NCBI GenBank assembly: GCA_045593745.1
Contig: JAZNXF010000012.1
Coordinates: forward strand, 21,575 to 85,574
Length of the DNA stretch: 64,000 bases
Origin: Elusimicrobiaceae bacterium
GTDB taxonomy: Bacteria; Elusimicrobiota; Elusimicrobia; Elusimicrobiales; Elusimicrobiaceae
Direction: 5' to 3'
Below the pieces are notes generated by a model. It did not search any database. It was not told the origin of the DNA and saw nothing but the letters and a program-made list of their open reading frames with translations. The position numbers were made by a program, and so were the translations under genes. The first letter of the stretch is position 1; each line of letters opens with the position of its first letter. This document shows positions 1 to 64,000 of this stretch, in pieces.

Positions 1-3000
1 TCTGTCAGTGCAACAGCCATGACTCGGAAAGTTGTCAGGTTGTCGGGCAGTTCAAATGATACGGTGCCGCGGCCCTTTTGGTCGGTCTGTACAGCGGCCT
101 GAAAATAAGGCGTAAATTCAAAGCGCGAGCGCATATCTGTTCCGGCTAATTTGCTGTTAGCCGCTCCGCCACCGCCGCGGTTTTCACCTTTTTCGCCAAA
201 ACTGCGCTGGCCAATGACATACGCGCGGTTATCTACGGTAAATACAGAAAGCGGTTTAGAACCGTAGAAGAAATCAAACGGATCCGGCGTTTTGTAGTTA
301 GTAAGGGCCAGCACTCCCTCATCTACCACCATTACAGCCACTTCTGCCGCTACCGGTTTGCCGTTTGCCTTCGTCGTTAAATTGACAATGGCGCGTTGAC
401 CCGGGCGATAGATTTTGCCGTCGGTTTTGAGAGTGGTGGTAAGGCGTTTTTTATCCGCAATGACATTTAAATTCACATACCCGATTTTGCCTTGCGGCTT
501 CCCCAAGTCCGCTTCGTGCGTGGCGGGCTTATCGGTGCGGCCTTCTATGGCAAGTACGCTGACATATACATTGGGTAAATAATTTTCTTTTATGGGTACT
601 TCTACATAACCTTCCCCGCCTTTTAGCGTAACGGTCCAGGCATCTAAAATACCTTCGCGCTCTACGCTGACCAACGCACGCGTTGTGGCAAATGGGGACT
701 GGACCCGGATGCGCGCTTTCTGCCCTACTTTATACTCCTGTTTGTTGGCAGTTAACGGCAAGATGTCATCTTCGCGTTGTTTGGCATAGGCATTTGACTC
801 GCCATATACATACACATCAATGCCGCCTTGAACGGTGCGGCCAAACAAATCTTTGGCTGTAAACTTGACATAATACGCCCCGCCGTCTTGCGGCATAAAG
901 GACATCACCGTCCCTTTTTTACCGACGGTAAACGTTTGGGAAGGAAGCGGCGTAACTTTGCGCTCACTGACCCATTCCAACCGCCCGGCCAGGCCTACTT
1001 TGCGTACGCTAAAATATTCTTCTTTGTAGATTTCTGCCGTTACGGTGGTCTCCGTGGCGGCCCCTTGCGGGGTAACGGCTACTACGTCCAGTTCTACCGG
1101 GGTGCCGGCCTGGTTCGTTTCCTTAACGGTTTTAGCCCCAATGTAGATATCCGCCGGGTGGACTAACACGGAGGTGCGTTTAAATAAATGCTGGCGGGCC
1201 GGGGACTCTATTTCAATTTCCCCATACACGCGCACCGGCATTTCTGTTGTAGGCATTTTGGCGGCAAATAACAGGCCGCCGCGTGAATCTAATTTCCCAG
1301 ACGCATTTAAAAGAAGTTTGCCGTTTTCTTGCGCAAAATTGCGTTGCAAGAAGTAGGGGGTAAACGTATATTTTTCATATCCTTTGGGGGTAAACCAAGT
1401 GTTCTCCCGCCGCAAGGTCCATTGGGCTTTGGCCCCGGATAGAGCAGAGCCAAAATAATATTGCGCCGCCGCGGAGAAGGTGGCTTCCTGCCCGCCTACA
1501 TATTCGGAAGAATCCGGTTGCAAGGTGATGTTAAAATCGGCAGGTTTTACAGGATCTACCTGGAAAGAAGCATACGAGGCCTGCAGGGTTTTGCCTTTTA
1601 CTTGCGGCTCAAACGATAAATCCCAATACCCGGAGGGGGCATCTTCCGGCAAGGTAAAAGACGTACTAAACGACCCCCATTGGCTGGAAAGTGAAATATT
1701 CTTTTTCCAAAGTTCTTCCCCGCGTGCGTCGTGCAATACCAGGGTTCCTTTGGCCCCTGTAGGAACCGTTAAATTGCCCTCTTGTGCAAGGCGCATTATG
1801 CCCTTTACATACACCGTTTCTCCCGGGCGGTAAATGCCGCGTTCGGTAAACAAGAATGTGTTTGGGTTTTCTTGCGATGGGTCATAGGCATAACTGATAT
1901 TAAATCGCCAGGGTTCCGTACCGTTATTCCATAAATTACTGACAACGGCATCTCCTCCTTCACTGCTGACAAACGCATACAGCATCGGTTGCCCCCATTG
2001 GGCGGCGGGAACATTTAGTTTGTTCCAACCCGGGGCCAGGGCCAGGCCGTTTTGGTCTGTAGTACCTTGCCAGACAATCTGGTTGTCTTTGTTACGCAGT
2101 TGCACAGCAAGACCGGCAAGCGGTTCGGCTGTTTTTAAAGAAGTGGCCCATACTAAAATATTTTCGCCGGACGTTTTAAAACTTACGCCCACATCCGTAA
2201 TATTATCCGTAGAAGAAACCCAGCAATCTTTGTCCTCCCGCGGAAGTTTTAATTGGCTAAAAATAATACTGTCCGTAGCGGTGGGGTGAAAGCGGGATAA
2301 ATCAATAAAAGTTTTATCCGTTTTATCTTTAACATCCTTAAATTTATAATCCCCCGCAAAAGCCGTTTGCGTTAGCGGCTTTTTGGCACAGTAGGAAGTT
2401 TCCTGTCTGTCAAACGGAATAAAATTATCTTTGTTAAACCGGGCCGTCTCCAGGGCAATAGCCGGGATGTTCATAAGCGAAATCGGCAACCGTGCCGGTA
2501 AGTAACTTTCCAGCACGCCAAAACCGTCCGAGGAAAAATCTACCGCCGGGCAATAGCCGGAAGTGGAAATGGTAAACGACACTTCCGTATCAGACACGTT
2601 TCCAAAAATATCTTTCATCCCTTTGGTAAGGGTCACTTGGACCGGCTTTTGCGGCTCTACGTTAATAAAAGACAAATACTGCGTAAAATATGCTTCCCCG
2701 GTTTTGGGGTTGGTATATTCGGAACCGACGGATTCTTTTTCCTGATCCGTAAGGGCACGTTTGGCCTCTGCCGGTACAGTAACCACATGGTTCCACAATT
2801 CACGTTTGCGCACAGGGGTGGACAACTGCACTTGCGGCGTAAACGGCAAGCACCCGGAAGAAACGACGTTATACACGTCTAACGCCGGGTATGTGTAAAA
2901 GGTAGACGTATAATCCTGCGCCATACCCGCATTACCCATTTGGGCCGGAAGACCGGCACGCAACGTAAGTGTGTAGGCAAGACCGGGTAAGAGGGGATCG

Positions 3001-3629
3001 GTGGGTTGGATAGCCACGATGCGCGCTTGTTCTTGAGCAGATAAATAATCAAAATATTTTTTGAGTTCTTCGGGGGTCGGGGTGCGTAACAAGGTGGGTA
3101 CTAACCCTTTGCGCTTGCCACGCGGATAAGTAAGTGCCACAAATTCACCTGCACGTGAAAGATCCAACGGCAGGGAAGTTTGTATAAATAGGGTAGGGGT
3201 TAAACCAATCCAGTGCTCGTCTTTATAAGGAAGAACAGATAACACCTGCGGTACTTGGGTAGTAAACGAAAAGGAATACGGTTGCAACATCTTTTTGCCG
3301 GATACCTGCGAGGTAAAACCTTTGGGTACGCGCACCGTAAAGCGTGTGGCGGCAGGCCAATTTTCCGCCGGTTCAAACTGGGCCGTTTGCGTGCCGCTGT
3401 AACGGCAGGAACCGGCAACATGGGGCGTAATGGTAAATGGGCAATCTGCTCCGTCAAACTGGGTATCTTCCCCCAGAGCCACCACCGGCTGGTTAAAATG
3501 AACCTCTACGGCCTGACGGCCCAGGTTATCCGTCTGCCCCTTAGGCGTAGCGGATAATACTTTAAGCGGTGCGGCATGTGCAACACCAAAACAACCTGCA
3601 AATAAGGCAAGTAATAAAATTTTTTTCAT
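1..3629 (-). CDS. Alpha-2-macroglobulin family protein (5' part; runs off the left edge of the window)
   Basis: ATG at 3629 with GGGGGA RBS; signal peptide MKKILLLALFAGCFGVAHA; hand translation near base 1 gives RSRFEFTPYFQAAVQTDQKGRGTVSFELPDNLTTFRVMAVA, typical of bacterial A2M. Missing from the ORF track because there is no stop in the window. Confidence 0.9.
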   Translation of the reverse strand, partial: MKKILLLALFAGCFGVAHAAPLKVLSATPKGQTDNLGRQAVEVHFNQPVVALGEDTQFDGADCPFTITPHVAGSCRYSGTQTAQFEPAENWPAATRFTVRVPKGFTSQVSGKKMLQPYSFSFTTQVPQVLSVLPYKDEHWIGLTPTLFIQTSLPLDLSRAGEFVALTYPRGKRKGLVPTLLRTPTPEELKKYFDYLSAQEQARIVAIQPTDPLLPGLAYTLTLRAGLPAQMGNAGMAQDYTSTFYTYPALDVYNVVSSGCLPFTPQVQLSTPVRKRELWNHVVTVPAEAKRALTDQEKESVGSEYTNPKTGEAYFTQYLSFINVEPQKPVQVTLTKGMKDIFGNVSDTEVSFTISTSGYCPAVDFSSDGFGVLESYLPARLPISLMNIPAIALETARFNKDNFIPFDRQETSYCAKKPLTQTAFAGDYKFKDVKDKTDKTFIDLSRFHPTATDSIIFSQLKLPREDKDCWVSSTDNITDVGVSFKTSGENILVWATSLKTAEPLAGLAVQLRNKDNQIVWQGTTDQNGLALAPGWNKLNVPAAQWGQPMLYAFVSSEGGDAVVSNLWNNGTEPWRFNISYAYDPSQENPNTFLFTERGIYRPGETVYVKGIMRLAQEGNLTVPTGAKGTLVLHDARGEELWKKNISLSSQWGSFSTSFTLPEDAPSGYWDLSFEPQVKGKTLQASYASFQVDPVKPADFNITLQPDSSEYVGGQEATFSAAAQYYFGSALSGAKAQWTLRRENTWFTPKGYEKYTFTPYFLQRNFAQENGKLLLNASGKLDSRGGLLFAAKMPTTEMPVRVYGEIEIESPARQHLFKRTSVLVHPADIYIGAKTVKETNQAGTPVELDVVAVTPQGAATETTVTAEIYKEEYFSVRKVGLAGRLEWVSERKVTPLPSQTFTVGKKGTVMSFMPQDGGAYYVKFTAKDLFGRTVQGGIDVYVYGESNAYAKQREDDILPLTANKQEYKVGQKARIRVQSPFATTRALVSVEREGILDAWTVTLKGGEGYVEVPIKENYLPNVYVSVLAIEGRTDKPATHEADLGKPQGKIGYVNLNVIADKKRLTTTLKTDGKIYRPGQRAIVNLTTKANGKPVAAEVAVMVVDEGVLALTNYKTPDPFDFFYGSKPLSVFTVDNRAYVIGQRSFGEKGENRGGGGAANSKLAGTDMRSRFEFTPYFQAAVQTDQKGRGTVSFELPDNLTTFRVMAVALT

Positions 3630-3842
3630 TATAAGTCCCCCTTGGCTAAATTTTAGCATTTTATCAACGAATAAATAAACAACAACTTACCCTCCAAATT
3701 GGGCAAAAATGTGCAGGATTGCGCAAAAGTTTTAGTACAAAGTAGGAAGAAATTATGTAAAATAAAAAAGTAGCAAAAAAATTTATTCTGTTTTTGGAAT
3801 CCTATGAAGAATAGGAGAGGGTTTCGGGTTAAACCGAAAAAC

Positions 3843-4005
3843 GCTCTAGCCGCCAAAGACAACCAGTATAGACACAAAGCGAAAGGACTTCGAACCCTTT
3901 TGCTTTGTGTCGAATGTTTATCGTTTTGCTTTTGAACAAATGATAAATTACGGCTGTTGGTTGTTAGGTTCTGGCTAGAGCACTTGCACCTGACAGCCGT
4001 TTTTT
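3843..4005 (+). ncRNA. Candidate cis-regulatory structured leader RNA (attenuator/riboswitch-like), copy A
   Basis: GCTCTAGCC/GGCTAGAGC outer stem, GACACAAAGC/GCTTTGTGTC hairpin, GAATG (3912), second hairpin, TACGGCTGTT (3949), ACAGCCGT followed by a T-run (3993-4005). The same fold occurs before all four pilin genes. Confidence 0.8.
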
Positions 4006-4052
4006 ATGGGGTTTTGACAGATAAATTGAATTTAACGGTAAAGGAGTAATGT

Positions 4053-4724
4053 ATGCAACATAGAAATACCCGGCGGGGTTTTACGCAACAAGAAAAAGAG
4101 GCCGTTATCTGTTCCCCTTGTGGGGAAAGTGTCGCGCAAGCGACAAAAGAGGGGCAAAATAAGGAAAAATCCTTATGGCCCCTCCTACCCCGCCTAACGG
4201 CGGTACTCCCTCCACAAGGGCGGGAGATGTCCTGGGGTTTTACGCTTATTGAATTACTGGTAGTAGTGTTAATTATTGGTATTTTGGCGGCGGTGGCCCT
4301 GCCGCAGTACCAAAAGGCCGTGGAAAAAAGTAGGATTGCGGAGGTAAAAATAGCATTAGATACTTTGCAAAAAGCAGTAGATCTTTATTTGCTTGAAAAT
4401 GGTTATCCTTCATCGGGTATTGTCTATTTTGTAGGAGAATCCTCTGCAGAAGATGCTACAAATGTCTCGTTGGATTTGGATATTACCAAAAGTATGGTTT
4501 GTTATGCTCCAGAAGATCCTTTTTGTGTAACAGATCACTTTTCTTATGATGCTTACTGCGAACCTTGGGGGTGTATTGTGGGTGCGGGGGATATTGATGT
4601 AAAGAATGCTGAAGAGTATTTGCGTAGTGATTACGACCGATATCGTTTGAGGTCAACAAAAAGCGCAGATACGAATCAATGGGTTAGAGAATGTATAGAT
4701 TGCCCTTCTTATGTAGAATGGTAA
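4053..4724 (+). CDS. Type IV pilin (PilE-like) with extended leader
   Basis: G|[29 protein letters not shown]-methylation motif; AAGGAG RBS. Confidence 0.92.
4111..4227. repeat. Palindromic REP/MITE-like element inserted in frame in the pilin leader
   Basis: Multi-hairpin TTCCCC..GGGGAA / GAGGGGC..GCCCCTC / CTCCCT..AGGG architecture; flanked by the 12-bp direct repeat GGGGTTTTACGC (4075-4086, 4234-4245); related copy at 34475-34577. Confidence 0.75.
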
Positions 4725-4980
4725 GTCAGTCAAATAATTTAAGCAAGTAGGAAATCCCCGATAGAGTCCTTCGGGGATGATCCTTTATTTAAATACTCCC
4801 TTATCCGCCCATAAGGGGCGCACTGTTCCTCAAGGGCGATGGGAACAACGCCACCGCAACAGGGCGGTTGTGTAAAATACCCTAAATTTGGCCTATTAGC
4901 TCTTAAAACAAATACCCCCTGCCAGCTGGACAGGGGGTTACTAACTAATTCGGAGTTTCCAAATTACTCGTTACAAGTAA

Positions 4981-5370
4981 TTATTTCGCCTCGGTGGCCG
5001 CTACTTCAGTATTTTCTTCGGTTGTGGCGGTCGGTTTTTTAAGTTCTTGCAAGCGCGCGGCTTTGCCGGAGAGTTTGGTTAAGTAGTTCAGTTTTGCGCG
5101 GCGTACTTTACCAACTTTAAGCACTTCAATGCTGTCCACGCGGGGGGAGTGAATCGGAAAAATGCGTTCCACGCCCACGCCAAAGGATACTTTGCGTACG
5201 GTAAAGGTTTCCCCAATGCCGGACCCTTTGCGCGCAATGACTACACCGTCAAAGGTTTGTAAGCGTTCGTTGTCACCTTCTACTACTTTTACTTTCACGC
5301 GGACTGTATCGCCCGCTTTAAAAACCGGGATGTTGGTTTTTAAGTTATGTTTAATATCACTAATGTTCAT
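4981..5370 (-). CDS. rplS: 50S ribosomal protein L19
   Basis: [16 protein letters not shown]...[18 protein letters not shown]; follows trmD. Confidence 0.97.
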
Positions 5371-5375
5371 AAATT

Positions 5376-6095
5376 TTACTTCCTCCGAATATTTTTCTTC
5401 GTTCGGACTGTTTTCTTTGGTTGAGAGGCGTTTTCAAGCAAATCAGGCCGAAACTGTTTTGTAATTTCTAGTGATTGTGCATGTTTCCATGCGGCAATCT
5501 CTTTATGGTTTCCGTTTAAAAGCACTTGCGGAACGCGCTTACCGCGCCAAACTTCCGGGCGGGTGTATTGCGGGGCTTCCAACAAACTGCCCTCAAACGA
5601 CTCAGAAGACGTTACGTCTTCCTTCTTAAAAGTTCCCTTTTGAAGACGCGTAATAGCATCAATCATTACGCACGCGGCAAGTTCCCCGCCGGTTAAAATA
5701 TAGTCCCCTAAAGAAACTTCTTCATCCACCTCCGGATAAATCCGGGCGTCAATTCCTTCATAGTGTCCGCACACAATAATGAGGTGGCGTTTTTTGGCAA
5801 AGCGTTTGGCCATTTCCTGGCTAAATACCTGCCCGCGCGGACTGGTTAACACCACGTGCGACGACTTTTTGCGCAGTTTGTTAATGGCTTGGTAGAGCGG
5901 TTCTGCCATCATTAACATCCCGGGCCCGCCGCCGTAGGGGCGGTCGTCAATCGTTTTGTGCTTGTCCGTGGTAAACTCCCGCGGACTTAAGGTGCCCAGT
6001 TTTATTATCCCTGCTTTTCGCGCACGCCCCACAATGCTTTGTGAAAGCGTATTGTCTACTAAATCGCCAAAGGCAGTGATAACGTCAATTTTCAT
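5376..6095 (-). CDS. trmD: tRNA (guanine-N1)-methyltransferase
   Basis: [32 protein letters not shown] motifs. Confidence 0.97.
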
Positions 6096-6328
6096 TCATC
6101 TTCCAGCTTTAAAGTAACTTTTTTGTCTTGGTTAACAGCGGCGGCAGTAAGCACTGTGCGTACTGCTTTAATAATGCAACCGTCTTTTCCAATGATGCGT
6201 CCTTTATCTGCTGTGTCCACCTTGGTGGACAGAAAAACCCGGTTATTCTCCTCAATCGTCTCATTGACTACCACCTTATCCGGCGTGCCGGAGAGCGATT
6301 TTAAGAGCAGGGTGGCTAAATCTTTCAT
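6092..6328 (-). CDS. khpA: KH-domain RNA-binding protein (UPF0109)
   Basis: DKGRIIGKDG KH motif; located between rpsP and trmD. Confidence 0.88.
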   Translation of the reverse strand: MKDLATLLLKSLSGTPDKVVVNETIEENNRVFLSTKVDTADKGRIIGKDGCIIKAVRTVLTAAAVNQDKKVTLKLEDE

Positions 6329-6340
6329 GCGGCCCCCGGG

Positions 6341-6589
6341 TTATTTTGCGCTGGCTTTTTTAATTAAGTTGGCTACTGTTAGCGAGGGCTTGGCGCCTAC
6401 TTTCATCCAGTATTCCACGCGCGGCATGTCCAATTTTACTTGTTCAGCGGCGTTGGGGTTGCAAGGATGGTATTGGCCGAGCACTTCTTTGGCTTCACTG
6501 CCCACGGCGGATTTTTTTTCAATCGCCACTACTCTGTACTGCGGCTGGGCTTTTTTGCCAACCCGTTGTAATCTAATTACTACTGCCAT
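6341..6589 (-). CDS. rpsP: 30S ribosomal protein S16
   Basis: MAVVIRLQRVGKKAQPQYRVV; real start at ATG 6589 after AAGGAG. Confidence 0.95.
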   Translation of the reverse strand: MAVVIRLQRVGKKAQPQYRVVAIEKKSAVGSEAKEVLGQYHPCNPNAAEQVKLDMPRVEYWMKVGAKPSLTVANLIKKASAK

Positions 6590-6629
6590 GTATGTCTCCT
6601 TATATTTGCTTTTACTCAGTAAAAGCGGT

Positions 6630-7322
6630 TTAAATTGCCGGGGCCTGTCTAATTTGCTTGAGGGCCAATTCAGGATCCGCGGACGAAAAAATTGCATTAC
6701 CGGCTACTAACGCATTAGCCCCTGCCTGTACGGCTATGGGGGCGGTTTGCGCGTTAATACCGCCGTCTACTTCCAACCAAATATTTTTGCCGGAAGCGTT
6801 AATGAGTTGGCGTACTTGGCGGATTTGTTGCGGGGCACTTTCTAAAAATGCCTGCCCGCCAAAACCCGGGTATACGCTCATCACTAAAACCAAATCCAAC
6901 TCATCCGTTAGCGGTTGTAAAATAGCAGGGTCCGTATCGGGTTTAATAGAAACCCCTGTTTTTACACCCAGTGCTTTAATGGCACGCAACGTCTGGCGGG
7001 TGTCATCCTTAGATTCTACATGGATGGTTAATAAGTCCGCCCCGGCGTTGGCAAAGGCCTCAATAAACCGGGCCGGATACTCCACCATTAAATGCACGTC
7101 TAACGGTAAATCAGTAAATTTATTCAAAGAACGTACGAGCGCAGGGCCGAAACTTAAATTCGGCACAAAATGCCCATCCATAATATCCACATGCAACCAA
7201 TCTGCCCCGGCGTTCTGCACCATTTGGACGGCTTGCCCAAGCGCACATAAATCCGCAGACAAAATAGAAGGTGCTACTGCTATTTTACCATTTATAAGGG
7301 GCATTTTGGAAGTGTTTTTCAT
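6630..7322 (-). CDS. rpe: Ribulose-phosphate 3-epimerase
   Basis: APSILSAD, HVDIMDGHFVPN, MSVYPGFGGQ, EVDGGIN. Confidence 0.97.
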   Translation of the reverse strand: MKNTSKMPLINGKIAVAPSILSADLCALGQAVQMVQNAGADWLHVDIMDGHFVPNLSFGPALVRSLNKFTDLPLDVHLMVEYPARFIEAFANAGADLLTIHVESKDDTRQTLRAIKALGVKTGVSIKPDTDPAILQPLTDELDLVLVMSVYPGFGGQAFLESAPQQIRQVRQLINASGKNIWLEVDGGINAQTAPIAVQAGANALVAGNAIFSSADPELALKQIRQAPAI

Positions 7323-8317
7323 TTTACTTCACGTTCCCGTACCAAAATTCCGTCCACAAACACGCGTATCGTGGCGGCCCCGGTATAGGGAATTTCTACA
7401 TCAATTTTGGAGCCGGGCTGGTGCATCTGGTTCATTAAATCTGTCTCCCCGGTCATGTCTACCACGTTTACACGCACCAAACTGTCTTTCTTTCCTTGCG
7501 GTAATTCATAATGTAAGTGGTAGGTTTTTTCATCATCTGCCGTAGCGCGGCGGCTGACGGTTACTTGTACGTTGGAACCGGGCGGAATTTGGCTGTCTGC
7601 CTGCGGATATTGTTCTGCAATAATTCCGTTGGGGAAGGCAGATTCCGGGTCTTCTTTAATAATTAAATTGACGTCTTGCGTACTGCCCCATAAGGTGGCC
7701 TGTGCCAGTTTTTTACCTTTAAAATTAGGTACTAAAATAACACTGGCTGGCGGCATGCCGTTTGAAGAAACCAACATGACAGCCGTTCCTTTTTGTACCA
7801 TGCTGTCCGCTTGCGGGGTTTGGGAAATAATTTGGCCCTTGGCGTAGGTAAGCGAGTAGGCATTTTCCACTTTCGTTACATTAAGGCCTGCCTTGCGGAT
7901 AGCCAGTTGTGCTTCCCGCAGGGTAGTGCCTACCGTGTTGGGGACAAATACCATTTCATCCCCTTGGCTAATCCATAACCGAATGACGCGCCCTTCCCGC
8001 ACGGTGGAACCGGCAGAGGGAATTTGGCGCAACACGGAACCGGGGGCAACGTCTTGGGCAAATTCCACCCCGGCCTGTTTGGCGGCTAAATTTTGTTTGG
8101 CTAATAAATCAAGGGCCTGGGAAACCGATTTTTTAGTTAAATCCGGCACGGTTACTTCTTTGCGGGTATGAATAAGCGCACCCAACACCCAGTCGGCCGA
8201 CACAATAATCAGGCCAGCAAAAAATAAAAAAATCATACCGATAATAAGCCACTTCATCCGGCGTGGTTTTTTTGATGTTTTCAAAAATTCGTCAAAATTT
8301 TCTTCGTTAGTTGGCAT
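7319..8317 (-). CDS. Membrane-anchored PASTA-domain protein
   Basis: N-terminal TM segment followed by three VP(D/N)xxG-type PASTA repeats. Confidence 0.85.
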   Translation of the reverse strand: MPTNEENFDEFLKTSKKPRRMKWLIIGMIFLFFAGLIIVSADWVLGALIHTRKEVTVPDLTKKSVSQALDLLAKQNLAAKQAGVEFAQDVAPGSVLRQIPSAGSTVREGRVIRLWISQGDEMVFVPNTVGTTLREAQLAIRKAGLNVTKVENAYSLTYAKGQIISQTPQADSMVQKGTAVMLVSSNGMPPASVILVPNFKGKKLAQATLWGSTQDVNLIIKEDPESAFPNGIIAEQYPQADSQIPPGSNVQVTVSRRATADDEKTYHLHYELPQGKKDSLVRVNVVDMTGETDLMNQMHQPGSKIDVEIPYTGAATIRVFVDGILVREREVK

Positions 8318-9263
8318 TGTCTATAAACACCGTTTCCTGTAGTTTTATCCCGCGGCCGTTGGCAAAATCATACGCGGACATCATTTTTTTCCCGGCGGGT
8401 TGTAACTGCGTAAGCCACAACGCTCCTTCTTTACATTTTACTAAAATTCCATTTTTCCGTTCAATAGCTAGGATTGTTCCGGGCGTTGCTTTGTCATCCG
8501 TTTGGGTTGGAAGGGCACTCACTACTTGCACCCATTCTGCCTTTCCTTTATGGATAAAAGGAACTTTGGGTTTAGGCCCGCAGGCAAGGCCGCGCACGCG
8601 GTTGTGCAATTGGTATGCTGTTAAATCAGCCGGCCGCAAGAGCGCGTCCTCTTTTTGTAACATAGGCGCGGCGGTGGGTTCGCCCACTTGTGGGGTTTGT
8701 ACCTGTTCCCCATGTTGAATGCGGGTGAGTGCTTCTTGTAAACCTTCCAGACCAAGGGGAATAAGTTTTTCAAATAAGGTTTGTGCGTTATCTTCCGGCA
8801 AAATATCCAGTTCTTTTTGCAAGAATAGCGGGCCGTCATCCATCCCCGGGCGAATCCAAAATACAGAAATCCCGGTTTTAGTGTACCCTTGCATTAACGC
8901 CTGTTGCACAGGGGCCGCACCGCGTAGTTTGGGAAGTAGTGAAAAGTGTACGTTCAAAATGCCCAGTTTGGGCAGAGCCAAAAAATCCGGGCGGAAAATT
9001 TTCCCATACGCCACCGCAATGCCCAAGTCAAAGGGGGTAGCGGCAATTTTGTCAAAATCGTCTTTTAGTTTTTCGGGGGATAAAACAGGTACACCCAGTT
9101 CCAACGCGCGCTGTTTTACCGGGCAAGGGGAAACTTCCATTCCGCGTCCGCGCGGCTTATCGGCCTGGGTAACGGTTAGTTGCAAATCGGTCAAACGGTG
9201 TACTACTTCCAAGTAAGGTACAGCAAGTTGCGGCGTACCAAAGAAAATTGTTTTTAAAGTCAT
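8307..9263 (-). CDS. fmt: Methionyl-tRNA formyltransferase
   Basis: FFGTPQ, QADKPRGRG, NVHFSLLPKLRGAAP. Confidence 0.97.
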   Translation of the reverse strand: MTLKTIFFGTPQLAVPYLEVVHRLTDLQLTVTQADKPRGRGMEVSPCPVKQRALELGVPVLSPEKLKDDFDKIAATPFDLGIAVAYGKIFRPDFLALPKLGILNVHFSLLPKLRGAAPVQQALMQGYTKTGISVFWIRPGMDDGPLFLQKELDILPEDNAQTLFEKLIPLGLEGLQEALTRIQHGEQVQTPQVGEPTAAPMLQKEDALLRPADLTAYQLHNRVRGLACGPKPKVPFIHKGKAEWVQVVSALPTQTDDKATPGTILAIERKNGILVKCKEGALWLTQLQPAGKKMMSAYDFANGRGIKLQETVFIDNAN

Positions 9264-9451
9264 ATCAATATTTTATCAAAAAAATCACTTTATTTTGGGA
9301 GAGTGTTTTAAAAACGCTTGACGTGTTTTTTTTTTTTGATACACTGTGCCTTGTAATGATTGGGAGGGATTGAAGAACCCTTTGTGAAAAAATCGCCATA
9401 TAAACGATTTTGGAGCGTTTCTTGGAAGGAATATTATTGTGGGAGATGAAT

Positions 9452-10348
9452 ATGAATTACAAAAAAATGGTAAAGAAAATAATGTGTGGAGTGTTGGTGT
9501 TGTTTATTGGTATACCTGTGGCGGCCCACGAAAAAAAACATTCCTTTGAGGTTGCGTATGAAACATCCCATTATGTATACCGGGAACCGCATATGCAATA
9601 TCGGATGAAACTATCCGGACGAAAACATGGGGTCAGTGCGGTTTATACCATGCGCAGTATCCTGTCGGAGAATTACGATGAAAATGATTCCAGTTTTGCT
9701 TCTATTGGGTTTCGGTGTATGACGGGAAATGTAAAGTATACTGGTTGGCTGGTTTACAATGACGGAAGTGTAGAACCAGATTCCTCGGGGGGATTGTCTG
9801 ACTACTATTTAGAGGCGGATATTAAACTGGGAAAGCGGTATAGGTTGTCTTCCTTATGGTCTGTAGATCCTTATTTAGGGGTGGGCTGGAGAGAACTGCG
9901 AAATGACTTAGGGCCGGAAGAAGAAGGGGGGTATAAGCGGACACAAACTTATGTGTATATTCCCTTGGGAACGCACCTGAATTGGAAAATGTCCGAACGT
10001 GTATCTTTGGCGTTTAACGGCCAGTTTGACTGGATGGTGCATGGAAATAATAACTCCGGCCTTGTCGGGGGGTATCAGGCATATAATCGTGATTCTGTCT
10101 CTTTTCGCCAGGGGCAAGGGTATGGCCTTCGTGTGAGTGCAAAAGCAACTATGGATATGGGGAAAATCGGTTTATTTGTAGAACCATTCTGGCGGTATTG
10201 GCATATTCAAAATTCAGAAAAACAATATTATGATCTTCACTACATAGATGATGAAGGGGAAGAACAAATTATTGAAAATTATGGGTATTACCAGGAGCCG
10301 TTTAACACAACGCAGGAATATGGGGTGCGTGTAGGTATTACATTTTAA
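9452..10348 (+). CDS. Outer-membrane beta-barrel protein (autotransporter-like barrel)
   Basis: Signal peptide, alternating aromatic strands, C-terminal YGVRVGITF; start chosen after GGGAG. Confidence 0.65.
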   Translation: MNYKKMVKKIMCGVLVLFIGIPVAAHEKKHSFEVAYETSHYVYREPHMQYRMKLSGRKHGVSAVYTMRSILSENYDENDSSFASIGFRCMTGNVKYTGWLVYNDGSVEPDSSGGLSDYYLEADIKLGKRYRLSSLWSVDPYLGVGWRELRNDLGPEEEGGYKRTQTYVYIPLGTHLNWKMSERVSLAFNGQFDWMVHGNNNSGLVGGYQAYNRDSVSFRQGQGYGLRVSAKATMDMGKIGLFVEPFWRYWHIQNSEKQYYDLHYIDDEGEEQIIENYGYYQEPFNTTQEYGVRVGITF

Positions 10349-10365
10349 TAGGTAACAAAAAATAG

Positions 10366-10392
10366 AAAGCCCCTGCATGTAGGGGCTTTTTT
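10366..10392 (+). terminator. Rho-independent terminator
   Basis: AAAGCCCCT-GCATGT-AGGGGCTTT followed by T-run. Confidence 0.8.
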
Positions 10393-10450
10393 GTGTCTCA
10401 TAATATAGTACAATAAACTGTACACCGTTTGGGAGGAAACCTAATTAAAC

Positions 10451-12091
10451 ATGGACACAGTCCAACAACTTGCCGGTGCTGTTAGCACTTTTTTTACAAA
10501 CCCATCATTAGAAAGTTTGTATGACGTAATGAATCAGTTTAACGCCCTTGTTTGGGGGCCGCCGATGATTTTTCTCCTATTGTTTTTGGGAATTTATTTT
10601 ACGGTCAAACTTCGTTTTATCCAAAAATATACTTGGCCGGCTATGAAACTTTCCGTTGCCAAGGCCGAAAGTGAAGGCATGGTAAGCAGTTTTGGTTCGC
10701 TGGCGGTGATGATTGGGGCCACGGTGGGAACGGGCAGTATTATTGGCGTAACTACCGCTGTAGCCGAGGGCGGCCCCGGGGCTTTATTTTGGATGGTGGT
10801 AGCCGGGTTTTTTAACTTTGCTATTAAATATAGTGAGTGTATGGTGGCCTTTAAATACCGGGTGCGCCTGCCGGACGGCGAATATGTGGGCGGGCCGATG
10901 TATTACCTGTCCAACATTTTAAAAAATAAATGGTTAGGGATTATTTTCGCCGTAGGTACGCTGCTGATGGGTTTAACGGCCGGAAGTGCCTTACAGACCA
11001 ACTCTATTGCAGATGCGTTGCGCGAAGGATATAATTTAAACCCTTGGTATGTAGCGTTGGTGGTAGCAGTGGCTACGGCGGTGGTGGTCATTGGCGGGGT
11101 GAAACGTATTGCTTCTTATTCGGAATGGCTCGTGCCGATTATGGGCGGGTTATACCTGCTTATTGCGTTAATTGTGCTGATTATGAATGTTACTCACATC
11201 CCGCATGCCTTGCTTACCGTGCTAAAAGGCGCGTTTACGGGTAAAGCCGCCGCTGGCGGGGCTGTGGGTATTGGAATTATGGGAATTGTGCAAGCCATGA
11301 TTCCGGGTGTTACCGCCGGGGTAACGCGCGCGGTACTGGCTACGGAAGCCGGCCTTGGCAGTGCGTCTATGGCGGCTGCGGCGGCGCGTACACGCAGTGC
11401 TACGCAGATGGCTATTGTATCGGCTACATCCGTGTTTTGGGCTATTTTTATTTGCAGTTTAACCGGTATGGTGATTGTGCTAGCCGGGGATTATACCAAC
11501 CCCAACGTCTACGCCGCTAATTTGTGTAACAGTGCGTTTAAAACTGTGCCATATATAGGTACGCCTGTTTTGGTGTTTTCCCTGGTGGTGTTCTCATTTA
11601 CCACGATTATCGGCTGGGGGTATTATACAGAAAAATCCCTTCAGTTTTTATGCAAAGGGTCTAATGCCCTTATCAAACCTTCACGCGTGTTGTTTATTTT
11701 ACTCGTGTTTGCGGGGGGGATTATTGGAACCAGTTTCTCTACGGATTTGACGGTGGGGGAATCGGCCCTGCGTACTGCCCAGGCCAATATGTCTACGCGG
11801 TTTATGTGGGCCTTGGTCATTTGTACTATGACCATGATGACAGTTCCCAATATATGGGCATTGTGGTGCTTCCGCAAGATAATCCGCAAAACGACCCGGC
11901 GGGACTTACGTGCCCTGGTCGGCAAACAGGCCTGTTTAGCGCGCGCTGCCAAAGCCCGGGCTGAAAAAGCGGCCCGCAAGGCCGCAAAGGCCGCCCAGCA
12001 AGCCGATAAGGCCCGGCAAGCGGCAGAAGAAAAAGCAGTAGAACGCACCGAACTGGCCGCGAAACGGGTGCATAAAACCAAAAAGAAATAA
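10451..12091 (+). CDS. Alanine/glycine:cation symporter (AgcS/AlsT family)
   Basis: GATVGTGSIIGVTTAVAEGGPGALFWM, EAGLGSA motifs; Ala/Lys-rich C-terminal tail. Confidence 0.92.
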   Translation: MDTVQQLAGAVSTFFTNPSLESLYDVMNQFNALVWGPPMIFLLLFLGIYFTVKLRFIQKYTWPAMKLSVAKAESEGMVSSFGSLAVMIGATVGTGSIIGVTTAVAEGGPGALFWMVVAGFFNFAIKYSECMVAFKYRVRLPDGEYVGGPMYYLSNILKNKWLGIIFAVGTLLMGLTAGSALQTNSIADALREGYNLNPWYVALVVAVATAVVVIGGVKRIASYSEWLVPIMGGLYLLIALIVLIMNVTHIPHALLTVLKGAFTGKAAAGGAVGIGIMGIVQAMIPGVTAGVTRAVLATEAGLGSASMAAAAARTRSATQMAIVSATSVFWAIFICSLTGMVIVLAGDYTNPNVYAANLCNSAFKTVPYIGTPVLVFSLVVFSFTTIIGWGYYTEKSLQFLCKGSNALIKPSRVLFILLVFAGGIIGTSFSTDLTVGESALRTAQANMSTRFMWALVICTMTMMTVPNIWALWCFRKIIRKTTRRDLRALVGKQACLARAAKARAEKAARKAAKAAQQADKARQAAEEKAVERTELAAKRVHKTKKK

Positions 12092-12114
12092 TACCGGTTA
12101 GCGGATTTGGCTGT

Positions 12115-12151
12115 GCACCCTGCTGTTTGAGAACTAGCAGGGTGCTTTTTT
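12115..12151 (+). terminator. Rho-independent terminator
   Basis: GCACCCTGCT...AGCAGGGTGC followed by T-run. Confidence 0.75.
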
Positions 12152-12308
12152 ACCGTCAATCACTGTATGGGGTAACTTTAAAAAAGTAATAGAATAGCAC
12201 TTAAAAAGTTGTGTGTCAAGGGTGATTTTAAAAAGTGCTTGCGGGGGGGCGTGCAAATTAGTTTTAATGAAATGGTAGGGAGTATAAAACTAAACAGGAG
12301 GAGTATTC

Positions 12309-13559
12309 ATGAAGAAATTATTAGGCGTGTTGCTAGTAGCCGTGATGTCTTGGCCTACCAGCGCAACTGTTCTAAAGAATGTGGAAGTAGTCGGCGAAAT
12401 CCAAACGATTGCGTCTGACGTGAGACACCAAATTGATGACAATCTGGGAAACCCCCAATACAATTCTGGTGCCTGGACACGTGCTATGGCGGGGTTGTCT
12501 GCTGATTTGGTGGAAGATGTAACCGTCAATTTACTGTTCCAATACGGTTATGACTGGGGAACCAAAAACGATGAAGGGTACGGTTTTTCTGGATCCAGCG
12601 TACGGCTTGTAAACGCCAATGTCGCTTTACATAACCTGTTCTGCGCATTTGATTTAACCGTCGGCCGCCAATTTTATGGCGATGAAGATAGCGCAGTAAT
12701 GTATATAGGGCCGAACCACTACAACGCCGAAACGGGTATGTATGCCAGAGCGTTGGATGCGGCCAAACTTACCTATGCTGATGATGTGAAATCCTTCACG
12801 ATGATTGCCGGTAAAATGGCTTTTGGCGAAAAAAATGCCCTCTTTGAAATTGATGAAAAAGCCGTGCTGATGGGGGCTGACTTTAGATATCATTTCACGG
12901 ATGCTTTAATGGCTCAAGTGTATGGGTACAATGTGAACAATCAACGCGCTGTTGTTAATGGAACAGAAATCCTGCCGGATGATGACAACACCAATATTGG
13001 TTTCTACGGTGCAAAAGTGTCCTTTGCGCCGGAAGCATTTCGCGCCAGTGCCGAATATGCCCGCAACTACGGCGGACATCGCTTGATTAAAGAGCATAAC
13101 CCGACCGGGCACATGTTAAAAGCGGATATCGCTGCTGACATTAAAGCCGTAACTGCCCGCGGTACCTTCTTGTATGCCAATGAAGGGTTTGATGCATTTG
13201 GTAACTATACTCCCAGTTTGCTCGTTGGGCATATGTTGGGCGGCAACATTTGGAACTACAGTGATGACGGTGTGCGCATGTTCAACCTCGGTTTTGACGT
13301 AAAACCGACTGAAAAATGGACTGTATCTTTGGACGGCTTTGCCTTCCAAGGCAGCCGTGGCCACCACAGTGCCACCTGGGAGGCCGATTTAACCACCAAA
13401 TACGCCCACAATCAATATGTGGAACTGTTTGCCGGTATCGGCTATGCCAAGTATGGAACTGAATCCAACAATGGAAACAACATTTCTAGTTTTACCAAAG
13501 CGGCTATGGAACGTGCTGACAACGTCAAAGGCCAAGTCGGTATGTTAATTAAATTCTAA
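12309..13559 (+). CDS. Outer-membrane porin-like protein
   Basis: Signal peptide, beta-strand pattern, C-terminal GMLIKF. Confidence 0.6.
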   Translation: MKKLLGVLLVAVMSWPTSATVLKNVEVVGEIQTIASDVRHQIDDNLGNPQYNSGAWTRAMAGLSADLVEDVTVNLLFQYGYDWGTKNDEGYGFSGSSVRLVNANVALHNLFCAFDLTVGRQFYGDEDSAVMYIGPNHYNAETGMYARALDAAKLTYADDVKSFTMIAGKMAFGEKNALFEIDEKAVLMGADFRYHFTDALMAQVYGYNVNNQRAVVNGTEILPDDDNTNIGFYGAKVSFAPEAFRASAEYARNYGGHRLIKEHNPTGHMLKADIAADIKAVTARGTFLYANEGFDAFGNYTPSLLVGHMLGGNIWNYSDDGVRMFNLGFDVKPTEKWTVSLDGFAFQGSRGHHSATWEADLTTKYAHNQYVELFAGIGYAKYGTESNNGNNISSFTKAAMERADNVKGQVGMLIKF

Positions 13560-13716
13560 TTCAATTAGAAATGAATACGCCCCCCGCCTATGAGGCGGGG
13601 GGTTTTTGTTGCACAACAAAAAAGCCCAGGGCGCAAGCCCGTGGTAGTTTACCTTGTATTATAGGGCGTAAAAATCCCTCGGTGTAAGCCGAGGGTTTTA
13701 ATGTAACTTGAAGTTA

Positions 13717-14880
13717 TTATTTGTAAAACAAAGACCTAAATTCAGCGGTTTTGTTAATCCCTTTAAACAGCCACCCTTTTTGGTTTTCGTCATATAGGGC
13801 TTCGGTATTTTTAAAATGATGGGCTAATGCCTTACGTAGTGTAGCATACATGTTTTTGCGGTCTTTTTTGGTGGTCCAATAAATACCGGCTAGATGAATA
13901 TACGGGGCGGGGACGGAAGGGTCCAATTCAATAGATTTTTCAAAATCCTGCTTGGCGGCGGAAAAATCTTTCAGCAAGGCCTTTACATATCCGCGGTCAT
14001 TATAGGCCTCTGCCCAGGCGGGGTCCAGGGAAAGGGCTTGGTTATAATCTGCCAGTGCAAGTTCAAGTTGGTTCATTTCTTCATACACCTTTCCCCGGCG
14101 GTTGTACCAGTATGCTTCCGGTTCCAATACTAAACTGTAGGTGAAATCCTCCAAGGCAGATGGTAAATCATCCATTTCTTTATAGGCATCCCCGCGCATG
14201 CGGTAGTATTGTGCATCGTCAGGGGCGCGGTTAACCGCTTTGCTGTAAGCGGAAATGGCTTCATCCTGTTTGCCTTCTTGTTGCAAGAGCCGCCCTTGCC
14301 AGGCGTAAAATGGGGCCGAGTCATCCCCTTTCTTTTGCAAAGATGCTAACAGCGTGCGGACATCTTCAAAACGGTAGGCACGCAGGGCAACCGGCACTAT
14401 TTCCTGCAACAGGGCAAGGTCTGCCTTTTGCCAGTGGTTTGTATATGTTTTGTAATCTTCCAACGCCGGAACAAATTTCCCGGTGGCATTGCCTACCCGG
14501 GCGCGTTCTAGATAAAAATCCATATAGTCCGGCTTTAAAGAAATGGCTTTTGAAAAATCCGCCAGGGCCAGGGCGGGTTGGTTCATGCGGGTATAAGCAA
14601 GGCCCCGCGCAAAATAGCGGAAGGCATCCGTCGGGCGCAGGGAGACCACTTTATTATAATCCTTAATGGCCTGGGGATATTTTTGCAACGCCATATAGGC
14701 ATCCCCCCGGCGGTGGTAAGCCCCTACATGGCGGGGGGATTTAGTAATTAGTTGGGTAAGTAATTTTATTTGTTTGGCAGGGTCCGTTTCTTTTTTGGCA
14801 CGCGTGAATAGTTCTGCCGTCGTTTGCGCTCCGGCAGATAATGCAAAACCCATACAAATTAAAAATATAAGAACCCGCAT
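13717..14880 (-). CDS. Secreted tetratricopeptide-repeat protein
   Basis: Signal peptide; repeated AYxxRGxAY...A..DY..A..L.P units. Confidence 0.9.
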   Translation of the reverse strand: MRVLIFLICMGFALSAGAQTTAELFTRAKKETDPAKQIKLLTQLITKSPRHVGAYHRRGDAYMALQKYPQAIKDYNKVVSLRPTDAFRYFARGLAYTRMNQPALALADFSKAISLKPDYMDFYLERARVGNATGKFVPALEDYKTYTNHWQKADLALLQEIVPVALRAYRFEDVRTLLASLQKKGDDSAPFYAWQGRLLQQEGKQDEAISAYSKAVNRAPDDAQYYRMRGDAYKEMDDLPSALEDFTYSLVLEPEAYWYNRRGKVYEEMNQLELALADYNQALSLDPAWAEAYNDRGYVKALLKDFSAAKQDFEKSIELDPSVPAPYIHLAGIYWTTKKDRKNMYATLRKALAHHFKNTEALYDENQKGWLFKGINKTAEFRSLFYK

Positions 14881-14887
14881 ATCTTTA

Positions 14888-15622
14888 TTAAACTATATAT
14901 TTAAGTAAAATTACAAAATAAATATTTAGTACCAGAACCAATCCCCCTATTATATAACATACGATCAAACACAGCGTACTAAAAAACCGTAAATTTAAAA
15001 ATACGGCTCCTGCCAAGGTGGCTTTGCCGGCAAACAGTTTGCCCAGTTGAACGGTCCGGCCGGACCATTTACTGATTTTAGAAAATAAAACGGCCCTTAC
15101 CGCAATAGCAGTTGCCCCGGCAATTAGTAAAAAAACGGCCCTTGCCAGGCCTGTTTGAGAGGGACGGAAACCGGCAATGGTTTCGTGGATACTGGCTCGT
15201 AAAACTGTTTTTGCCTGTTGCCTGGATAACCCGGCAGGCAGTTGTGCGGCCTTTTCTGCCGCGTAGGATTGCACCCGGTCTAGCACTTCTTCAATAAATT
15301 CACCCCAATACACACATGCTATGCGTACCGCCAGTATGGCAGTAGTAACTAAAGAATACCCTAGCGCACATAGGGCATAGAACAGCACTAACAATACTAT
15401 AGCGGCCCATTTCCAAGCAGAATGCCATCCGAAAAATAAAGTAAATGACGTAACATACGCCGACAGCATAAAAACGCCTATTGCGGCGGCAAAATGCGGC
15501 AGAATATATTTCCGCAGGGAAATAAGCAAATTTGCAAAGGATACCTCAAAAGCGGTAACTACCGGCCCGGTAAGGGGGGCTCTTCTAACCGGGATGCGGG
15601 GCATGTTAGTGTGTATGGCCAC
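14888..15622 (-). CDS. Hypothetical membrane protein
   Basis: 244-aa ORF with about 4 hydrophobic segments. Confidence 0.7.
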   Translation of the reverse strand: MAIHTNMPRIPVRRAPLTGPVVTAFEVSFANLLISLRKYILPHFAAAIGVFMLSAYVTSFTLFFGWHSAWKWAAIVLLVLFYALCALGYSLVTTAILAVRIACVYWGEFIEEVLDRVQSYAAEKAAQLPAGLSRQQAKTVLRASIHETIAGFRPSQTGLARAVFLLIAGATAIAVRAVLFSKISKWSGRTVQLGKLFAGKATLAGAVFLNLRFFSTLCLIVCYIIGGLVLVLNIYFVILLKYIV

Positions 15623-15751
15623 AACAACATTCTCCGCAACACGTGTGCGTGTGCCCTTTTTTGCAGGAAGGAATTTTGTCAGAAACTTTGACCATTTTCC
15701 CTAATTTTTTATCATAAATATAAGTACCTGTGTGAGAAGGCATACTTCCTC

Positions 15752-16951
15752 CTAGTTATTAAATTTTTCTAAAAACCAACGGATGACCCAGCCCGGCTTA
15801 TAGTCAATAATTTTGTTGTTATGCGGCGTGTAACTGGCGGCCGGGGCTAAAATTTGTTTGTCACGCGGTAAAAGCGGGTAAAGGTAATCCGTCACAACTT
15901 CTATATTAGGATACCAGAGGTTATGTACTTTTTTATCAATCCAATGTTGTAACCCCAGGTTAGGTAAGTTAAGCCCGGCCGAGGCCGCCCAAAATACGCT
16001 GTTGACGGCAATAACATAAAGAGGAAATTCTTGCTTTAATGTGGCCAAGAGTTGCCAAGTTTGGTTAATGGATAATTTCTTGATGTCTAGTTCTATATAA
16101 TTCGGGTTATCCAGCGGGCCGCCTTTGGTTACGCTGAGTACCCCGTATCCTTTTTCTATAAGCCCTTTGGCCAATTCCTGCATGTGCGGGTACACATAAT
16201 TAGAGCCGCGGGAATCCAACTGTAAAAATACAATGCCCTTTTTACCAGTCATCTGTTGGCGTACGGCGGTCAAGTATGTACCCACTTGTTGTGCCATTTC
16301 TTTAGCAAAGTACATTTTAGGTGCGGGAATTTCCGCCGGTACCGGCAAACCAAACGTATCAAACAAACTAGCAACCCGGTGGCGGATGTGCGTGCCGTAC
16401 TGGTAGTAAACCGGAATCACCAAAAAATCATCCGGCACGTCTTTTAGGGCGGCGGAATAATCGTAATTTTCCCAAATAAGCGGGTGGCGCATTCCCTGAA
16501 AATAAAACACTTTTTCAAAGTGCGGGTTTTCTTCCAGCAGGTTGCCTACAAGGGGGGAGTTATTACGGTCAAATTGCGCCCCTACATATCCGTAAAAAGG
16601 CAAGTCCGGGTATTTGTGCTTAAGTGCTTCAATCACCGGCGTGGTGTACAAGTAATCCCCAATACCCATAAAAAATACAAAGGCAAATCCCTTTACTTGC
16701 TTTGTTGCCAGGGCATTATCTAAATTATAATACACATGTTCGTGCAAATAAAGCGGCCGGCGGATATGGTACCATGCAGGGGTAATTTCGGCATTTTGTG
16801 CAGCGTTGTTTTCCGGGCGTTTATCAAAGCCGTACCATAGGGGGGTGGCGGGTTCAGCCCAGCCCAATAATTTGTGTTTGCACCAACGGGCTAGTTCGTA
16901 CCCCACACAGATGGGGCGGTGCGTGCGTAAAAAAGTGTGAAATGGGGTCAT
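15752..16951 (-). CDS. Glycosyltransferase family 9-like protein
   Basis: FMGIGDYLYTTPVIEALKHKYPD resembles the heptosyltransferase N-terminus. Confidence 0.55.
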   Translation of the reverse strand: MTPFHTFLRTHRPICVGYELARWCKHKLLGWAEPATPLWYGFDKRPENNAAQNAEITPAWYHIRRPLYLHEHVYYNLDNALATKQVKGFAFVFFMGIGDYLYTTPVIEALKHKYPDLPFYGYVGAQFDRNNSPLVGNLLEENPHFEKVFYFQGMRHPLIWENYDYSAALKDVPDDFLVIPVYYQYGTHIRHRVASLFDTFGLPVPAEIPAPKMYFAKEMAQQVGTYLTAVRQQMTGKKGIVFLQLDSRGSNYVYPHMQELAKGLIEKGYGVLSVTKGGPLDNPNYIELDIKKLSINQTWQLLATLKQEFPLYVIAVNSVFWAASAGLNLPNLGLQHWIDKKVHNLWYPNIEVVTDYLYPLLPRDKQILAPAASYTPHNNKIIDYKPGWVIRWFLEKFNN

Positions 16952-16968
16952 GGTTTTTTCTGCAGCGG

Positions 16969-17439
16969 TTAAAATTTGAGACCGTTTTTAAATTGCTTTT
17001 CCATATCGCGGTTTAAGTCCTTTTTCTTCAAACTTTCGCGTTTATCGTAGGTGTGTTTACCTTTGGCCAGGGCTAGTTTTAGTTTAGCCCACCCATTTTT
17101 AAAATATACTTCTAACGGAACCAATGCGTACCCTTTTATTTCGGCTTTGGATTGTAATTTGCGTAACTCTTTTTTGGTAAGCAGTAAACGCCGCGGGCGG
17201 GTGGGGTCCATTTCCACCATAGAGTTAAATTTGTAAGGTTTTACGTGCATTTGGTATACACTTGCTTGTCCGTTTTCCACGCGCACAAAACTGCCTTCTA
17301 ACGAAAGTTCCTTCTGGCGCAGGGATTTTACTTCTGCCCCCAGCAGTTCCAATCCGGCCTGGTAGGTATCTTCAATAAAATAATCATGGTATGCTTTACG
17401 GTTGGTGCAGACCACTAAAACGGATTCTTGTTTCGGCAT
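16969..17439 (-). CDS. smpB: SsrA-binding protein
   Basis: NRKAYHDYFIEDTYQAGLELLGAEVKSLR, KGKHTYDKRE; start at ATG 17439. Confidence 0.96.
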   Translation of the reverse strand: MPKQESVLVVCTNRKAYHDYFIEDTYQAGLELLGAEVKSLRQKELSLEGSFVRVENGQASVYQMHVKPYKFNSMVEMDPTRPRRLLLTKKELRKLQSKAEIKGYALVPLEVYFKNGWAKLKLALAKGKHTYDKRESLKKKDLNRDMEKQFKNGLKF

Positions 17440-17495
17440 ATTTATATTATACAAAAAGACACTGGTGCGCTCCAAAAGTAGTAATATATAAGTAT

Positions 17496-18878
17496 ATGAT
17501 AATTCATGATGAACAAATTTATAAGGCCCTGGAAGAAGGGCGTTCTTATACGGATGGGGATGTTACCCGCATTTTAACCAAAGCGCGCGAATTAAAAGGT
17601 ATTTCGCTGGAAGATGCCGCCGTGCTGCTAAACCTGACGGACCGCCGCCTATTAGACCAATTATTTGAAACGGCCAAATATATTAAGGAGCAAATTTACG
17701 GCAACCGCATTGTACTGTTTGCCCCGCTGTATATTTCTAACATTTGCACCAATGAATGTATTTATTGTGCGTTTCGTAAATCAAACACCACGCTTAAACG
17801 CCATGCCAGCACACGTGATGAAATCCACCAAGAAGTAACCGCCTTGCTACAGCAAGGCCATAAACGCATTTTAATGGTAGCGGGCGAAGCGTACCCCGGC
17901 GGCACATTACAATATGTGTATGACAGTATCAAAGCCATTTATCAAACTACCTGGAACGGCCAAAATATCCGCCGGGTAAACGTCAATATTGCGCCGCTTA
18001 CGCTAGACGAATTTGCCGAACTTAAAAAATGCGGCATTGGTACGTTTCAGGTATTTCAAGAAACGTACCACAAAGAAACCTACGAAAAACTCCACCTGGC
18101 CGGGGCCAAAAAGGACTATCAGTTCCGTTTAGACGTAATGGACCGCGCCTTACAAGCCGGGATGAATGACGTAGGCATTGGGCCGCTTTTGGGCTTATAT
18201 GACCACAAGTTTGAAATTTTGGCTACGTTACAACACTCCTGGTATTTGGATAAAACCTACGGCGTGGGGCCGCATACAATTTCCATTCCGCGCATTGAAC
18301 CGGCGGAAGGGAGCGACTTTAGCAAGCACCCCAACGAAGAACTCACGGATGATGAATTTAAACAATGCGTAGCGGTACTGCGTTTGGCGGTGCCGTACAC
18401 AGGTATTATTTTAAGCACGCGCGAACGCCCGGAAATGCGTAACGCCTGTTTAGAGTTAGGCGTGTCGCAAATTTCGGCCGCCTCCCGTGTAAATCCGGGG
18501 GGATATTCTTATGACAAACAAAACGGCAGCCAGTTTACCCTTACCGATGACCGCACGTTAGCGCAGGTGATTGAAGCGGTGGTAGATGCCAAGCACATGC
18601 CGTCTTTCTGCACCGGGTGTTACCGCCTGGGGCGCGTGGGGAAGGATTTTATGGATATGGCCAAACCCGGCCTTATTAAAACCCACTGCCTGCCCAATGC
18701 TATGTTTACGTTTGCCGAATATTTGGAGGATTTTGCCCCGCTTGCGCTCAAGCAAAAAGGGTACGCCCTCATAGAAAGCACAGCCAAGGAAGCATTTGCC
18801 GAAGGGACACCCATCAAAAAAATGATTGATGAAAATTTGGCAAAAATCAAAAACGGCCAGCGCGACTTGTATTTTTAA
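17496..18878 (+). CDS. hydG: [FeFe]-hydrogenase H-cluster radical SAM maturase HydG
   Basis: FAPLYISNICTNECIYC radical SAM motif, QETYH, C-terminal PSFCTGCYRLGR and CLPNA; start at ATG 17496. Confidence 0.88.
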   Translation: MIIHDEQIYKALEEGRSYTDGDVTRILTKARELKGISLEDAAVLLNLTDRRLLDQLFETAKYIKEQIYGNRIVLFAPLYISNICTNECIYCAFRKSNTTLKRHASTRDEIHQEVTALLQQGHKRILMVAGEAYPGGTLQYVYDSIKAIYQTTWNGQNIRRVNVNIAPLTLDEFAELKKCGIGTFQVFQETYHKETYEKLHLAGAKKDYQFRLDVMDRALQAGMNDVGIGPLLGLYDHKFEILATLQHSWYLDKTYGVGPHTISIPRIEPAEGSDFSKHPNEELTDDEFKQCVAVLRLAVPYTGIILSTRERPEMRNACLELGVSQISAASRVNPGGYSYDKQNGSQFTLTDDRTLAQVIEAVVDAKHMPSFCTGCYRLGRVGKDFMDMAKPGLIKTHCLPNAMFTFAEYLEDFAPLALKQKGYALIESTAKEAFAEGTPIKKMIDENLAKIKNGQRDLYF

Positions 18879-19034
18879 CAAACACCTCGTTGTAGCCCCC
18901 GGCCAAACACCCGGGGGCTATCAAATAAATAAATTGAACTGTTTGTGGAGTGGTTTAAAACGCAGTAGGTGATCATGTGTTTGCCCTGCCTTGTAGGGGC
19001 CGTTTTGCTCCGTAAGATTTAGTATAATATTGCT

Positions 19035-19595
19035 ATGCAAGTAAAGATAAATATAGATGGCGGCTCGCGCGGTAACCCCGGGCCAGGTGCATCTGCTTAT
19101 GTAATTTATGATTTGAAAGGGAGTATTCTGAGCCAGGAGGGGTATTTTATGCCGCATTGTACCAATAACCAGGCCGAATACACAGCCCTGAAACTGGCCC
19201 TTATTAAATGCAAAGAACTGGGGGCCACGGAACTATTTATTGAGGGGGACTCTTTGTTACTGGTGAAACAATTTACCGGACAGTACAAAATTAAAAACCC
19301 GGATTTGCAAGCCCGCATGCAGGTTATCCGCCAACTGGCACAAGGGTTTACCATTCACATCAAACACGTCCTGCGGGAGTTTAACAAAGCCCCCGATGCG
19401 CTTGCCAATAAAGCCATGGATTTAAAACAAACCATAGGTTTTAACCCCATTACATATTTACCGCAAGATAGTGAAATTTTGGGTACTGCCGCGGCAGACA
19501 ACCGTGTCAATGGGGTGGAAGTGACCCCGGTGGTGCGCAAGAACAAAATAACCCGCAAGCCAAAACCTGTTCAGAACAGTTTGTTTGATTTTTAG
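19035..19595 (+). CDS. rnhA: Ribonuclease HI family protein
   Basis: IDGGSRGNPGPG, TNNQAEYTAL, GDSLLLVKQ, NKAPDALAN. Confidence 0.88.
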   Translation: MQVKINIDGGSRGNPGPGASAYVIYDLKGSILSQEGYFMPHCTNNQAEYTALKLALIKCKELGATELFIEGDSLLLVKQFTGQYKIKNPDLQARMQVIRQLAQGFTIHIKHVLREFNKAPDALANKAMDLKQTIGFNPITYLPQDSEILGTAAADNRVNGVEVTPVVRKNKITRKPKPVQNSLFDF

Positions 19596-19606
19596 TATAA
19601 TAAAAA

Positions 19607-19929
19607 TGGTAGCCAGATAACCGCTCCCGGCTAACTTCAGCGCAGGGGGAGGAACTTCCGGACTCCACAGGGCAGTATGCCACCTGAAAGGGTGGGCTGG
19701 CGTTTTTTCTTTTTTTCGCCAGACGGAAAGTGCCGCAGAAAATAAACCGCCCGCAAGGGTAAGGGTGAAAAGGTGCGGTAAGAGCGCACCGCGCGCAAGG
19801 TAACAAGCGTGGCAGGGTAAACCCCATACGGAGCAAGGCCAAGCCGGTCCACAGGTGCCCGCCTTCGTGACCAAGTAGGCCGCTTAGAGTAATGGTTATC
19901 CACGACAGAATCCGGGGTACCGGCTACCA
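19607..19929 (+). ncRNA. rnpB: RNase P RNA (type A)
   Basis: TGGTAGCC/GGCTACCA P1, GAGGAACTTCCGGACTCC, GGAAAGTGCCGCAGAAAA, GGTAAACCCC, GAGCAAG, ACAGAATCCGG. Confidence 0.93.
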
Positions 19930-19945
19930 CATTTTCTTCTTTTTC

Positions 19946-20260
19946 TTCGTAATTTGGCGTATTTCGTTGTTGCTCACTTGCTCGAATACCTCCGCGCTAA
20001 CGCGCGCGTGCCGCCAGTATACTTCGCAAGTTCGCGCCTAGAACTACGCCAAATTTCTTTGAAAAACCCCCAGCCATTTGAGATGTAAGAATACTCTCTT
20101 TTTTTCGTAATTTGGCGTATTTCGTTCCCCGCATACAAGCTTTGCGGGGCTCCGTGCCTTTGGCACTTCGGTTCACGCTTACTTGCTCGAATCCCTCCGC
20201 GGTGCGAGCCGCACTCCCTTTCTGCGCGCGTGCCGCCAGTACACTGCGCGTTTGTACGCC
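19946..20260. repeat. Two tandem modular palindromic repeats downstream of rnpB
   Basis: TTCGTAATTTGGCGTATTTCGTT at 19946 and 20104; shared ACTTGCTCGAAT and GCGCGCGTGCCGCCAGTA blocks. Confidence 0.75.
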
Positions 20261-20410
20261 TGGCCCCATGTAAAATTAAATTATCCCCATTTTTTCTGAC
20301 TATTTATGGCGGGCTTTTTTTTCTTGTTAATTAGATAATTTTTTATTATACTATAGGTACAATTTGTTCTGTTTTTGGAACCGTTTAAGAAACGGAGTGC
20401 TTGAAAAAGT

Positions 20411-20564
20411 TCTTGTCTAGTCCAAAAATAGCCGACTTAGGTACAGCTGAAAACTATAGATTTGGCTGTGCCGAATGTTTTCCGTATCTGCCAGGCAGAT
20501 ATGGAAAACTACGGCTGTTATGGCTGGGACTCTAGACAAGACCTGTGCTGTATAGGCCGTTTTT
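20411..20564 (+). ncRNA. Candidate structured pilin-leader RNA, copy B
   Basis: TCTTGTCTAG/CTAGACAAGA outer stem, two hairpins separated by GAATG (20473), TACGGCTGTT (20510), GCCGTTTTT (20556). Confidence 0.8.
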
Positions 20565-20639
20565 GTTGGTTTCATAAGCAGAAGAATTGAACATATAGGT
20601 TGGGTGAAAACCCAACGTAAAAATAAGGAGAGTAAACTT

Positions 20640-21335
20640 ATGAACTACAAAAACACCCGGCGGGGAAAAACGCTTCATTTCAATACAGAAAAAAATATGG
20701 GATGTTACCGCTTCCCCCTAGAGGGGGAAGGTGGCCAAAGGCCGGATGAGGGGGAAAGTAATACAAAAGTTTTAGCCATTGGTCAACTAAGGATCCCCCT
20801 CACCTGCCCTACCGGGCATCCGCTCCCTCAAGGGAGAGAAAATGCACGCTCCGGGTTTACGCTTATTGAACTTTTGGTTGTTGTGCTTATTATCGGCATT
20901 TTGGCGGTGGTAGCGTTGCCGCAATACCAAAAAGCTGTCAAAAAGGCACGGGGCACAGAAGTATTAACGGCTCTAGATGCGTATGATAAAGCCATATCAT
21001 CCTATTATTTGACCCATGGTTTTTATGGCGGGGCCAGAGCCGATACATTAGATGTTCAGATGCCAATTTTGAAGCATTTTTTATATGCGTCTGTAGGCGG
21101 AGACAGAACGCCGGACTTTCAAGTAGGTAGCAATTTTCTCCAGGTAGGAACCGGAACATCTACACAGATATTGTTGGTAGAAAAAGGTACTACGTTAGGA
21201 GTATGGGCCGAGTGGGACAAAGGTTCACGGCCTCAGCGTTGGTGTTCGGACAATGGGAAAGATATTTCCAAAGAATGTGCTGCCTATTTTGGCCCCTGTA
21301 CATGGAACAGTATGTACAGGCGTTGCTACTTCTAA
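20640..21335 (+). CDS. Type IV pilin (PilE-like) with extended leader
   Basis: G|[24 protein letters not shown]; start at ATG 20640 after AAGGAG. Confidence 0.92.
   Translation: MNYKNTRRGKTLHFNTEKNMGCYRFPLEGEGGQRPDEGESNTKVLAIGQLRIPLTCPTGHPLPQGRENARSGFTLIELLVVVLIIGILAVVALPQYQKAVKKARGTEVLTALDAYDKAISSYYLTHGFYGGARADTLDVQMPILKHFLYASVGGDRTPDFQVGSNFLQVGTGTSTQILLVEKGTTLGVWAEWDKGSRPQRWCSDNGKDISKECAAYFGPCTWNSMYRRCYF
20711..20838. repeat. Palindromic element in frame in the pilin leader
   Basis: CTTCCCCCT-AG-AGGGGGAAG, TGAGGGGGA/TCCCCCTCA, CTCCCTCAAGGGAG; same architecture as 4111-4227. Confidence 0.7.
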
Positions 21336-21374
21336 ACTAACGTTATCAAAAGGCCAGGAAAACCCTGGCCTTTT

Positions 21375-22799
21375 CTATGCTTTTTGGATGATTAACCATT
21401 GCCACAACGGATACAAGGTTAGCAAACCTATTTTGATGGTTAATAACACTCCTGCTTGTTGCCCGCGGCATACATACACGGCCAGCCCACTGAGTACGCA
21501 GGTTAACGCAATCAACGATAATTTTTTGTATTCATACGGCAGCGTATAATTTTTTTGCGTAAAGCGGAAAAGGGCCAACGCCATCGCCCCATAACTTAAC
21601 GCCACCGCCCAGCCCGCACCCAAAATGCCCAGGCGCGGAACCAGGGTTAGGTTTGTGGTAATACTTACAGCGGCCCCCAGTAGCGTAATCCATAACAAAA
21701 CGCGCGTTTTTTTGGTCATCACCGGCCCCACCATAAAATTGACGTAAAGCCCATAGAAAAAATATCCGGTAAGTACCAGGGGGATGATGTGCAGGCCGCT
21801 CCAATAATTGGGGCTAATTAAGTGGAAATCTCCAAACAAATTACTTTGGATAATGGACGGCATGAGGAAAGACAGCCCCAGCAAAAACCACGTTGCGAAT
21901 GCGGTAAAACAGGTAAGTACGCGCGCAAAGGTTTGTTTGGCATCCGGCTCTTTAGCGTGCGCCAAAAAGAAGGGCCGCCACGCCTGGTCAAACATAGATA
22001 CCAAGAGCATCATAAACACACCAATTTTAAAGTTTGCCTGATAAATGCCCACCTGGTCTAAACCCACCAAATGCACAAGAATGGGTTTGTCAATTACGCT
22101 AATGAGTAAACTGGCCAGGCCAGACGGTACAAACGGCCAAGCGAATTTTAACATGCCGCGTGCCAACTCTTTTTGAAACTGCGGCCTTTTGGCACGCAGT
22201 TCTTTGCATACCACGGGGGAAAGTAACACTAATGAGGTGAGCGAGGCAAAAATGTTTGCCCATAATATAGAGGCAATCCCTTTATGAAGTACCGCAATAA
22301 AAAAGATGTTTCCCAGTACGTTTACGACGATAGATGCCGTGCGCACACCCGCAAAATACCAAGGCCGCCGCTCCAGACGCAGTTTGGTAAAGGGAATCAT
22401 GTTCAGAACGTCTAATAGCAGTATCCATACCGCCAGATGTACTAAATACGCATGTTGTGCCCCAATGCCAATTAGTGCCGCAAACGGTTTTGCTAGTAGC
22501 CACAACAGGGCGGATAAAATAACTCCATTTACTAATACAGCGTAAAAACAATGCTGAAAGACGTCTGTTTTTTGGGCGTGTTCGCTGGCAAAACGCAAGT
22601 AACTTTGGTCCATTCCAAACAGAAAAAGGACGTTTAACAGTGCAATTACGGCAAATGTGGTAGCTATTACGCCATAATCCCCCGGCAGTAAATAATACGT
22701 GTAGAACGGAACTAAACAAAAGTTCAGTAACCGTGCTAGCACGGTAGAAGTGCCGTAGATAAGGGTTTCTTTGCCTAAACGTTTAATACTTGCTGACAT
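21375..22799 (-). CDS. Oligosaccharide flippase (Wzx/MOP family)
   Basis: About 12-14 TM segments; L.KETLIYG.S..L.RLLNF.LVPFYTYYL.P.DYG N-terminus. Confidence 0.88.
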   Translation of the reverse strand: MSASIKRLGKETLIYGTSTVLARLLNFCLVPFYTYYLLPGDYGVIATTFAVIALLNVLFLFGMDQSYLRFASEHAQKTDVFQHCFYAVLVNGVILSALLWLLAKPFAALIGIGAQHAYLVHLAVWILLLDVLNMIPFTKLRLERRPWYFAGVRTASIVVNVLGNIFFIAVLHKGIASILWANIFASLTSLVLLSPVVCKELRAKRPQFQKELARGMLKFAWPFVPSGLASLLISVIDKPILVHLVGLDQVGIYQANFKIGVFMMLLVSMFDQAWRPFFLAHAKEPDAKQTFARVLTCFTAFATWFLLGLSFLMPSIIQSNLFGDFHLISPNYWSGLHIIPLVLTGYFFYGLYVNFMVGPVMTKKTRVLLWITLLGAAVSITTNLTLVPRLGILGAGWAVALSYGAMALALFRFTQKNYTLPYEYKKLSLIALTCVLSGLAVYVCRGQQAGVLLTIKIGLLTLYPLWQWLIIQKA

Positions 22800-22986
22800 A
22801 GTTTTGTTCTACTTATTGATACGCACTTTATTGATACGCACTAGCGGTTTTCACCTTTGGACAACTTGCACCGTGCCTGTGCCCCCTTTGCCCATGATTT
22901 ACGAGGAACCAGCCCCTCTCTTGTACCATACGTACAAGGTGTATAGAGGAGGCAGGGCAATATGGGGGCGCGGGCAATGCCCTGCA

Positions 22987-23808
22987 CTATAATTTCACAA
23001 ATAAAATCTCTAACAACTCTTTAAATTTCCCTTCAATTTTTTTAGTTTCGCGGATGGTTTCTTCATGTGATAAGGGTGTTTTTGAAATGCCGCACCCCAA
23101 GTTGGTTACCCATGCAAGGCCCAATACCAAAATGCCGCACTGCCGGGCCACTAACACTTCCGGCACGACGGACATCCCCACTACATCTGCGCCAAATTTT
23201 TTAAAGAGTTGAATTTCACTGGGGGTTTCAAAATTCGGGCCGGTAACGGCTAAATATACCCCTTCGCCTGCGTTTATTTTTACTTTTTTAGCCGCCGACA
23301 GGGCGGTCTTGCGCATGGTTTTGTCATACGCTTCGGTTAAATCAAAAAACATTGGGCCAAAGGCCGGGTCGTGGTTACCGATTAAGGGGTTATTGCACAT
23401 AAAGTTAATATGGTCTTTGAGAATACACAAGGAGCCGGGTTTTAATTTCAAATTCATAGACCCCACCGCTCCGGAAACTAACAGTTTTTGTACCCCTAGC
23501 AGTTTGAGCGTGCGGATAGAAATAGCCAAAGAAGGCATAGGGTTGCCTTCATAGAAATGAAACCGCCCTTGCATGACTACAATCTTGCGTCCTTTATATT
23601 CGCCAAAAATCAAATTGCCGGTATGGCCGGGAACGGTACTTTTTAAAAAACCCGGAATATCGGCATACGGAACTGTTATTTTATGGGTAAGCGGCGGAAC
23701 AGAACCTGCCAAACCCGAACCGGTAATTAAAGCAATTTCCGGCTGGAAATTTTTTGTTTTTTTATTTAAAAATGCTGCGGCTTTTTTTACGACGGTAAGT
23801 TGTGTCAT
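22987..23808 (-). CDS. punA: Purine-nucleoside phosphorylase (trimeric type)
   Basis: ITGSGL, STVPGHTG, QGRFHFYEG, GPNFETPSE, VGMSVVPE. Confidence 0.93.
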   Translation of the reverse strand: MTQLTVVKKAAAFLNKKTKNFQPEIALITGSGLAGSVPPLTHKITVPYADIPGFLKSTVPGHTGNLIFGEYKGRKIVVMQGRFHFYEGNPMPSLAISIRTLKLLGVQKLLVSGAVGSMNLKLKPGSLCILKDHINFMCNNPLIGNHDPAFGPMFFDLTEAYDKTMRKTALSAAKKVKINAGEGVYLAVTGPNFETPSEIQLFKKFGADVVGMSVVPEVLVARQCGILVLGLAWVTNLGCGISKTPLSHEETIRETKKIEGKFKELLEILFVKL

Positions 23809-23820
23809 GTTTACTCTCCA

Positions 23821-24183
23821 TTATAAAGTAGTCCGGGCCGGAGAAAAGGCATTTTCCAAATGCGTTATTTCTCCGGGTAACATACAAATTACGTCAAAGC
23901 GGATGTTTGCAAATGGCACTTGCGGGTGCATTTTTATAAATTGTACGGCGGCGCGGGCAATGCGTTGCTGTTTGGCTTTTGTAACTGCGGCTAATGGGCC
24001 GCCAAACGCCTGGTACGCGCGTTGTTTTACTTCTACAAACACAAGGTCTTTTTTACATTGGGCCACCAAGTCAATTTCTCCGCCGCATGCACGGAAGTTC
24101 CGCGCTAAAACCCGGTATCCCTTGCGGGCTAAAAAATCAGCGGCCTGTTGTTCGGCCTGCGCGCCCTTAACCGTGGTGTTCAT
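23821..24183 (-). CDS. yraN: YraN family endonuclease-like protein
   Basis: GEIDLVA, FVEVKQR, RFDVI. Confidence 0.92.
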   Translation of the reverse strand: MNTTVKGAQAEQQAADFLARKGYRVLARNFRACGGEIDLVAQCKKDLVFVEVKQRAYQAFGGPLAAVTKAKQQRIARAAVQFIKMHPQVPFANIRFDVICMLPGEITHLENAFSPARTTL

Positions 24184-24827
24184 GGCAAAAGCCCTCCTTC
24201 GGGCAGTAATTTGCGTACCGGGCCAAAGGTCCGGCGGTGTTGCGGGCAGGGGCCCAGTTCCCGCAGTGCCTGTAAATGCTTGGCGGTGCCGTATCCCTTA
24301 TGCCCGGCAAAGCCGTAACCAGGGTAGAGTTTATCCAGCACGGTCATATAGTGATCCCGCGTTACTTTGGCAATAATACTGGCAGATGCAATCGCTAGTG
24401 ATTTAGCATCCCCATCAATAATCGGTTTTTGCTTGAGGGGTAATCCCGCTACGGCGTAGGGGCCGTCAATAAGAGCGCAGGAATCGGGCATTTTTAAAAA
24501 TTTTTGGGCCGCACGGCGCATGGCTAAAAAGGTGGCTTGTAAAATGTTTAGTTGGTCTATTTCAGCGGCAGTGGCAAACCCGATGCCGTACATAACTGCG
24601 CTTTGGGTAGTTAAAATATGGAATAATTTTTCCCGCTTGGCCTCAGTTAGTTTTTTACTGTCATTTACTTCATCAAAATGTTGCACCATAGAAGGCGGAA
24701 TAAAGCACGCACATGCTACTACGGGGCCTGCTAATGGACCGCGCCCGGCTTCATCAATACCAATTAAAAAATTAGTTTCCTGGCTGATGGCTTGTTGTTT
24801 ATCAAATTCCAGTAATGGGCTAAACAT
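24180..24827 (-). CDS. rnhB: Ribonuclease HII
   Basis: GIDEAGRGPLAGPVV, DSKKL, HKGYGT. Confidence 0.96.
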   Translation of the reverse strand: MFSPLLEFDKQQAISQETNFLIGIDEAGRGPLAGPVVACACFIPPSMVQHFDEVNDSKKLTEAKREKLFHILTTQSAVMYGIGFATAAEIDQLNILQATFLAMRRAAQKFLKMPDSCALIDGPYAVAGLPLKQKPIIDGDAKSLAIASASIIAKVTRDHYMTVLDKLYPGYGFAGHKGYGTAKHLQALRELGPCPQHRRTFGPVRKLLPEGGLLP

Positions 24828-24901
24828 ACCATATTATAACAATTCGCGCGCAGGTAGGGGTAACTTTTAAGGAAAGTGCGTGCTTTTCAGTTTTTACAGG
24901 T

Positions 24902-25834
24902 CTAGTTTGTTTCTCCTTCTTTGTAAGGCAAAATATCATACGGTGTTACTAAAAACTTATTATTTTCAGTTTGTTTGATTTCACACCAGGCGGCTTTACC
25001 ATTTACGGATAAAGGGACAACTACTTGGGTAATGTAAGAGGCGGGAATATCTTGTGAATAAAGGACTACCTTGCCGGACTGTTCCATCCCCTCTACTTTT
25101 ACAATGACCAGTAGTTCCTTGCCGGGTTCTATGCGTTGGGTGCCCCAGTAGAGCGCATCTTGCAAAAAAGAAGTTAAATTAATAGCCGGGTGTGAAGAAA
25201 CCGCAGACACGGTGCCGCGCATACCGCCCGACATAGCAAGCAGTTTGGTGGAAGCATGGCTTCCTAAATCTTGCAAGCGTATACCGTGGGTTAAAATAGC
25301 ATGCAGTGACGTTCCGGCGGGATCTAATGCCATACCGCGGAACAATACCCCTTCTTGCGGAAGTAAAGGAATTTCTTCCGCTGGCAGATTTTCTGCAAGA
25401 AATGGGGTCAGATCCCCGGTCTCAAAGGCATGTTCCGGGTTGGCCTGCGGCAAGGAAGCCAGCAACGTTTGGTGTAACTGGCGGGTTTGTTCCTGTTGGG
25501 CGTGCTTGCGGTCCCGGATGCGGCGTTGGCGTTTTAGTTTCCATGCTTGAAAATTGCGTTGTTGCTGTTCTAGCCAAGATCTGTGTTGTACCGTACCAGA
25601 CGATTGGGCGGCCTTAACGGCGGAAACATTGTTTTGGGCGGCGGCTTGCATATATTGTAATTCCAGCGCACCGGCCAGGGCGTGCAACCCGCTACTGTGC
25701 ATGCTTTGCGCCTGCCCTATACCGATAAGTGTGGGAGACGCTACGGCTTGGCGCACGGAACGCACCGGCATTTTTTGGGCCGTAACCGGCAGGGAAAACG
25801 TGAAACAAAGTAAGAACAGTATTTGTTTTTTCAT
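24902..25834 (-). CDS. Secreted hypothetical protein, possible ADP-ribosyltransferase-like fold
   Basis: Signal peptide from ATG 25834; LFRGM..ILTHG..INLT..DALYWG..VIVKV..DIPASYI pattern. Confidence 0.55.
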   Translation of the reverse strand: MKKQILFLLCFTFSLPVTAQKMPVRSVRQAVASPTLIGIGQAQSMHSSGLHALAGALELQYMQAAAQNNVSAVKAAQSSGTVQHRSWLEQQQRNFQAWKLKRQRRIRDRKHAQQEQTRQLHQTLLASLPQANPEHAFETGDLTPFLAENLPAEEIPLLPQEGVLFRGMALDPAGTSLHAILTHGIRLQDLGSHASTKLLAMSGGMRGTVSAVSSHPAINLTSFLQDALYWGTQRIEPGKELLVIVKVEGMEQSGKVVLYSQDIPASYITQVVVPLSVNGKAAWCEIKQTENNKFLVTPYDILPYKEGETN

Positions 25835-25969
25835 AGTATTAGTATAAAGAAAAAAAAGATGAATTTCCAGGGAAAAAAGACCTAAATTTCCCTGGGCCCT
25901 AGGGACATTCTTGCACCTGGGGTGAGGGGTTTGGTACACTATTATATATCTTTTAAATGAGGAATTTTT

Positions 25970-27736
25970 ATGAAACAATTACTCAGGGAAAATGTATTAG
26001 TTAAAAATTTTAAACGCATGTGGCCCTATATTAAACCATACTGGGTGCGGGCATTGATTGGGGTACTTCTTACCATTCCGGTGGGGGCGTTGGATGGGGT
26101 GGTGGCCTGGTTTTTGAAACCGTTTATGGATAAAGTCATGGTAGAAAAGCAAACCCATTTTTCTAACATGATTCCGTTTCTCATTGTGGGGTTTACCATT
26201 TTGCAAGGTATTTTAATTTACGCATCTAACTATTTAAATACCTGGGTAGCCAATAAAATTACCATTGGGGTGAAGCGTAATTTGTATGCCAAATTACTTT
26301 CCATGGATACTTCCTATTTTGATCAAAATAATTCCGGCACTATTTTATTCCGCTATTCTACAGATGCCGAAACGGCTTCTACCGGGCTTATTGATAATAC
26401 CAAGCAGTTTTTGTCCAAAACATTTTCTTCTATTGCGCTAGTGGGGGTGATGTTGTATAACTCTTGGAAACTGGCACTGATTGCGGTAGTGGTATTGGCT
26501 TTTTTTGTATATCCTATGTCCTTGGTACGCCGGAAAATGAAAGAAATTTTAGGCCGTATGGTCACCAACTTTTCTGACGTAATCACTGCGTACAATGAAA
26601 CGTTTGCCGGTAATAAAACCATTCGTTCGTTTACGTTAGAGGATATTTTCCGTACCCGGTTTCACCAGGTAACGGATATTTCTTTTGGGTTGGCTATGAA
26701 AATGGTAAAAAATACCAACTGGCTCTCCCCGCTGATGCATATTATTATGTCTGTCGGGGTGGCGTTTGTGATTTGGTATGGCAGCCATTTGATTGTCAGC
26801 GGCGAAATTTCCAGCGGTAACTTTGTGGCCTTTGTGGCTGCACTTATGATGTTGTATACGCCTTTAAAATCCGTGGGGAATAATTACATTGCTATTCAAA
26901 ATTCTTTTTTGGCTATTGACCGTATTTTTGAAATTTTGGATTTACAGCCCTCTATTGTAGATAAACCGACTGCCAAAGCAGTAACGTCTGTTAAAAAAGG
27001 GTTTACATTTGATCATGTGTGTTTTGAGTATGTGCCCGGGCGGGAAGTTTTACACAATATCAATTTAGAAATCCCGGTTGGCACAACCGTTGCGCTGGTA
27101 GGAAATTCCGGCGGGGGAAAAACCACCGTTTCTGCCTTAATTCCGCGCTTGTATGACGTGTGTAAAGGGGCTATTAAGTTAGACGGTAGTGATATTAAAG
27201 ACATCCGCCAACAGGATTTACGTAAACTGATTGCCATGGTGTTTCAGGATAATTTTTTGTTCTCGGGCACCGTGCGTGAAAATATTTTGTTAGGCAATGA
27301 AAATGCCAGTGAGCAGACCATCTGGGCCGCGCTAAAAAATGCCTGCCTGGATGATTTTGTAAAAGGCCTTGCGCAGCAGTTAGATACCGAAATCGGAGAG
27401 CGGGGTATTTTGCTTTCCGGGGGGCAAAAACAGCGCTTGGCTATTGCGCGCGCGTTTGTTAAAAATGCCCCGGTGGTGATTTTAGATGAAGCAACCAGTG
27501 CGTTAGATAATAAATCGGAACGAGTGGTGCAGGAAGCGTTGGATAATTTGATGAAAAACCGTACGGTGATTGTGATTGCCCACCGCTTGTCTACCGTGCA
27601 AAATGCTGATAAGATTGTGGTTATCAATGATGGCCGTATTGCTGAACAAGGCACACACGAGGAACTGTTAAAACAAAAAGGATCCTATGCTGCTTTGTAT
27701 GCCATGCAATTTAAATCCCCTTCCAAGGAGGCCTAG
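25970..27736 (+). CDS. ABC exporter, permease plus ATPase (MsbA-like)
   Basis: 6-TM N-terminal half; GNSGGGKTT, LSGGQKQR, ILDEATSALD. Confidence 0.9.
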   Translation: MKQLLRENVLVKNFKRMWPYIKPYWVRALIGVLLTIPVGALDGVVAWFLKPFMDKVMVEKQTHFSNMIPFLIVGFTILQGILIYASNYLNTWVANKITIGVKRNLYAKLLSMDTSYFDQNNSGTILFRYSTDAETASTGLIDNTKQFLSKTFSSIALVGVMLYNSWKLALIAVVVLAFFVYPMSLVRRKMKEILGRMVTNFSDVITAYNETFAGNKTIRSFTLEDIFRTRFHQVTDISFGLAMKMVKNTNWLSPLMHIIMSVGVAFVIWYGSHLIVSGEISSGNFVAFVAALMMLYTPLKSVGNNYIAIQNSFLAIDRIFEILDLQPSIVDKPTAKAVTSVKKGFTFDHVCFEYVPGREVLHNINLEIPVGTTVALVGNSGGGKTTVSALIPRLYDVCKGAIKLDGSDIKDIRQQDLRKLIAMVFQDNFLFSGTVRENILLGNENASEQTIWAALKNACLDDFVKGLAQQLDTEIGERGILLSGGQKQRLAIARAFVKNAPVVILDEATSALDNKSERVVQEALDNLMKNRTVIVIAHRLSTVQNADKIVVINDGRIAEQGTHEELLKQKGSYAALYAMQFKSPSKEA

Positions 27737-27741
27737 ACAAG

Positions 27742-28479
27742 ATGCCTTTTAACGCCAAGCAGGTGAAGCAAGAGTTAGTTCGTTGGTTGCAACATACCTT
27801 TGCGGCAAACGGAAATGAGTGTAAAGCAGTAATCGGTCTTTCCGGCGGCAAAGATAGTACCTTGGTGGCGGCGTTGTGCGTGCAAGCCCTGGGCAAAGAA
27901 CGTGTGGTAGGGGTGCTTATGCCGAACGGTACGCAGCAGGATATTGAAGATGCGCGCGCCGTAGCCCGGCATTTAGCCATTACTTCTTACGAAATTAACA
28001 TCCAACCGGCTTACCAGGGAATACTGAATGAGGTGTCTTTGCACCTCGCTGCTACCGAGCAAACCAAAATCAATTTGGCTCCCCGCCTGCGCATGGCTAC
28101 ATTATATGCCGTGGCGCAATCTGTCAATGGGCGTGTGGTGAATACTTCTAATCTTTCGGAAGCGTGGGTGGGATACTCTACCCGGTATGGGGACGGCGCG
28201 GGGGACTTTGCCCCGCTGCTGCATTTAACGGTTACGGAACTTAAACAAATCGGGCGGGAACTGGACCTGCCCTTATACCTTGTTGATAAAACTCCGTCTG
28301 ACGGTTTAAGCGGTAAAAGTGATGAAGAAAAACTGGGCTTTACTTATGCGGTGCTAGATGAATATATCCGCACGGGAAAATGCAAGGACCTTATTGCCAA
28401 AGAACGCATAGACCGTTTGCATGCCCAAAACCGTTTTAAGCAATTACCCATGCCGTCGTTTCCGTATGCAGGTAACTAA
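27742..28479 (+). CDS. nadE: NH3-dependent NAD+ synthetase
   Basis: GLSGGKDS, NLAPRLRM, GYSTRYGDG, PSDGL. Confidence 0.94.
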   Translation: MPFNAKQVKQELVRWLQHTFAANGNECKAVIGLSGGKDSTLVAALCVQALGKERVVGVLMPNGTQQDIEDARAVARHLAITSYEINIQPAYQGILNEVSLHLAATEQTKINLAPRLRMATLYAVAQSVNGRVVNTSNLSEAWVGYSTRYGDGAGDFAPLLHLTVTELKQIGRELDLPLYLVDKTPSDGLSGKSDEEKLGFTYAVLDEYIRTGKCKDLIAKERIDRLHAQNRFKQLPMPSFPYAGN

Positions 28480-28699
28480 CCGGGGCGGCCAGTTCTACAA
28501 GGGGGGGACGTTACTTTCTCCCCATCTTGGAAGGTTTTTATCTGCCACAGTGCAAGTGCGCTGGAGGGCGGGATTTTTATCAGATGCGCTAGCGGCCGGT
28601 GGTTGTTGTTAAAGGGGCACTCGTCATATAATTCTTCAATTTTCCGCCCATAAATGCTAAAATAAAAAGAGATTTTTATTTTTAAAAAATGATAATTAT

Positions 28700-29785
28700 A
28701 TGATTGAAATTCAAACAAAAGGTAATTGCATTGTTTGTGTATTGGAAGGGGTTTTGAATGGAAATACTCCATTGCGGATTTCTGCCTCTGACCTGCAAAA
28801 CAAAAAAGTGCAATTAGTAGGGCGGAATATAGAGGCATGGAATACAGATTTTGTAGTTGCGCTTTTTAACGTGTTACAATTTTTGCCCAAAGAGAATATC
28901 ACCTATTCCCACTTGCCGGAGGGGATGGAACGGCTTTTACGTTTGGCTTTTCAAACCCCTTTTAAAGAACAAGAAGTTGCTGCTCCAAAAATCCCTTTTT
29001 TGGAACGTTTGGGGGAGGGGGGCATTTCCTTCTGCCGTTGCGTAAAAAAAGGGGGCCTATTTGTACATCAATGCTTGGCTTCCTGGGGCAGGCAATTAAC
29101 CGGGAAAGCCGTCTACCGCAGTAAAGATTTCTGGATGATTTTAGCAGATTGCGGGCCTAAATCTGTTTTCATTGTATCTCTCATCAGTTTTATGGTGGGG
29201 CTTATTTTGGCTTTTGTGGGAGCCATACAACTTAAAACTTTTGGCGCACAAATTTATGTTGCCAGTTTGGTTACTATCGGTATGACGCGCATTATGGGGG
29301 CTGTCATGACGGGGATTATTATGGCTGGCCGAACCGGGGCATCCTACGCGGCCACTATCGGAACCATGCAGGTGAACGAAGAATTGGATGCTTTGCAAAC
29401 TATGGGGATTTCAGGTACGGACTTTTTGGTATTGCCGCGTATCAATGCGTTGCTTTTGTCTATGCCTATTTTGGTTTTACTGGCTGATTTTATGGGAATA
29501 TTAGGCGGGTGTTTTGTGTGTGTATTATTTTGGGAAATTCCATTAGGAGAATATCTTAAATATACAATCAATACGTTTAAGTTGACACATTTTTTGGTGG
29601 GTATTTTTCACGGCCTTGTCTTTGGCTATATTATTGCTTTATGCGGTTGTTATTTTGGGGTGAACTGCGGCCGTAACGCTGATAGCGTAGGGGCGGCTAC
29701 TACCCATGCGGTGGTGTATGCCATTGTATGGATGATTGTAATGACTGGCCTACTGACTGTACTCTTTCAAGGGTTAGGAATATGA
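28700..29785 (+). CDS. MlaE-family ABC permease with N-terminal STAS-like domain
   Basis: AGRTGASYAATIGTMQVNEELDALQTMG. Confidence 0.92.
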   Translation: MIEIQTKGNCIVCVLEGVLNGNTPLRISASDLQNKKVQLVGRNIEAWNTDFVVALFNVLQFLPKENITYSHLPEGMERLLRLAFQTPFKEQEVAAPKIPFLERLGEGGISFCRCVKKGGLFVHQCLASWGRQLTGKAVYRSKDFWMILADCGPKSVFIVSLISFMVGLILAFVGAIQLKTFGAQIYVASLVTIGMTRIMGAVMTGIIMAGRTGASYAATIGTMQVNEELDALQTMGISGTDFLVLPRINALLLSMPILVLLADFMGILGGCFVCVLFWEIPLGEYLKYTINTFKLTHFLVGIFHGLVFGYIIALCGCYFGVNCGRNADSVGAATTHAVVYAIVWMIVMTGLLTVLFQGLGI

Positions 29786-30555
29786 TGAAACAAGAACCGA
29801 TTATTCAGGCGGACCATTTGAGCATTGGTTACGAAAATAAAGTAATCATGCAGGATTTGTCTTTTTCTATTCCTAAAGGGGACATTTTTATTATTATGGG
29901 CGGATCCGGCTGCGGTAAGAGTACGCTCTTACGCACCCTTACCGGCCTTATCCCGGCTCTAGAAGGCCGTATTGTCATTGGTAACACGGATTTTATCAAA
30001 GCAACTCCCAAAGAAAAACTAGAAATTAGAAAGCATAGCGGTATTTTGTATCAGGGAGGGGCCTTGTTCAGTTCCATGACGTTGGCTGAAAATGTGGCAT
30101 TGCCCTTGCAACAATATACTGCGTATGCGCCAGATAAAATTAACCAAATCGTGGCATTTAAATTGGCCTTGGTAGGGTTGGCCGGTTATGAAGAATACTA
30201 TCCTTCTGAAATTAGCGGCGGGATGCGTAAACGTGCGGGGTTGGCGCGGGCATTGGCTTTGGATCCTGAAATTGTTTACTTTGATGAACCTTCTGCCGGG
30301 CTGGACCCAATCAGTTCCAAAAACTTGGATGATTTAATCTTACAAATTAACAAAACATTGGGTACTACTATTATTGTTGTTACGCATGAATTACCGTCCA
30401 TTTTTGCCATTGGTAAAAACAGTATTTTTTTGGATAAAACCATCCGTACCATCTCTGCCAGAGGCAACCCCAATGAACTTTTAAAAAATCCGCCGAACCG
30501 GCAAGTGTATGAGTTTTTAACAAGAGGAGAAAATCATGAAAAAGGAACCAAATAA
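29782..30555 (+). CDS. MlaF-family ABC ATP-binding protein
   Basis: GGSGCGKST, ISGGMRKR, DEPSAGLDP; ATGA overlap with the upstream gene. Confidence 0.93.
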   Translation: MMKQEPIIQADHLSIGYENKVIMQDLSFSIPKGDIFIIMGGSGCGKSTLLRTLTGLIPALEGRIVIGNTDFIKATPKEKLEIRKHSGILYQGGALFSSMTLAENVALPLQQYTAYAPDKINQIVAFKLALVGLAGYEEYYPSEISGGMRKRAGLARALALDPEIVYFDEPSAGLDPISSKNLDDLILQINKTLGTTIIVVTHELPSIFAIGKNSIFLDKTIRTISARGNPNELLKNPPNRQVYEFLTRGENHEKGTK

Positions 30556-31330
30556 AAAAGCAATCGGACTTTTTTTAGTCATCGGTTTTGCATTGTTTTT
30601 AGGAATTATCGGACAGACCGTTTTTCATAAAATACATGCAGACAGAAAAGATGTGGTTGTTATGTATTTTAATGAATCAACGCAAGGGTTGACCGAAGGA
30701 TCCCCGGTATTATTTCAAGGGGTGGAAGTAGGAAAAGTGACACGTATTTTACTGGTGGCAGATACAAATAATCTAAAATTTAATGTGGCTGTTTATGCAC
30801 GGCTTAAAAGACAGTTAGATATGATGAATGAAGGGGCCAGTTTAACAAAATTTTGGAAGAAGGAAAATGTGTTAGAGCGGTTAGTTGCGCACGGTTTGCG
30901 TGCGCGGTTAGCCCCGCAAAGTTTATTGACCGGGCAGCTGATGATTGAACTGGTGATGTTGCCGCAAACGGAAGCAAAATTTGAATATCCGGAAAATGAC
31001 CGCTTTGCGCAGATTCCGACTATTTTATCCCAAATGGAAGAACTCTACCGGGGATTGAACCAGATTAACATTCAGGAAACACTTGAAAAAATTAACACCG
31101 TTACTGAAGTGCTTGGAAATGAATTGCCTGTCTTGTTGCCCGCTTTAACAAACAGTTCCAAAAATTTAGATCAAACATTAGACCGGATTGCCAAAAACAG
31201 CGAGGAAACCCTTTCTAATTTAAATGAAACCTTGCGTGATGTTTCAGATGCAGCCAAATCTGCCCAGAATTTGACGGATTATTTAGAGCAACATCCCGAA
31301 TCGATTATTAAGGGAAAGAAAGGAGAGTAA
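30536..31330 (+). CDS. MlaD/MCE-domain protein
   Basis: GLTEGSPVLFQGVEVGKV; C-terminal YLEQHPESII. Confidence 0.9.
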   Translation: MKKEPNKKAIGLFLVIGFALFLGIIGQTVFHKIHADRKDVVVMYFNESTQGLTEGSPVLFQGVEVGKVTRILLVADTNNLKFNVAVYARLKRQLDMMNEGASLTKFWKKENVLERLVAHGLRARLAPQSLLTGQLMIELVMLPQTEAKFEYPENDRFAQIPTILSQMEELYRGLNQINIQETLEKINTVTEVLGNELPVLLPALTNSSKNLDQTLDRIAKNSEETLSNLNETLRDVSDAAKSAQNLTDYLEQHPESIIKGKKGE

Positions 31331-31331
31331 T

Positions 31332-31901
31332 ATGCGGATGCTAAAAGTCATTATCCCTTGTTTGTTACTTAATGCGTGTATGTTCGGAACGAGCAGAAAT
31401 GCAAAGTTCTATACGTTGGCGGCTACTGCGGCGCAACCGGTTTCGGTTAGTTATGCAGGTTGGGTGGGGGTGGAACGGATCCAACTGCCCAAGTATATCA
31501 ACCGTCCGCAAATAGTAACGCAACAGAAAGATTCTAACCAGGTAACTATATCTGAATTTAACCGTTGGGCAGAATCCCCTGCCGTGTTGGCAACCCGTGT
31601 GTTAACGGAAAATTTGGGCCTTTTGTTGCCCACCGCACAAGTGAAGGAAATCCGCTTTAGGGGGGAAGATGCTGATGTGACGGTGATGGCGGAAATTAGT
31701 AACATGAGTGCGGTGTTGGGAAAACAAGCAGGCCTTTCTGCCTGGTATACGGTGAAAGATGCTTCAGGCAAGGTGCAAATCCGCCAAAAATTTGAAGCAA
31801 CGGTTCAAATTGGCAAAACCTATGATGACTTGGTACAGGGATATAACCAGTTATTGGCGCAACTGAGCCAGGAAATTGCAACTGTTTTGCCAAAGAAATA
31901 A
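31332..31901 (+). CDS. PqiC-like ABC auxiliary lipoprotein
   Basis: Lipobox LNAC, LPKYINRPQIV, RWAE. Confidence 0.88.
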   Translation: MRMLKVIIPCLLLNACMFGTSRNAKFYTLAATAAQPVSVSYAGWVGVERIQLPKYINRPQIVTQQKDSNQVTISEFNRWAESPAVLATRVLTENLGLLLPTAQVKEIRFRGEDADVTVMAEISNMSAVLGKQAGLSAWYTVKDASGKVQIRQKFEATVQIGKTYDDLVQGYNQLLAQLSQEIATVLPKK

Positions 31902-32035
31902 TTTTTTCTGGCTGTTAGAGAATTTCGGGATTAGGGAACTGCTTGTCTTGTTAAGAAGAGGATGCCTATAAAATATTGTGAAGGTTTCTAAAAGACGGAC
32001 TGCCCAACCCAACATGTCTATAAGAATTTAAATTT

Positions 32036-34417
32036 ATGGTGTCTAAAGAATTAACCGAAGAACAACAAAAGGTTTTTGATGCGGTTATTAACAGCCAGAG
32101 CCCTTTTATTTTTATTCACGGAAAGGCCGGTACTGGTAAATCCTTTTTGGTGAAAAAAATCCAGCAACATTTTCATTGCCATATTTTGGTTCCCACCAAT
32201 ATGGCAAAATCCGTTTATTCTCATGATGTCAGTACCATACATTCCTTTTTTTCTGGAGAACTGGATGAGATTGAGAATGAATATCAAAATCCGTTTAATT
32301 ACAACGGCATCAAAAAGGGCCGGGTAAACCTTCAACATGTGGGACGTTTAATTTTGGATGAAATTTCTATGGTGCGGGCGGATTTGTTTGAAATGATGAA
32401 TAAAATCTGCCAGGTGGACAAAAGAAACAATGCCCCCTTTGGCGGCATACAAATTATCATTGTGGGGGATATGCTGCAACTGCCGCCGGTAGTGCAGGAA
32501 CCACCGGAAGGGGAAGAAAACGCGGTCAAGAAGTATTTGTTGGATACGTATGGCGGTATTTACTTTTTCAATAGTAAAGTAATACAAGAAAATTTAGACA
32601 AAATAGAGTTTTATGAACTAAAACAGTCCCAAAGACAAAAAGAGGATGCCGCTTACGAAAAATTATTAGATATACTGCGGGAACCCCAAGGGAATGAAAA
32701 CGCTTTGCGGGATGCGCTTGAAAAAATTAATAAACGGGTATGTCCTGCGACGGATATTCCAGCCCCCAACGAAGTTACGAGGATTGTTACCACCAATCAT
32801 GAGGTTGACAGAATCAACGCGGAACAATTAAGTGCTCTTGCGGGGGAAGAAAAAACTGCATTAGCCCACTTTGCAATTTACAAGAAAGATCACTCGCAAG
32901 AACTTCCTGAATTTGAGAAAATGCCCAATCCATACCTATTTGATGGAAAACCAGATCCTACCCAATATAATCCACAGGTTTATTATCCCTTGGATATCCC
33001 TTCTAAATTTACCCCGGTGCTAAAATATAAAATCGGTTCTAAAGTAATGTTTACCACAAATCATTATAAGAAGCAGGGAGTATATAATGGAGATTTTGGC
33101 ATAATCCAAGAAATCCCGGATAACTGCATCAAGGTAAAGCCGACTAAAAAAGATGGGGCAATTGACAGCATAGAAATCAAAAAGGAAACAGTCACACGTA
33201 AAGAAATAAAATACGACGAAAAAACTAAAAAATTAAAGGTGGGAAGAACCATTCAAGAAACGATGCAATATCCGCTTAAATCAGGTTATGCGTTCACTGT
33301 GCATAAATCACAAGGCCAGTCGTATGATAAAGTTGTATTAGATTTGGATAATGGGGCTATGTTCGCTTCTGGACAGACCTATGTGGCTTTGAGTAGGGCT
33401 AAAAGATTAGATGGGTTATACCTTACCAAACCTCTTACGGTGAGTGATTGCAGGGTAGATCCGCAATTAATTGGTTTTCTAAATCAAATGCGCAAGAAAA
33501 GCGAATTACCGGTTATTCCGGCTGAAATGTTGCTTGAGCGCGCGTTGGATGAATCGTGCAAAAAATTTAAAGATATAGTTTGTAGTAGTAAGTTGCCGCA
33601 AAGCGTCAAAGAGGATGTTTGCGCTCTGGTGCAGTATTATAATAATTCTTATGTAATTAGCCAATATCGGTTTGCAATGTCTGAGTTGGACCGTATTTTA
33701 TACCAAATTGAACCTTTTTGCACAGATATTAATTTTCTCAGACAACTCCATCAAGAGATACTAAAAGATGTAGAGGCAACCAAGGAATCTTGCGATAACA
33801 TGTTGCACAGAATAGGCAATCTTTGTCAGTTTGAGGTGTCGGGAAAATCAAACGAATTACTTCCAGTCGATCATCGTACAGTAATTGCCCAGCAAGAGGT
33901 TCCGTGGGCGCATGAGCAGATATTTGCGCATGCCGAAGAATACGGCTTTACCTATGAAAAACTGTTTGCACCATATCTTCAGGGATTTACAACAATCACT
34001 CTCAAAGAACCGTATCTGGAGCATGATTATCAATTTGAAAATTTGCAAGAATTTCTGGACTTGTTAGTTAAAATTAAAAACCCGGCTACTACACCGAGTT
34101 TGGAATTGGTAACGCTTCGTGTAAGATGGAATAGAGAGGAACAACAAAACCGTTTAAGTCCGCAAGAATGCATGAGCAAATTAAACAAGATTGAAAAATG
34201 TTATAGCCCAAAAATTAACTTTTTAGTTACGCATAAAGAGAAAATAGAATTGCATGACCGCGAAATCATAGCAGATACCGGTTGGAAAATAAAACTGGGC
34301 CGAGGATTGCATATTTGGAAGGAATCTAGGTATGACGAACGGAAACAGAATCAGGCCGATAGGCCCTGTTATGGCGGTTTTAGCATTATTTATTATAAAC
34401 CCCAGGATCTTGCTTGA
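32036..34417 (+). CDS. Pif1/RecD-like SF1 helicase with C-terminal MIT_C (PLD-like) domain
   Basis: GKAGTGKS, DEISM, GDMLQLPPV, AFTVHKSQGQS, YVALSRAK; C-terminal EPYL...HDREI..TGWKIKLGRGL. Confidence 0.8.
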   Translation: MVSKELTEEQQKVFDAVINSQSPFIFIHGKAGTGKSFLVKKIQQHFHCHILVPTNMAKSVYSHDVSTIHSFFSGELDEIENEYQNPFNYNGIKKGRVNLQHVGRLILDEISMVRADLFEMMNKICQVDKRNNAPFGGIQIIIVGDMLQLPPVVQEPPEGEENAVKKYLLDTYGGIYFFNSKVIQENLDKIEFYELKQSQRQKEDAAYEKLLDILREPQGNENALRDALEKINKRVCPATDIPAPNEVTRIVTTNHEVDRINAEQLSALAGEEKTALAHFAIYKKDHSQELPEFEKMPNPYLFDGKPDPTQYNPQVYYPLDIPSKFTPVLKYKIGSKVMFTTNHYKKQGVYNGDFGIIQEIPDNCIKVKPTKKDGAIDSIEIKKETVTRKEIKYDEKTKKLKVGRTIQETMQYPLKSGYAFTVHKSQGQSYDKVVLDLDNGAMFASGQTYVALSRAKRLDGLYLTKPLTVSDCRVDPQLIGFLNQMRKKSELPVIPAEMLLERALDESCKKFKDIVCSSKLPQSVKEDVCALVQYYNNSYVISQYRFAMSELDRILYQIEPFCTDINFLRQLHQEILKDVEATKESCDNMLHRIGNLCQFEVSGKSNELLPVDHRTVIAQQEVPWAHEQIFAHAEEYGFTYEKLFAPYLQGFTTITLKEPYLEHDYQFENLQEFLDLLVKIKNPATTPSLELVTLRVRWNREEQQNRLSPQECMSKLNKIEKCYSPKINFLVTHKEKIELHDREIIADTGWKIKLGRGLHIWKESRYDERKQNQADRPCYGGFSIIYYKPQDLA

Positions 34418-34474
34418 GAAACCCCTTATTGGACCTAATTGCCCAAAAAGTTGATATGTTAGGTTGGTTTTTTT

Positions 34475-34577
34475 GTCCCCTTTATGGGGAAAATGTCGCG
34501 TAAACGACAAAAAAAGGGGGGACGATGAAAACCTATTTATACCCGGTTGCGCCGTACTTCCCCCGCAAGGGGGGAAG
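34475..34577. repeat. Intergenic copy of the palindromic element found inside pilin A
   Basis: GTCCCCTTTATGGGGAAAATGTCGCGTAAACGACAAAA vs GTTCCCCTTGTGGGGAAAGTGTCGCGCAAGCGACAAAA. Confidence 0.75.
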
Positions 34578-34767
34578 AAAACAATACCAATGGGAAGCAG
34601 CCCATCTTTCAGACAGTATTACCAACAATTTTAAATATTAGTCCCAACATGTAGTTTATCTCTGGAAAAATATACTAAATTTGTTATAATTACAGTGTAA
34701 GTATAATACTTACGACAACTTAATCTGTTTTTGGCACTGTATAAAACCGGACGTATTGGCTACAATA

Positions 34768-34914
34768 CAGGCAATCAACCAAAACAGCCCATTAAAGCAT
34801 ACAGTTAAGGACCTCTAGAACCCTTGATTGTATGCTGAATGCTTGCCGCTTGCGGCGGGTTACGGCTGTTTATGTCGGGGTGTGATTGCCTGCCTGTCAT
34901 AAGGAGCCGTTTTT
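34768..34914 (+). ncRNA. Candidate structured pilin-leader RNA, copy D
   Basis: CAGGCAATCA/TGATTGCCTG outer stem, 15-bp hairpin, GAATG (34837), TACGGCTGTT (34861), AGCCGTTTTT (34905). Confidence 0.8.
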
Positions 34915-34940
34915 ATCAGGCCAAAACAAAGGAGACAATC

Positions 34941-35513
34941 ATGAAGAAACTGGCAATCAAACCTGCAAGCGGTTTTACCCTCATTGAACTGCTTGTTGTT
35001 GTACTTATCTTGGGGGTTTTGGCGGCGGTAGCACTGCCCCAATATACGAAAGTAGTAAAAAAATCCAGGGGGATTGAGGTGTTAGTGTCCTTAGATGCCT
35101 TGGACAAAGGGCTTACCGATTACTACTTGGAAAATGGTTCTTATATAGGTGTTACTCCGGCTTCATTGGATATCACTATTCCGGATATACATCATTTTAA
35201 GTATTTAGTAGGAACCGGCAGTAGGTATGAACAAGGTTTTTCCCAACCTTATGTGGATGCGTCAGCATCGGATAGTTATGTATATTTGCTATCACCAGAA
35301 AATATTTGGGTGATTGGTTCCTGGAAACAAGGCAAATTAAATTCTATATATTGTACGCCTTCGAGTCCAGGCGGTGTTCGCTTTTTTCAGCGAAACTCCT
35401 GCTCTGATTATTTTAATTGTGAGGCCACCCCATTGGTATATCACCCAGAAAGACAGACAGGATCCCTTCCTGACCCAGCTTATTATACCGGGGGAGCATG
35501 CTGGTTAAAATAA
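34941..35513 (+). CDS. Type IV pilin (PilE-like)
   Basis: MKKLAIKPASG|[24 protein letters not shown]; AAGGAG RBS. Confidence 0.92.
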   Translation: MKKLAIKPASGFTLIELLVVVLILGVLAAVALPQYTKVVKKSRGIEVLVSLDALDKGLTDYYLENGSYIGVTPASLDITIPDIHHFKYLVGTGSRYEQGFSQPYVDASASDSYVYLLSPENIWVIGSWKQGKLNSIYCTPSSPGGVRFFQRNSCSDYFNCEATPLVYHPERQTGSLPDPAYYTGGACWLK

Positions 35514-35932
35514 ACATTCCCCGGCAAAATGGGGCCTATATGGCCCTAGAACTGCCGCAAGCAAGCGCGCGTGGTACAACCCGCGGCTACTTGGGTGTGT
35601 GACGCCTCCCAGAACTACCCCCTTCCATTTGGACTTTTTGCCTAACTTTCTGGGTTCAGTTTACTAGCAGGAGGCGTTACGCAAATTAAGAGCACCCCTA
35701 ATGGGTGCTCTTAATTTGGGGCAGAAAATTTTGATGGGTCGCCGGTTCTTAGAACGCCGAGTGGTGACGTGCAATTCGCTGTTTAACAGGCAAAAAACAG
35801 GCATTTGAAAAGTTTATCCTTTGGATTTTGAGGACTTGTTAAATTTCCGCCCTATTGAGAGAAATATCCGCCAAAAACACTCCCAATTCCCTACGCAGAG
35901 TAACAGGGAAGATCTAGGGAATTTTGGAAATA

Positions 35933-36886
35933 TTATAAGGGAATAGTTGGTTTAATATATTGATTATAAAGATCAATGTATTTTAAAGTGTTTGCTTCGC
36001 CAATTTTAATGTTTATTTGTTCAATATAAGAAATAAATTCGTCTAAATTCAAAAGGAGATAATTTTGACCGCAAAAATCACGCAGTTTCTTGACTAATCT
36101 TTTGTCATCAGATACAAAAATATCAATCACATCTGTTACGTAGGAAAATATAGAACTATCGTTCAATGGAGAAGATAGCTTATCTAATAATTTTGACAGG
36201 GGTAATGCCTGGTAGCCGGCATATTCAAGTATAAGATTTTTTGCCATATTTTGACTATTAACATCCTTTGCGCCATAAGCTTTTAGAAATTCATCGAATG
36301 ACGAAAATTGAGTGCTTTTTTTAATTTCTTTTTCTAAAAGCTGTAACGCTCCTTTAGTTGTTAAATTATTTAACTGCTTTGCATATAGTCGGGTTTGTTT
36401 TGTTAAAAAATTTGTATTTTGTTGTAGAGCAGTTACGATAGCTTTCGTATAGTCCCCCTGTTGCTTAATCAATTCTTTGAAAAACAAGGTTTCTTCCTTG
36501 GGAAGATTGTTATTTAGCAATGCTTGTGCATATTTTACAAGTTCTTGTTTTTGTTGTTCCCATCTGTTCATGAGAATAAAAGGATTGCGTCCTTTAAATA
36601 GTGTATAGTTTTTATCTGTTCTAATTAAATAATTCCCTTGTGTTATACTTTTAATACAGTTCAAATGTTGTTTCACAAATATATCTCGATACTTTCCTTT
36701 AATTTGAGAAGTTTCTAGAATGGTTGTTAAATTATATACGAATTTTATTTTGTTTCCGGCATGTATCATGTTAGCGAAGGTGACAATTTTAGAGAAATAC
36801 TCTCTTTTTTTCGGAGTATTAAGAGAGGACAGAAAACCGTATATATTTTGATCTAAATAAATAAATTTATACTTTGCGTTTGGCAT
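35933..36886 (-). CDS. Hypothetical protein, possible PIN-like nuclease
   Basis: N-terminal IYLDQN and C-terminal ND.......DIFVSDDKRL acidic motifs; very AT-rich. Confidence 0.5.
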   Translation of the reverse strand: MPNAKYKFIYLDQNIYGFLSSLNTPKKREYFSKIVTFANMIHAGNKIKFVYNLTTILETSQIKGKYRDIFVKQHLNCIKSITQGNYLIRTDKNYTLFKGRNPFILMNRWEQQKQELVKYAQALLNNNLPKEETLFFKELIKQQGDYTKAIVTALQQNTNFLTKQTRLYAKQLNNLTTKGALQLLEKEIKKSTQFSSFDEFLKAYGAKDVNSQNMAKNLILEYAGYQALPLSKLLDKLSSPLNDSSIFSYVTDVIDIFVSDDKRLVKKLRDFCGQNYLLLNLDEFISYIEQINIKIGEANTLKYIDLYNQYIKPTIPL

Positions 36887-36954
36887 ATATGAGTCTTAAA
36901 TTTCTTACAATATAATTATATTAAAATGGTTGTTGCGAAATAAGGAGAAATATT

Positions 36955-37575
36955 ATGGAACAAATATTTAAAATTGCCGGAGGGGTTCTTTTTAGTATAG
37001 GAAGTGCTAGTGGTATACTTTATGCTATTACCAAATGGTATGGTAATGTTATTGCGGATAAATTATCACAAAAATACTCTCATCAACTTTCTGAAGAATT
37101 AGAGAAATATAAAACTATTTTAAATAGGAAATTGTATGTTAATCAGAAACATTTTGATTTGGAATTATCAATTTACAAAGATTTAATGGGAGGGGTAATT
37201 GAGATGACAGAATCGTCATATTTATTATTTCCTCGTATGGATATGTTGCCTGCAGATAAAGATGCGGAAATAAAAATTTGGAAGTCTCGTTATGAGAAGG
37301 CTACAGAGCAGTTTAATGTTACATCGGAAGTTATATTTAAAAACGCACCGTTTATTGATAAGAAAATCTATAATGCAATTCTGGAATTAAGAAATAAGTG
37401 TCGAGGGCAAATTATTAGTTTTCAGAATTTCCGGATAGAACAAAATAACTATGGACATTTAGATAAAGAGAATGACAAGGTTTGGGGCGTATCGATGGAG
37501 ATAGTTGAAGATAGAAATAAATTAATTGAATGTATTCGAGCGTATTTAAGTAAGCAAGAACTTTTACTGGAATAG
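36955..37575 (+). CDS. Hypothetical protein with N-terminal TM helix
   Basis: 206-aa ORF, AAGGAG RBS, AT-rich. Confidence 0.65.
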   Translation: MEQIFKIAGGVLFSIGSASGILYAITKWYGNVIADKLSQKYSHQLSEELEKYKTILNRKLYVNQKHFDLELSIYKDLMGGVIEMTESSYLLFPRMDMLPADKDAEIKIWKSRYEKATEQFNVTSEVIFKNAPFIDKKIYNAILELRNKCRGQIISFQNFRIEQNNYGHLDKENDKVWGVSMEIVEDRNKLIECIRAYLSKQELLLE

Positions 37576-37676
37576 TGTCTTAAAACAGGGCGTTTTCGAA
37601 ATCTCGTGGCCTTATTTGTACTACGTAAATTGAACTACCGAGAAAATCTCGGTAGTTGCTGTAAAGGGACAAATCT

Positions 37677-38513
37677 TTACTTCTTTTTAATCTGTTTCTT
37701 GGGTGTAAAGTCCGGCAAGGAACTTTTGGAAGTAACCACCTTAGTTCCGGTGGCCTCTTCAAATTGTAAGCGCGCTTGTTTGGCGAGCTTGCCACCTTTG
37801 CGCCCGGCTACTTTATTCTCTTGCACGCCTTCGGTCTTGTCCTTTTCCGCAATTTGACGAGTGGATAACTCTGCCAACGCCGTAAAAAGTAATTCCGCCT
37901 CGCTCATGTGTTCACGCAAGTTTTCATGCTCTAACCCTTTTAACTTTTTGTGCTGTGCAACCGATAAATCGCTCCATTCTTGATGGATGACGTTTGTAAG
38001 CATGGCAAAATCGTCCGATTTAGTTACCCCATGCGCTTGCCAGTAGTCGGTCAGCTTATTGCGGGTTTCCTGCCCCATCATACGCTGTTGTATCCATTTT
38101 TGGCTGCGTCCTTGGGCTTTCCAATGGGAACGCGCGCGGTCTAATGCTTTGGAAGGATCTGCGGTCTCTTGGATGCGTTCATAACCCACTTTGGCTAGCC
38201 ACAGTTTAAACGGCTCGGCTTTGGGACTGGGGATGGACTGTATAAGACGTAAAAGTTGTTCCGGGGTGGCTACGTCCGTTAGGCGCATTTTGCCATCTGC
38301 GGCCATCATTTTCAAAGCGTGACAATTTGTCACGGTTTGGTTCCCTTCGGTTTTTAGACGTTGTTTTAATTTGCGCCAATAGGCCAGAGGGCTTTTGCTT
38401 TCGGTCAGCGCATAAATCACATCCACAATGGAAAAATACCACGTTTCGGTCTTTTCGTCATAGTGGCGGCGGATTTTAAAATCTTCAAAAATAGCAAGTG
38501 CTGATTTAGTCAT
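37677..38513 (-). CDS. Bro-N domain protein (phage antirepressor-like)
   Basis: WYFSIVDVI...YWRKLKQRL...LRLIQSIPSPKAEPFKLWLA. Confidence 0.85.
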   Translation of the reverse strand: MTKSALAIFEDFKIRRHYDEKTETWYFSIVDVIYALTESKSPLAYWRKLKQRLKTEGNQTVTNCHALKMMAADGKMRLTDVATPEQLLRLIQSIPSPKAEPFKLWLAKVGYERIQETADPSKALDRARSHWKAQGRSQKWIQQRMMGQETRNKLTDYWQAHGVTKSDDFAMLTNVIHQEWSDLSVAQHKKLKGLEHENLREHMSEAELLFTALAELSTRQIAEKDKTEGVQENKVAGRKGGKLAKQARLQFEEATGTKVVTSKSSLPDFTPKKQIKKK

Positions 38514-38522
38514 ATCGTCTCC

Positions 38523-39107
38523 TTAATTCATTCTGACAAGTTTGGCTAAAATTTGGACGGAATCGTCGGCCGGGAACGGTTCATACTTGGCCTTATTATC
38601 CGATACCAAGCGGTAGTCGGGACCGTTTTCGGTGTTATATTGTCCAAGGCGCTTAATTTTAAGCCCATCCTCGCGGCGACACAATACCACACTACCCACA
38701 GCGGGTAACTCGCTCGTTTTACGGAACATCAGCATATCCCCATCACTAATAGTCGGCTCCATAGAATCGCCCTTGGCCTTAATAAAAAATAAATCCTGCG
38801 TAGGAGTCGGCAAAAACTTAGTGGGCATATTCACATAGTCCACAATGTTTTCCTCGGCAAAAATGTCCGTATCCCCGCATTGCGCAAATCCGTAAAAGGG
38901 GATGGGGGTAAACTCATCCACGGGCCTATGCGTGGCAATCAGCGCATGCCCTTTTCGCTCTAAAAAGTTCTCTTTAATCAGCTTGCGGATATGCACGTGC
39001 ACGGTGCTGACCGATTTCAAGCCAACCGCTTTAGCCAGTTCTGCCAAAGTGATTTGCGGGTTTTGTTGGACGAGTTCTAAAATTTGTTTTTGTTTTGCCG
39101 AAAGCAT
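38523..39107 (-). CDS. LexA/S24-family transcriptional repressor
   Basis: N-terminal wHTH, CG cleavage-site variant, KAKGDSM Ser motif and IKRL Lys; start at ATG 39107 after GGAG. Confidence 0.88.
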   Translation of the reverse strand: MLSAKQKQILELVQQNPQITLAELAKAVGLKSVSTVHVHIRKLIKENFLERKGHALIATHRPVDEFTPIPFYGFAQCGDTDIFAEENIVDYVNMPTKFLPTPTQDLFFIKAKGDSMEPTISDGDMLMFRKTSELPAVGSVVLCRREDGLKIKRLGQYNTENGPDYRLVSDNKAKYEPFPADDSVQILAKLVRMN

Positions 39108-39126
39108 AGTGTTCTCCAATACAAAC

Positions 39127-39206
39127 AGTATAACTCTTTTTACAAAAAGAGTCAATTTCTATTAAAAATAGAAAAAGTTGACATAAAATAGAAAATATGT
39201 TTTAAT
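39127..39206. promoter_or_regulatory. Divergent sigma70 promoters with operator-like palindromes
   Basis: Minus strand: TTGACT-17-TATACT (39155-39127). Plus strand: TTGACA-17-TTTAAT (39178-39206). Palindromes at 39133-39152 and 39156-39174. Confidence 0.7.
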
Positions 39207-39298
39207 GTAGCGTGGGTTTTGCAGTTACTGGCAAAAAATAAACTAACTCTAGAGGGATAACTATGGAAACAAATAAAACATAACATAAGGAGCAGTAT

Positions 39299-40354
39299 AT
39301 GAACGAAAGTGAAGTAAAAGAAGTAACCGCGCAAGCGGAGTCCACCGCACCCAAACAATACGAAGTAGGGTACGGTAAGCCACCCAAGAAAACCCAATTC
39401 AAACCCGGCCAAAGCGGTAACCCCAAAGGCCGCACCAAGGGCAGTAAAAACGGTATCTACACCTATATCCAGCGCGAATTAAACTCGTCCATCACGCTTA
39501 CGGACGGCTCTAAAATTACCAAGGAACAGGGTTTTGCAAGGCAGTTAACCAACAAAGCCCTGCGCGGCGATATCCAAAGCCAAAAGTTGCTATTTAACAT
39601 CCACCAAAAAGGCCAGCGCAAGGATAAGGCCGAACTGTTTATGGGCCGCCTGATTAAAGAGGGGTATGTGACGGAAGAAATGATAGATAATTTCCTCTAT
39701 CATAATAAGATTATATCCTCTGCCAAACCGTGCGACCCGATGAAGTGCGATTTGAACTTGAATGCTATGTTTAAGCAGATAGGTGGCCGGAAAGCATTTG
39801 GCGGCGCACTTATTCTGTCGGACTTATTATGCACGTATGCGTGCCTTGCCATTTTGGAAAACCTTTGGGAAGAAATATCCCAAGAGTATGCCTATTGGCA
39901 AGGGGTAGATGACGCTACCGCTAACCTTGCCGAAGAACAAAAGGCAACGCTCTATCAAACATTAGCCGCAAACCGCTCTATGATGCGAATTACGGACGAA
40001 GAGTACGAACAAATCCAAAAAGTAATAGAGTTAGTGCGTATTGGGTTTATGCGGCAATTTAAGGAGTATATGTACCTAATGGCAGAGAAAAGCGAGTATG
40101 CCACCGTGGAATGGGAATTTAAGCGCGGTGACATGTTGACCCAAGCGTTAAAAAAGACGCATTTCCCAAGCGAAATAGAAAGTTTAAATGAGAGTTTTGA
40201 GCATTTTAAGAATGCATACGAAACCGCTCAGATGTTGCCCGACGCCAAACAATGTGAGAAGTACATTGATGATCTAGGCATTAGCGAAGATGAAGCCATG
40301 CACACAATCAAGGAACTATTATTGCCATTGCTATCTAATCAGCGTGAAGGATAA
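39299..40354 (+). CDS. DUF5681-domain protein
   Basis: YEVGYGKPPKKTQFKPGQSGNPKGR. Confidence 0.75.
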   Translation: MNESEVKEVTAQAESTAPKQYEVGYGKPPKKTQFKPGQSGNPKGRTKGSKNGIYTYIQRELNSSITLTDGSKITKEQGFARQLTNKALRGDIQSQKLLFNIHQKGQRKDKAELFMGRLIKEGYVTEEMIDNFLYHNKIISSAKPCDPMKCDLNLNAMFKQIGGRKAFGGALILSDLLCTYACLAILENLWEEISQEYAYWQGVDDATANLAEEQKATLYQTLAANRSMMRITDEEYEQIQKVIELVRIGFMRQFKEYMYLMAEKSEYATVEWEFKRGDMLTQALKKTHFPSEIESLNESFEHFKNAYETAQMLPDAKQCEKYIDDLGISEDEAMHTIKELLLPLLSNQREG

Positions 40355-40667
40355 ATTCTTCGCCTTTGATTACTTCCGCGTGGTCCGATAGATTGTATTC
40401 CTCAACTTTCCAACATCGTATGGTTTTGCGGTTACAGTCAATCTCGTACCAATAGTCAATGTCCGTGTGGACTTGGTAGGCGATTTCATACTTATCATTT
40501 ATATCTTTTACAAGATTATTGATGAGGATATTCTCGTCCCAAGTGTTGAGTTGGTTGCGGCGCTTTATTAAATCGCGACCCACTCCTTTTGGGTAACCGT
40601 CGTAACGGTGGTACAGTAAAATCTCCTGACGAAGGTAAGTTATTTTGATTTGGCATCTTGTACTCAT
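40335..40667 (-). CDS. Phage/ICE-type hypothetical protein
   Basis: MSTRCQI...LYHRYDGYPKGVG motif; GGAG RBS before ATG 40667. Confidence 0.65.
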   Translation of the reverse strand: MSTRCQIKITYLRQEILLYHRYDGYPKGVGRDLIKRRNQLNTWDENILINNLVKDINDKYEIAYQVHTDIDYWYEIDCNRKTIRCWKVEEYNLSDHAEVIKGEEFILHAD

Positions 40668-40869
40668 ACTTTCTCTCTCCTGTAAGAAGTGTTTTGTGGC
40701 TTCTGCCGTATACACATTCACGCTTCTTATAGGGAGAGAAGTCAAGTGAAATATAAGGGAAATTGTATTTCAAAACCATCGACGTGATTTGCATTTATAG
40801 AAATCTATTTAGTATAGTAGTTCTAGGACGAAGTTATTGACGAAAAGGTAGTTACTAAGGATTATAAAA

Positions 40870-43821
40870 TTGCGATCATTTACCCAAGCACGCTATTTAG
40901 CTCACTTGCTTACATTGCAAAACCCAGCAAATTCAGTAAGCAAACTCGGTCGGTCTGTACTCAATTCCACCATTGATTTGACTCCACACCAAATAGACGC
41001 GGCTTTATTTGCATTCCAAAACCCACTTTCCAAAGGTGCAATTTTAGCTGATGAAGTAGGCCTCGGTAAAACAATTGAGGCGGGGCTTGTTATTAGTCAA
41101 CTATGGGCCGAGAATAAACGAAAAATTCTTTGCATTACTCCTGCGTCTATTCGTAAACAATGGCAAAGTGAGTTGAAAGACAAATTTTTTATTGATTCTG
41201 TTATTTTAGATACCAAAACCTACAAGCAACTTCAAAAAGAAGGACAGGAATTCCCTTTTGAACAAAAAGACAAAGTAGTGATTTGTTCTTACCAATACGC
41301 ACGTCGCATGGAGCGAGAGTTGGAATACATTTCATGGGCCCTTGTGGTTATTGATGAAGCGCACCGTTTGCGCAATGTATATCGTTCGGATAATAAAATT
41401 GCTCGTTCCATCCAGGAATCTACGGGATTAGCAAAAAAGAAACTCCTTCTTACGGCTACCCCTTTGCAGAACTCATTACTGGAACTTTATGGGCTTGTTA
41501 GTTTTGTGGATGACCGTATTTTTGGCAACTTAGAATCTTTCAAATCACAATTTATTCAACGATCAGATGCTTTTGACCAAGATATTTCTTTAGCAAATTT
41601 TGCAGGGAATACTGAGGCCGAATGTCGTGCCGATCGTTTATTTAAGGAAATCAAAAAACGTATTGCACCTGTAGCTCATCGTACATTACGTCGCCAAGTA
41701 CAGCAATATGTTAAATATACCAACCGAGAATCACGCACTTTTGATTTTACTCCATCCAAGCAAGAAATGGATTTATATGAAAAAGTATCGGAGTATTTAC
41801 GTTCAGATTCTTCCATCGGGGTTTCTAGTCGCAATAACCAACTTTTGGTATTAGTAATTCGTAAGATTTTAGCATCTTCATCTTTTGCTATTTCCGACAC
41901 GCTTGGCAAATTAATTGAGCGTCTGAAAAAAATACAAGAAACCGAGTATCCGGAACCCGATATAGATATAACTTCCGATTATGAAGATTATGATGACATG
42001 GAAGATGATTGGGCTGAATCTGGTGATCCACAGGCGGGATTTGGATATCCTACTTTTAAACCTAAAGAATGGACCTTACGAGAACGGAATGATTTTCACC
42101 AAAAATTAACCGCAGAAATCAAAATGTTAGAAGATTACCGCAAATTGGCTCAAAGTATTACGGAAAACGCCAAAGGAAATGCTTTACTGCAAGGGATTGA
42201 ATTTGCTTTTCAGAAAGCCAAACGTTTAGGTAGTCCCCGCAAAGTTTTGGTATTTACGGAAAGCAAACGTACGCAGCAATATCTAAAGGAATTACTCAAT
42301 AAAAATGGTCTGGGAGACAAAACGCTTACGCTCAATGGTACCAATACAGACCCTGCTAGCAAAGCCGTTCTAAAAAAATGGCGAGAAGCCCATAAAACGG
42401 ATGGAAAAGTAACAGGCATTATATCAGCTGATACACGTGCCGCTATTATTGAAGAATTTCAGGAACGGGCAGAGATCTTATTGGCTACAGAGTCTGGCGC
42501 AGAAGGTCTCAATATGCAATTTTGCAACGTAGTAATCAATTATGATTTGCCATGGAACCCCCAACGGGTGGAACAGCGTATTGGGCGTTGCCATCGTTAC
42601 GGGCAAAAATATGATGTGGTGGTAATCAATTTCTTAAATACCGTCAATGCCGCCGATCGGCGCGTATTAGAACTTTTACGTGATAAATTAAATCTTTTTG
42701 ACGGCGTTTTTGGCTCTTCGGACCCGGTGTTAGGGGCATTAGAATCCGGTGTAGATATAGAAAAATCCATTGGTACTATTTTCCAAAAATGCCGTTCCAA
42801 AGATGAAATTGAAAAAGCATTTGATGAATTGCAAACTCAACTAAGCGATACTATTTCAAAAGCCACTAACCAAGCCCAAATCAAATTATTTGATAACTTT
42901 GACGAGGATGTGCAAAAGCGTATCAAAGGTATCTCCATGGATACGCTTACAGAGTACGATGGTTATTTGTTATCCTTCTTGCGTTCTGCTCTTGGAAAAG
43001 GATTTTCTTACGATAAATCTACCCAAACAGTACGTTTGTCTTCTACAGCATCGTTTTGGGATAAAGAATGGAATGGTATTTACAGTTTAAAGGGCTCTTT
43101 AGTTAGCACTCGTCCTCTGCACCTTAACTTGCCGGCTATGCAGTCCTTACTAACCTATGTTAAACAACGCCCTTCCACGGAAGAACAACTAACCTTTGAC
43201 TATACCCATAGCGGTAAAAATGTGGCTATGGTAAAGAGTTTATTGGGCAAAAGTGGGTATATACGGGTTAGCAAGATGTCTGTTACAGCACTAGACACTA
43301 CCGAGTATTTGATTTATTCCATATGTACAGATGATGGAAAGCCACTAAGCGAAGAATATGCTGAAAAACTGCTTCAAATTCCGGCCACAGATGCCGAACC
43401 GATACAAATTAGTGATAAAACCCATCATACGCTAAAAAATAGCGCGGAAGGCCGCAAAAAACAGATTTTAGACACTCTGTCCAAAGAAAATAACGATTAT
43501 TACGACAAAGAGATGGAGAAATTAGACCAATGGGCAGATGACCTCAAAAATGATTTAATGAGAGAGCTTGAGTTTTTGGAACGGGAAATAAGAGCCCTTA
43601 GAAGAGAAGCCCGCGAAGCAATGATACTTGAAAAGAAACTGGAACTGGGCCGTCAACAAAAAGAAAAAGAGGACTTGCGTAAAAAGAAACGGGCCCGCTT
43701 GTTTGACGAACAAGACGAAATTTCCAATAAAAAAGACCAAATTTTAGATGAACTGCAACAACGCTTACACAACAACGTAGAAGAAACCGAACTTTTCACT
43801 ATTGGGTGGAAAGTGGTGTAA
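40870..43821 (+). CDS. SNF2-family helicase associated with Type III R-M
   Basis: LADEVGLGKT, DEAH, LLTATP, GAEGLNMQ, LPWNPQRVEQRIGR; C-terminal coiled coil. Confidence 0.9.
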   Translation: MRSFTQARYLAHLLTLQNPANSVSKLGRSVLNSTIDLTPHQIDAALFAFQNPLSKGAILADEVGLGKTIEAGLVISQLWAENKRKILCITPASIRKQWQSELKDKFFIDSVILDTKTYKQLQKEGQEFPFEQKDKVVICSYQYARRMERELEYISWALVVIDEAHRLRNVYRSDNKIARSIQESTGLAKKKLLLTATPLQNSLLELYGLVSFVDDRIFGNLESFKSQFIQRSDAFDQDISLANFAGNTEAECRADRLFKEIKKRIAPVAHRTLRRQVQQYVKYTNRESRTFDFTPSKQEMDLYEKVSEYLRSDSSIGVSSRNNQLLVLVIRKILASSSFAISDTLGKLIERLKKIQETEYPEPDIDITSDYEDYDDMEDDWAESGDPQAGFGYPTFKPKEWTLRERNDFHQKLTAEIKMLEDYRKLAQSITENAKGNALLQGIEFAFQKAKRLGSPRKVLVFTESKRTQQYLKELLNKNGLGDKTLTLNGTNTDPASKAVLKKWREAHKTDGKVTGIISADTRAAIIEEFQERAEILLATESGAEGLNMQFCNVVINYDLPWNPQRVEQRIGRCHRYGQKYDVVVINFLNTVNAADRRVLELLRDKLNLFDGVFGSSDPVLGALESGVDIEKSIGTIFQKCRSKDEIEKAFDELQTQLSDTISKATNQAQIKLFDNFDEDVQKRIKGISMDTLTEYDGYLLSFLRSALGKGFSYDKSTQTVRLSSTASFWDKEWNGIYSLKGSLVSTRPLHLNLPAMQSLLTYVKQRPSTEEQLTFDYTHSGKNVAMVKSLLGKSGYIRVSKMSVTALDTTEYLIYSICTDDGKPLSEEYAEKLLQIPATDAEPIQISDKTHHTLKNSAEGRKKQILDTLSKENNDYYDKEMEKLDQWADDLKNDLMRELEFLEREIRALRREAREAMILEKKLELGRQQKEKEDLRKKKRARLFDEQDEISNKKDQILDELQQRLHNNVEETELFTIGWKVV

Positions 43822-43832
43822 GGAGAATATAT

Positions 43833-44855
43833 ATGGAAATTGAAACTGATTTACATTACTATGGACAAGGATCCTCGATACTAGCTGTTACACGCGATGA
43901 ATGCTCAAGTAGCTACGCTCAACTTTTATCGGATATTGCTACGGCCTTATACCCCGATTTGGAATTTGCAATTGAATATCTTCCCTCGCAAAAAGGAAGT
44001 TTTTTGGATAGGATCGTCTTTAGAAATGCACCAAAAGAATTTAAAAAATCGCCTATTGTAGTAACGAGTTCTGTAATTACTACAATTACCACCGTTGCAG
44101 CACTATTTATGCAAATGAGCTACGCCGATGCTAGAAAAGCAACAAAGGCAGATAGAATCGCCACCTGCATTGATATTTACACAGGCACGCAAAAACAAAT
44201 TCAAGAACACAATACTGATAATCCTGAAGATCCAATAATAGTAGACGACGGGCAACTACAAAAAGCATGCGGAGATATCATAAAAAAACGCAAAAACAAG
44301 TTTTATAAAGGGCTTATGACGGATCCGAACATTCAAAAGCATGAAATTGAAGTCAAAAAGCAAGGGAAACCGTTACTGTATTCTGTAGAACGAAAAGATT
44401 TTGTAAATTATATAGAAGATTTGAAGGATACAAATATTCTCCCCATCCATGAAATACGTAAAGTTAGGGTAGAAGCTCCTGTGATTGTAAATGATGACAA
44501 AATTTGGCGAGCTAGCGATTGGGAAACAGATGAAAATCTTAATTTTTATCTCAAAGACCATAATTTCAGAAGTCAATTTTTGGCTGGATTCTATCCTGTA
44601 AAAACTAGCAAAAAGGACGATTTGTTAATTGGTTTATTTGAATTTAAAAGGAAGCAAAATAAAGATGGTAAAATAAAAATAACGAAGAAAAGTGTGATTG
44701 ATGTTTTTCAGTATCAGGATCATAAAATCAAAGATATACCTGAAAACTTGAAGCAATATTTGCCAAAAGAAGACACTTTTGTGGCTGGGGAAGATGAATT
44801 ATTTCCTCATTACAATTTTAAAGAAGCTATAAAGGAAAAAGGCGATGACAAGTAA
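43833..44855 (+). CDS. Hypothetical protein embedded in the R-M operon
   Basis: GGAG RBS; overlaps the start of mod; no recognised motif. Confidence 0.7.
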   Translation: MEIETDLHYYGQGSSILAVTRDECSSSYAQLLSDIATALYPDLEFAIEYLPSQKGSFLDRIVFRNAPKEFKKSPIVVTSSVITTITTVAALFMQMSYADARKATKADRIATCIDIYTGTQKQIQEHNTDNPEDPIIVDDGQLQKACGDIIKKRKNKFYKGLMTDPNIQKHEIEVKKQGKPLLYSVERKDFVNYIEDLKDTNILPIHEIRKVRVEAPVIVNDDKIWRASDWETDENLNFYLKDHNFRSQFLAGFYPVKTSKKDDLLIGLFEFKRKQNKDGKIKITKKSVIDVFQYQDHKIKDIPENLKQYLPKEDTFVAGEDELFPHYNFKEAIKEKGDDK

Positions 44856-46593
44856 ACAAAAGTTGGAACTCACGTGGATTGGGAAAGATAAAACTATTAA
44901 AGTGGAGCCGCGGATTTTAATACATGATCCGTCTAAGGATTATGGGGATAAAAACACCGATAATATGCTTATTTTTGGGGATAACTTATTGGCCCTTAAA
45001 GCATTAGAGCAAGAATATGCCGGCAAAGTAAAATGCATCTACATTGATCCACCCTATAACACCGGTTCCGCTTTTGAACATTATGATGACAATTTGGAAC
45101 ATTCTATTTGGCTTTCGCTGATGAAAGAAAGAATTGTTATCTTAAGGAATTTGCTGGCAGATACGGGCTCAATATGGATACAAATTGATGACGAGGAGCA
45201 AGCATACTTAAAAGTATTATGCGATGAAATATTCGGAAGAGGGAATTTCATAAATATGATTTCCGTTAATATGAAGAATATTGCGGGGGCTTCTGGCGGG
45301 GGCGAAGATAAAAGGATTAAAAAAAATGTGGAGTATATTCTAATATATGCTAAAGATTATAATCAGATCCGCCCATTTGTACCCGCATATTCATATACCC
45401 CCATTATTAAGATGGTAGAAGACTATAGGTTGGAAGGAAAAAGTTGGAAATATACTACAGCATTATTGGATCCCGGTGAAAAGATATATGTGGGCTCTAC
45501 ATTAGATGGGGATGGAAATGAAATTAAAATATATAAACGAATAAATTATATTATTAAGCCGATTAGTGCTCTTATGCGTGAGCACAATTTATCTGAAGAG
45601 CAAGTCTATGCACAATTTGCGAAATATTGTTTTCAGACTGCTATGCCACAGAGCTCCATTAGACCCAGAATAATGGCAAAGGTTCAAGAGATAGGGATTG
45701 AAAGTGATTTGTATTCTGTAGATTACGTTCCCAAAACTGGTAGAAATAAAGGACAACATTATGAACAATTCTACAAAGGAGAATCATTCAGATTATTTGC
45801 TTGGTTAAAAGATGTTTCAGAAGAAATAGATGGAAAAATATATAAACGTAATCTGCAAGGTACATACTGGGATTTCGTAGGAGAAACTAAAAATTTAACA
45901 AAGGAAGGAGATGTTGAATTCCCAAATGGTAAAAAAGCGGAAGCGTTAATTAGTAGAATTGTCTCTATGGCTACACAACCGGGGGAGCTTATATTGGACT
46001 CCTTCCTCGGCTCGGGTACAACAGCGGCTGTGGCGCATAAAATGGGGCGTAAATACATTGGCATTGAACTGGGGGAGCATTGCCATACCCATTGTATTCC
46101 GCGTTTACAACAAGTAATTGACGGCACAGACCAAGGTGGTATATCCAAAACTGTTGGCTGGAAAGGCGGCGGAGGTTTCAAATACTACTATTTAGCCCCT
46201 AGCTTACTCAACAAAGACAAATACGGCCAATATGTAATTTCCAAAGAATACAATGCCGATATGTTAGCTGCTGCTATGGCCAAGCACGAAGGGTTTTTAT
46301 ACGCCCCGGACCAAGACCAATTTTGGAAACAAGGCAAAAGCAGTGAAAATGATTATATCTACACTACCACCAATCACGTGGGAGCGGATGTATTAGCCGC
46401 TATTGCCGGAGAAATGAAAGATGACGAAAGTTTGCTCATCTGCTGCAAAAGTTTTGATGCGGGGGTAGCCAATGGGTACAGCAACATTACAGTTAAAAAG
46501 ATTCCGGGTGCTATTTTAGGCAGTTGTGAATTTGACAAAGCCAACTACAACCTAAACATCATCAACCCACCTGTCATAGATGAAGAAGAATAA
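44845..46593 (+). CDS. mod: Type III R-M methyltransferase subunit (N6-adenine)
   Basis: GDNLLAL, IYIDPPYNTG, DSFLGSGTT. Confidence 0.92.
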   Translation: MTSKQKLELTWIGKDKTIKVEPRILIHDPSKDYGDKNTDNMLIFGDNLLALKALEQEYAGKVKCIYIDPPYNTGSAFEHYDDNLEHSIWLSLMKERIVILRNLLADTGSIWIQIDDEEQAYLKVLCDEIFGRGNFINMISVNMKNIAGASGGGEDKRIKKNVEYILIYAKDYNQIRPFVPAYSYTPIIKMVEDYRLEGKSWKYTTALLDPGEKIYVGSTLDGDGNEIKIYKRINYIIKPISALMREHNLSEEQVYAQFAKYCFQTAMPQSSIRPRIMAKVQEIGIESDLYSVDYVPKTGRNKGQHYEQFYKGESFRLFAWLKDVSEEIDGKIYKRNLQGTYWDFVGETKNLTKEGDVEFPNGKKAEALISRIVSMATQPGELILDSFLGSGTTAAVAHKMGRKYIGIELGEHCHTHCIPRLQQVIDGTDQGGISKTVGWKGGGGFKYYYLAPSLLNKDKYGQYVISKEYNADMLAAAMAKHEGFLYAPDQDQFWKQGKSSENDYIYTTTNHVGADVLAAIAGEMKDDESLLICCKSFDAGVANGYSNITVKKIPGAILGSCEFDKANYNLNIINPPVIDEEE

Positions 46594-46604
46594 GGAGTTG
46601 AAAT

Positions 46605-47594
46605 ATGGATGAAATTGTTATCTTAATTCAGGAAATTGAACAAAATATTCAATTTAAGAAAGTTTTTTTAAAACGGAATATTTTTTCTGACATAATTAAG
46701 TTCCTAAAAGAACAACAAATGTTTTTAGTGAGAAGTTTAAATGCTCGGAATAGGGAGCCATTGCTTGGGCAAGTAAAGTTACTTTTGCAACAAATCAGTG
46801 AGCAGGTAAAAGAATACAATTCTTTGGAATCTACGGCTGAAATTTTTATTTTAATTCAACCTTTTTCACAAGTATTAACTTTAGTATATAGTTTGTTTCC
46901 TGCTCGCGAACAAGAAACAATTGATAGATTGATGTTGGAACTAAAGCATTTCTCTGTATTTTTGCTGAACACTAGTGAAAGAAGAATAGATGATATGAGA
47001 AGCGCACTAGCTAAGGAAATTGAAGAACGTAAAAAAACCCATCGGACCTATAATGTCCAATTTGAAAGTGCCAAACAACAACTTCAAGAAACTCAAAATT
47101 TACTAGCAACCAAAAGTGCGGATATTTTAATTCAAAATTATGAAGAAACTGCCCGCGAAGAAAAACAACGTGCAAAATATCTTTTTTGGTGGGGAATTAG
47201 TACCATTTTTGTTGGTATATTAGCTGTTTCATTATTATTTGCAGATTGCTTTAGAGAATTGACCCGCTCTTTATCTTGGGAACATTTTTTATTTAAAGCA
47301 AGTATTTTTATTATGTTCTTAATACCGGCTATTTATATGTTAAAAGAATCCGCCAAACGGGAAGAGCACTATTTTAAATTAACAGATTTGTCTTTAAAAA
47401 TACGAACTATCCCTAATTACTTAAAAGATATTCCCAATATGCCTGCGCAACATTTGTCAGAGAAAGATAATGTCCGTTTGGAATTAGCAAAAGTTATTTT
47501 TGGATACAATATTACTGCTCCTATGTCTAAAGTGAATGACGAGACCATAGAAGAGCTTATTAATTTACTGCGGTTGGCAATGAAAGGAAAATAA
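46605..47594 (+). CDS. Coiled-coil, 2-TM membrane protein embedded in the R-M operon
   Basis: Helical N-terminal region, two TM segments near residues 190-250; located between mod and res. Confidence 0.7.
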   Translation: MDEIVILIQEIEQNIQFKKVFLKRNIFSDIIKFLKEQQMFLVRSLNARNREPLLGQVKLLLQQISEQVKEYNSLESTAEIFILIQPFSQVLTLVYSLFPAREQETIDRLMLELKHFSVFLLNTSERRIDDMRSALAKEIEERKKTHRTYNVQFESAKQQLQETQNLLATKSADILIQNYEETAREEKQRAKYLFWWGISTIFVGILAVSLLFADCFRELTRSLSWEHFLFKASIFIMFLIPAIYMLKESAKREEHYFKLTDLSLKIRTIPNYLKDIPNMPAQHLSEKDNVRLELAKVIFGYNITAPMSKVNDETIEELINLLRLAMKGK

Positions 47595-47597
47595 CCT

Positions 47598-50249
47598 ATG
47601 AACCAAAACACTTTGTACATTAAACAACGGCTTTCTCTGCGTAAACCGCAAGAAGAAGCATTAACCATCTTAGCAGACATAACTGCTTTATTGCCGCTTA
47701 CCAAACAAAACGATTTGGAGAAAGAAATTGCCGCTATCCGTGAGAAATACCCTATTTTTAAGGAATTTGAGCGAAATTTCCCCAATATCTGCTTTGCATT
47801 GGCTACTGGCGTGGGTAAAACGCGCCTTATGGGGGCTTTTGTGACCTATTTGTACAAAGTATACCATATTACCGATTTTTTTATTCTTGCGCCCAATTTG
47901 ACCATTTACAACAAACTCATTGAGGACTTTTCCAAACCCACCAGCCCTAAATACGTATTTAAGGGGATTGCTGACTTTGTAACCAATCCACCTCTTGTCA
48001 TTACCGGGGATAACTACCGAGAAATGAGCGAAAATCAGTTATACCAAGAAAGCATCCGCATTAACGTCTTTAACATTTCTAAAATCAACACAGGGGAACG
48101 TAAGGGAGAACTGCCCCTTATCAAGCGTTTGTCTGAATACCTAGGGCAAAGTTACTTTGATTATTTGGCCAATCGGGAGCGTTTAGTGCTTTTAATGGAT
48201 GAAAGTCATCACTATCGTGCCGAACGTGCCATGCAGGTAATTAACGAGCTAAACCCGGTACTTGGCATTGAAGTGACGGCTACCCCGCAAGTACAAAAGG
48301 GTAGTAAAGCAGTTCCTTTCAAAAACGTGGTGTATGAATACTCTTTAGCCAAAGCCATAAAAGACGGGTTTGTTAAAAAGCCCTATGTGGCAACGCGTAA
48401 AAATTGGCAACCCGGTAACTATACGCCCGAAGAAATCGACCGCATTAAAGTGTTAGACGGAATCCGGCTACATCAAAATACGCGTGTGGAACTGGAAAAA
48501 TTTGCCCGCAATAATGATTTAACGATTATCAAACCGTTTGTTTTGATTGTTACCAAAGATACGGACCATGCCGAGCAGATTAAACAGATGATCCAAGCTG
48601 ATAATTTTTATAACGGTTATTACAAAGATAAGGTAATTGAGGTCCACTCGGCCCAAAAAGGAAGTGAAAAGGAGGAAAATATTGGGCAGCTATTGTCTTT
48701 GGAAGACCCACATAACAAAATCGAAATTGTAATCCACGTGAATATGCTCAAGGAAGGGTGGGACGTCACCAATTTGTATACGATTGTGCCGCTTCGCGCT
48801 TCGGCTTCCGATACACTTACAGAACAGACCATCGGGCGCGGTTTACGTTTGCCTTATGGCAAAATTATGCATGAGGAAGCGGTGGACCGCCTGACTATTG
48901 TGGCCCACGACAAATTCCAAACTATTATTGACGAGGCCAACAAAGAGGGTAGTATTATCCGCAAGGAAAATATTATTGAACTAGATGATGATTTTGATCG
49001 TGCTCCACGTAAAGAAGTGATTGTTTCTAACACTATGTTGGCAACTAAACGGGAAGAAAATACGCAAACACAAACCGCTCAGCAATGGCTTCCACCCACC
49101 CCTGAGGTAAAAGAAGCAGTAGCCATTTTCCAAGATACCGTATTACCGGAAATGGGACGAGAAGTTAAAAAGATTGGCGATTTGTCTAATACGCAAGTAC
49201 AAGAAGTGGCTTTTAAACGTTTAGAAGAGCATTTAGCCCAAAAAGGGGACTTGTTTGCTGCTCAACATGCCGAAGAAATTAAACAGCATGCTCCGCAACT
49301 TGTACAAGAATTTATAACTGCAACAATTGCTATCCCGCGTGTAACCATTCAACCCGGTAAAGACGGACACTTGAACTTTAAACCTTTTGACTTGGATACA
49401 ACCAACATTACCTATCAACCTGCCTCCGAAGAAATTTTCTTAAAATCACTTACGGATGGTGGGTATTCTTTCTTACAAGGGCAAGTATCGGGGGATATTA
49501 ATCAGGAAACCCCTGAAAATATCCTATTAGGGGCTTTGTTTGATGTACCGGAAATTCCTTATGATGATTATGCGGATTTGTTACATTCGTTAGCGCAAGC
49601 TGTAATTGCTAAATTAAAGACCTATTTAGATGATAAAGGGGTTAAAAATGTAGTTATTACCTATAGACGTCAGTTGGCGGACTTTATCTTTGCTCAAATG
49701 AAACAGCATGCTGAATATGTGCCTGCTGATTTAATGGCCTCCAAAGTCCGTCCATTTGAGAAGATCTATCCGCATAATTACGAAAAAATCTCTTCTGATA
49801 AGATTAGACATTACACCGATACAATAGAACCCACTAGCGACATACCAAGCAAAGTGTTCTCTGGATTCAAAAAGGCATGTCATAACTTGTATAAGTTTGA
49901 TTCAAAAGCAGAAAAAGACTTTGCCCAGGTACTAGAACAATGCTCCGAAGTGCAAAAATGGCTTCGTCCTCATATTAAACAATTTAATATTTATTGGAGT
50001 AATGGGAAGTACGAACCTGATTTTGTAGTGGAAACGGCTGATAAAATATTTCTAGTAGAAATTAAGAGTACAAAAGATATTGATACTAGAGACGTAGAAG
50101 AAAAAGCCAAGGCAGCCCTACTTTGGATTAGGCGTGTAAATCAATACGCTCGAGAAGAAGGCGAAAAAACATGGGAGTATTTGCTAATTCCACACACAGC
50201 AGTACAACTAAATAACGACTTTAGTTATTTTAAGCAGTTTAAGAGGTAA
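47598..50249 (+). CDS. res: Type III R-M restriction subunit (DEAD-box helicase plus nuclease)
   Basis: ATGVGKT, DESHH, LKEGWDV, EQTIGRGLR, C-terminal PDFVV...VEIK. Confidence 0.92.
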   Translation: MNQNTLYIKQRLSLRKPQEEALTILADITALLPLTKQNDLEKEIAAIREKYPIFKEFERNFPNICFALATGVGKTRLMGAFVTYLYKVYHITDFFILAPNLTIYNKLIEDFSKPTSPKYVFKGIADFVTNPPLVITGDNYREMSENQLYQESIRINVFNISKINTGERKGELPLIKRLSEYLGQSYFDYLANRERLVLLMDESHHYRAERAMQVINELNPVLGIEVTATPQVQKGSKAVPFKNVVYEYSLAKAIKDGFVKKPYVATRKNWQPGNYTPEEIDRIKVLDGIRLHQNTRVELEKFARNNDLTIIKPFVLIVTKDTDHAEQIKQMIQADNFYNGYYKDKVIEVHSAQKGSEKEENIGQLLSLEDPHNKIEIVIHVNMLKEGWDVTNLYTIVPLRASASDTLTEQTIGRGLRLPYGKIMHEEAVDRLTIVAHDKFQTIIDEANKEGSIIRKENIIELDDDFDRAPRKEVIVSNTMLATKREENTQTQTAQQWLPPTPEVKEAVAIFQDTVLPEMGREVKKIGDLSNTQVQEVAFKRLEEHLAQKGDLFAAQHAEEIKQHAPQLVQEFITATIAIPRVTIQPGKDGHLNFKPFDLDTTNITYQPASEEIFLKSLTDGGYSFLQGQVSGDINQETPENILLGALFDVPEIPYDDYADLLHSLAQAVIAKLKTYLDDKGVKNVVITYRRQLADFIFAQMKQHAEYVPADLMASKVRPFEKIYPHNYEKISSDKIRHYTDTIEPTSDIPSKVFSGFKKACHNLYKFDSKAEKDFAQVLEQCSEVQKWLRPHIKQFNIYWSNGKYEPDFVVETADKIFLVEIKSTKDIDTRDVEEKAKAALLWIRRVNQYAREEGEKTWEYLLIPHTAVQLNNDFSYFKQFKR

Positions 50250-50447
50250 TATTCAAATTCTAAAATCTTCACCCTAGATTCTACTTGACTTATCTCCCGA
50301 TACTAAGCGTGAATGTAGTACGAAGTAAAAATCGCTTACTTAAGGAGATAAATTATGAAGAAAAACACTAAAAAATCAGCACCAAAAACTACATCTGCAA
50401 AGCCCGCTATTCTTCGCGTGGTAAGTCCTATCGTTTCCTAAAAAACT

Positions 50448-50663
50448 ATGCTTGAAAACTTACCTGTCCGGCCGCGCGATAACCGCTTGCCCGTGCCAGG
50501 GAGCATCATCACAAAAACTTATCGTGGCAAAACCATAGAAGTAAAAGTCCTGGGAAACGGCTTTGAATACGAAGGGAAAGTATTCAAAAGCATCTCACGC
50601 GTGGCGATGACGATCGTTAAACGCCAACTCAGCGGCTATGTATTCTTTGGACTTACCAAATGA
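50448..50663 (+). CDS. DUF2924-domain protein (short)
   Basis: PGSIITKTYRG...FEYEGKVFKSIS...SGYVFFGL. Confidence 0.75.
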   Translation: MLENLPVRPRDNRLPVPGSIITKTYRGKTIEVKVLGNGFEYEGKVFKSISRVAMTIVKRQLSGYVFFGLTK

Positions 50664-50863
50664 CGCCGCGCCATTTACCACCCACTTCAGGGCGATTTGT
50701 AAAAGGCCGCTCGGGCAATCCCCTGGGGCGGCCTCCCCGAAATTTTCGTGAAAGAGATATTGTCTTGTTAGTCGCTAAATTCTTTGAAACTTTAGCCAAG
50801 GCATACTGTAATCAAAGCCGTTCGGTGGAAAAAATCCGTCAAATTAAGGACATCTTATCATGA
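50660..50863 (+). CDS. DUF5681-domain small protein
   Basis: GRFVKGRSGNPLGRP. Confidence 0.7.
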   Translation: MTPRHLPPTSGRFVKGRSGNPLGRPPRNFRERDIVLLVAKFFETLAKAYCNQSRSVEKIRQIKDILS

Positions 50864-51309
50864 AAAGAAAGTGCTATTTGCCTAAAAGTTATGAAGAATT
50901 AAAAGGACTATCTCCCAAAGAACTGCGGTTTTATTGGAACGCTTTCTATACCTATCCCGTAAAAGGTGTTAAGGCCAAATTACGCCCGCTATGGTATGCC
51001 ATCCAATGCGAGCTAGGGCGTTGTAAATTACAAGAAAAATATATCACGCGGCTTGACCGTTATGCGGGCAATCCGGATAAGTATATTGAGCACGCACATA
51101 AAAAGCGTTACGCACTCGCCGCCGGAACGATACTGACTAAAACCTATAAAGGTCGGATGTATCAAGTGACCGTAAAAGGGAAAAATGCCTACGAGTGGGA
51201 AGGAAAAATATATTCCAATTTAACAACATTAGCCGAGAAAATCGTACGAGCCCACGTCAGCGGGCCCAAATTTTTCGGATTGACAGGTAAAAAATATGCC
51301 CAAAATTAA
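50860..51309 (+). CDS. DUF2924-domain protein
   Basis: GTILTKTYKG...YEWEGKIYSNLT..A..I....SGPKFFGL. Confidence 0.8.
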   Translation: MKRKCYLPKSYEELKGLSPKELRFYWNAFYTYPVKGVKAKLRPLWYAIQCELGRCKLQEKYITRLDRYAGNPDKYIEHAHKKRYALAAGTILTKTYKGRMYQVTVKGKNAYEWEGKIYSNLTTLAEKIVRAHVSGPKFFGLTGKKYAQN

Positions 51310-52116
51310 CTGCGCCATCTATACAAGGAAATCAACGGAACACGGCTTGGAAATGAGTTTAATTCGTTCCAAAACCAGGAAGAAGCGTGCAAGGCCTATA
51401 TTTTATCACAGGCGTTTAACGGCTGGGAGTATTATAAAACATTTGAAGACGGCGGGATTAGCGGTGGCACGATGGAGCGCCCCGGCTTACAAGCACTTTT
51501 GGAAGAAATCCGCGAGCGTAATGTGCAGGTGGTCGTCGTCTATAAAGTAGACCGTCTGTCGCGTTCTATATTTGATTTCCATAAAATGATGCAGGAGTTT
51601 GCCAAGTACGAGTGTAACTTTGTGTCTATTACCCAGTCGTTCGATACGAGCAATTCTATGGGCAAACTGACACTCAATATGCTCTTATCTTTTGCGCAAT
51701 TTGAGCGCGAGGTATCAGCCGAGCGTGTACGCGATAAAATCGCTGCCAGCAAGGCCAAGGGGCTGTGGGTGGGGGTAATTTGCCCTTGGGCTATGACGTC
51801 AATGATAGGCACCTTGTGGTAAATGAGCCGGAAGCAGAAATCGTTCGGCAGGTATTCCAAAAATATCTTGAAATACAAAATATGCTTGGGGTGGCCGAGT
51901 GGCTAAATAAGCAGGGGATACATACTAAGAAGTGGGTTACCAAACCCAGCCAGCGTGAGCGGGGCGGCGAACCGTTTAAGAAGAATACGGTGCAACGCAT
52001 GTTAACAAACCCCATTTATCTTTGCAAAATCACGCATTATTCCCAAAACAAAATCTATAACGGTGTACATAAGCCGATCATTTCTTGTGAATTATGGGAA
52101 CAGGTGCAGGCGGTAA
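51296..52116 (+). pseudogene. Large serine recombinase, N-terminal part (two frameshifts)
   Basis: CAIYTRKS, KVDRLSRS, GKLTLNMLLSFAQFERE, PLGYD; single-base losses at ~51355 and ~51775. Confidence 0.85.
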
Positions 52117-52775
52117 ACGGCGGCGCACTGTTAAAACAGCGTATTATAAACGCAGTTATTTATGATGGCGTGCAGACACAAAAACAAGCCCATGAAGGGC
52201 AGTTCTACCGGTGGCTACCCTCTGACGCGCAAAACCCAGATCCGGAACATCAACTGCTATACGGTAAAGTTTTTCGGGTAGGTACCGGCGACAAAGACGG
52301 TAATATGCCCGGGGAACGGTATGGATGTAGGTGCGGCATTGAGTGGCTGGAAGAAGCCGAAATGACGGCTGAAGAAAAGATGAAGGCCGTGGATGTGAAA
52401 CTAGGGAAAGAAACACGGTTGCCACCCTTGAATAAGGCGGATTTAGAGCGCATGGGGGTAAAAGAAAGTAAACCTGTGATATGGACAAAATATTCTAGTA
52501 CTCGCAGTGCCGCAAAGCATAAGGATATAACAGTTAAAGAATACAATTACTTAGTAGGAAATTCTCTGTACAAGCACATATATCCAGTTTTTAGGGACCG
52601 TAAAAATAAGAACTATTGGCACTTTATTGGAACACCCGAAACGGGTAGAACTAGCGCACCAGTTGTGCTGTTAGATGTGGAAGAAACAAAAAATGCGTTT
52701 GAAATTGTTCACGTCCATAGAATGGAAGCAAATTCGTTAAGGAGATTATTACGAAAGATACTAAAAAAGAACTAA
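52117..52775 (+). CDS. C-terminal part of a MuF (phage Mu gpF-like) head protein with nuclease-like tail, now in frame with the recombinase fragment
   Basis: YRWLPSD...PEHQLLYG...PGERYGCRC MuF signature, followed by a PBECR/RelE-like domain. Confidence 0.6.
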
Positions 52776-52950
52776 CCGAGGGGAACCTGCATGTCTCCAC
52801 CATTACGGAAGAAATTCCGTTGCATTCGAGCCAGGATTTTATGCTGTCGGTTAGTTCAAATATACGAAGCAGGCGGAAGATTCAGCTCTTTGGCTTTCCG
52901 CGTGTCGCTATAGACTAATGCATTAGCTATAGCTCCGCTTCGTTACTGAT

Positions 52951-52979
52951 AGTATAAGTGATTTTTGGCAATTTGTCAA
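52951..52979 (-). promoter_or_regulatory. Consensus sigma70 promoter firing antisense toward the MuF-toxin gene
   Basis: Reverse complement reads TTGACA-AATTGCCAAAAATCACT(17)-TATACT. Confidence 0.65.
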
Positions 52980-52999
52980 TAGAAAAGAGGAAAAACGAT

Positions 53000-53686
53000 A
53001 TGAAAAAATTAGTACACGTTATGTTTTTAACGCCTTTACGCGCCCAAAAAGATGCGCCGGGGGCTGACGGCGGCGGCCAAGATAACGACCTAGCCGCCCA
53101 AGTGGCCGCTTTGCAGGCCGAAATTGCCGCATTAAAAAAGGGCAAAGAGGACCCAAAGCCCGCCCCCAAAGATGACCCGCGCGCTGACGTTTTGGCACAA
53201 GCCGCCGCCCAAAAACAGCGGCAAGAAGAGCGCGAGCGCATGCAAGAAGCCATTAAGTTTAATTTAGCCATTGCCCAGTATGTAGCGGATAATAAGGATT
53301 ATTTAACCCCTATTGCCGCCGGGATTGTGGACAAGGTAAATGAAAAGCAATTTACCGATGAGGAGAAAAAATCCCTCAATATGCGCAAAAATTTGCTGGA
53401 GGATTTTTTTAGCCAGCAAGCCAATATAGATGCCGCCCCGGAAGAACTCAAAGGGCGTATTATGGCCTTTAAGGCCCTGGCGGAAGATGACAAAGAAAAA
53501 CAGGCCGCTACCTATTGGGATTTACTCCAACTGACGGTAGACCGTAAAAAATTAACCGCCCAGGTAGAGGCCGCTAAACGCGCCCGCCAAGGTGGTTATG
53601 AAGAAAGCAATGATTTAATTAAAAACTATAACGCCAAAGTATTTGCCCGCAAAAGCCAATACCTAGGCGAAGGAGAAAAGAAATGA
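53000..53686 (+). CDS. Phage scaffold-like protein
   Basis: Low-complexity N-terminus, coiled coil, lies upstream of a cement-like gene. Confidence 0.55.
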   Translation: MKKLVHVMFLTPLRAQKDAPGADGGGQDNDLAAQVAALQAEIAALKKGKEDPKPAPKDDPRADVLAQAAAQKQRQEERERMQEAIKFNLAIAQYVADNKDYLTPIAAGIVDKVNEKQFTDEEKKSLNMRKNLLEDFFSQQANIDAAPEELKGRIMAFKALAEDDKEKQAATYWDLLQLTVDRKKLTAQVEAAKRARQGGYEESNDLIKNYNAKVFARKSQYLGEGEKK

Positions 53687-54093
53687 GCAGAAGATTAGGC
53701 ACGCCGTATATGCGCGGCAAGTCCGATGTGATTGAAAACTTCGCCCCGAACGGTGGGAACTCCGTTGCTGAGGGCTTGGCTGTTATTTTGCACAGTGACG
53801 GCACGATTAAACCCTATGCGGGGTCCGGCGTAATTATGGGGGTGGCTGGCATGAAAGAAATGAAGCACCAAAGCGTAGTACGCGCCGGGCTAGAAGTACT
53901 GGTGCAACTGGCTAGCGGGGCAGAACCGGCACCCGGGGCGGCAGTTTATGTAGATGCTAATGGTAAATTTACCTCTGTTTCTACAGACAACACCCCGGTA
54001 AATGCTACCTTCCGCGGCGCAAAAGAAGCGGCTATTACTTCCGCTGGCATGGCTGTAGAGGCGGCTGCCATTGACTTTGCCGGGGGCTTATAA
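53683..54093 (+). CDS. Phage capsid cement/decoration-like protein
   Basis: Small Gly/Ala-rich beta protein (GVAG...PGAAVYVDANGKFT). Confidence 0.6.
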   Translation: MSRRLGTPYMRGKSDVIENFAPNGGNSVAEGLAVILHSDGTIKPYAGSGVIMGVAGMKEMKHQSVVRAGLEVLVQLASGAEPAPGAAVYVDANGKFTSVSTDNTPVNATFRGAKEAAITSAGMAVEAAAIDFAGGL

Positions 54094-54125
54094 GCACTAT
54101 GGCAAAAAATGCGAAAGATACGGCA

Positions 54126-54935
54126 GGTAAGGGAAAAAATGTAACCCCTTGCGGCGAAGAAACGAAGCAAAACGCGAATACTGAACGCGCGGGCAAGTTG
54201 TATGACGATAAAGGGAAAAAATATAGGTTCGCATCTTCCAAAAGCCACAGGTGGAAGTTATTATATTACTACAATGGCGTGGGCGGGCATTACTTGCCAG
54301 TGGCACAATTGGATAATTTTGTGCTTGATGTGCTCCGGTAGATTGCTTTGGAAGAATTAGAGCCCATGGCCGATAGAATCGGCATAACGGATAAACAAAT
54401 GCGTTCCTGGATTGTTAAGGCAACATGCCAGACGGCAGGGAACGCGCATTATTTGACGATTCTTTTAGATGAGAGGCAAATAAAGGCCGATTTAATCAAT
54501 TGCCCGAAAATAACGGAGAAATTAGAGAGAAAACCCCTTTCGCTAGAACGGATGGAAGGTAATTTATATGTGCGCGGGAAATTTATGGTAGCCAATGTTT
54601 CATCGGTAAAATTGCGTAATGGGAGTGCCCACAATATTTTAACTGTACGGCAACTTAATGAAAGTTTAGTGCGTGGCCTTGCACGCGGGTGGCAACTTAA
54701 AAAGAGAATGGATCGAGGGATTATTACCCGGGAATTAGAAAAAGAAATGCACATGACAAAGCGTACCATTTCGCGGTATATTAACTTATGCTATTTATCC
54801 CCGCGCATTGTAGCGGATATCTTGGAATACAAGAATCCGAATAATTTGACGTTGCGGGAGCTTATGAATCTTGCGGAAGGCCAAGTAGATTTTGAGAAGC
54901 AAGAAGAAGTATGGCATGGGGGAGAAATGTCATAG
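54126..54935 (+). pseudogene. Large serine recombinase, C-terminal part (in-frame TAG at 54339)
   Basis: AGKLYDDKG..YYY, LVRGLARGW...YLSPRIVADIL...LTLRELM...FEKQ tail typical of DUF2924-linked recombinases. Confidence 0.7.
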
Positions 54936-55127
54936 GTTCGAAAGTAAAAATATATTATATCGGAAAGGACTCGAACCCCTGACCTCCTACAGGAATAATA
55001 CATTGTTTCTTAGACGGTATAACCATGCGTTCTTTGCCTTTATCGGCAAAATATAACTATTTATTTATAAAATATAACTTGATTTATTGCCGATAATCAG
55101 TTATACTAGTAGTAACAGGAGGGGGTT

Positions 55128-56018
55128 ATGGAATATATCTCGGCAGTACAAGCGGCTAAAAAGTGGAAAATTTCGGAGCGGAGCGTACGTAATTATTGTG
55201 CGCATGGCCGTATTGCGGGGGCTTTTTTAACCGGCAAGACATGGAACATTCCGTCAGATGCCTCTAAACCTATGCGTAAACCCAAACAAAGCAAGCACGC
55301 TAATACCTTACTTAATATATTAAAAGCCGAGCAATCTTCCAAACAACATGGCGGTATTTACCATAAGATACAAATTGACCTTACTTATAATTCCAACCAT
55401 ATAGAAGGCAGCCAACTTACCCATGACCAAACCCGCTATATTTTTGAAACAAACACGATTGGAGTGGAAGATAATACCGTAAAGGTGGATGATATTGTAG
55501 AAACCGCTAACCATTTTAAATGTATTGATATGATTATTGAGAATGCTAACTATAAACCCAGTGAACATTTTCTAAAAGAATTACACGGTGTGCTTAAAAA
55601 CGGAACGTCGGATAGCCGTAAATCGTGGTTTGCGGTGGGGGATTATAAGCGCAAACCCAATGAGGTGGGGGGACACGCCACTGCCAGTCCGGAACAGGTA
55701 GCGGCTAAAATGAAAACCTTGCTAGCCAAGTACAACCGCAAAAACAAACATACCTTTGAGGAATTATTAGATTTCCATTACCAGTTTGGAACCATTCACC
55801 CATTTCAAGACGGGAACGGACGTATCGGGCGGCTGATACTGTTTAAGGAGTGTTTGCGTAATAATATCGTTCCATTTATCATTACGGACAAGATAAAGAT
55901 GTTCTATTACAAAGGACTTAATGAGTGGCCGAAAAATCACGAACGCTTAACTGATACTTGTTTGTCCGCGCAAGACCAGATGAAAGCAGTGCTAGATTAT
56001 TTTAAGATTACCTATTAA
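55128..56018 (+). CDS. Fic-family protein with N-terminal HTH
   Basis: HPFQDGNGRIGR Fic motif; AAKKWKISERSVRNYC HTH. Confidence 0.92.
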   Translation: MEYISAVQAAKKWKISERSVRNYCAHGRIAGAFLTGKTWNIPSDASKPMRKPKQSKHANTLLNILKAEQSSKQHGGIYHKIQIDLTYNSNHIEGSQLTHDQTRYIFETNTIGVEDNTVKVDDIVETANHFKCIDMIIENANYKPSEHFLKELHGVLKNGTSDSRKSWFAVGDYKRKPNEVGGHATASPEQVAAKMKTLLAKYNRKNKHTFEELLDFHYQFGTIHPFQDGNGRIGRLILFKECLRNNIVPFIITDKIKMFYYKGLNEWPKNHERLTDTCLSAQDQMKAVLDYFKITY

Positions 56019-56035
56019 AGCAGTTTAATGCCGCG

Positions 56036-56063
56036 CAGGACTTGAACCTGTGACCTTCCGCGT
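56036..56063 (-). repeat. 28-bp duplicate of tRNA-Val (att-like)
   Basis: CAGGACTTGAACCTGTGACCTTCCGCGT is identical to 56480-56507. Confidence 0.85.
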
Positions 56064-56264
56064 ATTGGCAAATAAAAAGTAAATTTAAAAAAGTGGATCT
56101 TGCGATTTTTTCCGTTAGAGAACTGGGGCTGAATTATCCGTATTTTTGGCAAGGGATAAAGCACTCTAAGACGGTGAAGGATAGAAAGTTAAAACTTTCC
56201 TCGTCGTAAAAAGATATAATTAAACACAAAAAAATCCCCATCCTGAGGGAGGGGAAAATCAAAA

Positions 56265-56282
56265 TGGACCGGACAGGACTTG
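56265..56282 (-). repeat. 18-bp duplicate of the tRNA-Val 3' end
   Basis: TGGACCGGACAGGACTTG is identical to 56471-56488. Confidence 0.85.
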
Positions 56283-56470
56283 CCTTCCGGTAAAACTCCT
56301 GACGGAGTTTTCCTGCAGGCCGGGCTCGCGGTTTTTGCCTTTCGCGCTACGCCTGTGCGGCTCGCGCTCAAACAAAAACATCGCTACGCCTTTCAAATCC
56401 TGCCGCGCATAAAGCAGTTTATGCGCTTTCCACCCAAATTAAAAGCACCCTTTCGGGAGCTTTCTAAATT

Positions 56471-56543
56471 TGGACCGGACAGGACTTGAACCTGTGACCT
56501 TCCGCGTGTAAGGCGGACGCTCTACCAACTAAGCTACCGATCC
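56471..56543 (-). tRNA. tRNA-Val (anticodon TAC), CCA not encoded
   Basis: GGATCGG TAGCTTAGTTGGTAGAGC G TCCGC CTTACAC GCGGA AGGTC ACAGG TTCAAGT CCTGT CCGGTCC A. Confidence 0.96.
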
Positions 56544-56602
56544 GTAAATCTCAAATTCAAACTACCTGTATATTATAACAAAAAAACAATAAACACACAA
56601 CC

Positions 56603-57148
56603 TTATTTTGAGGGTTCATGATCGTTTTCGTCAGTAGTTTCTGCACAACAACCGCACGCATTGACGTCTTGCTGTGAGGGGGTAGTCCGTTTCCATTCAT
56701 CGGATTCCGGTCCCCATTTGGCTTTTACTTCGTCTGGAATTTTAAATAATATGCTAGTGCATTTTGCACTTATTGTGCCATCGGGCAGCACGATTTCCCC
56801 TTCTACTTGCGCGCGGGAACCGCCGTCTCGTAGAACGCGGCCAATGGCCCGCAAAGGGGTGTGGGTAGGCGTATTATGTTTGTATACTACTTCCATTTTT
56901 AGCGTTACCATTAAACGCTCAAAATTATTATCTAGTAAAATTGCCCGCCCGGATGTTTCATCTAAAATCGTAGCAATAATTCCACCATGCACTGTTCCGG
57001 GATAGGAACAATAGGTATCATCTAACTCAAAATGCGTTTCAACTTGTTTGTTTTCATAATCATTAAACCATTCCAACTTAAGGCCAAACGGATTTTTCTT
57101 GCCGCAAGCAAAACAATTTAACGAAGTGGGTTGTTTTAATTTCTTCAT
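56603..57148 (-). CDS. PaaI-family thioesterase (hotdog fold)
   Basis: CFACGKKNPFGL, VHGGIIATILDE. Confidence 0.9.
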   Translation of the reverse strand: MKKLKQPTSLNCFACGKKNPFGLKLEWFNDYENKQVETHFELDDTYCSYPGTVHGGIIATILDETSGRAILLDNNFERLMVTLKMEVVYKHNTPTHTPLRAIGRVLRDGGSRAQVEGEIVLPDGTISAKCTSILFKIPDEVKAKWGPESDEWKRTTPSQQDVNACGCCAETTDENDHEPSK

Positions 57149-57192
57149 AAAATCTCCTAAAAAATATTATACTTTTTTGCTACACTAGAGTT

Positions 57193-57813
57193 ATGAAGAA
57201 TTTAGAAATAGAATGTAAATTTGATGCCAATGTGCGCGGAGCATTTGTTCGTGCAACACATTTCTTACGTGTCTTAAACCCGGCTATTTCCGCGCGCATT
57301 TTACCCATTCAGGATACATATTTGGACCATATCTCGCGTGATTTATCAAGCCAAAAAATTGCTTTGCGCGTGCGTAATACCGGCGGAAACTGGGAAGCCA
57401 CTTTTAAAACACGTACAGAAATTATTAACGGCAAAGCCGTACGGCGTGAGGAAACCTTACCGCTGGTCCATACAACCACGCTTGCCGAAGCATTAAAAGA
57501 GTTGGCAAGGAAAGGCCGCTGGCAAAAAATAGACGTAACCCAATTAGTACCGCAGTTTGTTATTTCCAACAAACGCAGTGTTTTTAACCTCAGTTACCAA
57601 GGAGCATTATTGGAAATTGCTTTGGATAATTTTGCTATTTTGGTAGCGGGTAGAAAACTTACCAGTAAAGAAATTGAAATAGAATTAAAACGCGGAAATG
57701 AAAAATCATTAGAAAAATTTGTGCAACTTTTTGAAGCGTATACCCATTTAAAACGTGCCAAAATTTCAAAAGTAAAAACGGCAGAATTATTATTACGCGC
57801 GTTTTCAAAATAA
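57193..57813 (+). CDS. CYTH-domain protein
   Basis: EIECKF, DTYLD, ALRVR, EIALD, EIEIELK. Confidence 0.88.
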   Translation: MKNLEIECKFDANVRGAFVRATHFLRVLNPAISARILPIQDTYLDHISRDLSSQKIALRVRNTGGNWEATFKTRTEIINGKAVRREETLPLVHTTTLAEALKELARKGRWQKIDVTQLVPQFVISNKRSVFNLSYQGALLEIALDNFAILVAGRKLTSKEIEIELKRGNEKSLEKFVQLFEAYTHLKRAKISKVKTAELLLRAFSK

Positions 57814-58034
57814 AATTCATAAAAAATAATTGCATGTTGTCAACCCTAAAAAATGATTACACAAAAATTATTTTTACCGTCTGAAAAATGCAAAAAAATA
57901 CTGATAAAACAAACAAAAAAATATACTTGATTTTTTGTAAAAAAATAAGTTTAGACGTAAAAAGTATTGCATTTTAAAAATTTTTGTGCTATTATTTTTA
58001 TGAGGTTAAAACTAATTGTCTTAGGAGATTAAAA

Positions 58035-58307
58035 ATGGCTGTTAAAAAAACCGTGAAAAAAGTAGCCGCCAAAAAACCGGCTGCTAAAAAAGTAGCAGTG
58101 AAAAAAGCCGCCGTAAAAAAACCGGCAAAAAAAGTAGTAGCCAAAAAAGCATGTGCTAAAAAAGCGTGTGCCAAAAAGGCCTGCGCTAAAAAAGTAGCCG
58201 TAAAGAAAGTTGCCGTAAAAAAAGCCGCTGTAAAAAAAGTTGCTAAAAAAGCGGTAAAAAAAGTTGCCGCCAAAAAACCGGCTAAAAAAGTAGCAAAAAA
58301 GAAATAA
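58035..58307 (+). CDS. Histone H1-like Lys/Ala-rich nucleoid protein
   Basis: xAKKx pentapeptide repeats; AGGAG RBS before ATG 58035. Confidence 0.82.
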   Translation: MAVKKTVKKVAAKKPAAKKVAVKKAAVKKPAKKVVAKKACAKKACAKKACAKKVAVKKVAVKKAAVKKVAKKAVKKVAAKKPAKKVAKKK

Positions 58308-58321
58308 TTTAGTACCGTTGT

Positions 58322-58363
58322 AAAAAATCCCCGCCCAAGCATTTGCAAGGGCGGGGATTTTTT
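58322..58363. terminator. Bidirectional terminator
   Basis: AAAAAATCCCCGCCC...GGGCGGGGATTTTTT between convergent genes. Confidence 0.8.
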
Positions 58364-58377
58364 GTGAAGTGTTTATA

Positions 58378-58887
58378 TCAGTCCCAATTGCGTGGTAATA
58401 ATTGCTTAATTAGCTCGCACGTTAATTGCCCATGAGGAGCATATTCCTCGTCGTATTGACAGTGACATGTGGGTTGTCCATTGATTATGTCACATTCAAA
58501 ATAAGTATCCACCGGGTCTTCTGCTAATGCCACTTTCCAATACATTTCATTATTTTCAGATACGGCCCAAGCTACATAACGAAAATAATCATCGTCACAA
58601 TGAAATTGGCCTTCTGACATGCGGCATGATGTATGGGGAACAAGGTTTGGTAGGGGGTTATCTGTGGGGTTTGTTGAAGCCCATTTGTCTGTGTCTTGAG
58701 CGAGGATATCTAGCACCATTGCTTTTTCTACACTATTTATAAATGCCATGGGCCTAGCCGTTAACCGTGCTTTCCATACGGCCTTTTGATACTGTGGTAA
58801 CGCCACCGCCGCCAAGATACCGATAATTAACACCACTACCAACAACTCTATAAGCGTAAAACCCCGCCGGGTACTATTTATTGTCAT
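58378..58887 (-). CDS. Type IV pilin (PilE-like)
   Basis: MTINSTRRG|[24 protein letters not shown]; GGAGG RBS. Confidence 0.92.
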
Positions 58888-58922
58888 ATTTCCTCCTTCA
58901 TTCTGTTGGGGATATAGACAAT

Positions 58923-59070
58923 AAAAACGGCTATAATGTCGCCTGGGAGTATCAGCAACCAAACGCCAAACAGCCGTAGTTCCGCGCAAAACGGAACATT
59001 AAACAGAAAATATCTCCGGAGCAACCCTTCGGTATTTTCTGTCTTAACGACTGTTTTGGGGCTGATACTC
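58923..59070 (-). ncRNA. Candidate structured pilin-leader RNA, copy C
   Basis: On the minus strand: GAGTATCAGC/GCTGATACTC outer stem, hairpin, TAATG, hairpin, CTACGGCTGTTT, TAGCCGTTTTT. Confidence 0.8.
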
Positions 59071-59350
59071 GTTTTAATTGTCTAAAACTTGCCTGCTAAC
59101 GCAGGAACCCAAAACAGAATAAATTTTTTATTACCTTTTTATTCTACATAATTTCTGTTTCTTTTAATAGGTATTTGGGAAAAAACGTAAGTACAAAACA
59201 AAACTTGACAAAACTAACAAAATTTGCTAACTTAAATACACAAGGCAATCAAACAAGCCGCAACCCACCTTTCAAAAGCACATTTTTGCGGCATCCAAAA
59301 CAAAAAAATCCCGCCGGATAACCGGCAGGATACAAAATGAATGTAGTATC

Positions 59351-59527
59351 TTATAATTTGGCAAATAAGGTAATGGCTAAAATAGCCACTAACAACGCTG
59401 TCAAACTGTAAGACAACCACCGTGCGCTTTTTTTGCTCCCCTGAGGGAACACTTTGCGGGTAATGATATAAAACCCCGGCACGGCCAGTAATACTACAAA
59501 TATCAAAATAAAAACAAGACCAGTCAT
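59351..59527 (-). CDS. Small 2-TM membrane protein
   Basis: GGAGGAG RBS; 58 aa, two hydrophobic segments. Confidence 0.65.
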   Translation of the reverse strand: MTGLVFILIFVVLLAVPGFYIITRKVFPQGSKKSARWLSYSLTALLVAILAITLFAKL

Positions 59528-59584
59528 ATCTCCTCCGTGAGAATATGATAGTAAATTTTGCACGTTGTGTAAAAAAGGAAATCT

Positions 59585-61078
59585 ATGAAAAAAACAGAAC
59601 ACTATTTAAAACGCTACCAAGCGTTAAAACAAACAAGGTCTGCGTGGATGAATACCTGGAAAGAATTATCCACTTATATTGCACCCACGCGGGGGGTGTT
59701 TGAAGTGCAGGCCCCGCATGCGGCCAAACGTATAGACCACAAAACCCTGCTGGATAGTTCCGCCTCTCTGGCAGTGGGTATATTAGGGGCTGGCCTGATG
59801 AGCGGACTGACCAGCCCCTCGCGCCGGTGGTTTCATCTTACCTTGCGCCATGCGTATTTAAAGCAACTGCCCGGTGTGTCGGCGTGGCTACTGGAGGTTC
59901 AAAAAAGTATAGAACGCGCTTTGGCCAAAAGTAACTTGTACGCTGTGTTGCAAAGCGTGTACGAAGAAGTCAGCGTATTTGGCACAGCGGCTTTCTTGGT
60001 AGAAGAAGACCCGCAAGGGGGTATTTTCTGCCGTCCGTTTACCGCCGGGGAATATGTGCTGGATATAGACGAAAAAGGCCGCGTGAATACCTTTGGGCGG
60101 GAATTTAGCATGACGGCAGGGCAATTGGCCTCTTTCTTTGGAATTGATAATTTGCCACCGGCTATCCGTTTGGAGTTAGAGGGGCAGCAAGCATCTGCCC
60201 AGCACCAGGTAATACACCTTATTTTCCCTAATCCGCAAGCGGACAGTAAGTGGGAAGATTATATGCACTTTGCCTATAAATCGGTCTATATGCTTACAGA
60301 CGGAACCTTACTGCGGGAAGGGGGATACCATGAATTTCCGGTAGTGGCAGTCCGTTGGGAAACAAAAAATACTTCGGAAATTTACGGCCGCGGCCCGGGG
60401 TGGAAAGTGTTGGGCGACGTAAAAATGCTTCAAAAAATGCAAAAAACCAAACTGGTGGCCTTAGACAAAAACACCAACCCGCCCGTCATGGTGTCTGCCA
60501 GTGTGCAAGGGGAAGTGAATTTACTTCCGGGGGGAATTACGCGGTGCAATAGTTTAACGGATGCCGCTGTAAAACCTGCCTACCAGGTACAGGCAGATTT
60601 ATCCTCGTTAGATGATACGATGGAGCAAGTGCGCCACACCATTAGTTCCCACTTTTTTGCAGATGTGTTTTTAATGTTGTCTTCGCAGGATTCTCCTACC
60701 CGCACGGCGGCTGAAGTAGCCGAACGCCGCCAGGAAAAAATGCTTATGTTGGGGCCTGTGTTTCAGCGGTTAAAAACGGAACTGTTAGACCCGCTGATTG
60801 AGCGTACTTATTTTATTTTGCTACGCCAAGGCATATTGCCGCCCGCTCCGGAATATTTGCACGGCCTGGAGTTGCAGGTAACCTATATTTCCACGATCGC
60901 CCAGGCCCAGCGTGCCAGTGCGGTGGAACCGTTACTGCAGGGGCTTGAACTGGCAGAACGTATTGCGCAAAGTGACCCGGCTTCTATCAGTCAGTTAGAT
61001 TACGCACATGCACTACGGGAAGGATTGGAAAGTTTAGGCGTAGATGCGATGCTTTATCCCCAGGAGAACAATCAATGA
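59585..61078 (+). CDS. Phage portal (head-tail connector), T7/BPP-1-like
   Basis: GLMSGLTSPSRRWF, YGRGPG, RTAAEVAERRQEKMLMLGPV..RL..ELLDPLIER. Confidence 0.9.
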   Translation: MKKTEHYLKRYQALKQTRSAWMNTWKELSTYIAPTRGVFEVQAPHAAKRIDHKTLLDSSASLAVGILGAGLMSGLTSPSRRWFHLTLRHAYLKQLPGVSAWLLEVQKSIERALAKSNLYAVLQSVYEEVSVFGTAAFLVEEDPQGGIFCRPFTAGEYVLDIDEKGRVNTFGREFSMTAGQLASFFGIDNLPPAIRLELEGQQASAQHQVIHLIFPNPQADSKWEDYMHFAYKSVYMLTDGTLLREGGYHEFPVVAVRWETKNTSEIYGRGPGWKVLGDVKMLQKMQKTKLVALDKNTNPPVMVSASVQGEVNLLPGGITRCNSLTDAAVKPAYQVQADLSSLDDTMEQVRHTISSHFFADVFLMLSSQDSPTRTAAEVAERRQEKMLMLGPVFQRLKTELLDPLIERTYFILLRQGILPPAPEYLHGLELQVTYISTIAQAQRASAVEPLLQGLELAERIAQSDPASISQLDYAHALREGLESLGVDAMLYPQENNQ

Positions 61079-61374
61079 ACCCAAGTAAACTAAAAAAACG
61101 TTTTACCTATGATATGCAAACCGTACTAAAAACCCCAGCAGGCCGCCGCGTCTTATGGCGCATTTTGCAAGCCGCACAAATCCGCCAACATGGTTTTGTG
61201 CCGGGGGACAGTACCTCCACTTCCTTTCATTGTGGACAGCGCAGTATTGGCCTATTTTTGCTTGATGAAATTGAACAAGCACACCCCGGTGCTTATCAAC
61301 AGATGCGCGGGGAATATGTGGCGGAAGTAACTTCCGCCCAACAACAATTAAACCAGGAGAATAACCATGACTAA
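61075..61374 (+). CDS. Phage protein (BPP-1 Bbp19-like)
   Basis: VLKTPAGRRVLWRIL...F..G.RSIGL.LL pattern after the portal. Confidence 0.75.
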   Translation: MNPSKLKKRFTYDMQTVLKTPAGRRVLWRILQAAQIRQHGFVPGDSTSTSFHCGQRSIGLFLLDEIEQAHPGAYQQMRGEYVAEVTSAQQQLNQENNHD

Positions 61375-61897
61375 CCCAGAAACCGATTTACACGCACCGG
61401 CCGTGGCTACAGAAACTACGGTAGCCCGCACACAGCCGGCCGAACCTGCAGACCCGTATGCCGCAGTATCCCTGCCGGAAAATTCCTTACTTGGTGCAGA
61501 ACAGTTGGCGGCGTTCAAACAAACCGCTACTGAAGCCAATCTGCCGGCCGCTTCTCTGCAAAAGTGGCTCACGTTAGAAGAAACCCGCCTGCAAACACTT
61601 GCCCAACACCAGCGCGAAGAAAAACAACGTACGCTTGAGCAATGGGCTAGCCAGACGCAAGCAGAATGGGGGCCTAACTGGCAAGAGGAAGTTTCCCGCG
61701 CGGTCCGTGCCGCCGACGTATTTGGCGGCCCGGAACTGCGGCAACTGTTAGAAGAAACGGGGCTAGGAAACCACCCGGCGATAGTCCGTACCTTCGCCGG
61801 AATTGGCAAACGGATGAGTGAAGATGTGACCCCCGGCGGAGCAACGCATGCTTCAGCGGATAAAACCTTCACCCAGGCGTTGTACGGAAAAAATTAA
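61367..61897 (+). CDS. Phage capsid scaffolding protein
   Basis: EWG..W, TGLGNHPAIVRTF..IGKRMSED, LYG C-terminus. Confidence 0.8.
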   Translation: MTNPETDLHAPAVATETTVARTQPAEPADPYAAVSLPENSLLGAEQLAAFKQTATEANLPAASLQKWLTLEETRLQTLAQHQREEKQRTLEQWASQTQAEWGPNWQEEVSRAVRAADVFGGPELRQLLEETGLGNHPAIVRTFAGIGKRMSEDVTPGGATHASADKTFTQALYGKN

Positions 61898-61909
61898 GGA
61901 GAAAAATCT

Positions 61910-62887
61910 ATGGCAATTATTGCAGATAAACAATATAACTTGGTGGATTACGCCAAGCAATTTGACCCCTCCGGCCAAGAATTGGCTATTGCAGAGGTAC
62001 TCAGCCAGTCCAATGATATGATTGGGGATGCGCTTGTTACGGAAAGTTCGTTGGATTCCGGGCATGAATATGCGGTTCGTACCGGTATCCCGGAAGGAAC
62101 CTGGCGCCGTGCTTATCAGGGTATTGAACCTGCCAAAGCAACTACTAAAGTAGTGGTGGAAAGTTATGGTACGCTGTCTGCCTATTCGGTAGTGGATAAA
62201 TTAGTGGCGGAAAAAGGCGGGCATGTAGATGCTGTGCGTACGGGCCAATCCCGCGCGATTATTGCGGGTATGTCGGCATCCATGGCCTCTAACCTCATCT
62301 ATGGTAATGCAGGGACTACGCCGGAACGGTTTACCGGGCTGGCTGCGCGGTATAATGAACTGTCCGGTGCGGAATCTTCCCGCAACGTCATTGATGCGGG
62401 GGGAAGCACCCATGGGCAAAATTCCTCTATTTACCTAGTGGTGTGGGATACCGATAAAGTGTTTACCTTCTTCCCCAAGGGGTCCAAAGCCGGTATCCAA
62501 CGCGTGGACTATGGATTAGTAAACCATGTGGATGCCGCCGGTAACGAGTTCCCCGCCTACAAAGAGTATTTTGAGTGGAAACTAGGTCTTGCCGTGCAAG
62601 ATTGGCGTTACGCGGGGCGTATTTGCAACATTGATGTAACCAATGTTCCCTCTACGCTTATTGACAGCATGTGTGACCTGGAAGAACGTATTCAAAGTTT
62701 GTCTTTGGGTAAACCGGTTTGGTATATGAACCGTACGGTGAAGGCCGCCTTGCGTAAACTCACGACCAACCGCTCTAACATTCAATACACGCCGGACCAA
62801 ATTACGTCTAGACCTTTAATGACGTTTAATGAAATCCCGGTGCATATTTGTGATGCTATCCGCGACGACGAAAACGTAGTCGCCTAA
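61910..62887 (+). CDS. Major capsid protein (BPP-1 Bbp17-like)
   Basis: RTGIPEGTWRRAYQG, FTGLAARY, GLAVQDWRYAGRICNID. Confidence 0.9.
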   Translation: MAIIADKQYNLVDYAKQFDPSGQELAIAEVLSQSNDMIGDALVTESSLDSGHEYAVRTGIPEGTWRRAYQGIEPAKATTKVVVESYGTLSAYSVVDKLVAEKGGHVDAVRTGQSRAIIAGMSASMASNLIYGNAGTTPERFTGLAARYNELSGAESSRNVIDAGGSTHGQNSSIYLVVWDTDKVFTFFPKGSKAGIQRVDYGLVNHVDAAGNEFPAYKEYFEWKLGLAVQDWRYAGRICNIDVTNVPSTLIDSMCDLEERIQSLSLGKPVWYMNRTVKAALRKLTTNRSNIQYTPDQITSRPLMTFNEIPVHICDAIRDDENVVA

Positions 62888-62939
62888 ACTTATAGGGGCG
62901 GGAAAAATGCCCCGCCCTGATCATAATTAAGGAGAACTT

Positions 62940-63329
62940 ATGCTATTAGATCAAAATACCATGTTTTCAGATGCCCAGAATCTGCGGGCTACCGGTGCTA
63001 GTACCAATACGTTAGACCTGACTTCGGCAGGAAATGCGGTACCTGGCCGTTTGGTGTTAATTGCGCATGCCGATACGGCATTTGTGGGGGCTACGCAGGT
63101 AATTTGCGCCTTGCAAACATCAGATAAGGCCGACTTTTCCTCCGGCGTTGTTACGCTGGCCAGTGCCACGGTAAGCGGTAGCCAGCTGGCAGATACTGAA
63201 AAAAATCTCTTTGCGCTGGGTATTCCGGTAGGGATGAAACGCTATTTGCGGATGTATTATACCGTAACGGGTACTGTTACGGCCGGAGCGATTAGCTGTT
63301 TTGTGGCGGATGTAGCGGATATGAGATAA
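62940..63329 (+). CDS. Capsid cement protein (BPP-1 Bbp16-like)
   Basis: MLLDQNTMFSDAQ, STNTLDL, RYLRMYYTV.G. Confidence 0.8.
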   Translation: MLLDQNTMFSDAQNLRATGASTNTLDLTSAGNAVPGRLVLIAHADTAFVGATQVICALQTSDKADFSSGVVTLASATVSGSQLADTEKNLFALGIPVGMKRYLRMYYTVTGTVTAGAISCFVADVADMR

Positions 63330-63770
63330 CCTCTCAGGGGTGCTGTTTATGGTTTAGCGGCACCCCGCCAGTTTTCTATTGTGGAGTATTAGATACCCCC
63401 TTATGGGTTGCAAGCGAAAATAGCCCTCAATTTGTAAAAAAGCGTGAAAAAATAACTATTTTATGGCATAAAATGATAGTTTTTAAGCCATTTTGCGCGC
63501 TACTAGTGGGGAAATAACTGGATAAAAAACATCGGATATATTCTTTTGGGTTGTATTTTGTTTGGATTTTAAAAATATATATAAAAATTAAAATACTTAA
63601 ATTTTAATTATTTTTTTAATAATATGTGCTTTTTATTAAAACAAAATGAAATTTAATAAAATTTTGTATGTAAATAAAAATATCTATTAAATAATATAAT
63701 CTAAAATTATATCTATATTTAAAATTATAAAACATATAAAAAATAAACATTTTTAAAATATGGAGATAAA

Positions 63771-64000
63771 ATGTACACATCAACATCTGTTTGTAATATG
63801 GCTCTTGCTTATTTGGGGCAATCTCCCATTTCCTCTTTAAAACAAGATAACGAACGTGCCAGATTGTTACAATTATTTTATAATCCGGTACGTGACGAAG
63901 TGTTACGCACCCATAATTGGGCCTTTGCCACCGTGGAAAAACCTCTCATCCGCGTAGTTCCCGAGGCAGAAAAAATGGGGCGTTTTCTATATAAATATCC
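63771..64000 (+). CDS. Phage tail tubular/adaptor protein (5' part; runs off the right edge)
   Basis: GGAG RBS; MYTSTSVCNMALAYLGQSPISSL...RDEVLRTHNWAFA. Confidence 0.75.
   Translation, partial: MYTSTSVCNMALAYLGQSPISSLKQDNERARLLQLFYNPVRDEVLRTHNWAFATVEKPLIRVVPEAEKMGRFLYKY

Follow-up and report, generated by a model that had tools for sequence, protein, structure and literature searches.

In Clostridioides difficile, the c-di-GMP-II riboswitch sits upstream of the pilin gene pilA1. Protein-dependent attenuation is represented by PyrR, TRAP, the BglG family and lambda N with boxB, and boxB carries a pentaloop of the GNRNA type, with the loop sequence GAAGA in lambda nutR. RNA can also recognize RNA of its own kind, as at the HIV-1 DIS, where a central 6-nt self-complementary word lies in a kissing loop of ~9 nt. 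Here we describe a leader RNA from the Elusimicrobiaceae, common and barely studied gut bacteria with very many pilin-like genes, as it occurs in a 64 kb stretch of DNA (64,000 nucleotides; hereafter the window) and in related genomes. We consider it probable (roughly 0.8) that this leader is a cis-acting 5' RNA family of ~200 nt that sets transcription read-through into the downstream gene, usually a type IV pilin-like gene and in some cases a surface-glycan gene, and it most likely acts as an on/off switch between two conserved folds. Both folds are backed by sequence and covariation; that the choice between them is regulated is what we infer.

An initial annotation of the window had placed four copies of the leader, one before each pilin gene. 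All four (A–D) were found at the positions and on the strands it gave, and the window contains exactly four ORFs with a prepilin motif, each paired with one same-strand leader copy 27–76 nt upstream. A CM built from homologues scored copies A–D at 107–152 bits (E 3e-21 to 4.5e-31) and matched nothing else in the window, and TACGGCTGTT occurs four times in the 64 kb, always inside a leader copy. The motifs that had been quoted, (G/T)AATG, TACGGCTGTT and GCCGTTTTT, are exact, the quoted P1a arms do pair, P2 and P3 fold as described, and the weak P1b reported for copy A is borne out by its R2, which reads CCAAAGACAACCA. The extent of ~150 nt was too short: the element is ~200 nt long and starts ~57 nt further 5', and the extra stretch contains a conserved segment, R1 (consensus TCTGTTTTKGG), and two hairpins, P0a and P0b, all of which had been missed. 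The features are listed below in window coordinates, with ON and OFF denoting the two folds described in the following paragraphs.

3784–4006, plus strand: leader copy A, whole, from R1 to the U-run (CM 151.6 bits, E 4.5e-31)
3788–3797, plus strand: copy A R1, CTGTTTTTGG, partner of R2 in the OFF fold (anti-antiterminator); pairing used in the copy A MFE fold
3800–3816, plus strand: copy A hairpin P0a, pentaloop GAAGA (GNRNA type); P0a helix 92.7% paired, 6/6 pairs compensatory
3820–3841, plus strand: copy A hairpin P0b; P0b helix 90.7% paired, 7/7 pairs compensatory
3842–3852, plus strand: copy A P1a 5' arm, GCTCTAGCC, from covariation and the cognate-pairing test
3853–3865, plus strand: copy A R2, CCAAAGACAACCA, with partners R1 (OFF) or R3 (ON, P1b)
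3871–3911, plus strand: copy A hairpin P2, with a 9-nt loop ACUUCGAAC and the palindrome TTCGAA at 3889–3894, from covariation and loop analysis
3912–3915, plus strand: copy A junction J2/3, GAAT (within the GAATG of the initial annotation), from the N-A-R-U census
3916–3948, plus strand: copy A hairpin P3 with its conserved GUUU/AAAC base; P3 helix 95.4% paired, 10/11 pairs compensatory
3950–3958, plus strand: copy A R3, ACGGCTGTT, with partners R2 (antiterminator P1b) or R4 (terminator)
3970–3982, plus strand: copy A P1a 3' arm, GGCTAGAGC, within the terminator-hairpin loop in the OFF fold
3950–4006, plus strand: copy A terminator hairpin (R3 and extension with extension and R4) and U-run GCCGTTTTTT, from the MFE fold and covariation
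4053–4724, plus strand: prepilin-like ORF A, Pfam N_methyl; leader peptide with a long in-frame insert
20324–20352, plus strand: copy B promoter-like site TTGTTA-17-TATACT, a consensus match only; putative start ~9 nt before R1
20365–20566, plus strand: leader copy B (CM 138.4 bits)
20369–20378, 20422–20434, 20511–20519 and 20556–20566, plus strand: copy B R1, R2, R3 and R4 with the U-run
20411–20421 and 20531–20541, plus strand: copy B P1a arms; P2 at 20440–20472, loop palindrome CTATAG at 20454–20459
20640–21335, plus strand: prepilin-like ORF B
34721–34916, plus strand: leader copy C (CM 131.1 bits)
34725–34734, 34779–34790, 34862–34870 and 34906–34916, plus strand: copy C R1, R2, R3 and R4 with the U-run
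34768–34778 and 34882–34892, plus strand: copy C P1a arms; P2 at 34796–34836, loop palindrome TCTAGA at 34814–34819
34941–35513, plus strand: prepilin-like ORF C
58921–59121, minus strand: leader copy D (CM 107.2 bits)
59117–59109, minus strand: copy D R1, CTGTTTTGG; compensating R2, CCCAAAACAG, at 59060–59048
59043–59002, minus strand: copy D P2, with a GGGUUGCUCC-type loop and no clear palindrome
58977–58969, minus strand: copy D R3; P1a arms at 59071–59061 and 58956–58946, R4 with the U-run at 58931–58921
58378–58887, minus strand: prepilin-like ORF D

A CM search returned 112 copies at E<1e-15 (91 sources, 42 Elusimicrobiaceae genomes) and no matches in the six control loci from outside the Elusimicrobia. 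Because seeding relied on an exact sequence pattern, AAUG, R3 and R4 look more invariant than they are; the 17 copies found by the CM alone, outside that pattern, retain all three, with R3 nearly invariant. The prepilin N_methyl motif was present in 80 of the 100 ORFs downstream of leaders, which bears out the proposed pilin association, and among the remaining ORFs were glycosyltransferase and EPS genes, with GT8, GT2, EpsG and a pyruvyl transferase represented. The idea of a pilin regulon therefore holds for the pilins themselves, but not for pilins alone. Similarly, the claim that a leader precedes every pilin gene is true of the window (4/4) and does not carry over to related genomes, where a leader was present at 82 of the 97 pilin genes in the loci fetched.

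No family matched the leader among the 4227 models of Rfam 15, which include c-di-GMP-I/II, T-box and PyrR. Scanning the whole window at the gathering threshold returned just RNase P RNA and one tRNA (the taxonomic placement of the window follows from rnpB identity and from synteny), and at E<=10 copies A, B and L104 gave only chance miRNA, snoRNA and lncRNA matches, far under threshold. Full-text literature searches and look-ups of terms in the Breaker-lab discovery surveys (26-genome, 50-genome) likewise turned up no Elusimicrobia pilin leader, and the suggestion that the leader belongs to no known class stood to this extent. From these searches, we conclude that the leader is an undescribed structured RNA ahead of pilin and surface-sugar genes in gut Elusimicrobia.

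In the ON fold, P0a and P0b form hairpins, and stems P1a and P1b close a three-way junction with P2 and P3. On the CM alignment of 112 copies, 91.9% of cells were paired, versus 65.8% after shuffling, a control that overstates significance because the copies are a mixture of paralogues and orthologues, and versus 38–43% after sliding, a control free of that effect; compensatory change occurred at 53 of the 60 pairs. A structure-blind MAFFT alignment gave 81.8% paired, versus 66.0% shuffled and 39–47% slid. All four Watson-Crick pair types occur in P1a; at 7 of its 9 pairs, no more than 3 of the 112 copies are unpaired. Its 5' arm formed at least 8 contiguous Watson-Crick pairs with its own 3' region in 87 of 91 cases and with the 3' regions of other copies in 0.89%, a non-cognate control that is also free of the paralogue effect. 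Stem covariation tolerates G-U and stays strand-specific, indicating an element that acts at the RNA level and not as duplex DNA. The earlier claim of an RNA element with covariation is thus well supported, by very strong compensatory change as well as by cognate P1a pairing. A further ON helix, CCAAA (in R2) with UUUGG (just 3' of R3), was taken from single-sequence folds and rejected, as on the alignment it was 63.7% paired versus 62.9% shuffled.

Within the ON fold, the base of P3 and P1b are nearly invariant and the distal stems vary freely. J2/3 reads N-A-R-U in 109 of the 112 copies, the remaining three ending in C, and J3/1 is UA in 102 of the 112. The leader therefore has the covarying stems around a three-way junction with a conserved core that are seen in the sensor domains of riboswitches. 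Scattered pilin paralogues that all carry identical conserved blocks could also be expected of a DNA-level element, such as sites of recombination, mobile cassettes or operators that would underlie pilin variation, but the G-U-tolerant, strand-specific covariation points to RNA, and we regard this explanation, together with the leader-peptide attenuator considered below, as highly improbable.

The OFF fold is built on a helix between R1 (CUGUUUUUGG) and R2 (CCAAAAACAG), which frees R3 (ACGGCUGUU) for a terminator hairpin that ends in GCCGUUUUU. On an alignment that was not fitted to the OFF fold, the R1:R2 helix was 96.5% paired across the 112 copies, with compensatory change at 7 pairs (13 cells) versus 1.8 pairs (2.1 cells) after shuffling, and the 18 pairs of the terminator were 85.4% paired versus 76.6%, with 186 compensatory cells versus 79; for both helices, 0 of 500 shuffles reached the observed values. 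R1 and R2 are kept in sequence as well as in pairing, and nearly all variation in R2 consists of A>G and C>U substitutions, which leave it able to pair with both R1 and R3. ACGGCUG/CAGCCGU followed directly by U4-7 was found in all copies, including the 17 outside the seed pattern, placing a G+C-rich stem immediately before a U-run as in intrinsic terminators. The hairpin is atypical, with a loop of 13–14 nt and internal mismatches, and it was missed by a simple promoter/terminator scan that is blind to large-loop hairpins. The MFE fold of copy A contains both the R1:R2 pairing and the terminator hairpin. Both P1a arms are left single-stranded in the OFF fold, one in the terminator loop and the other in the multiloop of the 5' domain.

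Together, the pairings follow the 1:2 / 2:3 / 3:4 logic of an attenuator: R2:R3 excludes both R1:R2 and R3:R4, and each pairing is conserved. The leader thus carries an expression platform of the riboswitch type, with a platform pairing that is mutually exclusive with the sensor fold. The initial annotation had correctly given the invariant ACGGCUG two mutually exclusive conserved partners, one of them terminator-like and before the U-run. Its pairing of ACGGCTG with (A)GCCGT was right and the extent of its terminator stem was not, the real structure being a long imperfect hairpin of ~18 bp with the P1a 3' arm in its loop. In the same way, the mutual exclusion within its two-way switch of one strand survives, but its two-state logic does not, since R1:R2 brings the number of competing segments to four.

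This four-segment logic also matches that of classical attenuators, in which case a ribosome positioned over R1 in the manner of trp might make the decision. However, the conserved AUG of GAAUG has no SD and its frame differs between copies. Leader-peptide attenuation was rejected as a candidate: an ORF preceded by an SD reaches R1 in just 10 of 111 leaders, and the peptides are unrelated.

We propose that in the OFF state the R1:R2 helix would act as an anti-antiterminator, a third competing pairing that leaves R3 free for R4 (AGCCGU), and that the resulting long hairpin and its U-run would cause termination. In the ON state, R2:R3 (P1b) and the gene-specific outer stem P1a would close the junction with P2 and P3. 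R3 and the P1a 3' arm would then be consumed, so that the terminator could not form. Four segments would compete in this scheme, and P0a, P0b, P2 and P3 would be common to both folds.

In full-length RNA, the predicted energy of OFF lay below that of ON by 3.9 ± 6.2 kcal/mol, with OFF lower in 80 of the 112 copies. In transcripts ending after the P1a 3' arm, ON lay below OFF by 10.1 ± 5.3 kcal/mol (109 of the 112 copies). In this energy model, the two folds are nearly isoenergetic at full length, which is typical of a switch. Shortened transcripts favored the ON fold without ligand.

The distance from the U-run to the start codon is 27–76 nt in the window and commonly ~20–55 nt elsewhere, a gap that could not hold a promoter of its own; the downstream gene would thus depend on read-through. 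Upstream of R1 there are promoter-like -10 boxes, and a simple promoter scan called a promoter-like site for copy B only. RNA-seq evidence was limited to metagenome contigs at low share and a single doubtful 'RNA' run, none of them informative on transcript ends. We also considered that there may be no regulated switch, and that the leader is a constitutive structured 5' UTR (an mRNA stabilizer or processing site) or an independent sRNA gene of ~200 nt with its own terminator. Four hairpins that stay constant across both folds would fit such a role, as would the SD-like sequences and extra 5'-end hairpins at some loci, which resemble 5' stabilizers. Yet R2 and R3 each have two mutually exclusive pairings that are conserved and covary, a pattern hard to explain without switching; the changes in R2 suit both of its partners, and the start codon lies too close to the U-run for a promoter to fit between them. 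On balance, we judge a leader that does not switch to be improbable and retain the switch between ON and OFF folds.

For such a switch, the best candidate sensor surfaces are the junction core, comprising P1b, the UA of J3/1, the GUUU/AAAC base of P3 and the NARU of J2/3, and the R1:R2 helix, which is conserved in sequence and has GNRA-type loops. The trigger that we tentatively place first is a small molecule: a metabolite or second messenger would bind the P1b/P2/P3 junction, locking the antiterminator and so switching ON, or R1:R2/P0a/P0b, locking OFF, and would thereby co-regulate pilins and surface-glycan genes. A riboswitch of this kind is consistent with the conserved junction core amid freely varying distal stems and with the dedicated expression platform, and by analogy with c-di-GMP-II at C. 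difficile pilA1, pili together with EPS/glycosyltransferase genes are a typical gene set of second-messenger riboswitches elsewhere. However, the gene context names no ligand, the Rfam 15 scans showed no likeness to any known aptamer, the ON fold thermodynamically needs no ligand, and conservation of the R1:R2 sequence is what a protein or tertiary contact would more typically impose.

The conserved sequences of R1 and R2 would instead suit a protein-dependent attenuator, which we consider possible, if doubtful. Here, an RNA-binding protein on the R1:R2 helix, on U-rich single-stranded R1 or on the GNRA/GNRNA loops of P0a and P0b would shift the balance between folds, and dozens of leaders in a genome could rely on the same factor. 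The P0a loop is GNRNA (GAAGA, GUAGA, GCAGA, GUGGA and similar), the loop type of lambda boxB, in 36 of the 112 copies and GNRA in 15 of the 112. Loops of the GNRA type are not universal, however, with totals of 51/112 for P0a and 38/112 for P0b, and RNA-RNA tertiary contacts are equally possible.

The predicted P2 loop contains a 6-nt palindrome in 83 of the 112 copies, compared with 1 copy for the P3 loop and 0 for both P0a and P0b. Counting palindromes of at least 6 nt, 89 of the 112 copies have one in P2, versus 8.1 expected from shuffled loops. There are at least 14 hexamer variants, including UAAUUA, UCAUGA, UUAUAA, UUCGAA, UUGCAA, UCUAGA, CUAUAG, CUCGAG and GUGCAC, indicating that the symmetry is retained as the sequence changes. 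Each palindrome is an island in a loop of ~9 nt, with unpaired A/C residues between the word and the stem. Several different words occur per genome, some genomes also repeat words, and ~20% of copies, one of them window copy D (GGGUUGCUCC class), have a 4-nt palindrome or none. The self-complementary loop was absent from the initial annotation. A DNA-level origin of the palindrome, as an operator or through template-switch correction, was rejected, as the symmetric island is set off by asymmetric unpaired bases and several words occur per genome.

With self-complementary P2 loops, two leaders may be able to kiss. Leaders might dimerize through P2, possibly with subsequent trans pairing of their P1a arms. 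This would alter whether termination occurs or what becomes of the mRNA, and each gene would in effect sense the level of its own leader RNA. In favor of such RNA-RNA self-recognition are the frequency of the palindrome, the symmetry retained across its variants, the HIV-1 DIS-like layout of the island in its ~9-nt loop, and the single-stranded state of both P1a arms in the OFF fold; several words within one genome also argue against a single sequence-specific protein. But P2 is present in both folds, so kissing alone cannot choose between them, the 6-nt word is missing from ~20% of copies, copy D among them, and words that repeat in some genomes mean that there is not strictly one word per gene. 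We therefore rate self-recognition as unlikely to be the trigger. Its more specific, metabolite-free form, in which P2 loops kiss and the P1a arms of terminated molecules pair in trans with a nascent transcript of the same gene, seems more unlikely still. If it were true, each pilin paralogue would gauge the concentration of its own leader RNA, so that RNA alone would provide feedback for each gene separately or enforce a mutually exclusive choice of pilin paralogue.

Whatever the trigger, a leader that sets read-through by switching folds would offer one shared, testable control element for the pilin repertoire and part of the surface-glycan machinery, and it is an unusually clean example in that covariation shows both switch states. 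If a ligand exists, the leader would represent a new riboswitch class linked to cell-surface behavior; if the palindromic loop dimerizes, the leader would be a rare example of RNA-RNA self-recognition in a bacterial attenuator. The CM and the 112-sequence alignment are ready for annotating Elusimicrobiaceae genomes and for picking constructs for biochemistry.

Among known systems, the leader resembles c-di-GMP-II/pilA1 (RF01786) in placing a 5' leader with a terminator-based platform directly before a type IV pilin gene and in its putative control of surface and adhesion functions. It differs in having no sequence or structure match to that riboswitch, with copies A, B and L104 matching no Rfam family beyond chance at E<=10, and in being larger, with five hairpins and two junction domains, an extra R1:R2 anti-antiterminator and a self-complementary loop. 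The pairing logic, 1:2 with 3:4 (terminator) versus 2:3 (antiterminator), is identical to that of the trp, his and leu attenuators, but here segment 1 is not covered by any conserved leader peptide or SD, P0a/P0b are inserted between segments 1 and 2 and P2/P3 between segments 2 and 3, and P1a reinforces 2:3. PyrR and T-box leaders share the three-layer design of this leader, antiterminator formation being decided by a third pairing, although their Rfam models give no match to it.

ROOL, GOLLD and OLE, large self-assembling bacterial RNAs of unknown function, likewise combine several hairpins with GNRA-type loops, and the leader is suspected of making intermolecular loop contacts. It differs in being much smaller, in its clear tie to a terminator and one downstream gene, and in occurring in many copies per genome. 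Like the HIV-1 DIS, P2 has a ~9-nt loop on a G-C-closed stem, a 6-nt word flanked by unpaired A/C residues (two at the 5' side, one at the 3') and variants that keep the symmetry; unlike it, P2 belongs to a bacterial cis-regulatory leader and not to a viral genome, its dimerization is only predicted, and ~20% of copies are without the 6-nt word. Finally, P0a recalls the boxB of lambda N: it is a hairpin of 5–6 bp, has a GNRNA pentaloop (GAAGA in copy A) and lies close to the 5' end of a transcript under terminator control. In many copies its loop is instead plain GNRA or of another kind, and the terminator of the leader belongs to the same RNA fold and is not, as in lambda, a distant site.

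Each of the four window ORFs with a prepilin motif, as found in a six-frame scan, lies 27–76 nt downstream of a leader copy and on the same strand, as the initial annotation had proposed for every pilin gene in the window. The four copies, lettered like the ORFs they precede, are as follows.

3784–4006, + strand: leader copy A, ahead of prepilin ORF A
20365–20566, + strand: leader copy B, ahead of prepilin ORF B
34721–34916, + strand: leader copy C, ahead of prepilin ORF C
58921–59121, − strand: leader copy D, ahead of prepilin ORF D

Read directly, each copy carries (G/T)AATG, TACGGCTGTT and GCCGTTTTT in constant order and with similar spacing, and the 64 kb contain TACGGCTGTT exactly four times, always within these leaders. 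The arm pairs originally quoted for P1a, the outer gene-specific stem, were correct, and folding agreed that P2 and P3 are hairpins. The start of the element had been placed too far 3', as an alignment of the four copies with their flanks showed conservation of TCTGTTTTKGG some 57 nt further upstream. A search of the window against Rfam 15 left the leader unmatched and returned only two RNAs.

19605–19935, + strand: bacterial RNase P RNA class A (rnpB), 211 bits
56471–56543, − strand: tRNA

Neither an Rfam family nor any paper we found describes the leader, which bears out its proposed novelty.

The leader contains four segments whose pairings compete. R1 (TCTGTTTTKGG) is complementary to R2 (CCAAAAACAG), R2 overlaps the strand that pairs with R3 (ACGGCUGUU), and R3 can also pair with R4, (A)GCCGU, before the U-run; R1 and the P1a 5' arm are separated by two hairpins, P0a and P0b. 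The OFF fold combines R1:R2 with the R3:R4 terminator, and in the ON fold P1a and P1b (R2:R3) close a three-way junction with P2 and P3. Minimum free energy folds of full copies A and D contained R1:R2 plus a long R3:R4 hairpin, and those of copies B and C contained P1a plus R2:R3 with the junction closed. R2 varies almost solely by A>G and C>U changes, so that pairing with both R1 and R3 is kept through G-U pairs. An extra ON-state helix, CCAAA:UUUGG, present in single folds, was unsupported when tested on the alignment.

Scanning a species-representative genome collection with the exact seed pattern gave at least 110 loci. Among the matches listed, about 90 came from Elusimicrobiaceae or Elusimicrobium MAGs (ruminants, other mammals, birds and termites); the remaining matches, in other phyla, lacked R1 and R2 and were attributed to chance. 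From an alignment of 90 full-length copies less than 85% identical, we built a covariance model (CM) of 206 positions with the ON structure. At E≤0.01 it found at least 118 matches in 100 sources, of which exactly four lie in the window, and six non-Elusimicrobia control loci gave no match; at E<1e-15 it found at least 112 copies in at least 42 genomes. Because 17 of the 112 copies do not contain the seed pattern, their detection did not depend on it, and R1, R2, R3 and R4 are kept in them. The window rnpB, directly upstream of leader B, is 87–89% identical to that of two Elusimicrobiaceae loci, and one of these two, L037, also has the order rnpB, leader, pilin. Sequencing runs containing window words are ruminant gut metagenomes. 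These results assign the window to a gut-dwelling member of the Elusimicrobiaceae.

The stems, first described as differing in sequence while staying paired, do so across the family: 53 of 60 ON-fold pairs show compensatory changes in the CM alignment. There, 91.9% of ON-fold cells are paired, compared with 65.8% after shuffling and 38–43% with slid partners, and the covariation score is 0.703 (shuffled, 0.228; slid, about 0.10). All four Watson-Crick pair types occur at similar frequencies in P1a, seven of whose nine pairs are unpaired in at most 3 of 112 copies. Because a CM alignment favours its own structure, we recounted on a structure-blind MAFFT alignment, where 81.8% were paired versus 66.0% shuffled and 39–47% slid, with 967 versus 357 compensatory cells. 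In an alignment-free test, 87 of 91 copies had a run of at least eight contiguous Watson-Crick pairs between the P1a 5' arm and their own 3' region; for non-cognate combinations the figure was only 0.89%. The OFF-fold pairings were assessed on the CM alignment, which was fitted to the ON structure: R1:R2 is 96.5% paired, with 7 compensatory pairs (13 cells) versus 1.8 (2.1 cells) shuffled, and the 18-bp terminator is 85.4% paired versus 76.6%, with 186 versus 79 compensatory cells; 0 of 500 shuffles reached either result, although shuffle statistics are generous because the copies are related by descent. These analyses show a new RNA family whose two conserved folds exclude each other; one finishes in a hairpin resembling an intrinsic terminator, followed by a U-run.

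For full-length transcripts, the OFF fold is predicted to lie below the ON fold by 3.9 ± 6.2 kcal/mol (OFF lower in 80 of 112 copies). For transcripts ending just past the P1a 3' arm, ON is predicted to lie below the R1:R2 state by 10.1 ± 5.3 kcal/mol (109 of 112). ON and OFF are therefore close in predicted energy, and the preference flips while the last 25 nt are made; such modelled energies are exactly what an attenuator read out during transcription requires. The leader would regulate read-through, and something would shift its ON/OFF balance. Fold energies are silent on which state a trigger stabilises. We consider a small ligand the main candidate (probability about 0.35), and a leader without any regulation appears very unlikely.

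The hairpin loops bear on two other triggers. The P2 loop (median 9 nt) holds a 6-nt self-complementary word, with unpaired A/C bases between it and the G-C stem. A 6-nt palindrome lies inside the predicted loop of P2 in 83 of 112 copies, of P3 in 1 and of P0a and P0b in none; palindromes of at least 6 nt occur in 89 of 112 copies, where shuffled loops predict 8.1. We counted at least 14 different words; a genome has several, some of them repeated. In the window they are as follows.

Copy A: UUCGAA
Copy B: CUAUAG
Copy C: UCUAGA
Copy D: none

Neither one sequence-specific protein nor a cause at the DNA level accounts well for these palindromes. The layout is that of a kissing-loop dimerisation site, and we infer from the loop sequences that the P2 loops may dimerise; RNA-RNA self-recognition as the trigger itself is unlikely. 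GNRA or GNRNA loops, found in P0a (51 of 112) and P0b (38 of 112), suggest tertiary or protein contacts, and we rate a protein trigger only slightly below the small ligand.

A promoter region precedes the leader, and pilin or glycan genes follow it. Boxes resembling −10 elements occur 17–60 nt upstream of R1, and the U-run is commonly about 20–55 nt from the start codon, leaving no room for a separate promoter. The link to pilins stood for 80 of 100 downstream ORFs, which carry the Pfam N_methyl prepilin motif, and did not extend to the rest, which include three GT8 and three GT2 glycosyltransferases, EpsG, a pyruvyl transferase, a few unrelated genes and some small proteins. Conversely, 82 of 97 pilin-motif ORFs in the fetched loci have the leader. 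A search among the leaders for a conserved leader peptide found none. The conserved AUG of GAAUG in copy C begins an ORF that continues in frame into the pilin gene (34839–35513); we took this ORF as coincidence, as it has no Shine-Dalgarno (SD) sequence and is not conserved in other copies. At L022, L053 and L090 the leader has a short P2 hairpin or another loop type (GACG, UAAUUA, ACGCGU), and the ORF behind it is predicted to encode a small protein (about 70 aa) that matches nothing in Pfam; these ORFs may form a separate target class.

Other features flank the leaders. A subset of leaders (L103, L076, L043, L024:176, L004, L079, L093 and L055) have an AGGAGG-like SD at the 5' end, upstream of R1; next comes either a mini-ORF consisting of a start and a stop codon (ATG TAA or ATG TAG) or a GC hairpin, and then (A)CAAUUU-N-AUCUGUUUUUGG; this 5' end may be a stabiliser or a further control layer. 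About 20 nt past the U-run and before the pilin SD, 23 of 112 leaders have a conserved motif, which co-occurs with the 'TATAGGTACAATTT' promoter type, and a few copies (including L015 and L027) have a small conserved hairpin between terminator and SD.

4021–4034 and 20580–20592: CAG(N)nAAUUGAA(A)UUAA motif
20598–20617: hairpin GGUUGGGUG-NNNN-CCCAAC

Because the AAAUUG core of the motif complements the CAAUUU that immediately precedes R1, a 5'-3' helix round the whole leader might form in read-through transcripts. Within the prepilin leader peptides of ORFs A and B, between 'NTRRGFT' and 'GFTLIELL', lies an in-frame, GC-rich, strongly folding insert.

4075–4233: insert in ORF A, 159 nt, −69.9 kcal/mol, flanked by the 12-nt direct repeat GGGGTTTTACGC
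about 20664–20852: insert in ORF B, 189 nt

Similar inserts occur at L015, L019, L027, L109, L110 and others, with several unrelated types at the same site of homologous pilin genes; blastn with the insert found only a few related copies. In a contig from a sheep-gut run labelled RNA-Seq, 4074 is followed directly by 4234, an exact loss of the ORF A insert that could be a DNA variant or spliced RNA.

Among known systems, the leader's proposed role recalls that of the c-di-GMP-II leader of pilA1, and its logic that of trp-type attenuators, yet it belongs to neither family.

Follow-up and report, generated by a model that had tools for sequence, protein, structure and literature searches.

Palindromic repeats that lie in frame within genes are already known, the main example being the Rickettsia palindromic elements, or RPEs (Ogata et al., 2000, summarised in PMC10969869). 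As described in that summary, RPEs are palindromic sequences of about 100–150 bp with many copies per genome, which fall into several families, are read through in frame and have no transposase of their own; they are scattered in unrelated genes, and the extra peptide stays part of the finished protein, at surface sites that tolerate it (PMC10969869). The element described here, found in a pilin gene within a 64,000-nucleotide stretch of Elusimicrobiaceae DNA (the window), shares the first set of properties, being a palindromic repeat of that size range present in many copies. Unlike RPEs, nearly all of its translated copies lie at or next to the peptidase-site codons of a cleavable class III signal peptide, and they are presumably removed from the protein. 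The likeness to RPEs is one of architecture, in another phylum, and kinship in sequence is not claimed. Full-text literature searches gave no account of repeats gathered within a signal peptide that is cleaved off, at the codons of its processing site. What looks new is an RPE-like action with a new target logic.

Comparison with other repeats helps to place the element. Like bacterial MITEs (Correia/CREE, ERIC, Nezha, MITEAba12), it is small and lacks coding capacity, with imperfect inverted repeats of roughly 20 bp and a flanking direct repeat, and in-frame fusions are possible with bacterial MITEs as they are here. Unlike in MITEs, the direct repeat is long (10–12 bp), variable filler separates it from the inverted repeats, and families with different ends use one site; the loci examined showed no parent IS whose ends match. 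REP, BIME and REPIN sequences are mobilised by RAYT (TnpA_REP), are extragenic by definition and make no target duplication. The element resembles them in being a mosaic of short GC-rich hairpin modules, with inverted pairs forming a long hairpin and a nested single-hairpin insertion; GTAG heads several of the modules (ATGTAGTYATCTGT..., GTAGGTCAGGCAYTGCCTGAC, GTAGGCCGGAT...), and the window copy, which has no GTAG head, reads GGCCGTTATCTGT. Unlike REPs, most of the copies found here lie inside ORFs, and several are flanked by a putative target duplication. Inteins and homing introns offer a functional analogy only, as selfish insertions in a conserved coding motif that are neutralised by removal after expression; unlike in those systems, the remover here would be the host prepilin peptidase acting on its normal substrate, with no homing endonuclease and no splicing chemistry. 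Finally, type IVa prepilin leaders have 5–10 residues and those of type IVb and Tad pilins 15–30, in a family-specific manner, and prepilin peptidase tolerates long leaders. Unlike type IVb and Tad leaders, those considered here have 47–202 residues and are built of repeat DNA, on pilins that are otherwise type IVa-like (GFTLIELL).

We consider it probable that the window insert is a palindromic repeat that inserted at the prepilin-peptidase codons and is tolerated through removal of the leader, which serves as both preferred target and safe harbour. The features on which this reading is built are collected in Table 1. The 12-mer GGGGTTTTACGC occurs on the plus strand of the window only at 4075–4086 and 4234–4245, 159 bp (53 codons) apart, and its reverse complement occurs once, at 58854, within an uninterrupted paralogue; direct sequence search therefore confirmed the 12-bp duplication reported in the preliminary description. 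The multi-hairpin nature of the DNA between the two copies, noted there as well, was borne out by its folding energy (–79.3 kcal/mol, z = –3.84 against shuffles), and the GC content of the 147-bp insert is 54%, compared with 43.6% for the whole window. The closest homologues of the window pilin are Elusimicrobiaceae pilins, and an exact-protein look-up with it returned no identical record. Its N-terminal part runs on to ...GREMSWG/FTLIELL, the slash marking the peptidase site, and the G/F(T/S)L(I/L)E cleavage and methylation motif of a prepilin, with the hydrophobic alpha1-N segment behind it, begins at residue 62. Pfam N_methyl (PF07963) matches residues 62–83 and not the N-terminus (22.3 bits, cut-off 21.2). 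The short (about 5–30 aa), positively charged leader expected directly before the motif is absent at this length of 62 aa, the native MQHRNTRRG being separated from the motif by the insertion.

Table 1. Features of the window pilin gene, its insert and related loci, in window coordinates
Feature	Position	Strand	Remarks
Promoter-like box AAAATTTATTCTGTTTTTGGAATCC...	3778–3807	+	Common to pilin loci; putative function
Conserved structured 5' leader RNA of pilin genes	3850–4005	+	Alignment and RNAalifold
Shine-Dalgarno AGGAG; start ATG	4042–4046; 4053–4055	+	AGGAG 6 nt before ATG
Prepilin ORF	4053–4724	+	223 aa; 62-aa leader; G/F at 4236–4241; mature pilin 4239–4721
Left direct repeat GGGGTTTTACGC	4075–4086	+	Encodes pseudo-site (R)GFT(Q)
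Inserted element, family A, 147 bp	4087–4233	+	Between the two 12-mers
A-rich left filler of insert	4087–4106	+	
Left terminal inverted repeat of insert	4107–4125	+	Includes hairpin H1 (CCCC 4114–4117 / GGGG 4122–4125)
Hairpin H2 of insert	4131–4144	+	Fold
Hairpin H3 of insert	4149–4184	+	Inner hairpin 4160–4175
Hairpin H4 of insert	4190–4203	+	Fold
H5 / right inverted repeat of insert	4206–4228	+	Fold
In-frame internal ATG GGGAGATG	4227–4229	+	Would yield MSWG/F; part of inverted repeat (CATCT / AGATG)
Tail of insert	4229–4233	+	
Right direct repeat GGGGTTTTACGC	4234–4245	+	Carries functional G/FT(L) codons of prepilin peptidase site
Second window pilin, filled 72-aa leader	20640–21335	+	Pfam N_methyl at ORF residues 69–93 (70–94 of a query beginning one codon before the ATG)
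Degenerate left repeat GGAAAAACGCTT, second pilin	20664–20675	+	
Family-B five-hairpin element, second pilin	20676–20852	+	CM 20710–20841, 30.1 bits, E about 1e-6
Right repeat GGGTTTACGCTT, second pilin	20853–20864	+	
Third copy, diverged, intergenic	34469–34580	+	blastn, sequence; CM 65.7 bits
Uninterrupted paralogous pilin MTINSTRRG/FTLIELL	58378–58887	–	Empty-site reference inside the window; Pfam N_methyl residues 6–30

That the DNA between the 12-mers is an insertion is proven by comparison with a paralogue, an orthologue and an empty allele, and not by the 12-mer alone. Direct repeats of 12 bp within 250 nt form about 20 clusters in the window, against a mean of 2.0 in Markov-simulated windows, and such a repeat, not being rare here, was rejected as proof by itself. 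Positions 4067–4086 (identical to 58854–58873) and 4234–4321 (86% identical to 58778–58865) align to one unbroken minus-strand stretch of the paralogue, 58778–58873, so that removal of one unit gives back the canonical leader, as had been proposed. The preliminary description had cited an uninterrupted pilin at 58887; the gene is indeed uninterrupted, although that coordinate marks the start codon of a gene on the minus strand. The 12-mer is present just once in the paralogue, and likewise in an empty orthologue at a syntenic position and in one empty allele from a metagenome. Syntenic orthologues beside oadB-oadA-oadG-birA are empty at loci L055/L056, filled with a class 1 copy at L058 and filled with a class 2 copy at L057. 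The metagenomic empty allele is a sheep-gut contig with 2 mismatches in 138 positions to 3937–4074 and an exact junction across the 159 bp, including 12 ambiguous bases; its downstream part is diverged (11 mismatches in 86), and the run that bears it is listed as 'RNA?'. A goat-gut contig represents the filled form. Empty alleles thus exist, in the sheep-gut contig and the syntenic orthologue, and they demonstrate polymorphism, not the reversible excision that had also been suggested. The two candidate RNA runs hold only fragmentary contigs of related strains and are silent on transcription through the element.

The element is a member of a non-autonomous, hairpin-rich repeat superfamily that is abundant in rumen Elusimicrobiaceae and itself encodes nothing. 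Its members have imperfect inverted repeats of roughly 20 bp at their ends, with three hairpins between them, and the ends of the element family read CATCTGTCCCCCTTGTGG. With a covariance model (CM R1) trained on 19 copies, three are found in the window, two in pilin leaders (4105–4229, at 147.7 bits, and 20710–20841) and one intergenic (34469–34580), as well as dozens in related MAGs. The intergenic copy lies about 360 nt upstream of the start of a third pilin (ATG 34941), and a copy at 4727–4849 of locus L059 is flanked in much the same way. In metagenomes the depth of the element is several-fold above that of the pilin gene. These copies and this excess depth agree with the earlier suggestion of a non-autonomous repeat. 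RNAalifold of the 19 copies pairs columns 2–22 with 109–128 (about 20 bp, with one compensatory T>C / A>G change), giving the terminal inverted repeats that characterise a MITE, and in the family-A alignment 88.7% of cells are paired compared with 50–60% in slid controls. Covariation within family A did not exceed controls (3 double-change pairs, shuffle mean 3.5). We have dropped it as proof of selected structure, since it is not significant and the family-A stems are almost invariant; for the same reasons, what is established is the palindromic character alone. A five-hairpin architecture is common to families A and B and to the intergenic copy, despite different stem sequences.

The prepilin leader appears to be a preferred landing site of these repeats, and the element-in-leader arrangement is met again in some ninety different pilin families of rumen Elusimicrobiaceae. 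Scanned frame-blind with a DNA 18-mer, nine related MAGs yielded 29 copies, of which 22 lie inside pilin leaders, and a peptide scan of 1.84 billion representative proteins gave 95 matches, of which 88 are pilins with the peptide N-terminal to G/FTLIELL. Leader length in those 88 pilins has a median of 60.5 aa, and homologues span 47–202 aa. Among the 18 bystander pilins sampled, roughly 8 have a filled leader. The GFT site is also used by repeats of other families, which in some cases stand in tandem with 3–4 GFT copies. The idea of a safe harbour or preferred target is therefore supported by the predominance of leaders over other locations in both DNA words and proteins, and also by the other repeat families and the filled bystanders.

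The flanking duplication extends to other copies, in line with what the preliminary description would lead one to expect, and 10–12-bp repeats accompany at least 6 events in several families. By inspection, they match at 12/12 positions in the window, 11/12 in L020, 11/12 in L010, 10/12 in L045 and 9/10 in L065, and L035 holds three copies of GGTTTCACGC, two of which extend to 12/12. The direct repeat is separated from the inverted repeat by 10–31 nt of A-rich filler on the left and by 5–10 nt on the right, an arrangement unusual for a cut-and-paste MITE. The upstream GFT copy is absent in 69 of 88 family-A leader proteins, which leaves two readings: frequent loss of the duplication, or insertion that need not produce one. 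No 12-bp duplication was found around non-pilin copies or nested hairpin inserts. A motif scan (HUH and YxxNP) revealed no transposase or RAYT-like ORF in the 643 kb examined, a negative that is uninformative for RAYT because it is a single-copy gene and partial genomes were scanned. Leader copies are preceded by TTYAC, H1 lying about 19 nt further on. This spacing makes an IS608-like (IS200/IS605-type) insertion attractive as a candidate, placed 3' of a fixed word such as TTAC with subterminal hairpins and no duplication; it finds no support in the non-pilin copies, which are not preceded by TTYAC, or in the several events in which the repeat reaches 2–4 nt past TTAC.

Under the reading that we favour, in which a repeat is tolerated through leader removal, the element would have entered the pilin gene at the Gly-Phe-Thr codons, at a target of about GGNTTYACNC, and about 12 bp of target would have been duplicated on entry. 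The downstream copy would preserve G/FTLIELL and the upstream copy become a dead pseudo-site, while element and duplication together would add 159 bp, or 53 codons, free of stops in the frame used. Ribosomes starting at the SD-preceded ATG at 4053 would, as the comparative data imply, read through to give a prepilin whose leader has 62 residues. As is established for pilins in general, prepilin peptidase would then cut at G/F and the whole leader be discarded, leaving the same mature pilin as that of an uninterrupted gene and making the insertion nearly cost-free. With a target word that is conserved and multi-copy, and a peptide that is removed at the protein level, the leader would be at once preferred target and safe harbour. 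This would explain why about half of the sampled pilin genes carry some repeat, why different families are stacked in tandem between GFT copies, and why later remodelling is seen in the form of nested hairpins, indels that restore the frame and an upstream GFT that has been lost or mutated. If this mechanism is true, it would be a natural example of a selfish element rendered harmless through host proteolytic processing, and prepilin peptidase and pilin targeting would be seen to tolerate 50–200 arbitrary leader residues. It would also account for the N-terminal methylation motif being placed 50–200 residues into hundreds of Elusimicrobial "pilins" by gene callers and Pfam. In addition, the 159-bp unit with its 12-bp flanks is a marker for strain-level presence/absence typing in rumen metagenomes.

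A different history, which we regard as possible though unlikely, is that one or a few ancient insertions spread via expansion of the pilin family and gene conversion, the 12-bp repeat being old and kept by chance or conversion. The pilins form a large paralogous family whose near-identical leader and alpha1 sequences could recombine, and the sheep-gut empty allele, with its 2/138 mismatches upstream and 11/86 downstream, is what would be expected of a recombination breakpoint at the repeat. L020 and L037 are filled at an orthologous locus, making that insertion older than at least those species splits, and the upstream repeat is missing from most family-A copies. Orientation is identical in all leader copies. 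Avoidance of stop codons is ruled out as its sole cause, since the reverse strand is also open in 19 of 19 copies (its frame would encode a hydrophobic stretch), and uniform orientation could reflect descent from few events instead of repeated insertion. However, element copies are far more alike than adjacent synonymous sites, whereas saturation would be expected after an ancient insertion, barring conversion restricted to the element: the 5' part of the element has a mean pairwise identity of 81.6%, against 75.1% for the adjacent alpha1 coding DNA (45% at third positions), which makes the copies younger than their host genes or homogenised relative to them. Several unrelated families occupy the site, each with its own 10–12-bp flanking repeat, and there are tandem arrays with repeated GFT copies. 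Moreover, the syntenic orthologues exist in three states (empty, class 1 and class 2), and class 1 and class 2 copies are mixed inside element subfamilies, all of which argues against few insertions.

Conservation also bears on an explanation that we hold to be rather improbable, namely that the element is a domesticated module under selection at the nucleotide level, acting as an intra-ORF RNA or as a protein or recombinase site that controls pilin expression, paralogue choice or exchange of leaders or cassettes. Orthologous element copies are 98.7% identical where their flanks are 61–83%, and in a second case 98.1% where the flanks are 52–87%; these 98–99% compare with 61–87% for the flanking 5'UTR and 76–83% for alpha1 coding DNA. 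The element is also better conserved than an almost invariant protein-coding neighbour. Such conservation over the flanks is not expected for a purely neutral passenger, and it raises the possibility of co-option to regulate or reshuffle the very large pilin repertoire of a gut bacterium. The uniform orientation despite an open reverse strand, the shared five-hairpin architecture of families A and B and the intergenic copy with their different stem sequences, and the different C-terminal domains behind near-identical leaders (window and L020) point the same way. Yet recent transposition or concerted evolution would equally give similar copies, and family-A covariation is no higher than in controls. 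The element is also absent from roughly half of the sampled bystander pilins, from the in-window paralogue and from the syntenic orthologue of a related pilin, and the unrelated families, nested inserts and tandem stacks at the site look like accretion and not design. A bolder version, to which we give still less credence, makes the leader a dedicated integration site: orientation-specific machinery would recognise GGNTTYAC(GC) with a duplication of about 12 bp, the elements would be functional RNA or DNA modules setting the expression or recombination of pilin paralogues, and peptide removal would play the role of splicing.

It is very unlikely that the element is non-coding, with translation beginning at the internal ATG at 4227, the element lying in the 5'UTR and the upstream open frame being incidental. 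An in-frame ATG does stand 3–5 codons before G/F in 18 of 23 leader copies, and a purine-rich GGGAGGGAG precedes it. However, this SD-like run abuts the ATG without spacing and is sequestered in hairpin H5, the GATG is the end of the inverted repeat and is conserved in non-coding copies too, and a 3-residue uncharged leader is atypical for a prepilin by textbook knowledge. From the upstream ATG, which is preceded by a well-spaced SD-like motif in 23/23 leader copies, no in-frame stop is met over 51–176 codons in any of them, whereas the remaining two frames hold 4.7 and 3.6 stops on average. The 5' half of the element is read in three different frames among these copies, with stop-removing substitutions, and 5/23 have ATA in place of the internal ATG and no other in-frame start downstream of the element. 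On comparison of the 23 copies we therefore rejected the internal start; the ATG at 4227 is probably not the start, and the coding status claimed for the element has held. Judged from sequence comparison, the element appears to be translated with its host ORF, as RPEs are, and then presumably removed by prepilin peptidase. A protein function for the leader peptide (CxxC-like CPPCGE) was likewise considered and rejected, given the three frames of the 5' half and the lack of a Pfam match. That the 159 bp are an assembly artefact or a sign of a decaying pseudogene can practically be dismissed, as nothing specific favours it beyond the chance that the window stems from a metagenome-assembled genome, the architecture recurs in nine independent MAGs, in JGI and ENA metagenome contigs and in Logan contigs, and the ORF is intact with a C-terminal domain conserved in homologues.

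Upstream of the pilin genes, the promoter-like box belongs to a repeat family (D4) that the window repeat search located at 3778, 18929, 20359, 34715 and 57714, and it aligns upstream of the pilins. Rfam yielded no family for the element or the 5' leader (gathering threshold over the whole window; E<=5 on 3650–4950), and its sole matches in the window are an RNase P RNA and a tRNA-Val elsewhere. The structured 5' leader RNA is context that lies outside the insert. Across six pilin upstream regions, RNAalifold gives it three stems with compensatory changes in 14 of 30 pairs, and its last stem (3950–3999), followed by a U-run, is terminator-like.

On the + strand of the window, GGGGTTTTACGC has just two sites, 4075-4086 and 4234-4245, spaced 159 bp apart, and its reverse complement has one, at 58854. 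The first pilin carries 62 residues N-terminal to its cleavage point, and the Pfam N-terminal methylation motif lies at residues 62-83, not at the N-terminus. The 147 bp between the repeats (54% GC vs 43.6% for the window) forms a series of hairpins (-79.3 kcal/mol, z = -3.84). The paralogue at 58378-58887 (- strand), whose leader reads MTINSTRRG/FTLIELL (slash, cleavage point), is continuous at this place, matching 4067-4086 at 100% and 4234-4321 at 86%; the two genes therefore differ by exactly this hairpin-rich element and one copy of the 12-mer. The 12-bp repeat alone is unremarkable, and proof of insertion rests on the empty-site comparison; 12-bp repeats within 250 nt form ~20 clusters in the window against a mean of 2.0 in simulated windows. 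The repeat and the uninterrupted paralogue confirm the in-frame insertion bounded by a perfect 12-bp duplication proposed in the preliminary description.

The search for empty alleles that it had suggested was successful. A 229-nt sheep-gut contig (library type of the run uncertain) follows 3937-4074 with 2 mismatches and then 4234-4319 with 11, those listed all synonymous, skipping exactly 159 bp with 12 bases ambiguous at the join. It is an empty allele of the first-pilin locus or a recombinant of that locus; the filled junction is present, at 97% identity, in a contig from goat gut. Syntenic orthologues, defined as pilins convergent with oadB-oadA-oadG-birA, were compared among loci of related Elusimicrobiaceae MAGs or metagenome contigs (L-numbers). 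Their leader is empty in L055 and L056 (ATG ACG TAC AAA CAT ACC CGG CGG GGT TTC ACG CTT ATT GAG), filled after RRGYT in L058 and filled without an upstream copy of the Gly-Phe-Thr (GFT) peptidase-site codons in L057, with flank identities to L055 of 81% and 83.6% for the two filled loci, respectively. Our data demonstrate both the insertion and a filled/empty polymorphism. Insertion would be site-specific, with a duplication of ~12 bp (flanking repeats in the table), and in L024, L035, L036 and L041 two or three different elements are stacked in tandem with a GFT copy between each.

The palindromic nature of the element is solid. RNAalifold on an alignment of 19 copies gives a terminal stem of ~20 bp, TTATCTGTCCCCCTTGTGGGG with CTCCCTCCACAAGGGAGGGAGATG, which forms an imperfect terminal inverted repeat, and three inner hairpins (H2, GTCGCG...CGCGAC; H3, GAGGGGC...GCCCCTC; H4, CCGCC TAAC GGCGG); each inverted-repeat arm is also a small hairpin by itself (H1, H5). 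Pairing occupies 88.7% of cells in the local-hairpin model vs 50-60% with slid partners. Compensatory changes in the stems, which are almost without variation among the 19 copies, were not above controls. A covariance model built from these copies finds exactly three in the window. In the region 20640-20864, the second pilin has a 72-aa leader with an element of another family, B, which the preliminary description had not flagged; it shares the five-hairpin layout of the first element's family, A, with other stems, and follows a degenerate NTRRG(K)T copy, here the pseudo-site NTRRGKT. With the first and second pilin leaders occupied, filled leaders make up 2/4 of the pilin genes in the window. 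Contigs from four gut metagenomes are covered several-fold more deeply at the element than elsewhere in the gene, and the element also lies on many short contigs in other contexts. The copies in the window, the 29 places in nine MAGs described below and the excess depth establish a repeat family and agree with the non-autonomous repeat envisaged earlier.

Pilin features and element copies by position, with flanking repeats by locus (repeat scores are our reading of the sequences and cover independent events and families)
Feature	Location	Strand	Remarks
Pilin ORF	4053-4724	+	223 aa; both GGGGTTTTACGC copies inside; AGGAG 6 nt 5' of ATG
Element copy	4105-4229	+	covariance model 147.7 bits; first pilin leader
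Element copy	20710-20841	+	covariance model 30.1 bits; leader of second pilin (ATG 20640)
Element copy	34469-34580	+	covariance model 65.7 bits; intergenic, upstream of third pilin
Pilin 5' structured leader	window 3850-4005	+	
Pilin 5' structured leader	window 20425-20570	+	
Pilin 5' structured leader	window 34770-34915	+	
Pilin 5' structured leader	window 58925-59075	-	
Pilin 5' structured leader	L055 440-590; L057 3800-3950		
Flanking repeat	window		12/12
Flanking repeat	L020		11/12
Flanking repeat	L035		three GGTTTCACGC copies, two extending to 12/12
Flanking repeat	L024		10/10
Flanking repeat	L010		GGGTTTAYCCTG, 11/12
Flanking repeat	L045		10/12
Flanking repeat	L065		9/10

The family prefers the pilin leader. 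An 18-mer of the element, used in a frame-blind DNA scan of one genome per species, had 29 matches, spread over nine MAGs of Elusimicrobiaceae or Elusimicrobium. In 22 cases the match falls in a pilin leader whose ORF runs without a stop into G/FTLIELL; the other 7 are outside such leaders, one of them at the N-terminus of another gene. When the 52-residue element peptide was compared with 1.84 billion representative proteins, 88 of the 95 matches were pilins that carry the peptide on the N-terminal side of the cleavage motif (leader median 60.5 aa, range 47-202); the remainder were a pilin with GFKLIELL, two spurious low-complexity proteins and four fragments. The idea that the cleavable leader is a safe harbour or preferred target is thus supported by both scans and can be generalised. 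Among bystander pilins in the retrieved loci, other repeat families occupy ~8 leaders and ~10 leaders are empty; of the leaders recovered from metagenomes with the leader word ACCCGGCGGGGTTTYACGC, 14 were empty and 5 filled, the fillers being other families.

Filled leaders are kept as open ORFs. All 23 leader copies lack a stop from the SD-preceded ATG to G/F over 51-176 codons, with means of 4.7 and 3.6 stops in the other two frames. The 3' half of the element is in the same frame in every leader copy and the 5' half in three frames among copies (VVICPPCGESVAVATKEG, LFVPLVGKTSRERQKEG, NLSPLWGKCRVSDKRG), the consensus stops in this half being lost through loop substitutions. Such a pattern marks a DNA element whose only coding constraint is to stay open, not a conserved peptide, and a Pfam search with the leader alone matched no family. 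Translation starting downstream of the element is contradicted by the 23 open frames and by five copies in which the internal ATG (4227 in the window, in frame at the end of the inverted repeat, CATCT/AGATG) is replaced by ATA and there is no other start; we infer that the element is read through. From what is established for pilins, prepilin peptidase would then remove the long leader together with the element peptide.

The element is more conserved than its surroundings. Between the window and its orthologue L020, 2/159 positions differ in repeat and element, vs identities of 61% in the 5'UTR, 74% in the first leader codons and 83% in alpha1 coding DNA, and the C-terminal domain DNA (4331-4724) is not alignable; L043 and L045 behave alike (98.1% in the element vs 87%, 76% and 52%). 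Across different pilins, copies are 81.6% identical in the part outside the retrieval word vs 75.1% for adjacent alpha1 DNA, whose third positions are 45% identical while the helix is almost invariant; the host genes had thus diverged long before the copies entered or were homogenised. All leader copies share one orientation, and the reverse strand is also open in 19/19. The conservation and single orientation could be due to a recent re-insertion, to copies evolving in concert or to a function at the nucleotide level. Despite near-identical leaders, the C-terminal globular domain DNA of L043 and L045 is only ~52% identical, which suggests that the exposed pilin domain diverges fast or is replaced between orthologous loci.

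Several features depart from a simple MITE. Direct and inverted repeats have filler between them, 10-31 nt and A-rich on the left side and 5-10 nt on the right, and a 12-bp duplication is absent from non-pilin copies and from nested inserts of single hairpins. The upstream RRG(F)T copy is kept in 19/88 family-A pilins, and element subfamilies contain both elements that have it and elements that lack it; repeated deletion is the simplest reading. Where kept, it frequently bears a changed Phe codon (GGGGAAAAACGC, GGTGAAACGC). The codon apparently changes to its reverse complement (GGGGTTTTACGC to GGGGAAAAACGC, GGTTTCACGC to GGTGAAACGC), giving RRG(K/E/N)T at 20664-20675 in the window and in L010, L021, L033 and L053; a small inversion could be the cause, or selection that removes a decoy cleavage site. 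Insertion 3' of TTYAC by elements ending in GGNTTTAC, in an IS200/IS605- or RAYT-like mode, is possible. Several modules are REP-like, GTAG-headed hairpins; a transposase search of the 643 kb of DNA examined found none. REP-like units (GTAGG, hairpin, CAAT; GTAGGTCAGGCAYTGCCTGACAAT) also lie inside the pilin leaders of L028, L090, L095 and L006, with a further unit, GTAGGCCGGATGTAAATCCGGC, in the 5'UTR of L059, the first 11 nt of which presumably match the E. coli REP head; these units hint that the genomes concerned carry a RAYT-type system.

In structure the element resembles a MITE or REPIN, and in function it comes closest to the Rickettsia palindromic elements, a group of in-frame, translated, multi-family palindromic repeats. 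The target logic appears new: because the insertion lies at the processing-site codons of a cleavable class III signal peptide, it is presumably lost from the product through the host peptidase. A full-text literature search, which misses some journals, found no account of repeats targeting a cleavable leader.

The first pilin's closest proteins are pilins of Elusimicrobiaceae MAGs, 4933-6556 (which from its translations appears to hold rplS, trmD and neighbours) has 85% DNA identity to uncultured Elusimicrobium MAG contigs L020 and L037, and runs with related sequence are ruminant gut metagenomes. Just 3' of the first pilin's stop, a cluster of small GC-rich hairpins (4780-4880; CCCTTATCCGCCCATAAGGGG, GTTCC...GGAAC, CGCC...GGCGG) did not match the element's covariance model, is single-copy by metagenome depth and could form a 3' structure or represent a different type of repeat. 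Every pilin gene (four in the window, L055, L057) is preceded by a conserved structured leader of ~150-190 nt with the invariant motifs CAAAAYAGYC ... GAAYGYT ... TACGGCTGTT ... RGCCGTTTTT. It has three stems with compensatory changes in 14/30 pairs (RNAalifold, only six sequences), the last stem with its U-run being terminator-like, and ACGGCTGTT could pair alternatively with the upstream AACAGCC in an attenuator- or riboswitch-like layout. An Rfam search gave no match, and the leader is a candidate for a new RNA that regulates Elusimicrobial pilin genes in cis. A promoter-like box, AAWTTTRTTCTGTTTTTGGAAC (repeat family D4), lies 5' of the pilin leaders and of two other loci (3778-3807, 18929-18958, 20359-20388, 34715-34744, 57714-57743) and had no fit in a sigma-70 consensus scan.

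Elsewhere, 35900-56000 is an island of mobile-element or defence flavour adjoining tRNA-Val (56471-56543) and two tRNA-3'-end-like repeats (54960, 56031), with genes for DUF5681, a SNF2-family helicase, an N6/N4 DNA methylase, DUF2924, a type III restriction-like helicase-endonuclease, a serine recombinase and a Fic protein. The interval from the RNase P RNA gene (19605-19935) to the promoter of the second pilin contains, at 19940-20280, two to three imperfect direct repeats ~160-220 nt apart (e.g. 19946/20104, 20002/20224). The window's strongest tandem repeats come from a small ORF (58035-58307, +) for a Lys/Ala-rich, histone-H1-like repeat protein with AKKxAVKK... units of 5 and 9 residues.

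Follow-up and report, generated by a model that had tools for sequence, protein, structure and literature searches.

The stretch of DNA analysed here, called the window throughout, comprises 64,000 nucleotides (64 kb) of an Elusimicrobiaceae genome, and positions are counted from its first letter. A leader element spans 20368-20567 on the forward strand, as delimited by a covariance-model match, and precedes a type IV pilin-like gene; the window has four related copies (A to D), of which this is copy B. Upstream of it, a class A RNase P RNA is recognized by Rfam at 19605-19935 (+; 211 bits), and the order RNase P RNA-leader-pilin is syntenic with that of a second Elusimicrobiaceae locus (L023). 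Between the RNase P RNA and the promoter of copy B lie two tandem MITE-like repeats (19940-20277), the first of which (19940-20066) is bounded by terminal inverted repeats of 26 nt; 79 nt of this material (19965-20043) are 95% identical to sequence from another Elusimicrobiaceae species (L029:1068-1146), and the MITE-like spacer gave no match to Rfam. A further hairpin, GGUUGGGU-GAAA-ACCCAAC, is found at 20599-20616, between the copy B terminator and the ribosome-binding site of the pilin gene. The parts of the locus, several of them predicted, are as follows.

20324-20352, +: sigma-70-like promoter, TTGTTA, a 17-nt spacer and TATACT (20347-20352), scoring 9/12 in a consensus scan
20358-20363, +: second candidate -10 hexamer, TACAAT, whose distance to strand s1 is fixed across the family
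20368-20379, +: strand s1, UCUGUUUUUGGA (20368-20378 being TCTGTTTTTGG), which pairs with s2 to give the predicted anti-antiterminator helix
20381-20395, +: hairpin Pa, CCGUUU-AAG-AAACGG, from the fold and the alignment
about 20396-20410, +: hairpin Pb, weak and variable, directly after Pa
20411-20420 with 20532-20541, +: helix P1a, TCTTGTCTAG with CTAGACAAGA, as read in the sequence
20411-20420, +: 5' strand of P1a, UCUUGUCUAG
20421-20434, +: strand s2, UCCAAAAAUAGCCG, its 5' part pairing with s1 and its 3' part, AAUAGCCG, with s3 as P1b
20427-20434 with 20512-20519, +: helix P1b, AATAGCCG with CGGCTGTT, 8 bp including one G.U
20440-20451 with 20461-20472, +: stem of P2, GGTACAGCTGAA with TTTGGCTGTGCC, 12 bp including three G.U
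20440-20472, +: hairpin P2, the 12-bp stem with a 9-nt loop, AACUAUAGA (20452-20460)
20473-20477, +: junction J2/3, GAAUG (GAATG in the DNA), in which A20475 pairs with U20510, U20476 is bulged and G20477 pairs with C20509
20478-20508, +: hairpin P3, 20478-20490 with 20496-20508 (13 bp; 15 bp in the fold)
20509-20519, +: junction J3/1 and strand s3, CUACGGCUGUU, forming either the 3' strand of P1b or the 5' arm of the terminator
20511-20564, +: intrinsic terminator, ACGGCU (20511-20516) with GGCCGU (20555-20560), then U5 (20560-20564)
20532-20541, +: 3' strand of P1a, CUAGACAAGA, within the apical part of the terminator hairpin
20640-21335, +: type IV pilin-like gene with GFTLIELL (Pfam N_methyl, E 1.5e-7)

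An earlier note on this locus had described P1a, P1b, P2 with its three G.U pairs, GAATG, P3, a terminator and T5, and all of these were found where it had placed them; its TATACT hexamer was likewise confirmed, together with the TTGTTA upstream. The terminator that it gave as ACGGC/GCCGT plus T5 is present, although the stem is actually longer, and its 5' boundary at 20411 had to be abandoned, the element beginning about 45 nt farther upstream at the conserved strand s1. Strand s1, the pair joining GAAUG to CUA, the self-complementary loop of P2 and the targets other than pilins had not figured in it. TATACT at 20347 and TACAAT at 20358 are both candidate -10 hexamers for copy B; in the upstream profile of the family, nAnAAT is conserved just 5' of s1 and TATAAT-like hexamers occur at variable distance. 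A search of RNA-seq runs for the window and for two related 8-kb loci gave no match.

Folding of 20400-20580 with RNAfold returned exactly the P1a/P1b/P2/P3 three-way junction at -71.5 kcal/mol, with a z-score of -5.75 and none of 200 shuffles folding as well; for the window copies that were folded (A, B and C), z ranged from -5.75 to -7.7. The P2 hairpin of copy B has a folding energy of -14.5 kcal/mol (z -5.6), and the terminator hairpin (20511-20560), which encloses a second helix of 6-10 bp inside ACGGCU/GGCCGU, gave -20.4 kcal/mol when folded alone. A simple terminator scanner misses this terminator because its loop limit is 8 nt. At the position of Pa a hairpin is kept in the family alignment, though the sequences differ.

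Copies, relatives and downstream genes

Exactly four copies of the element, each ahead of a type IV pilin-like gene, were identified in the window with the covariance model, after a first round of BLAST and pattern searches. The three copies other than B are listed here.

3787-4007, +: copy A, 138 bits, before pilin ORF 4053-4724; P2 loop AC-UUCGAA-C
34724-34917, +: copy C, 116.7 bits, before pilin ORF 34941-35513; P2 loop ACC-UCUAGA-AC
58920-59118, -: copy D, 96.8 bits, before pilin ORF 58887-58378, which is uninterrupted; J2/3 reads UAAUG and the loop has no clear palindrome

The terminator hairpins of copies A, C and D have energies of -21 to -26 kcal/mol and are followed by U5-6, and in all four window copies a stable hairpin is followed by a U-tract, as in intrinsic terminators. 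The four pilin genes occur singly and are dispersed amid housekeeping genes. Just upstream of copy C, an ORF at 32036-34417 (+) encodes a PIF1/RecD-like helicase fused to a phospholipase-D-like (MIT_C) domain, and beside copy D an ORF at 59585-61078 (+) encodes a phage head-to-tail connector (portal) protein (Pfam, E 1.7e-147), which suggests a prophage or a remnant of one. A tRNA gene was matched by the Rfam tRNA model at 56471-56543 (-; 74 bits).

More than 230 sequences from Elusimicrobiaceae genomes and from gut and rumen metagenomes constitute the family. An exact-pattern scan of one genome per prokaryotic species gave at least 109 loci, and among the matches listed nearly all lay in Elusimicrobiaceae bins from rumen, gut and termite, about five being chance matches; a scan of metagenomes with a pattern that left the junction free gave at least 120 loci from rumen, human-gut and other gut samples. 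The copy numbers and the taxonomic range are to be read as minimum values. Relatives were retrieved through exact patterns in s3 and s4 (or in s1, s3 and s4), and the invariance of s3 and s4 is partly imposed because the search patterns fixed these strands. Across the family the element is about 200 bases long and is ordered as s1; Pa and Pb; the 5' strand of P1a; s2, UCCAAAAAYAGCCG; J1/2, ending in A; P2; J2/3, NARUG; P3; J3/1 with s3, CYACGGCUGUU; a spacer; the 3' strand of P1a; s4, (A)ACAGCCG; and U5-6. A syntenic ortholog of copy B in another species, beside the RNase P RNA, is 59% identical and keeps every helix. In an Elusimicrobiaceae bin with a leader at the corresponding place downstream of its RNase P RNA, that RNA shares 88.7% identity with the one in the window.

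Rfam 15 at gathering threshold returned no leader match over the whole window, its hits being the RNase P RNA and one tRNA elsewhere, and at E<=10 or E<=1 no riboswitch, PyrR or other leader was returned for copies A and B and the best family member. No account of an Elusimicrobia pilin leader was found in the literature, Breaker-lab discovery papers included. On these searches, the putative leader RNA family of gut Elusimicrobiaceae is previously undescribed.

Downstream of 100 of the 115 copies lies a start codon with a Shine-Dalgarno motif on the same strand, at a median of 40.5 nt past the element and within 60 nt in 82 of these 100; behind copies C and D, only about 25-30 nt separate the U-tract from the ribosome-binding site. 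A separate promoter between terminator and gene is ruled out by this spacing and, since the start codons lie too near the terminator for a promoter of their own, the downstream genes are predicted to depend on read-through. The prepilin N_methyl motif was recognized in 75 of the 100 downstream proteins, many of which also match ComP_DUS or Pilin_GH, and the non-pilin proteins include GT2 and GT8 glycosyltransferases, EpsG, a polysaccharide pyruvyl transferase and an EcoRI-like adenine methylase. In the metagenome set, 63 of 101 downstream proteins are pilin-like, and the remainder, judged from N-terminal sequences, includes further GT2/GT8/GT9-like enzymes, RmlA, lipoproteins and five more copies of the methylase. 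The description "pilin leader", under which the element had first been recorded, thus fits about 65-75% of the family, and the other quarter to third precede surface genes that are not pilins. Cell-surface genes of such kind are often phase-variable in host-associated bacteria.

The pilin ORFs behind copies A and B contain an in-frame insert of about 150-190 nt (4071-4244 and about 20665-20850, with a related piece at 34474-34518) between the ancestral start (M..NTRRG) and GFTLIELL; that of copy A is flanked by a 12-nt direct repeat, GGGGTTTTACGC. At its 3' end the insert carries a small hairpin, a ribosome-binding site and an ATG from which prepilin leaders of normal short length would result, and ATG 20842 is a likely alternative start of the copy B pilin gene. 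The copy D pilin is uninterrupted, and the same long spacing is seen in about a third of the family's pilins.

Two competing folds

The 5' part of s2 can pair with strand s1, and s3 is complementary both to the 3' part of s2 and to s4, such that two folds can be drawn. Fold I consists of s1:s2, P2, P3 and a three-helix terminator (s3:s4), and is the consensus obtained with RNAalifold; fold II consists of P1a and P1b (s2:s3), which close a three-way junction of P1, P2 and P3. In copy B, s1:s2 is a helix of 11 bp (fold of 20359-20434) that overlaps P1b by 5 nt. The family was aligned as 89 sequences and later as 121 covariance-model hits, and alignment A2 was fitted to fold I. Over the 121 sequences, fold I is 96% paired and holds 708 double-change cells against 185 in shuffles, and its pairing drops to about 40% when the partners are slid. 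Among its helices, s1:s2 is paired in 97-99% of cells over the same sequences, with few double changes, so that its covariation support is weak; s3:s4 is 97% paired; the terminator helices are 85-97% paired family-wide, with covariation in the inner ones; all 10 modelled pairs of P2 covary; and P3 is 98% paired with double changes in nine of nine pairs.

Fold II leaves its own trace. In an alignment not built around it, P1a is still 74% paired and every one of its 10 positions shows four to six types of pair, and the best helix at P1a averages 9.8 bp when a member's own partner strand is used and 5.6 bp with the partners of other members. Among all segment pairs this is by far the strongest own-specific complementarity, and beyond P1a and the terminator no further variable long-range helix was found in a comparison of all segment pairs in cis. 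P1b is 93.6% paired. Selection on RNA had been argued for this locus from G-U substitutions, in agreement with which the s2 side of P1b varies almost only from C to U, keeping G.U. In one member s2, s3 and s4 were altered together (AGUCG, CGACU and AGUCG). A new covarying pair, tertiary or an extension, joins base 3 of GAAUG to the U of CUA, skipping a bulged U; it appears in an unbiased metagenome sample as A-U in 53 members, G-C in 53 and G.U in three, with no mismatches. Support from the covariance model and from the pair statistics is confined to one strand.

When the two folds were imposed as constraints on 112 members, the median difference between them was 4.9 kcal/mol, on totals of about 80, the values for copy B being -75.9 and -74.7 kcal/mol; without constraint, the lowest-energy fold was fold I for copy A and fold II for copies B and C. 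Two features expected of an attenuator are thus present. The antiterminator shares a strand with the terminator, s3 pairing with s2 or with s4 in near-isoenergetic alternatives, and an anti-antiterminator that would sequester the antiterminator strand is available in s1:s2, with the weak covariation given above. Comparative data in this way support the structured pilin leader RNA of the earlier note, in which the P1b strand competes with the terminator, and the structure goes beyond chance in its z-score (-5.75), in its three further copies in the window and in the compensatory changes among the more than 230 relatives. A pseudoknot in which P1a and the terminator exist together is conceivable, and the two states would then differ in P1b alone.

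Read from sequence comparison, the element very likely has an attenuator core in which the terminator competes with P1a/P1b and s1:s2 enters as a third competitor. Such an arrangement resembles the E. coli trp leader (strands 1-4) and the Bacillus pyr leaders in its overlapping 1:2, 2:3 and 3:4 pairings followed by a U-tract, and in its position in the 5' leader directly before the gene that it would regulate. It differs from trp in having no conserved leader peptide, and trp-type attenuation was ruled out on that ground: a start codon with a Shine-Dalgarno motif and at least eight codons occurs in only 43 of 115 members, at scattered positions, and s1 lies at or near the 5' end. It differs from pyr in having neither a PyrR-type binding loop nor an Rfam match, and from both in that the antiterminator encloses two extra hairpins in a three-way junction and includes the hypervariable helix P1a. 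That both alternative folds are visible in covariation is rare.

The self-complementary P2 loop

In copy B the loop of P2 reads AA-CUAUAG-A, the palindrome CUAUAG occupying 20454-20459. A palindrome of at least 6 nt is present in the P2 loop of 82 of 115 members, where shuffles gave a mean of 5.6 and a maximum of 13, and one of at least 4 nt in 108 of 115; counted over distinct loops, 28 of 45 have a palindrome (2.4 expected), and an independent metagenome set has one of at least 6 nt in 79 of 107. P3 loops, which served as an internal control, contained a palindrome in one of 115 and, in the metagenome set, in none of 109. A self-complementary core of 4-6 nt is found in about 90% of members, and copy D and about 6-10% are without it.

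The cores are of at least 16 different kinds, including UAAUUA, UCAUGA, UUAUAA, UUCGAA, UUGCAA, UCUAGA, CUAUAG, CUCGAG, GUGCAC, UGUACA, GAUC, AGCU and GGCC, and several loop types occur among the paralogs of one genome, as with UUCGAA, CUAUAG and UCUAGA in copies A, B and C of the window and no palindrome in copy D. In two leaders that are 83.5% identical outside the loop, UUGCAA and UUCGAA differ by a double change that keeps self-complementarity. The typical loop has 9 nt, with the core 2 nt from its 5' end and 1 nt from its 3' end (46 of 82). About 80-86% of members have a P2 of 41-42 nt, copy B belonging to a shorter class of 30-34 nt, and the length of P3 varies from 13 to 36 nt.

Neither a second copy of the palindrome nor any other cis partner for the P2 loop was detected in a search for complementarity between segment pairs. 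The palindrome as by-product of a perfect inverted repeat in the DNA was rejected, because the unpaired flanks of the core are asymmetric and P3 loops have no enrichment. In the dimerization initiation site of HIV-1, the kissing loop of SL1 reads AA-GCGCGC-A or AA-GUGCAC-A, and the P2 loops match it in several respects: a self-complementary core lies in a loop of about 9 nt, where 2 nt precede and 1 nt follows a central 6-nt palindrome in the 46 of 82 loops just mentioned; the palindromes differ between lineages through compensatory core changes that leave them self-complementary; and one family member has A-GUGCAC-A. The likeness lies in the loop sequence, and it concerns a bacterial mRNA leader, not a viral genome, with many weak palindromes made of A and U only. 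As free duplexes under nearest-neighbour rules, the cores span -1.8 to -10.9 kcal/mol, and the commonest, UAAUUA and UUAUAA, reach only -1.8 kcal/mol against -11 to -14 for the HIV-1 loops. Retroviral genome dimerization was discovered through a signature of this kind, a hypervariable self-complementary loop on a length-fixed hairpin, and the tip of P2 looks built for pairing with a second copy of itself.

Regulatory interpretation and its alternatives

Copy B is probably a cis-acting conditional transcription attenuator in the leader of the pilin gene, and as such a member of an Elusimicrobiaceae RNA family. In fold I, pairing of s1 with s2 would leave s3 free for s4, and s3:s4 would give the long terminator hairpin which, with U5, would stop transcription after about 200 nt. 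In fold II, s2:s3 would form as P1b, the variable P1a would zip beneath it and the junction would close around P2 and P3, thereby removing the 5' arm of the terminator and allowing RNA polymerase to read into the pilin gene.

As to the signal, we tentatively suggest homotypic kissing between leaders through P2, a possibility rather than an expectation. The self-complementary loop would kiss the same loop on another leader RNA of its type, terminated leaders would accumulate and feed back on nascent ones, and each loop type would confer its own autoregulatory or bistable control on a surface gene. Kissing is favoured because nothing else explains a hypervariable, self-complementary loop on a hairpin of fixed length. 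Against it stand the weakness of the commonest cores and the missing palindrome in copy D and some other members; moreover, P2 is not one of the competing strands, and kissing therefore gives no account of how the choice is tipped. If correct, it would recall the rep attenuation systems of pT181, pIP501 and pAMbeta1, in which a loop-loop contact decides between pre-emptor and terminator. The regulator of those plasmids is, however, a counter-transcript from the opposite strand that binds the switching strands themselves, whereas the partner of the leader would be of the same sense and the contact would lie in P2, outside them. In its full form the proposal is that same-sense leaders recognize one another through type-specific P2 loops and so set the terminator decision, giving a switch that needs no protein, is addressed to individual paralogs, is autoregulatory or bistable and resembles phase variation; its targets would be pilins, surface glycosyltransferases and an orphan DNA methylase. 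So extended, the proposal is speculative and rather doubtful.

The same core could instead be governed by a protein, a PyrR-like regulator or a NusG paralog of the LoaP/UpxY/RfaH-like kind that stabilizes one fold, by binding the 5' domain (s1:s2 and Pa) or the junction and leaving the P2 loop some other role; we regard this as conceivable but not likely. Anti-antiterminator, antiterminator and terminator follow one another as in the Bacillus pyr leaders, the downstream genes (pilins, GT2/GT8/GT9, RmlA, EpsG and lipoproteins) resemble the regulons of specialized NusG paralogs, and the roughly four conserved unpaired nucleotides of the junction are few for a metabolite pocket. Yet no conserved loop that might be a protein site was found, the loop of Pa varying between GNAGA, GCAA and AAG, no Rfam match to PyrR or other protein-binding leader families was obtained, no candidate protein gene was identified, and a self-complementary P2 of constrained length is left unexplained.

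A small molecule is an unlikely signal. The P1/P2/P3 junction would then be an aptamer, for c-di-GMP for example, and the ligand would stabilize P1 and turn surface genes on. A junction in which the 3' strand of P1 doubles as terminator arm is the classic layout of an ON-riboswitch, known from three-way-junction classes such as the purine riboswitches, and the family shares with these its conserved junction nucleotides, which show strict conservation along with an R254-Y313 pair; c-di-GMP, besides, typically controls pili and exopolysaccharide genes. In Clostridioides difficile (C. difficile), the type IV pilin gene pilA1 likewise has a terminator-based leader, the c-di-GMP-II riboswitch; its architecture is unrelated, however, and neither the c-di-GMP-I nor the c-di-GMP-II model matched. 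Indeed no Rfam riboswitch class matched even at E<=10, and the family departs from purine-type riboswitches in having very few conserved unpaired nucleotides (about four positions), a P1 of about 18 bp that would be stable without ligand, a competitor strand at the 5' end and a P2 loop that is hypervariable, self-complementary and not docked on P3. Strand s1 and the palindromic loop would be superfluous in such a model, and the target genes are structural surface genes and not those of a metabolic pathway.

It is very unlikely that the element is a stand-alone sRNA gene, from which a terminated RNA of about 200 nt would act in trans or as an RNA-only dimer while the downstream gene is independent or transcribed by incidental read-through. 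Its own predicted promoter, its strong terminator, the many copies per genome and a dimer-type loop reminiscent of RNA-only assemblies would suit this, but 100 of 115 copies precede a same-strand gene at a median of 40 nt, with no space for another promoter, and constitutive termination is hard to square with the data because no feature covaries as strongly as the antiterminator helix P1a. Least probable of all is an element acting as DNA (a MITE, an operator or a methylation-site cassette with palindromes), for although it is multi-copy, its loop palindromes resemble type II restriction-modification recognition sites, an EcoRI-like methylase gene follows some members and MITE-like repeats adjoin copy B, the changes in six helices are G.U-tolerant and fully compensatory on one strand only, orientation and distance to downstream genes are fixed, no terminal inverted repeats or target-site duplications surround the element, and the palindrome is embedded in a loop that is not itself palindromic, its flanks of 2 and 1 nt being unequal.

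Conditional attenuation of surface genes remains the preferred reading. A well-supported multi-copy family of cis-regulatory RNAs from a poorly studied phylum would join the catalogue, and it suggests that dozens of scattered pilin and envelope genes in gut Elusimicrobiaceae share one layer of control. Should the leaders dimerize, they would represent a new RNA-only wiring of gene-specific feedback and a compact natural set of orthogonal kissing loops.

Among the genes that follow the leader, the EcoRI-like adenine methyltransferase recurs at seven loci (L076, L098, L100, L117, L144, L198 and L223) in several species. No restriction gene was noticed beside it in the portion read, and the combination of leader and methyltransferase would fit a switchable orphan methylase.

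Follow-up and report, generated by a model that had tools for sequence, protein, structure and literature searches.

The 64,000-nt stretch of Elusimicrobiaceae DNA analysed here (the window) holds only four GFTLIELL prepilin-type genes, and the region upstream of one of them, copy D, raises the question of whether the gene is preceded by a structured leader RNA, where this leader begins and how it might control the gene. The product of the gene matches the Pfam family N_methyl (E = 1.5e-7), i.e., the prepilin N-terminal methylation motif. An initial annotation of the locus had proposed a leader RNA composed of the helices P1a, P1b, P2 and P3, a GAATG segment and a terminator arm, and all the helices that it listed are present when read in the sequence. 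P2 is indeed a stem of 15 bp with 2 G.U pairs, its start having been placed at most 1 nt off; the terminator arm AGCCGT and the T-run ending 26 nt before the ATG are where they had been reported, as are the TATAAT hexamers upstream, the first of which a promoter scan called as TGGAAA-16-TATAAT with a TG extension. Folding of positions 34760-34920 with RNAfold recovered P1a, P1b, P2 and P3 in the minimum free energy structure (-63.9 kcal/mol, z = -5.5), an energy that 0 of 200 shuffles equalled. The part of the leader that had been described therefore stands, yet its full extent had been missed: the real start lies ~45 nt further upstream and takes in a segment, termed X, and two small hairpins (Table 1). 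The evidence thus supports regarding the initial interpretation as incomplete, not wrong.

Table 1. Features of the copy D leader and of the three further leader copies, in window coordinates
Feature	Position	Strand	Remarks
Copy D candidate promoter region	34685-34707	+	TATAAT hexamers at 34685-34690 and 34702-34707
Segment X, CTGTTTTTGG, proposed anti-antiterminator (segment 1)	34725-34734	+	Complementary to the P1b 5' strand
Copy D P0a hairpin	~34737-34751	+	Fold of copy D; weaker than P0b
Copy D P0b hairpin	34753-34768	+	GTATTG-GCTA-CAATAC; fold of copy D
P1a 5' arm, CAGGCAATCA	34768-34777	+	10 bp with 34883-34892
P1b 5' strand, CCAAAACAGCC (attenuator segment 2)	34779-34789	+	Conserved anchor CCAAAAACAGCC; alternative partners X or 34862-34871; P1b helix of copy D is AAACAGCC (34782-34789) with GGCTGTTT (34864-34871)
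P2 hairpin	34796-34836	+	15-bp stem, AGCATACAGTTAAGG (34796-34810) with CCTTGATTGTATGCT (34822-34836), 2 G.U; 11-nt loop ACCTCTAGAAC at 34811-34821, palindrome TCTAGA at 34814-34819
J2/3, GAATG	34837-34841	+	A34839 (third base) pairs across the junction with U34861
P3 hairpin	34841-34860	+	CTTGCCG/CGGCGGG with CTTG loop; stem 34842-34859 plus G.U closing pair; fold
ACGGCTGTTT, P1b 3' strand and terminator 5' arm (attenuator segment 3)	34862-34871	+	Within TTACGGCTGTTT (34860-34871); partners 34782-34789 (ON fold) or 34905-34910 (OFF fold)
P1a 3' arm, TGATTGCCTG	34883-34892	+	Inside the terminator-hairpin loop
Terminator 3' arm, CCTGTCAT..AGCCGT (segment 4), and U-run	34893-34914	+	AGCCGT at 34905-34910; TTTTT at 34910-34914
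Shine-Dalgarno sequence AGGAG	34930-34934	+	
Downstream gene of copy D	34941-35513	+	ATG 34941 to stop 35513; 190-aa prepilin-type protein; ORF list
Copy A leader	3788-4006	+	X 3788-3797; P2 loop ACTTCGAAC; R1 112.5 bits; pilin-like gene ATG 4054
Copy B leader	20369-20566	+	X 20369-20378; P2 loop AACTATAGA; R1 103.9 bits; pilin-like gene ATG 20641
Copy C leader	58921-59117	-	X CTGTTTTGGG 59117-59108, compensating partner CCCAAAACAG; R1 84.3 bits; precedes a minus-strand pilin-like gene; P2 cap not palindromic

The leader is not confined to copy D. A degenerate pattern derived from the four window copies was scanned over a collection of species-representative genomes, matching at least 109 loci, and about 100 of those listed belong to Elusimicrobiaceae or Elusimicrobium metagenome-assembled genomes (MAGs); some 8 matches in other phyla were set aside as chance, since the rest of the architecture is missing there. 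The MAGs that carry the leader come from the rumen, from other mammalian guts and from insect guts. A covariance model (R1) was then trained on 107 instances, including the 4 of the window; of its 121 real hits, spread over 100 loci, about 19 do not fit the seed pattern, and its E-values are rough given a shortened calibration. The seed pattern itself prescribes AATGYT, TACGGCTGTT and GCCGTTTT, so that to find these blocks invariant in the seed would be circular as evidence, and it is the ~19 copies found by the model only that give a less biased view of the conserved blocks. Within the window R1 has exactly four matches (84-112 bits, the next best scoring 16 bits), and these precede its four prepilin-type genes and nothing else, which argues that the leader is more than a chance resemblance.

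Known RNA families do not account for these sequences. Searching the whole window with Rfam 15 at gathering thresholds returned only RNase P and one tRNA, and no riboswitch or leader family, T-box and both c-di-GMP classes included; at E <= 10, positions 34600-35000 gave only five chance-level matches to unrelated families (E 1.2-9). No description of the leader was found in the full-text literature on riboswitches, structured RNA or pilins of Elusimicrobia, and the motif is absent from a collection of viral contigs. Among sequencing runs, the region was seen in no RNA run, only in DNA metagenomes of ruminant and wildlife guts (word share <=0.18), and for the rumen relative L008 a single metatranscriptome run holds a 230-nt contig that lies within the pilin coding region only and is uninformative on the leader. 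Copy D is thus a member of a previously uncatalogued family of ~200-nt 5' leader RNAs of gut Elusimicrobiaceae.

The proposal of a structured leader RNA before the pilin gene is borne out by the pattern of substitutions in this family, P2 and P3 covarying strongly. In the model-based alignment of P1b, P2 and P3, 93.7% of the cells are paired, as compared to 79.1% in shuffles and 33-52% when partners are slid; compensatory cells number 587 (140 +/- 14 in shuffles, with 0 of 500 shuffles reaching the observed value), and the covariation score is 0.521 versus 0.239 in shuffles. Compensatory changes were found at 24 of the 33 pairs overall, including all 11 core pairs of P2 and 8 of the 9 pairs of P3. 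P1a, for its part, has no conserved sequence: the 15 nt that precede the CCAAAAACAGC anchor pair with the leader's own 3' tail, forming an ungapped helix of 10.0 bp on average with that tail versus 5.7 bp with swapped tails (95th percentile 8). Its arms differ wholly between copies and each fits its own partner, as the annotated P1a pairing would have it. In addition, G.U outnumbers A.C 436 to 68 at paired positions (6.4-fold), indicating that selection acts on the structure of the sense-strand RNA rather than on the DNA.

The junction of the three helices is bridged by a further pair, between the third base of GAAUG and the U of CUACGG, which is A-U in 104 leaders, G-C in 10 (for example GAGUG...CCACGG) and G.U in 10, with zero mismatches in 124 leaders. 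We considered whether the AUG of GAAUG could serve as a start codon, and rejected this in view of the variants GAACG and AAGCG and the absence of a preceding Shine-Dalgarno sequence. As in riboswitches generally, then, the 5' leader harbors a conserved, covarying, aptamer-like fold.

The upstream extension of the leader is conserved as well. Of 98 leaders, 72 carry segment X unchanged and 96 keep at least 8 of its 10 bases, at a distance of 43-68 nt upstream from the P1b 5' strand; a conserved block, AAAATTTNAT, comes before X, with -10-like hexamers further upstream, which places X near the 5' end of the transcript. Between X and P1a, two small hairpins are found in 109 of 115 leaders, and GNRA makes up 47 of the 94 four-nucleotide loops of these hairpins. 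X is the perfect complement of CCAAAAACAG, the P1b 5' strand, and 5 of the 10 pairs between them have changed on both sides in some leaders: the outer pair changes from G-C to A-U in 9 leaders, X3/P8 from G-C to A-U in 3, X8/P3 from U-A to G-C in 3 (window copy C among them, CTGTTTTGGG with CCCAAAACAG) and X9/P2 from G-C to U-A in 2. These changes support an RNA helix between X and the P1b 5' strand. A leader peptide over X was considered and rejected: neither in the consensus nor in the examples read is there a conserved ATG or GTG with a Shine-Dalgarno sequence in X or in the 40 nt upstream of it.

The P1b 5' strand can therefore pair with X or with the P1b 3' strand, and the latter also forms the 5' arm of the terminator. 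This overlap is the basis of the structural switch that had been suggested for copy D, and the comparison of leaders upholds it: ACGGCUGUU is common to P1b and to the terminator, such that the expression platform excludes P1, as in riboswitches. The OFF fold is backed by covariation in the X helix and in the distal terminator stem, the terminator also being predicted by RNAalifold, and the ON fold by that in P1a. For copy D, constrained folding yields an interrupted terminator stem of 16 bp (34862-34910) followed by UUUUU (34910-34914), the arrangement of an intrinsic terminator, at whose U-run we infer that transcription ends. A simple terminator scanner made no call here, its loop limit being 8 nt and the loop of this hairpin 13 nt.

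On these grounds we consider it probable that the leader is a cis-acting transcription-attenuation switch of four segments, belonging to an uncatalogued family and bearing a P2 loop of the kissing, dimerization initiation site (DIS)-like type. Segment 1 would be X and segment 2 the P1b 5' strand; the P1b 3' strand, doubling as the 5' arm of the terminator, would be segment 3, and the 3' arm of the terminator segment 4. In the OFF state, pairing of segments 1 and 2 would leave ACGGCUGUU... free to enter the long 3:4 terminator hairpin, and with the U-run behind it RNA polymerase would stop 26 nt before the start codon. In the ON state, segments 2 and 3, together with the 10-bp, copy-specific P1a clamp, would form the closing helices of a three-way junction whose other arms are P2 and P3, sequestering the terminator 5' arm and allowing transcription to proceed into the gene. 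As the 1:2 helix would form first, the choice would be made kinetically. X leaves 2-3 nt of the P1b 5' strand (CCG) uncovered beside the junction, and judging by this arrangement segment 3 could begin strand invasion at the overhang.

The energies of the two folds fit such a switch. Across 96 leaders the mean energy is -79.0 kcal/mol when P1b is forced (ON fold) and -82.9 kcal/mol when the terminator is forced (OFF fold), a difference of 3.9 +/- 4.8 kcal/mol, with the ON fold being the more stable in 29% of them. The X helix formed in 97% of the OFF folds, and when transcripts were cut off immediately before segment 3 it likewise formed in 97%; taken with the energies, this suggests a switch that is near iso-energetic and kinetically decided. 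The two folds, their mutual exclusivity and their near-equal energies all emerge from the comparative analysis. Copy D is an atypical member in this respect. Its P1b 5' strand offers X four A's instead of five, which leaves the X helix bulged and weak (-8.2 kcal/mol versus -12.4 for P1b), and its terminator-forced fold, at -70.3 kcal/mol with 16 bp, compares with -75.4 for the P1 fold. With the ON fold ahead by 2.5-5 kcal/mol, copy D may, as far as folding energies tell, be leakier than its paralogues, or constitutively ON.

With two folds so closely balanced, we infer that an effector decides between them, most likely by stabilizing the junction/P1 fold and so tipping the balance toward ON. 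Given the conserved joining strands of the junction, P1 may be stabilized by a ligand or by a protein. Conservation of ACGGCUGUU and CCAAAAACAG, on the other hand, is no evidence of a ligand pocket, as the two or three pairing partners that each of them has could explain much of it. Within the attenuation mechanism, a small molecule acting with riboswitch ON logic is our tentative first choice; an RNA-binding protein is a weaker possibility, and self-association via the palindromic P2 loop is doubtful, as is purely kinetic or NTP-dependent control.

The genes that the leader precedes bear on this choice. All 4 pilin-like genes of the window carry it, and elsewhere the downstream ORFs are mostly prepilin-type, with G- or A-FTLIELL. 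The exceptions that Pfam recognizes are glycosyltransferases of the GT2 and GT8 families, a polysaccharide pyruvyl transferase, an EcoRI-like adenine methylase, a nuclease lipoprotein of the SNase type, a membrane protein with DUF805 and a protein one domain of which resembles Gp10_C; two further non-pilin ORFs have no Pfam match. Altogether the leader stands before more than 100 pilin or cell-surface genes in gut Elusimicrobia. The regulon is thus largely a cell-surface set, from which no ligand suggests itself, and the leader looks like a common control element for pilin-like and other surface genes. Similar gene sets are phase-variable in other host-associated bacteria.

A mixed surface-gene regulon is what one would expect under a protein regulator, and protein-dependent antitermination, in which an RNA-binding protein at the junction, at X or at the P2 cap selects the fold (compare Bgl/Sac, PyrR, TRAP and ANTAR), is a possibility to which we give limited credence. 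The two exclusive folds suit it just as well as they suit a riboswitch, and with junction strands as short as ~4 nt (J2/3) and 2 nt (J3/1), a classical ligand pocket is not obvious. However, in an unsystematic look at the neighboring genes no candidate protein gene was consistently adjacent, known antiterminator motifs have no match here among the Rfam models, and the variability of the P2 palindromes argues against sequence-specific recognition of that loop.

These palindromes are a feature of the family as a whole. It had been noted that the P2 cap AAGGAC...GAACCCTT is shared by copies D and A (3892-3908 in the latter); it is, as one instance of the palindromic loops that occur throughout the family. 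A Watson-Crick palindrome of 6 nt is present in 74.5% of 106 P2 loops, as compared to 5.3% of composition-matched shuffles, and one of at least 4 nt in 96% of them versus 39% of shuffles (and in 16 of the 19 copies found by the model only). In a larger set, 89 of 125 P2 loops hold a 6-nt palindrome, the commonest geometry being a 9-nt loop of 2+6+1 (50 of 125). Such a terminal loop, with a central self-complementary 6-mer and unpaired flanks, is of the DIS type. At least 14 palindromes occur (TAATTA, TCATGA, TTATAA, TTCGAA, TTGCAA, TCTAGA, CTATAG, GTGCAC, CTCGAG, TGTACA, CAGCTG, AGCT, GATC and GGCC), interrelated through symmetric double substitutions, and a MAG carries 3-7 kinds of them; in the window, copy A has TTCGAA, copy B CTATAG and copy D TCTAGA, with none in copy C. 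A palindrome is likewise missing in ~6% of leaders. We looked for an intramolecular partner of the P2 palindrome across leader, UTR and early coding region: a leader's own hexamer recurs elsewhere 21 times in 89 leaders, versus 14 +/- 3.3 for other palindromes, a marginal and not a systematic excess, on which ground such a partner was set aside as the main explanation. Since the palindrome is too short to pair within its own loop and there is no systematic second site, intermolecular loop-loop pairing is the simplest reading, and, judging by covariation, leaders whose P2 loops carry one and the same palindrome would most likely kiss in pairs.

From this it is a further, and in our judgment unlikely, step to a self-sensing riboregulator, in which same-loop leaders, terminated or nascent, would kiss and the dimer, rather than or together with a metabolite, would bias the ON/OFF decision. 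Such a regulator would fit the way in which self-complementarity is kept through symmetric double changes (e.g., UAAUUA, UCAUGA, UUAUAA, UUCGAA, UUGCAA, UCUAGA), the DIS-like 2+6+1 geometry, the absence of a systematic second loop site in the same leader and the presence of several palindromes per genome, three of them in the window. Its basis, however, is purely one of sequence; UAAUUA, the commonest palindrome, has A-U pairs only, from which a weak kissing complex is expected, some members such as copy C have no palindrome at all, and the route from a P2 kiss to the P1/terminator decision is not evident. Were it true, control of each pilin or surface-gene paralogue (or loop class) would rest on how concentrated its own leader RNA is, which could give RNA-level feedback or a bistable selection from the dozens of surface-gene paralogues.

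Two other explanations do without attenuation. The terminated leader could itself be a stable, trans-acting small RNA, its place before pilin genes being secondary, and the promoter-proximal start, the compact structure, the intrinsic terminator and the many copies per genome would all suit such an RNA. We hold this to be improbable, as the orientation is constant, the leader lies 25-60 nt upstream of an ORF with a Shine-Dalgarno sequence when there is no insert, and covariation preserves the ON fold (P1a), which a pure small RNA would not need. Least credible of all is a DNA-level inverton in which X, the two P1b strands and the terminator 3' arm are recombination sites of a phase-variable promoter, as in gut Bacteroides: although the fourfold recurrence of a core sequence among these segments, both direct and inverted, and a downstream set (pilins, GT2/GT8, methylase, nuclease) resembling phase-variable sets elsewhere would suit it, the strand-specific excess of G.U over A.C places selection at the RNA level, P1a, P2 and P3 keep their pairing while their sequence changes freely, the U-run and Shine-Dalgarno spacing fit a terminator, and the 121 hits share one architecture without a single inverted-orientation variant.

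Attenuation thus remains the reading that we prefer, and it gives the leader a wider interest. Elusimicrobia are common and poorly understood gut bacteria whose genomes are crowded with pilin-like genes, and the leader offers a handle on the timing of surface remodelling in them. It represents a new class of orphan riboswitch or attenuator: over 120 examples have been sequenced, covariation is unusually clear in the ON as well as in the OFF fold, and R1 can be used to annotate it in Elusimicrobiota genomes and in metagenomes.

How does the leader compare with known systems? It would work like a pbuE-type ON riboswitch and like a trp-type attenuator and is a member of neither, having no Rfam match and no leader peptide over segment 1. 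With the pbuE (ydhL) adenine riboswitch it shares a P1/P2/P3 three-way junction with conserved joining strands, and a P1 3' strand that doubles as the terminator 5' arm, such that stabilized P1 leads to read-through. Unlike pbuE, its P1 is much longer (~20 bp), it has X and two 5' hairpins in addition, its P2 loop is self-complementary rather than docking on P3, and it matches no riboswitch in Rfam. The trp and his attenuators show the same alternation of a 1:2 plus 3:4 terminator state with a 2:3 antiterminator, segment 1 being made first and favoring termination. They differ in that the consensus near X (AAAATTTNAT-CTGTTTTTGG) offers neither a start codon nor a Shine-Dalgarno sequence for a leader peptide, and in that the leader inserts a 90-nt three-way-junction domain between segments 2 and 3 and adds a copy-specific P1a clamp in the antiterminated state.

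As regards pilin control, C. difficile reportedly carries a c-di-GMP class II riboswitch upstream of pilA1, and GEMM-I is said to precede pilus genes; the pilA1 riboswitch is the functionally nearest precedent. The parallel lies in a terminator-bearing leader before a type IV pilin gene, in antitermination turning the pilin on and in a surface and adhesion regulon, whereas the c-di-GMP-I and -II models gave no hit in 34600-35000 at E <= 10 and their conserved nucleotides are unrelated to those of the leader.

The P2 loop, finally, recalls the DIS of HIV-1 SL1, which, as generally described, likewise presents on a long stem a 9-nt loop with a central self-complementary 6-mer, unpaired by 2 nt on the 5' side and 1 nt on the 3' side, and whose palindromes also differ between lineages. 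The leader, in contrast, is a bacterial cis-regulatory RNA, many of its palindromes are A/U-rich and its dimer is putative, so that the likeness is one of analogy and not of homology. It nonetheless places a DIS-like self-complementary loop in a bacterial cis-regulatory RNA, which, if it does dimerize, would be a new way of coupling RNA concentration to termination.

Directly 5' of X, the leader segment near the transcript's 5' end that is complementary to the 5' strand of P1b, we observed a conserved A-rich/T-rich block, AAAATTTNAT, which lies at 34716-34724 in copy D and at the equivalent place in ~115 leaders. Across these ~115 leaders, a T is found at -5 in 95%, and no pairing partner for the block was evident. 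It could represent either the first stretch to be transcribed or a signal close to the promoter.

We also found that the prepilin-type genes downstream of leader copies A and B (pilins A and B) carry inserts that preserve the reading frame and separate the start codon/'NTRRG' from the GFTLIELL cleavage motif; both inserts are abundant in GC hairpins. The pilin A insert is bounded by a direct repeat, GGGGTTTTACGC (4075-4086 and 4234-4245), and a partial insert copy (45 nt at 82% identity) is present at 34474-34518, upstream of the promoter of copy D. Among the matches listed from other genomes, about one third of the leader-associated G-FTLIELL pilin genes are longer by 100-300 nt at this position, and these extra segments fall into at least three recurring sequence types. 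The inserts may represent a structured repeat, or MITE-like element, that is dispersed through the genome and has a hot spot where the prepilin leader peptide is encoded.

Features of the window outside the leaders
Feature	Position	Strand	Size or score	Basis
Pilin A insert	4087-4245		159 nt
Bacterial class A RNase P RNA	19605-19935	+	211 bits
Pilin B insert	about 20665-20850		about 180 nt
Helicase-fusion gene	32036-34417	+	793 aa
Bro-N-like protein	37677-38513	-		by eye only
LexA/S24-type repressor	38523-39155	-		by eye only
tRNA	56471-56543	-	74 bits

Immediately 5' of copy D is a gene whose product joins a PIF1-like helicase to a MIT_C/phospholipase-D-like C-terminal domain, an unusual fusion that might belong to a defence system or a mobile element. 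Downstream of pilin D lie four ORFs (35933-39155), the first two of which, 35933-36886 (-) and 36955-37575 (+), gave no Pfam match, whereas the last two resemble, on inspection, a Bro-N-like protein and a LexA/S24-type repressor. The region may represent the remains of a prophage or a cluster of defence genes. Elsewhere in the window, the RNase P RNA gene sits just upstream of leader copy B.

In other genomes, the same leader also precedes non-pilin genes (loci L004, L011, L020, L030, L042, L044, L082 and L095), whose products include a polysaccharide pyruvyl transferase, GT2, GT8, an SNase-type nuclease lipoprotein and DUF805, as well as an EcoRI-like adenine methylase and a Gp10_C-like protein. 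This set is similar to the surface and contingency genes that undergo phase variation in other bacteria living with a host.
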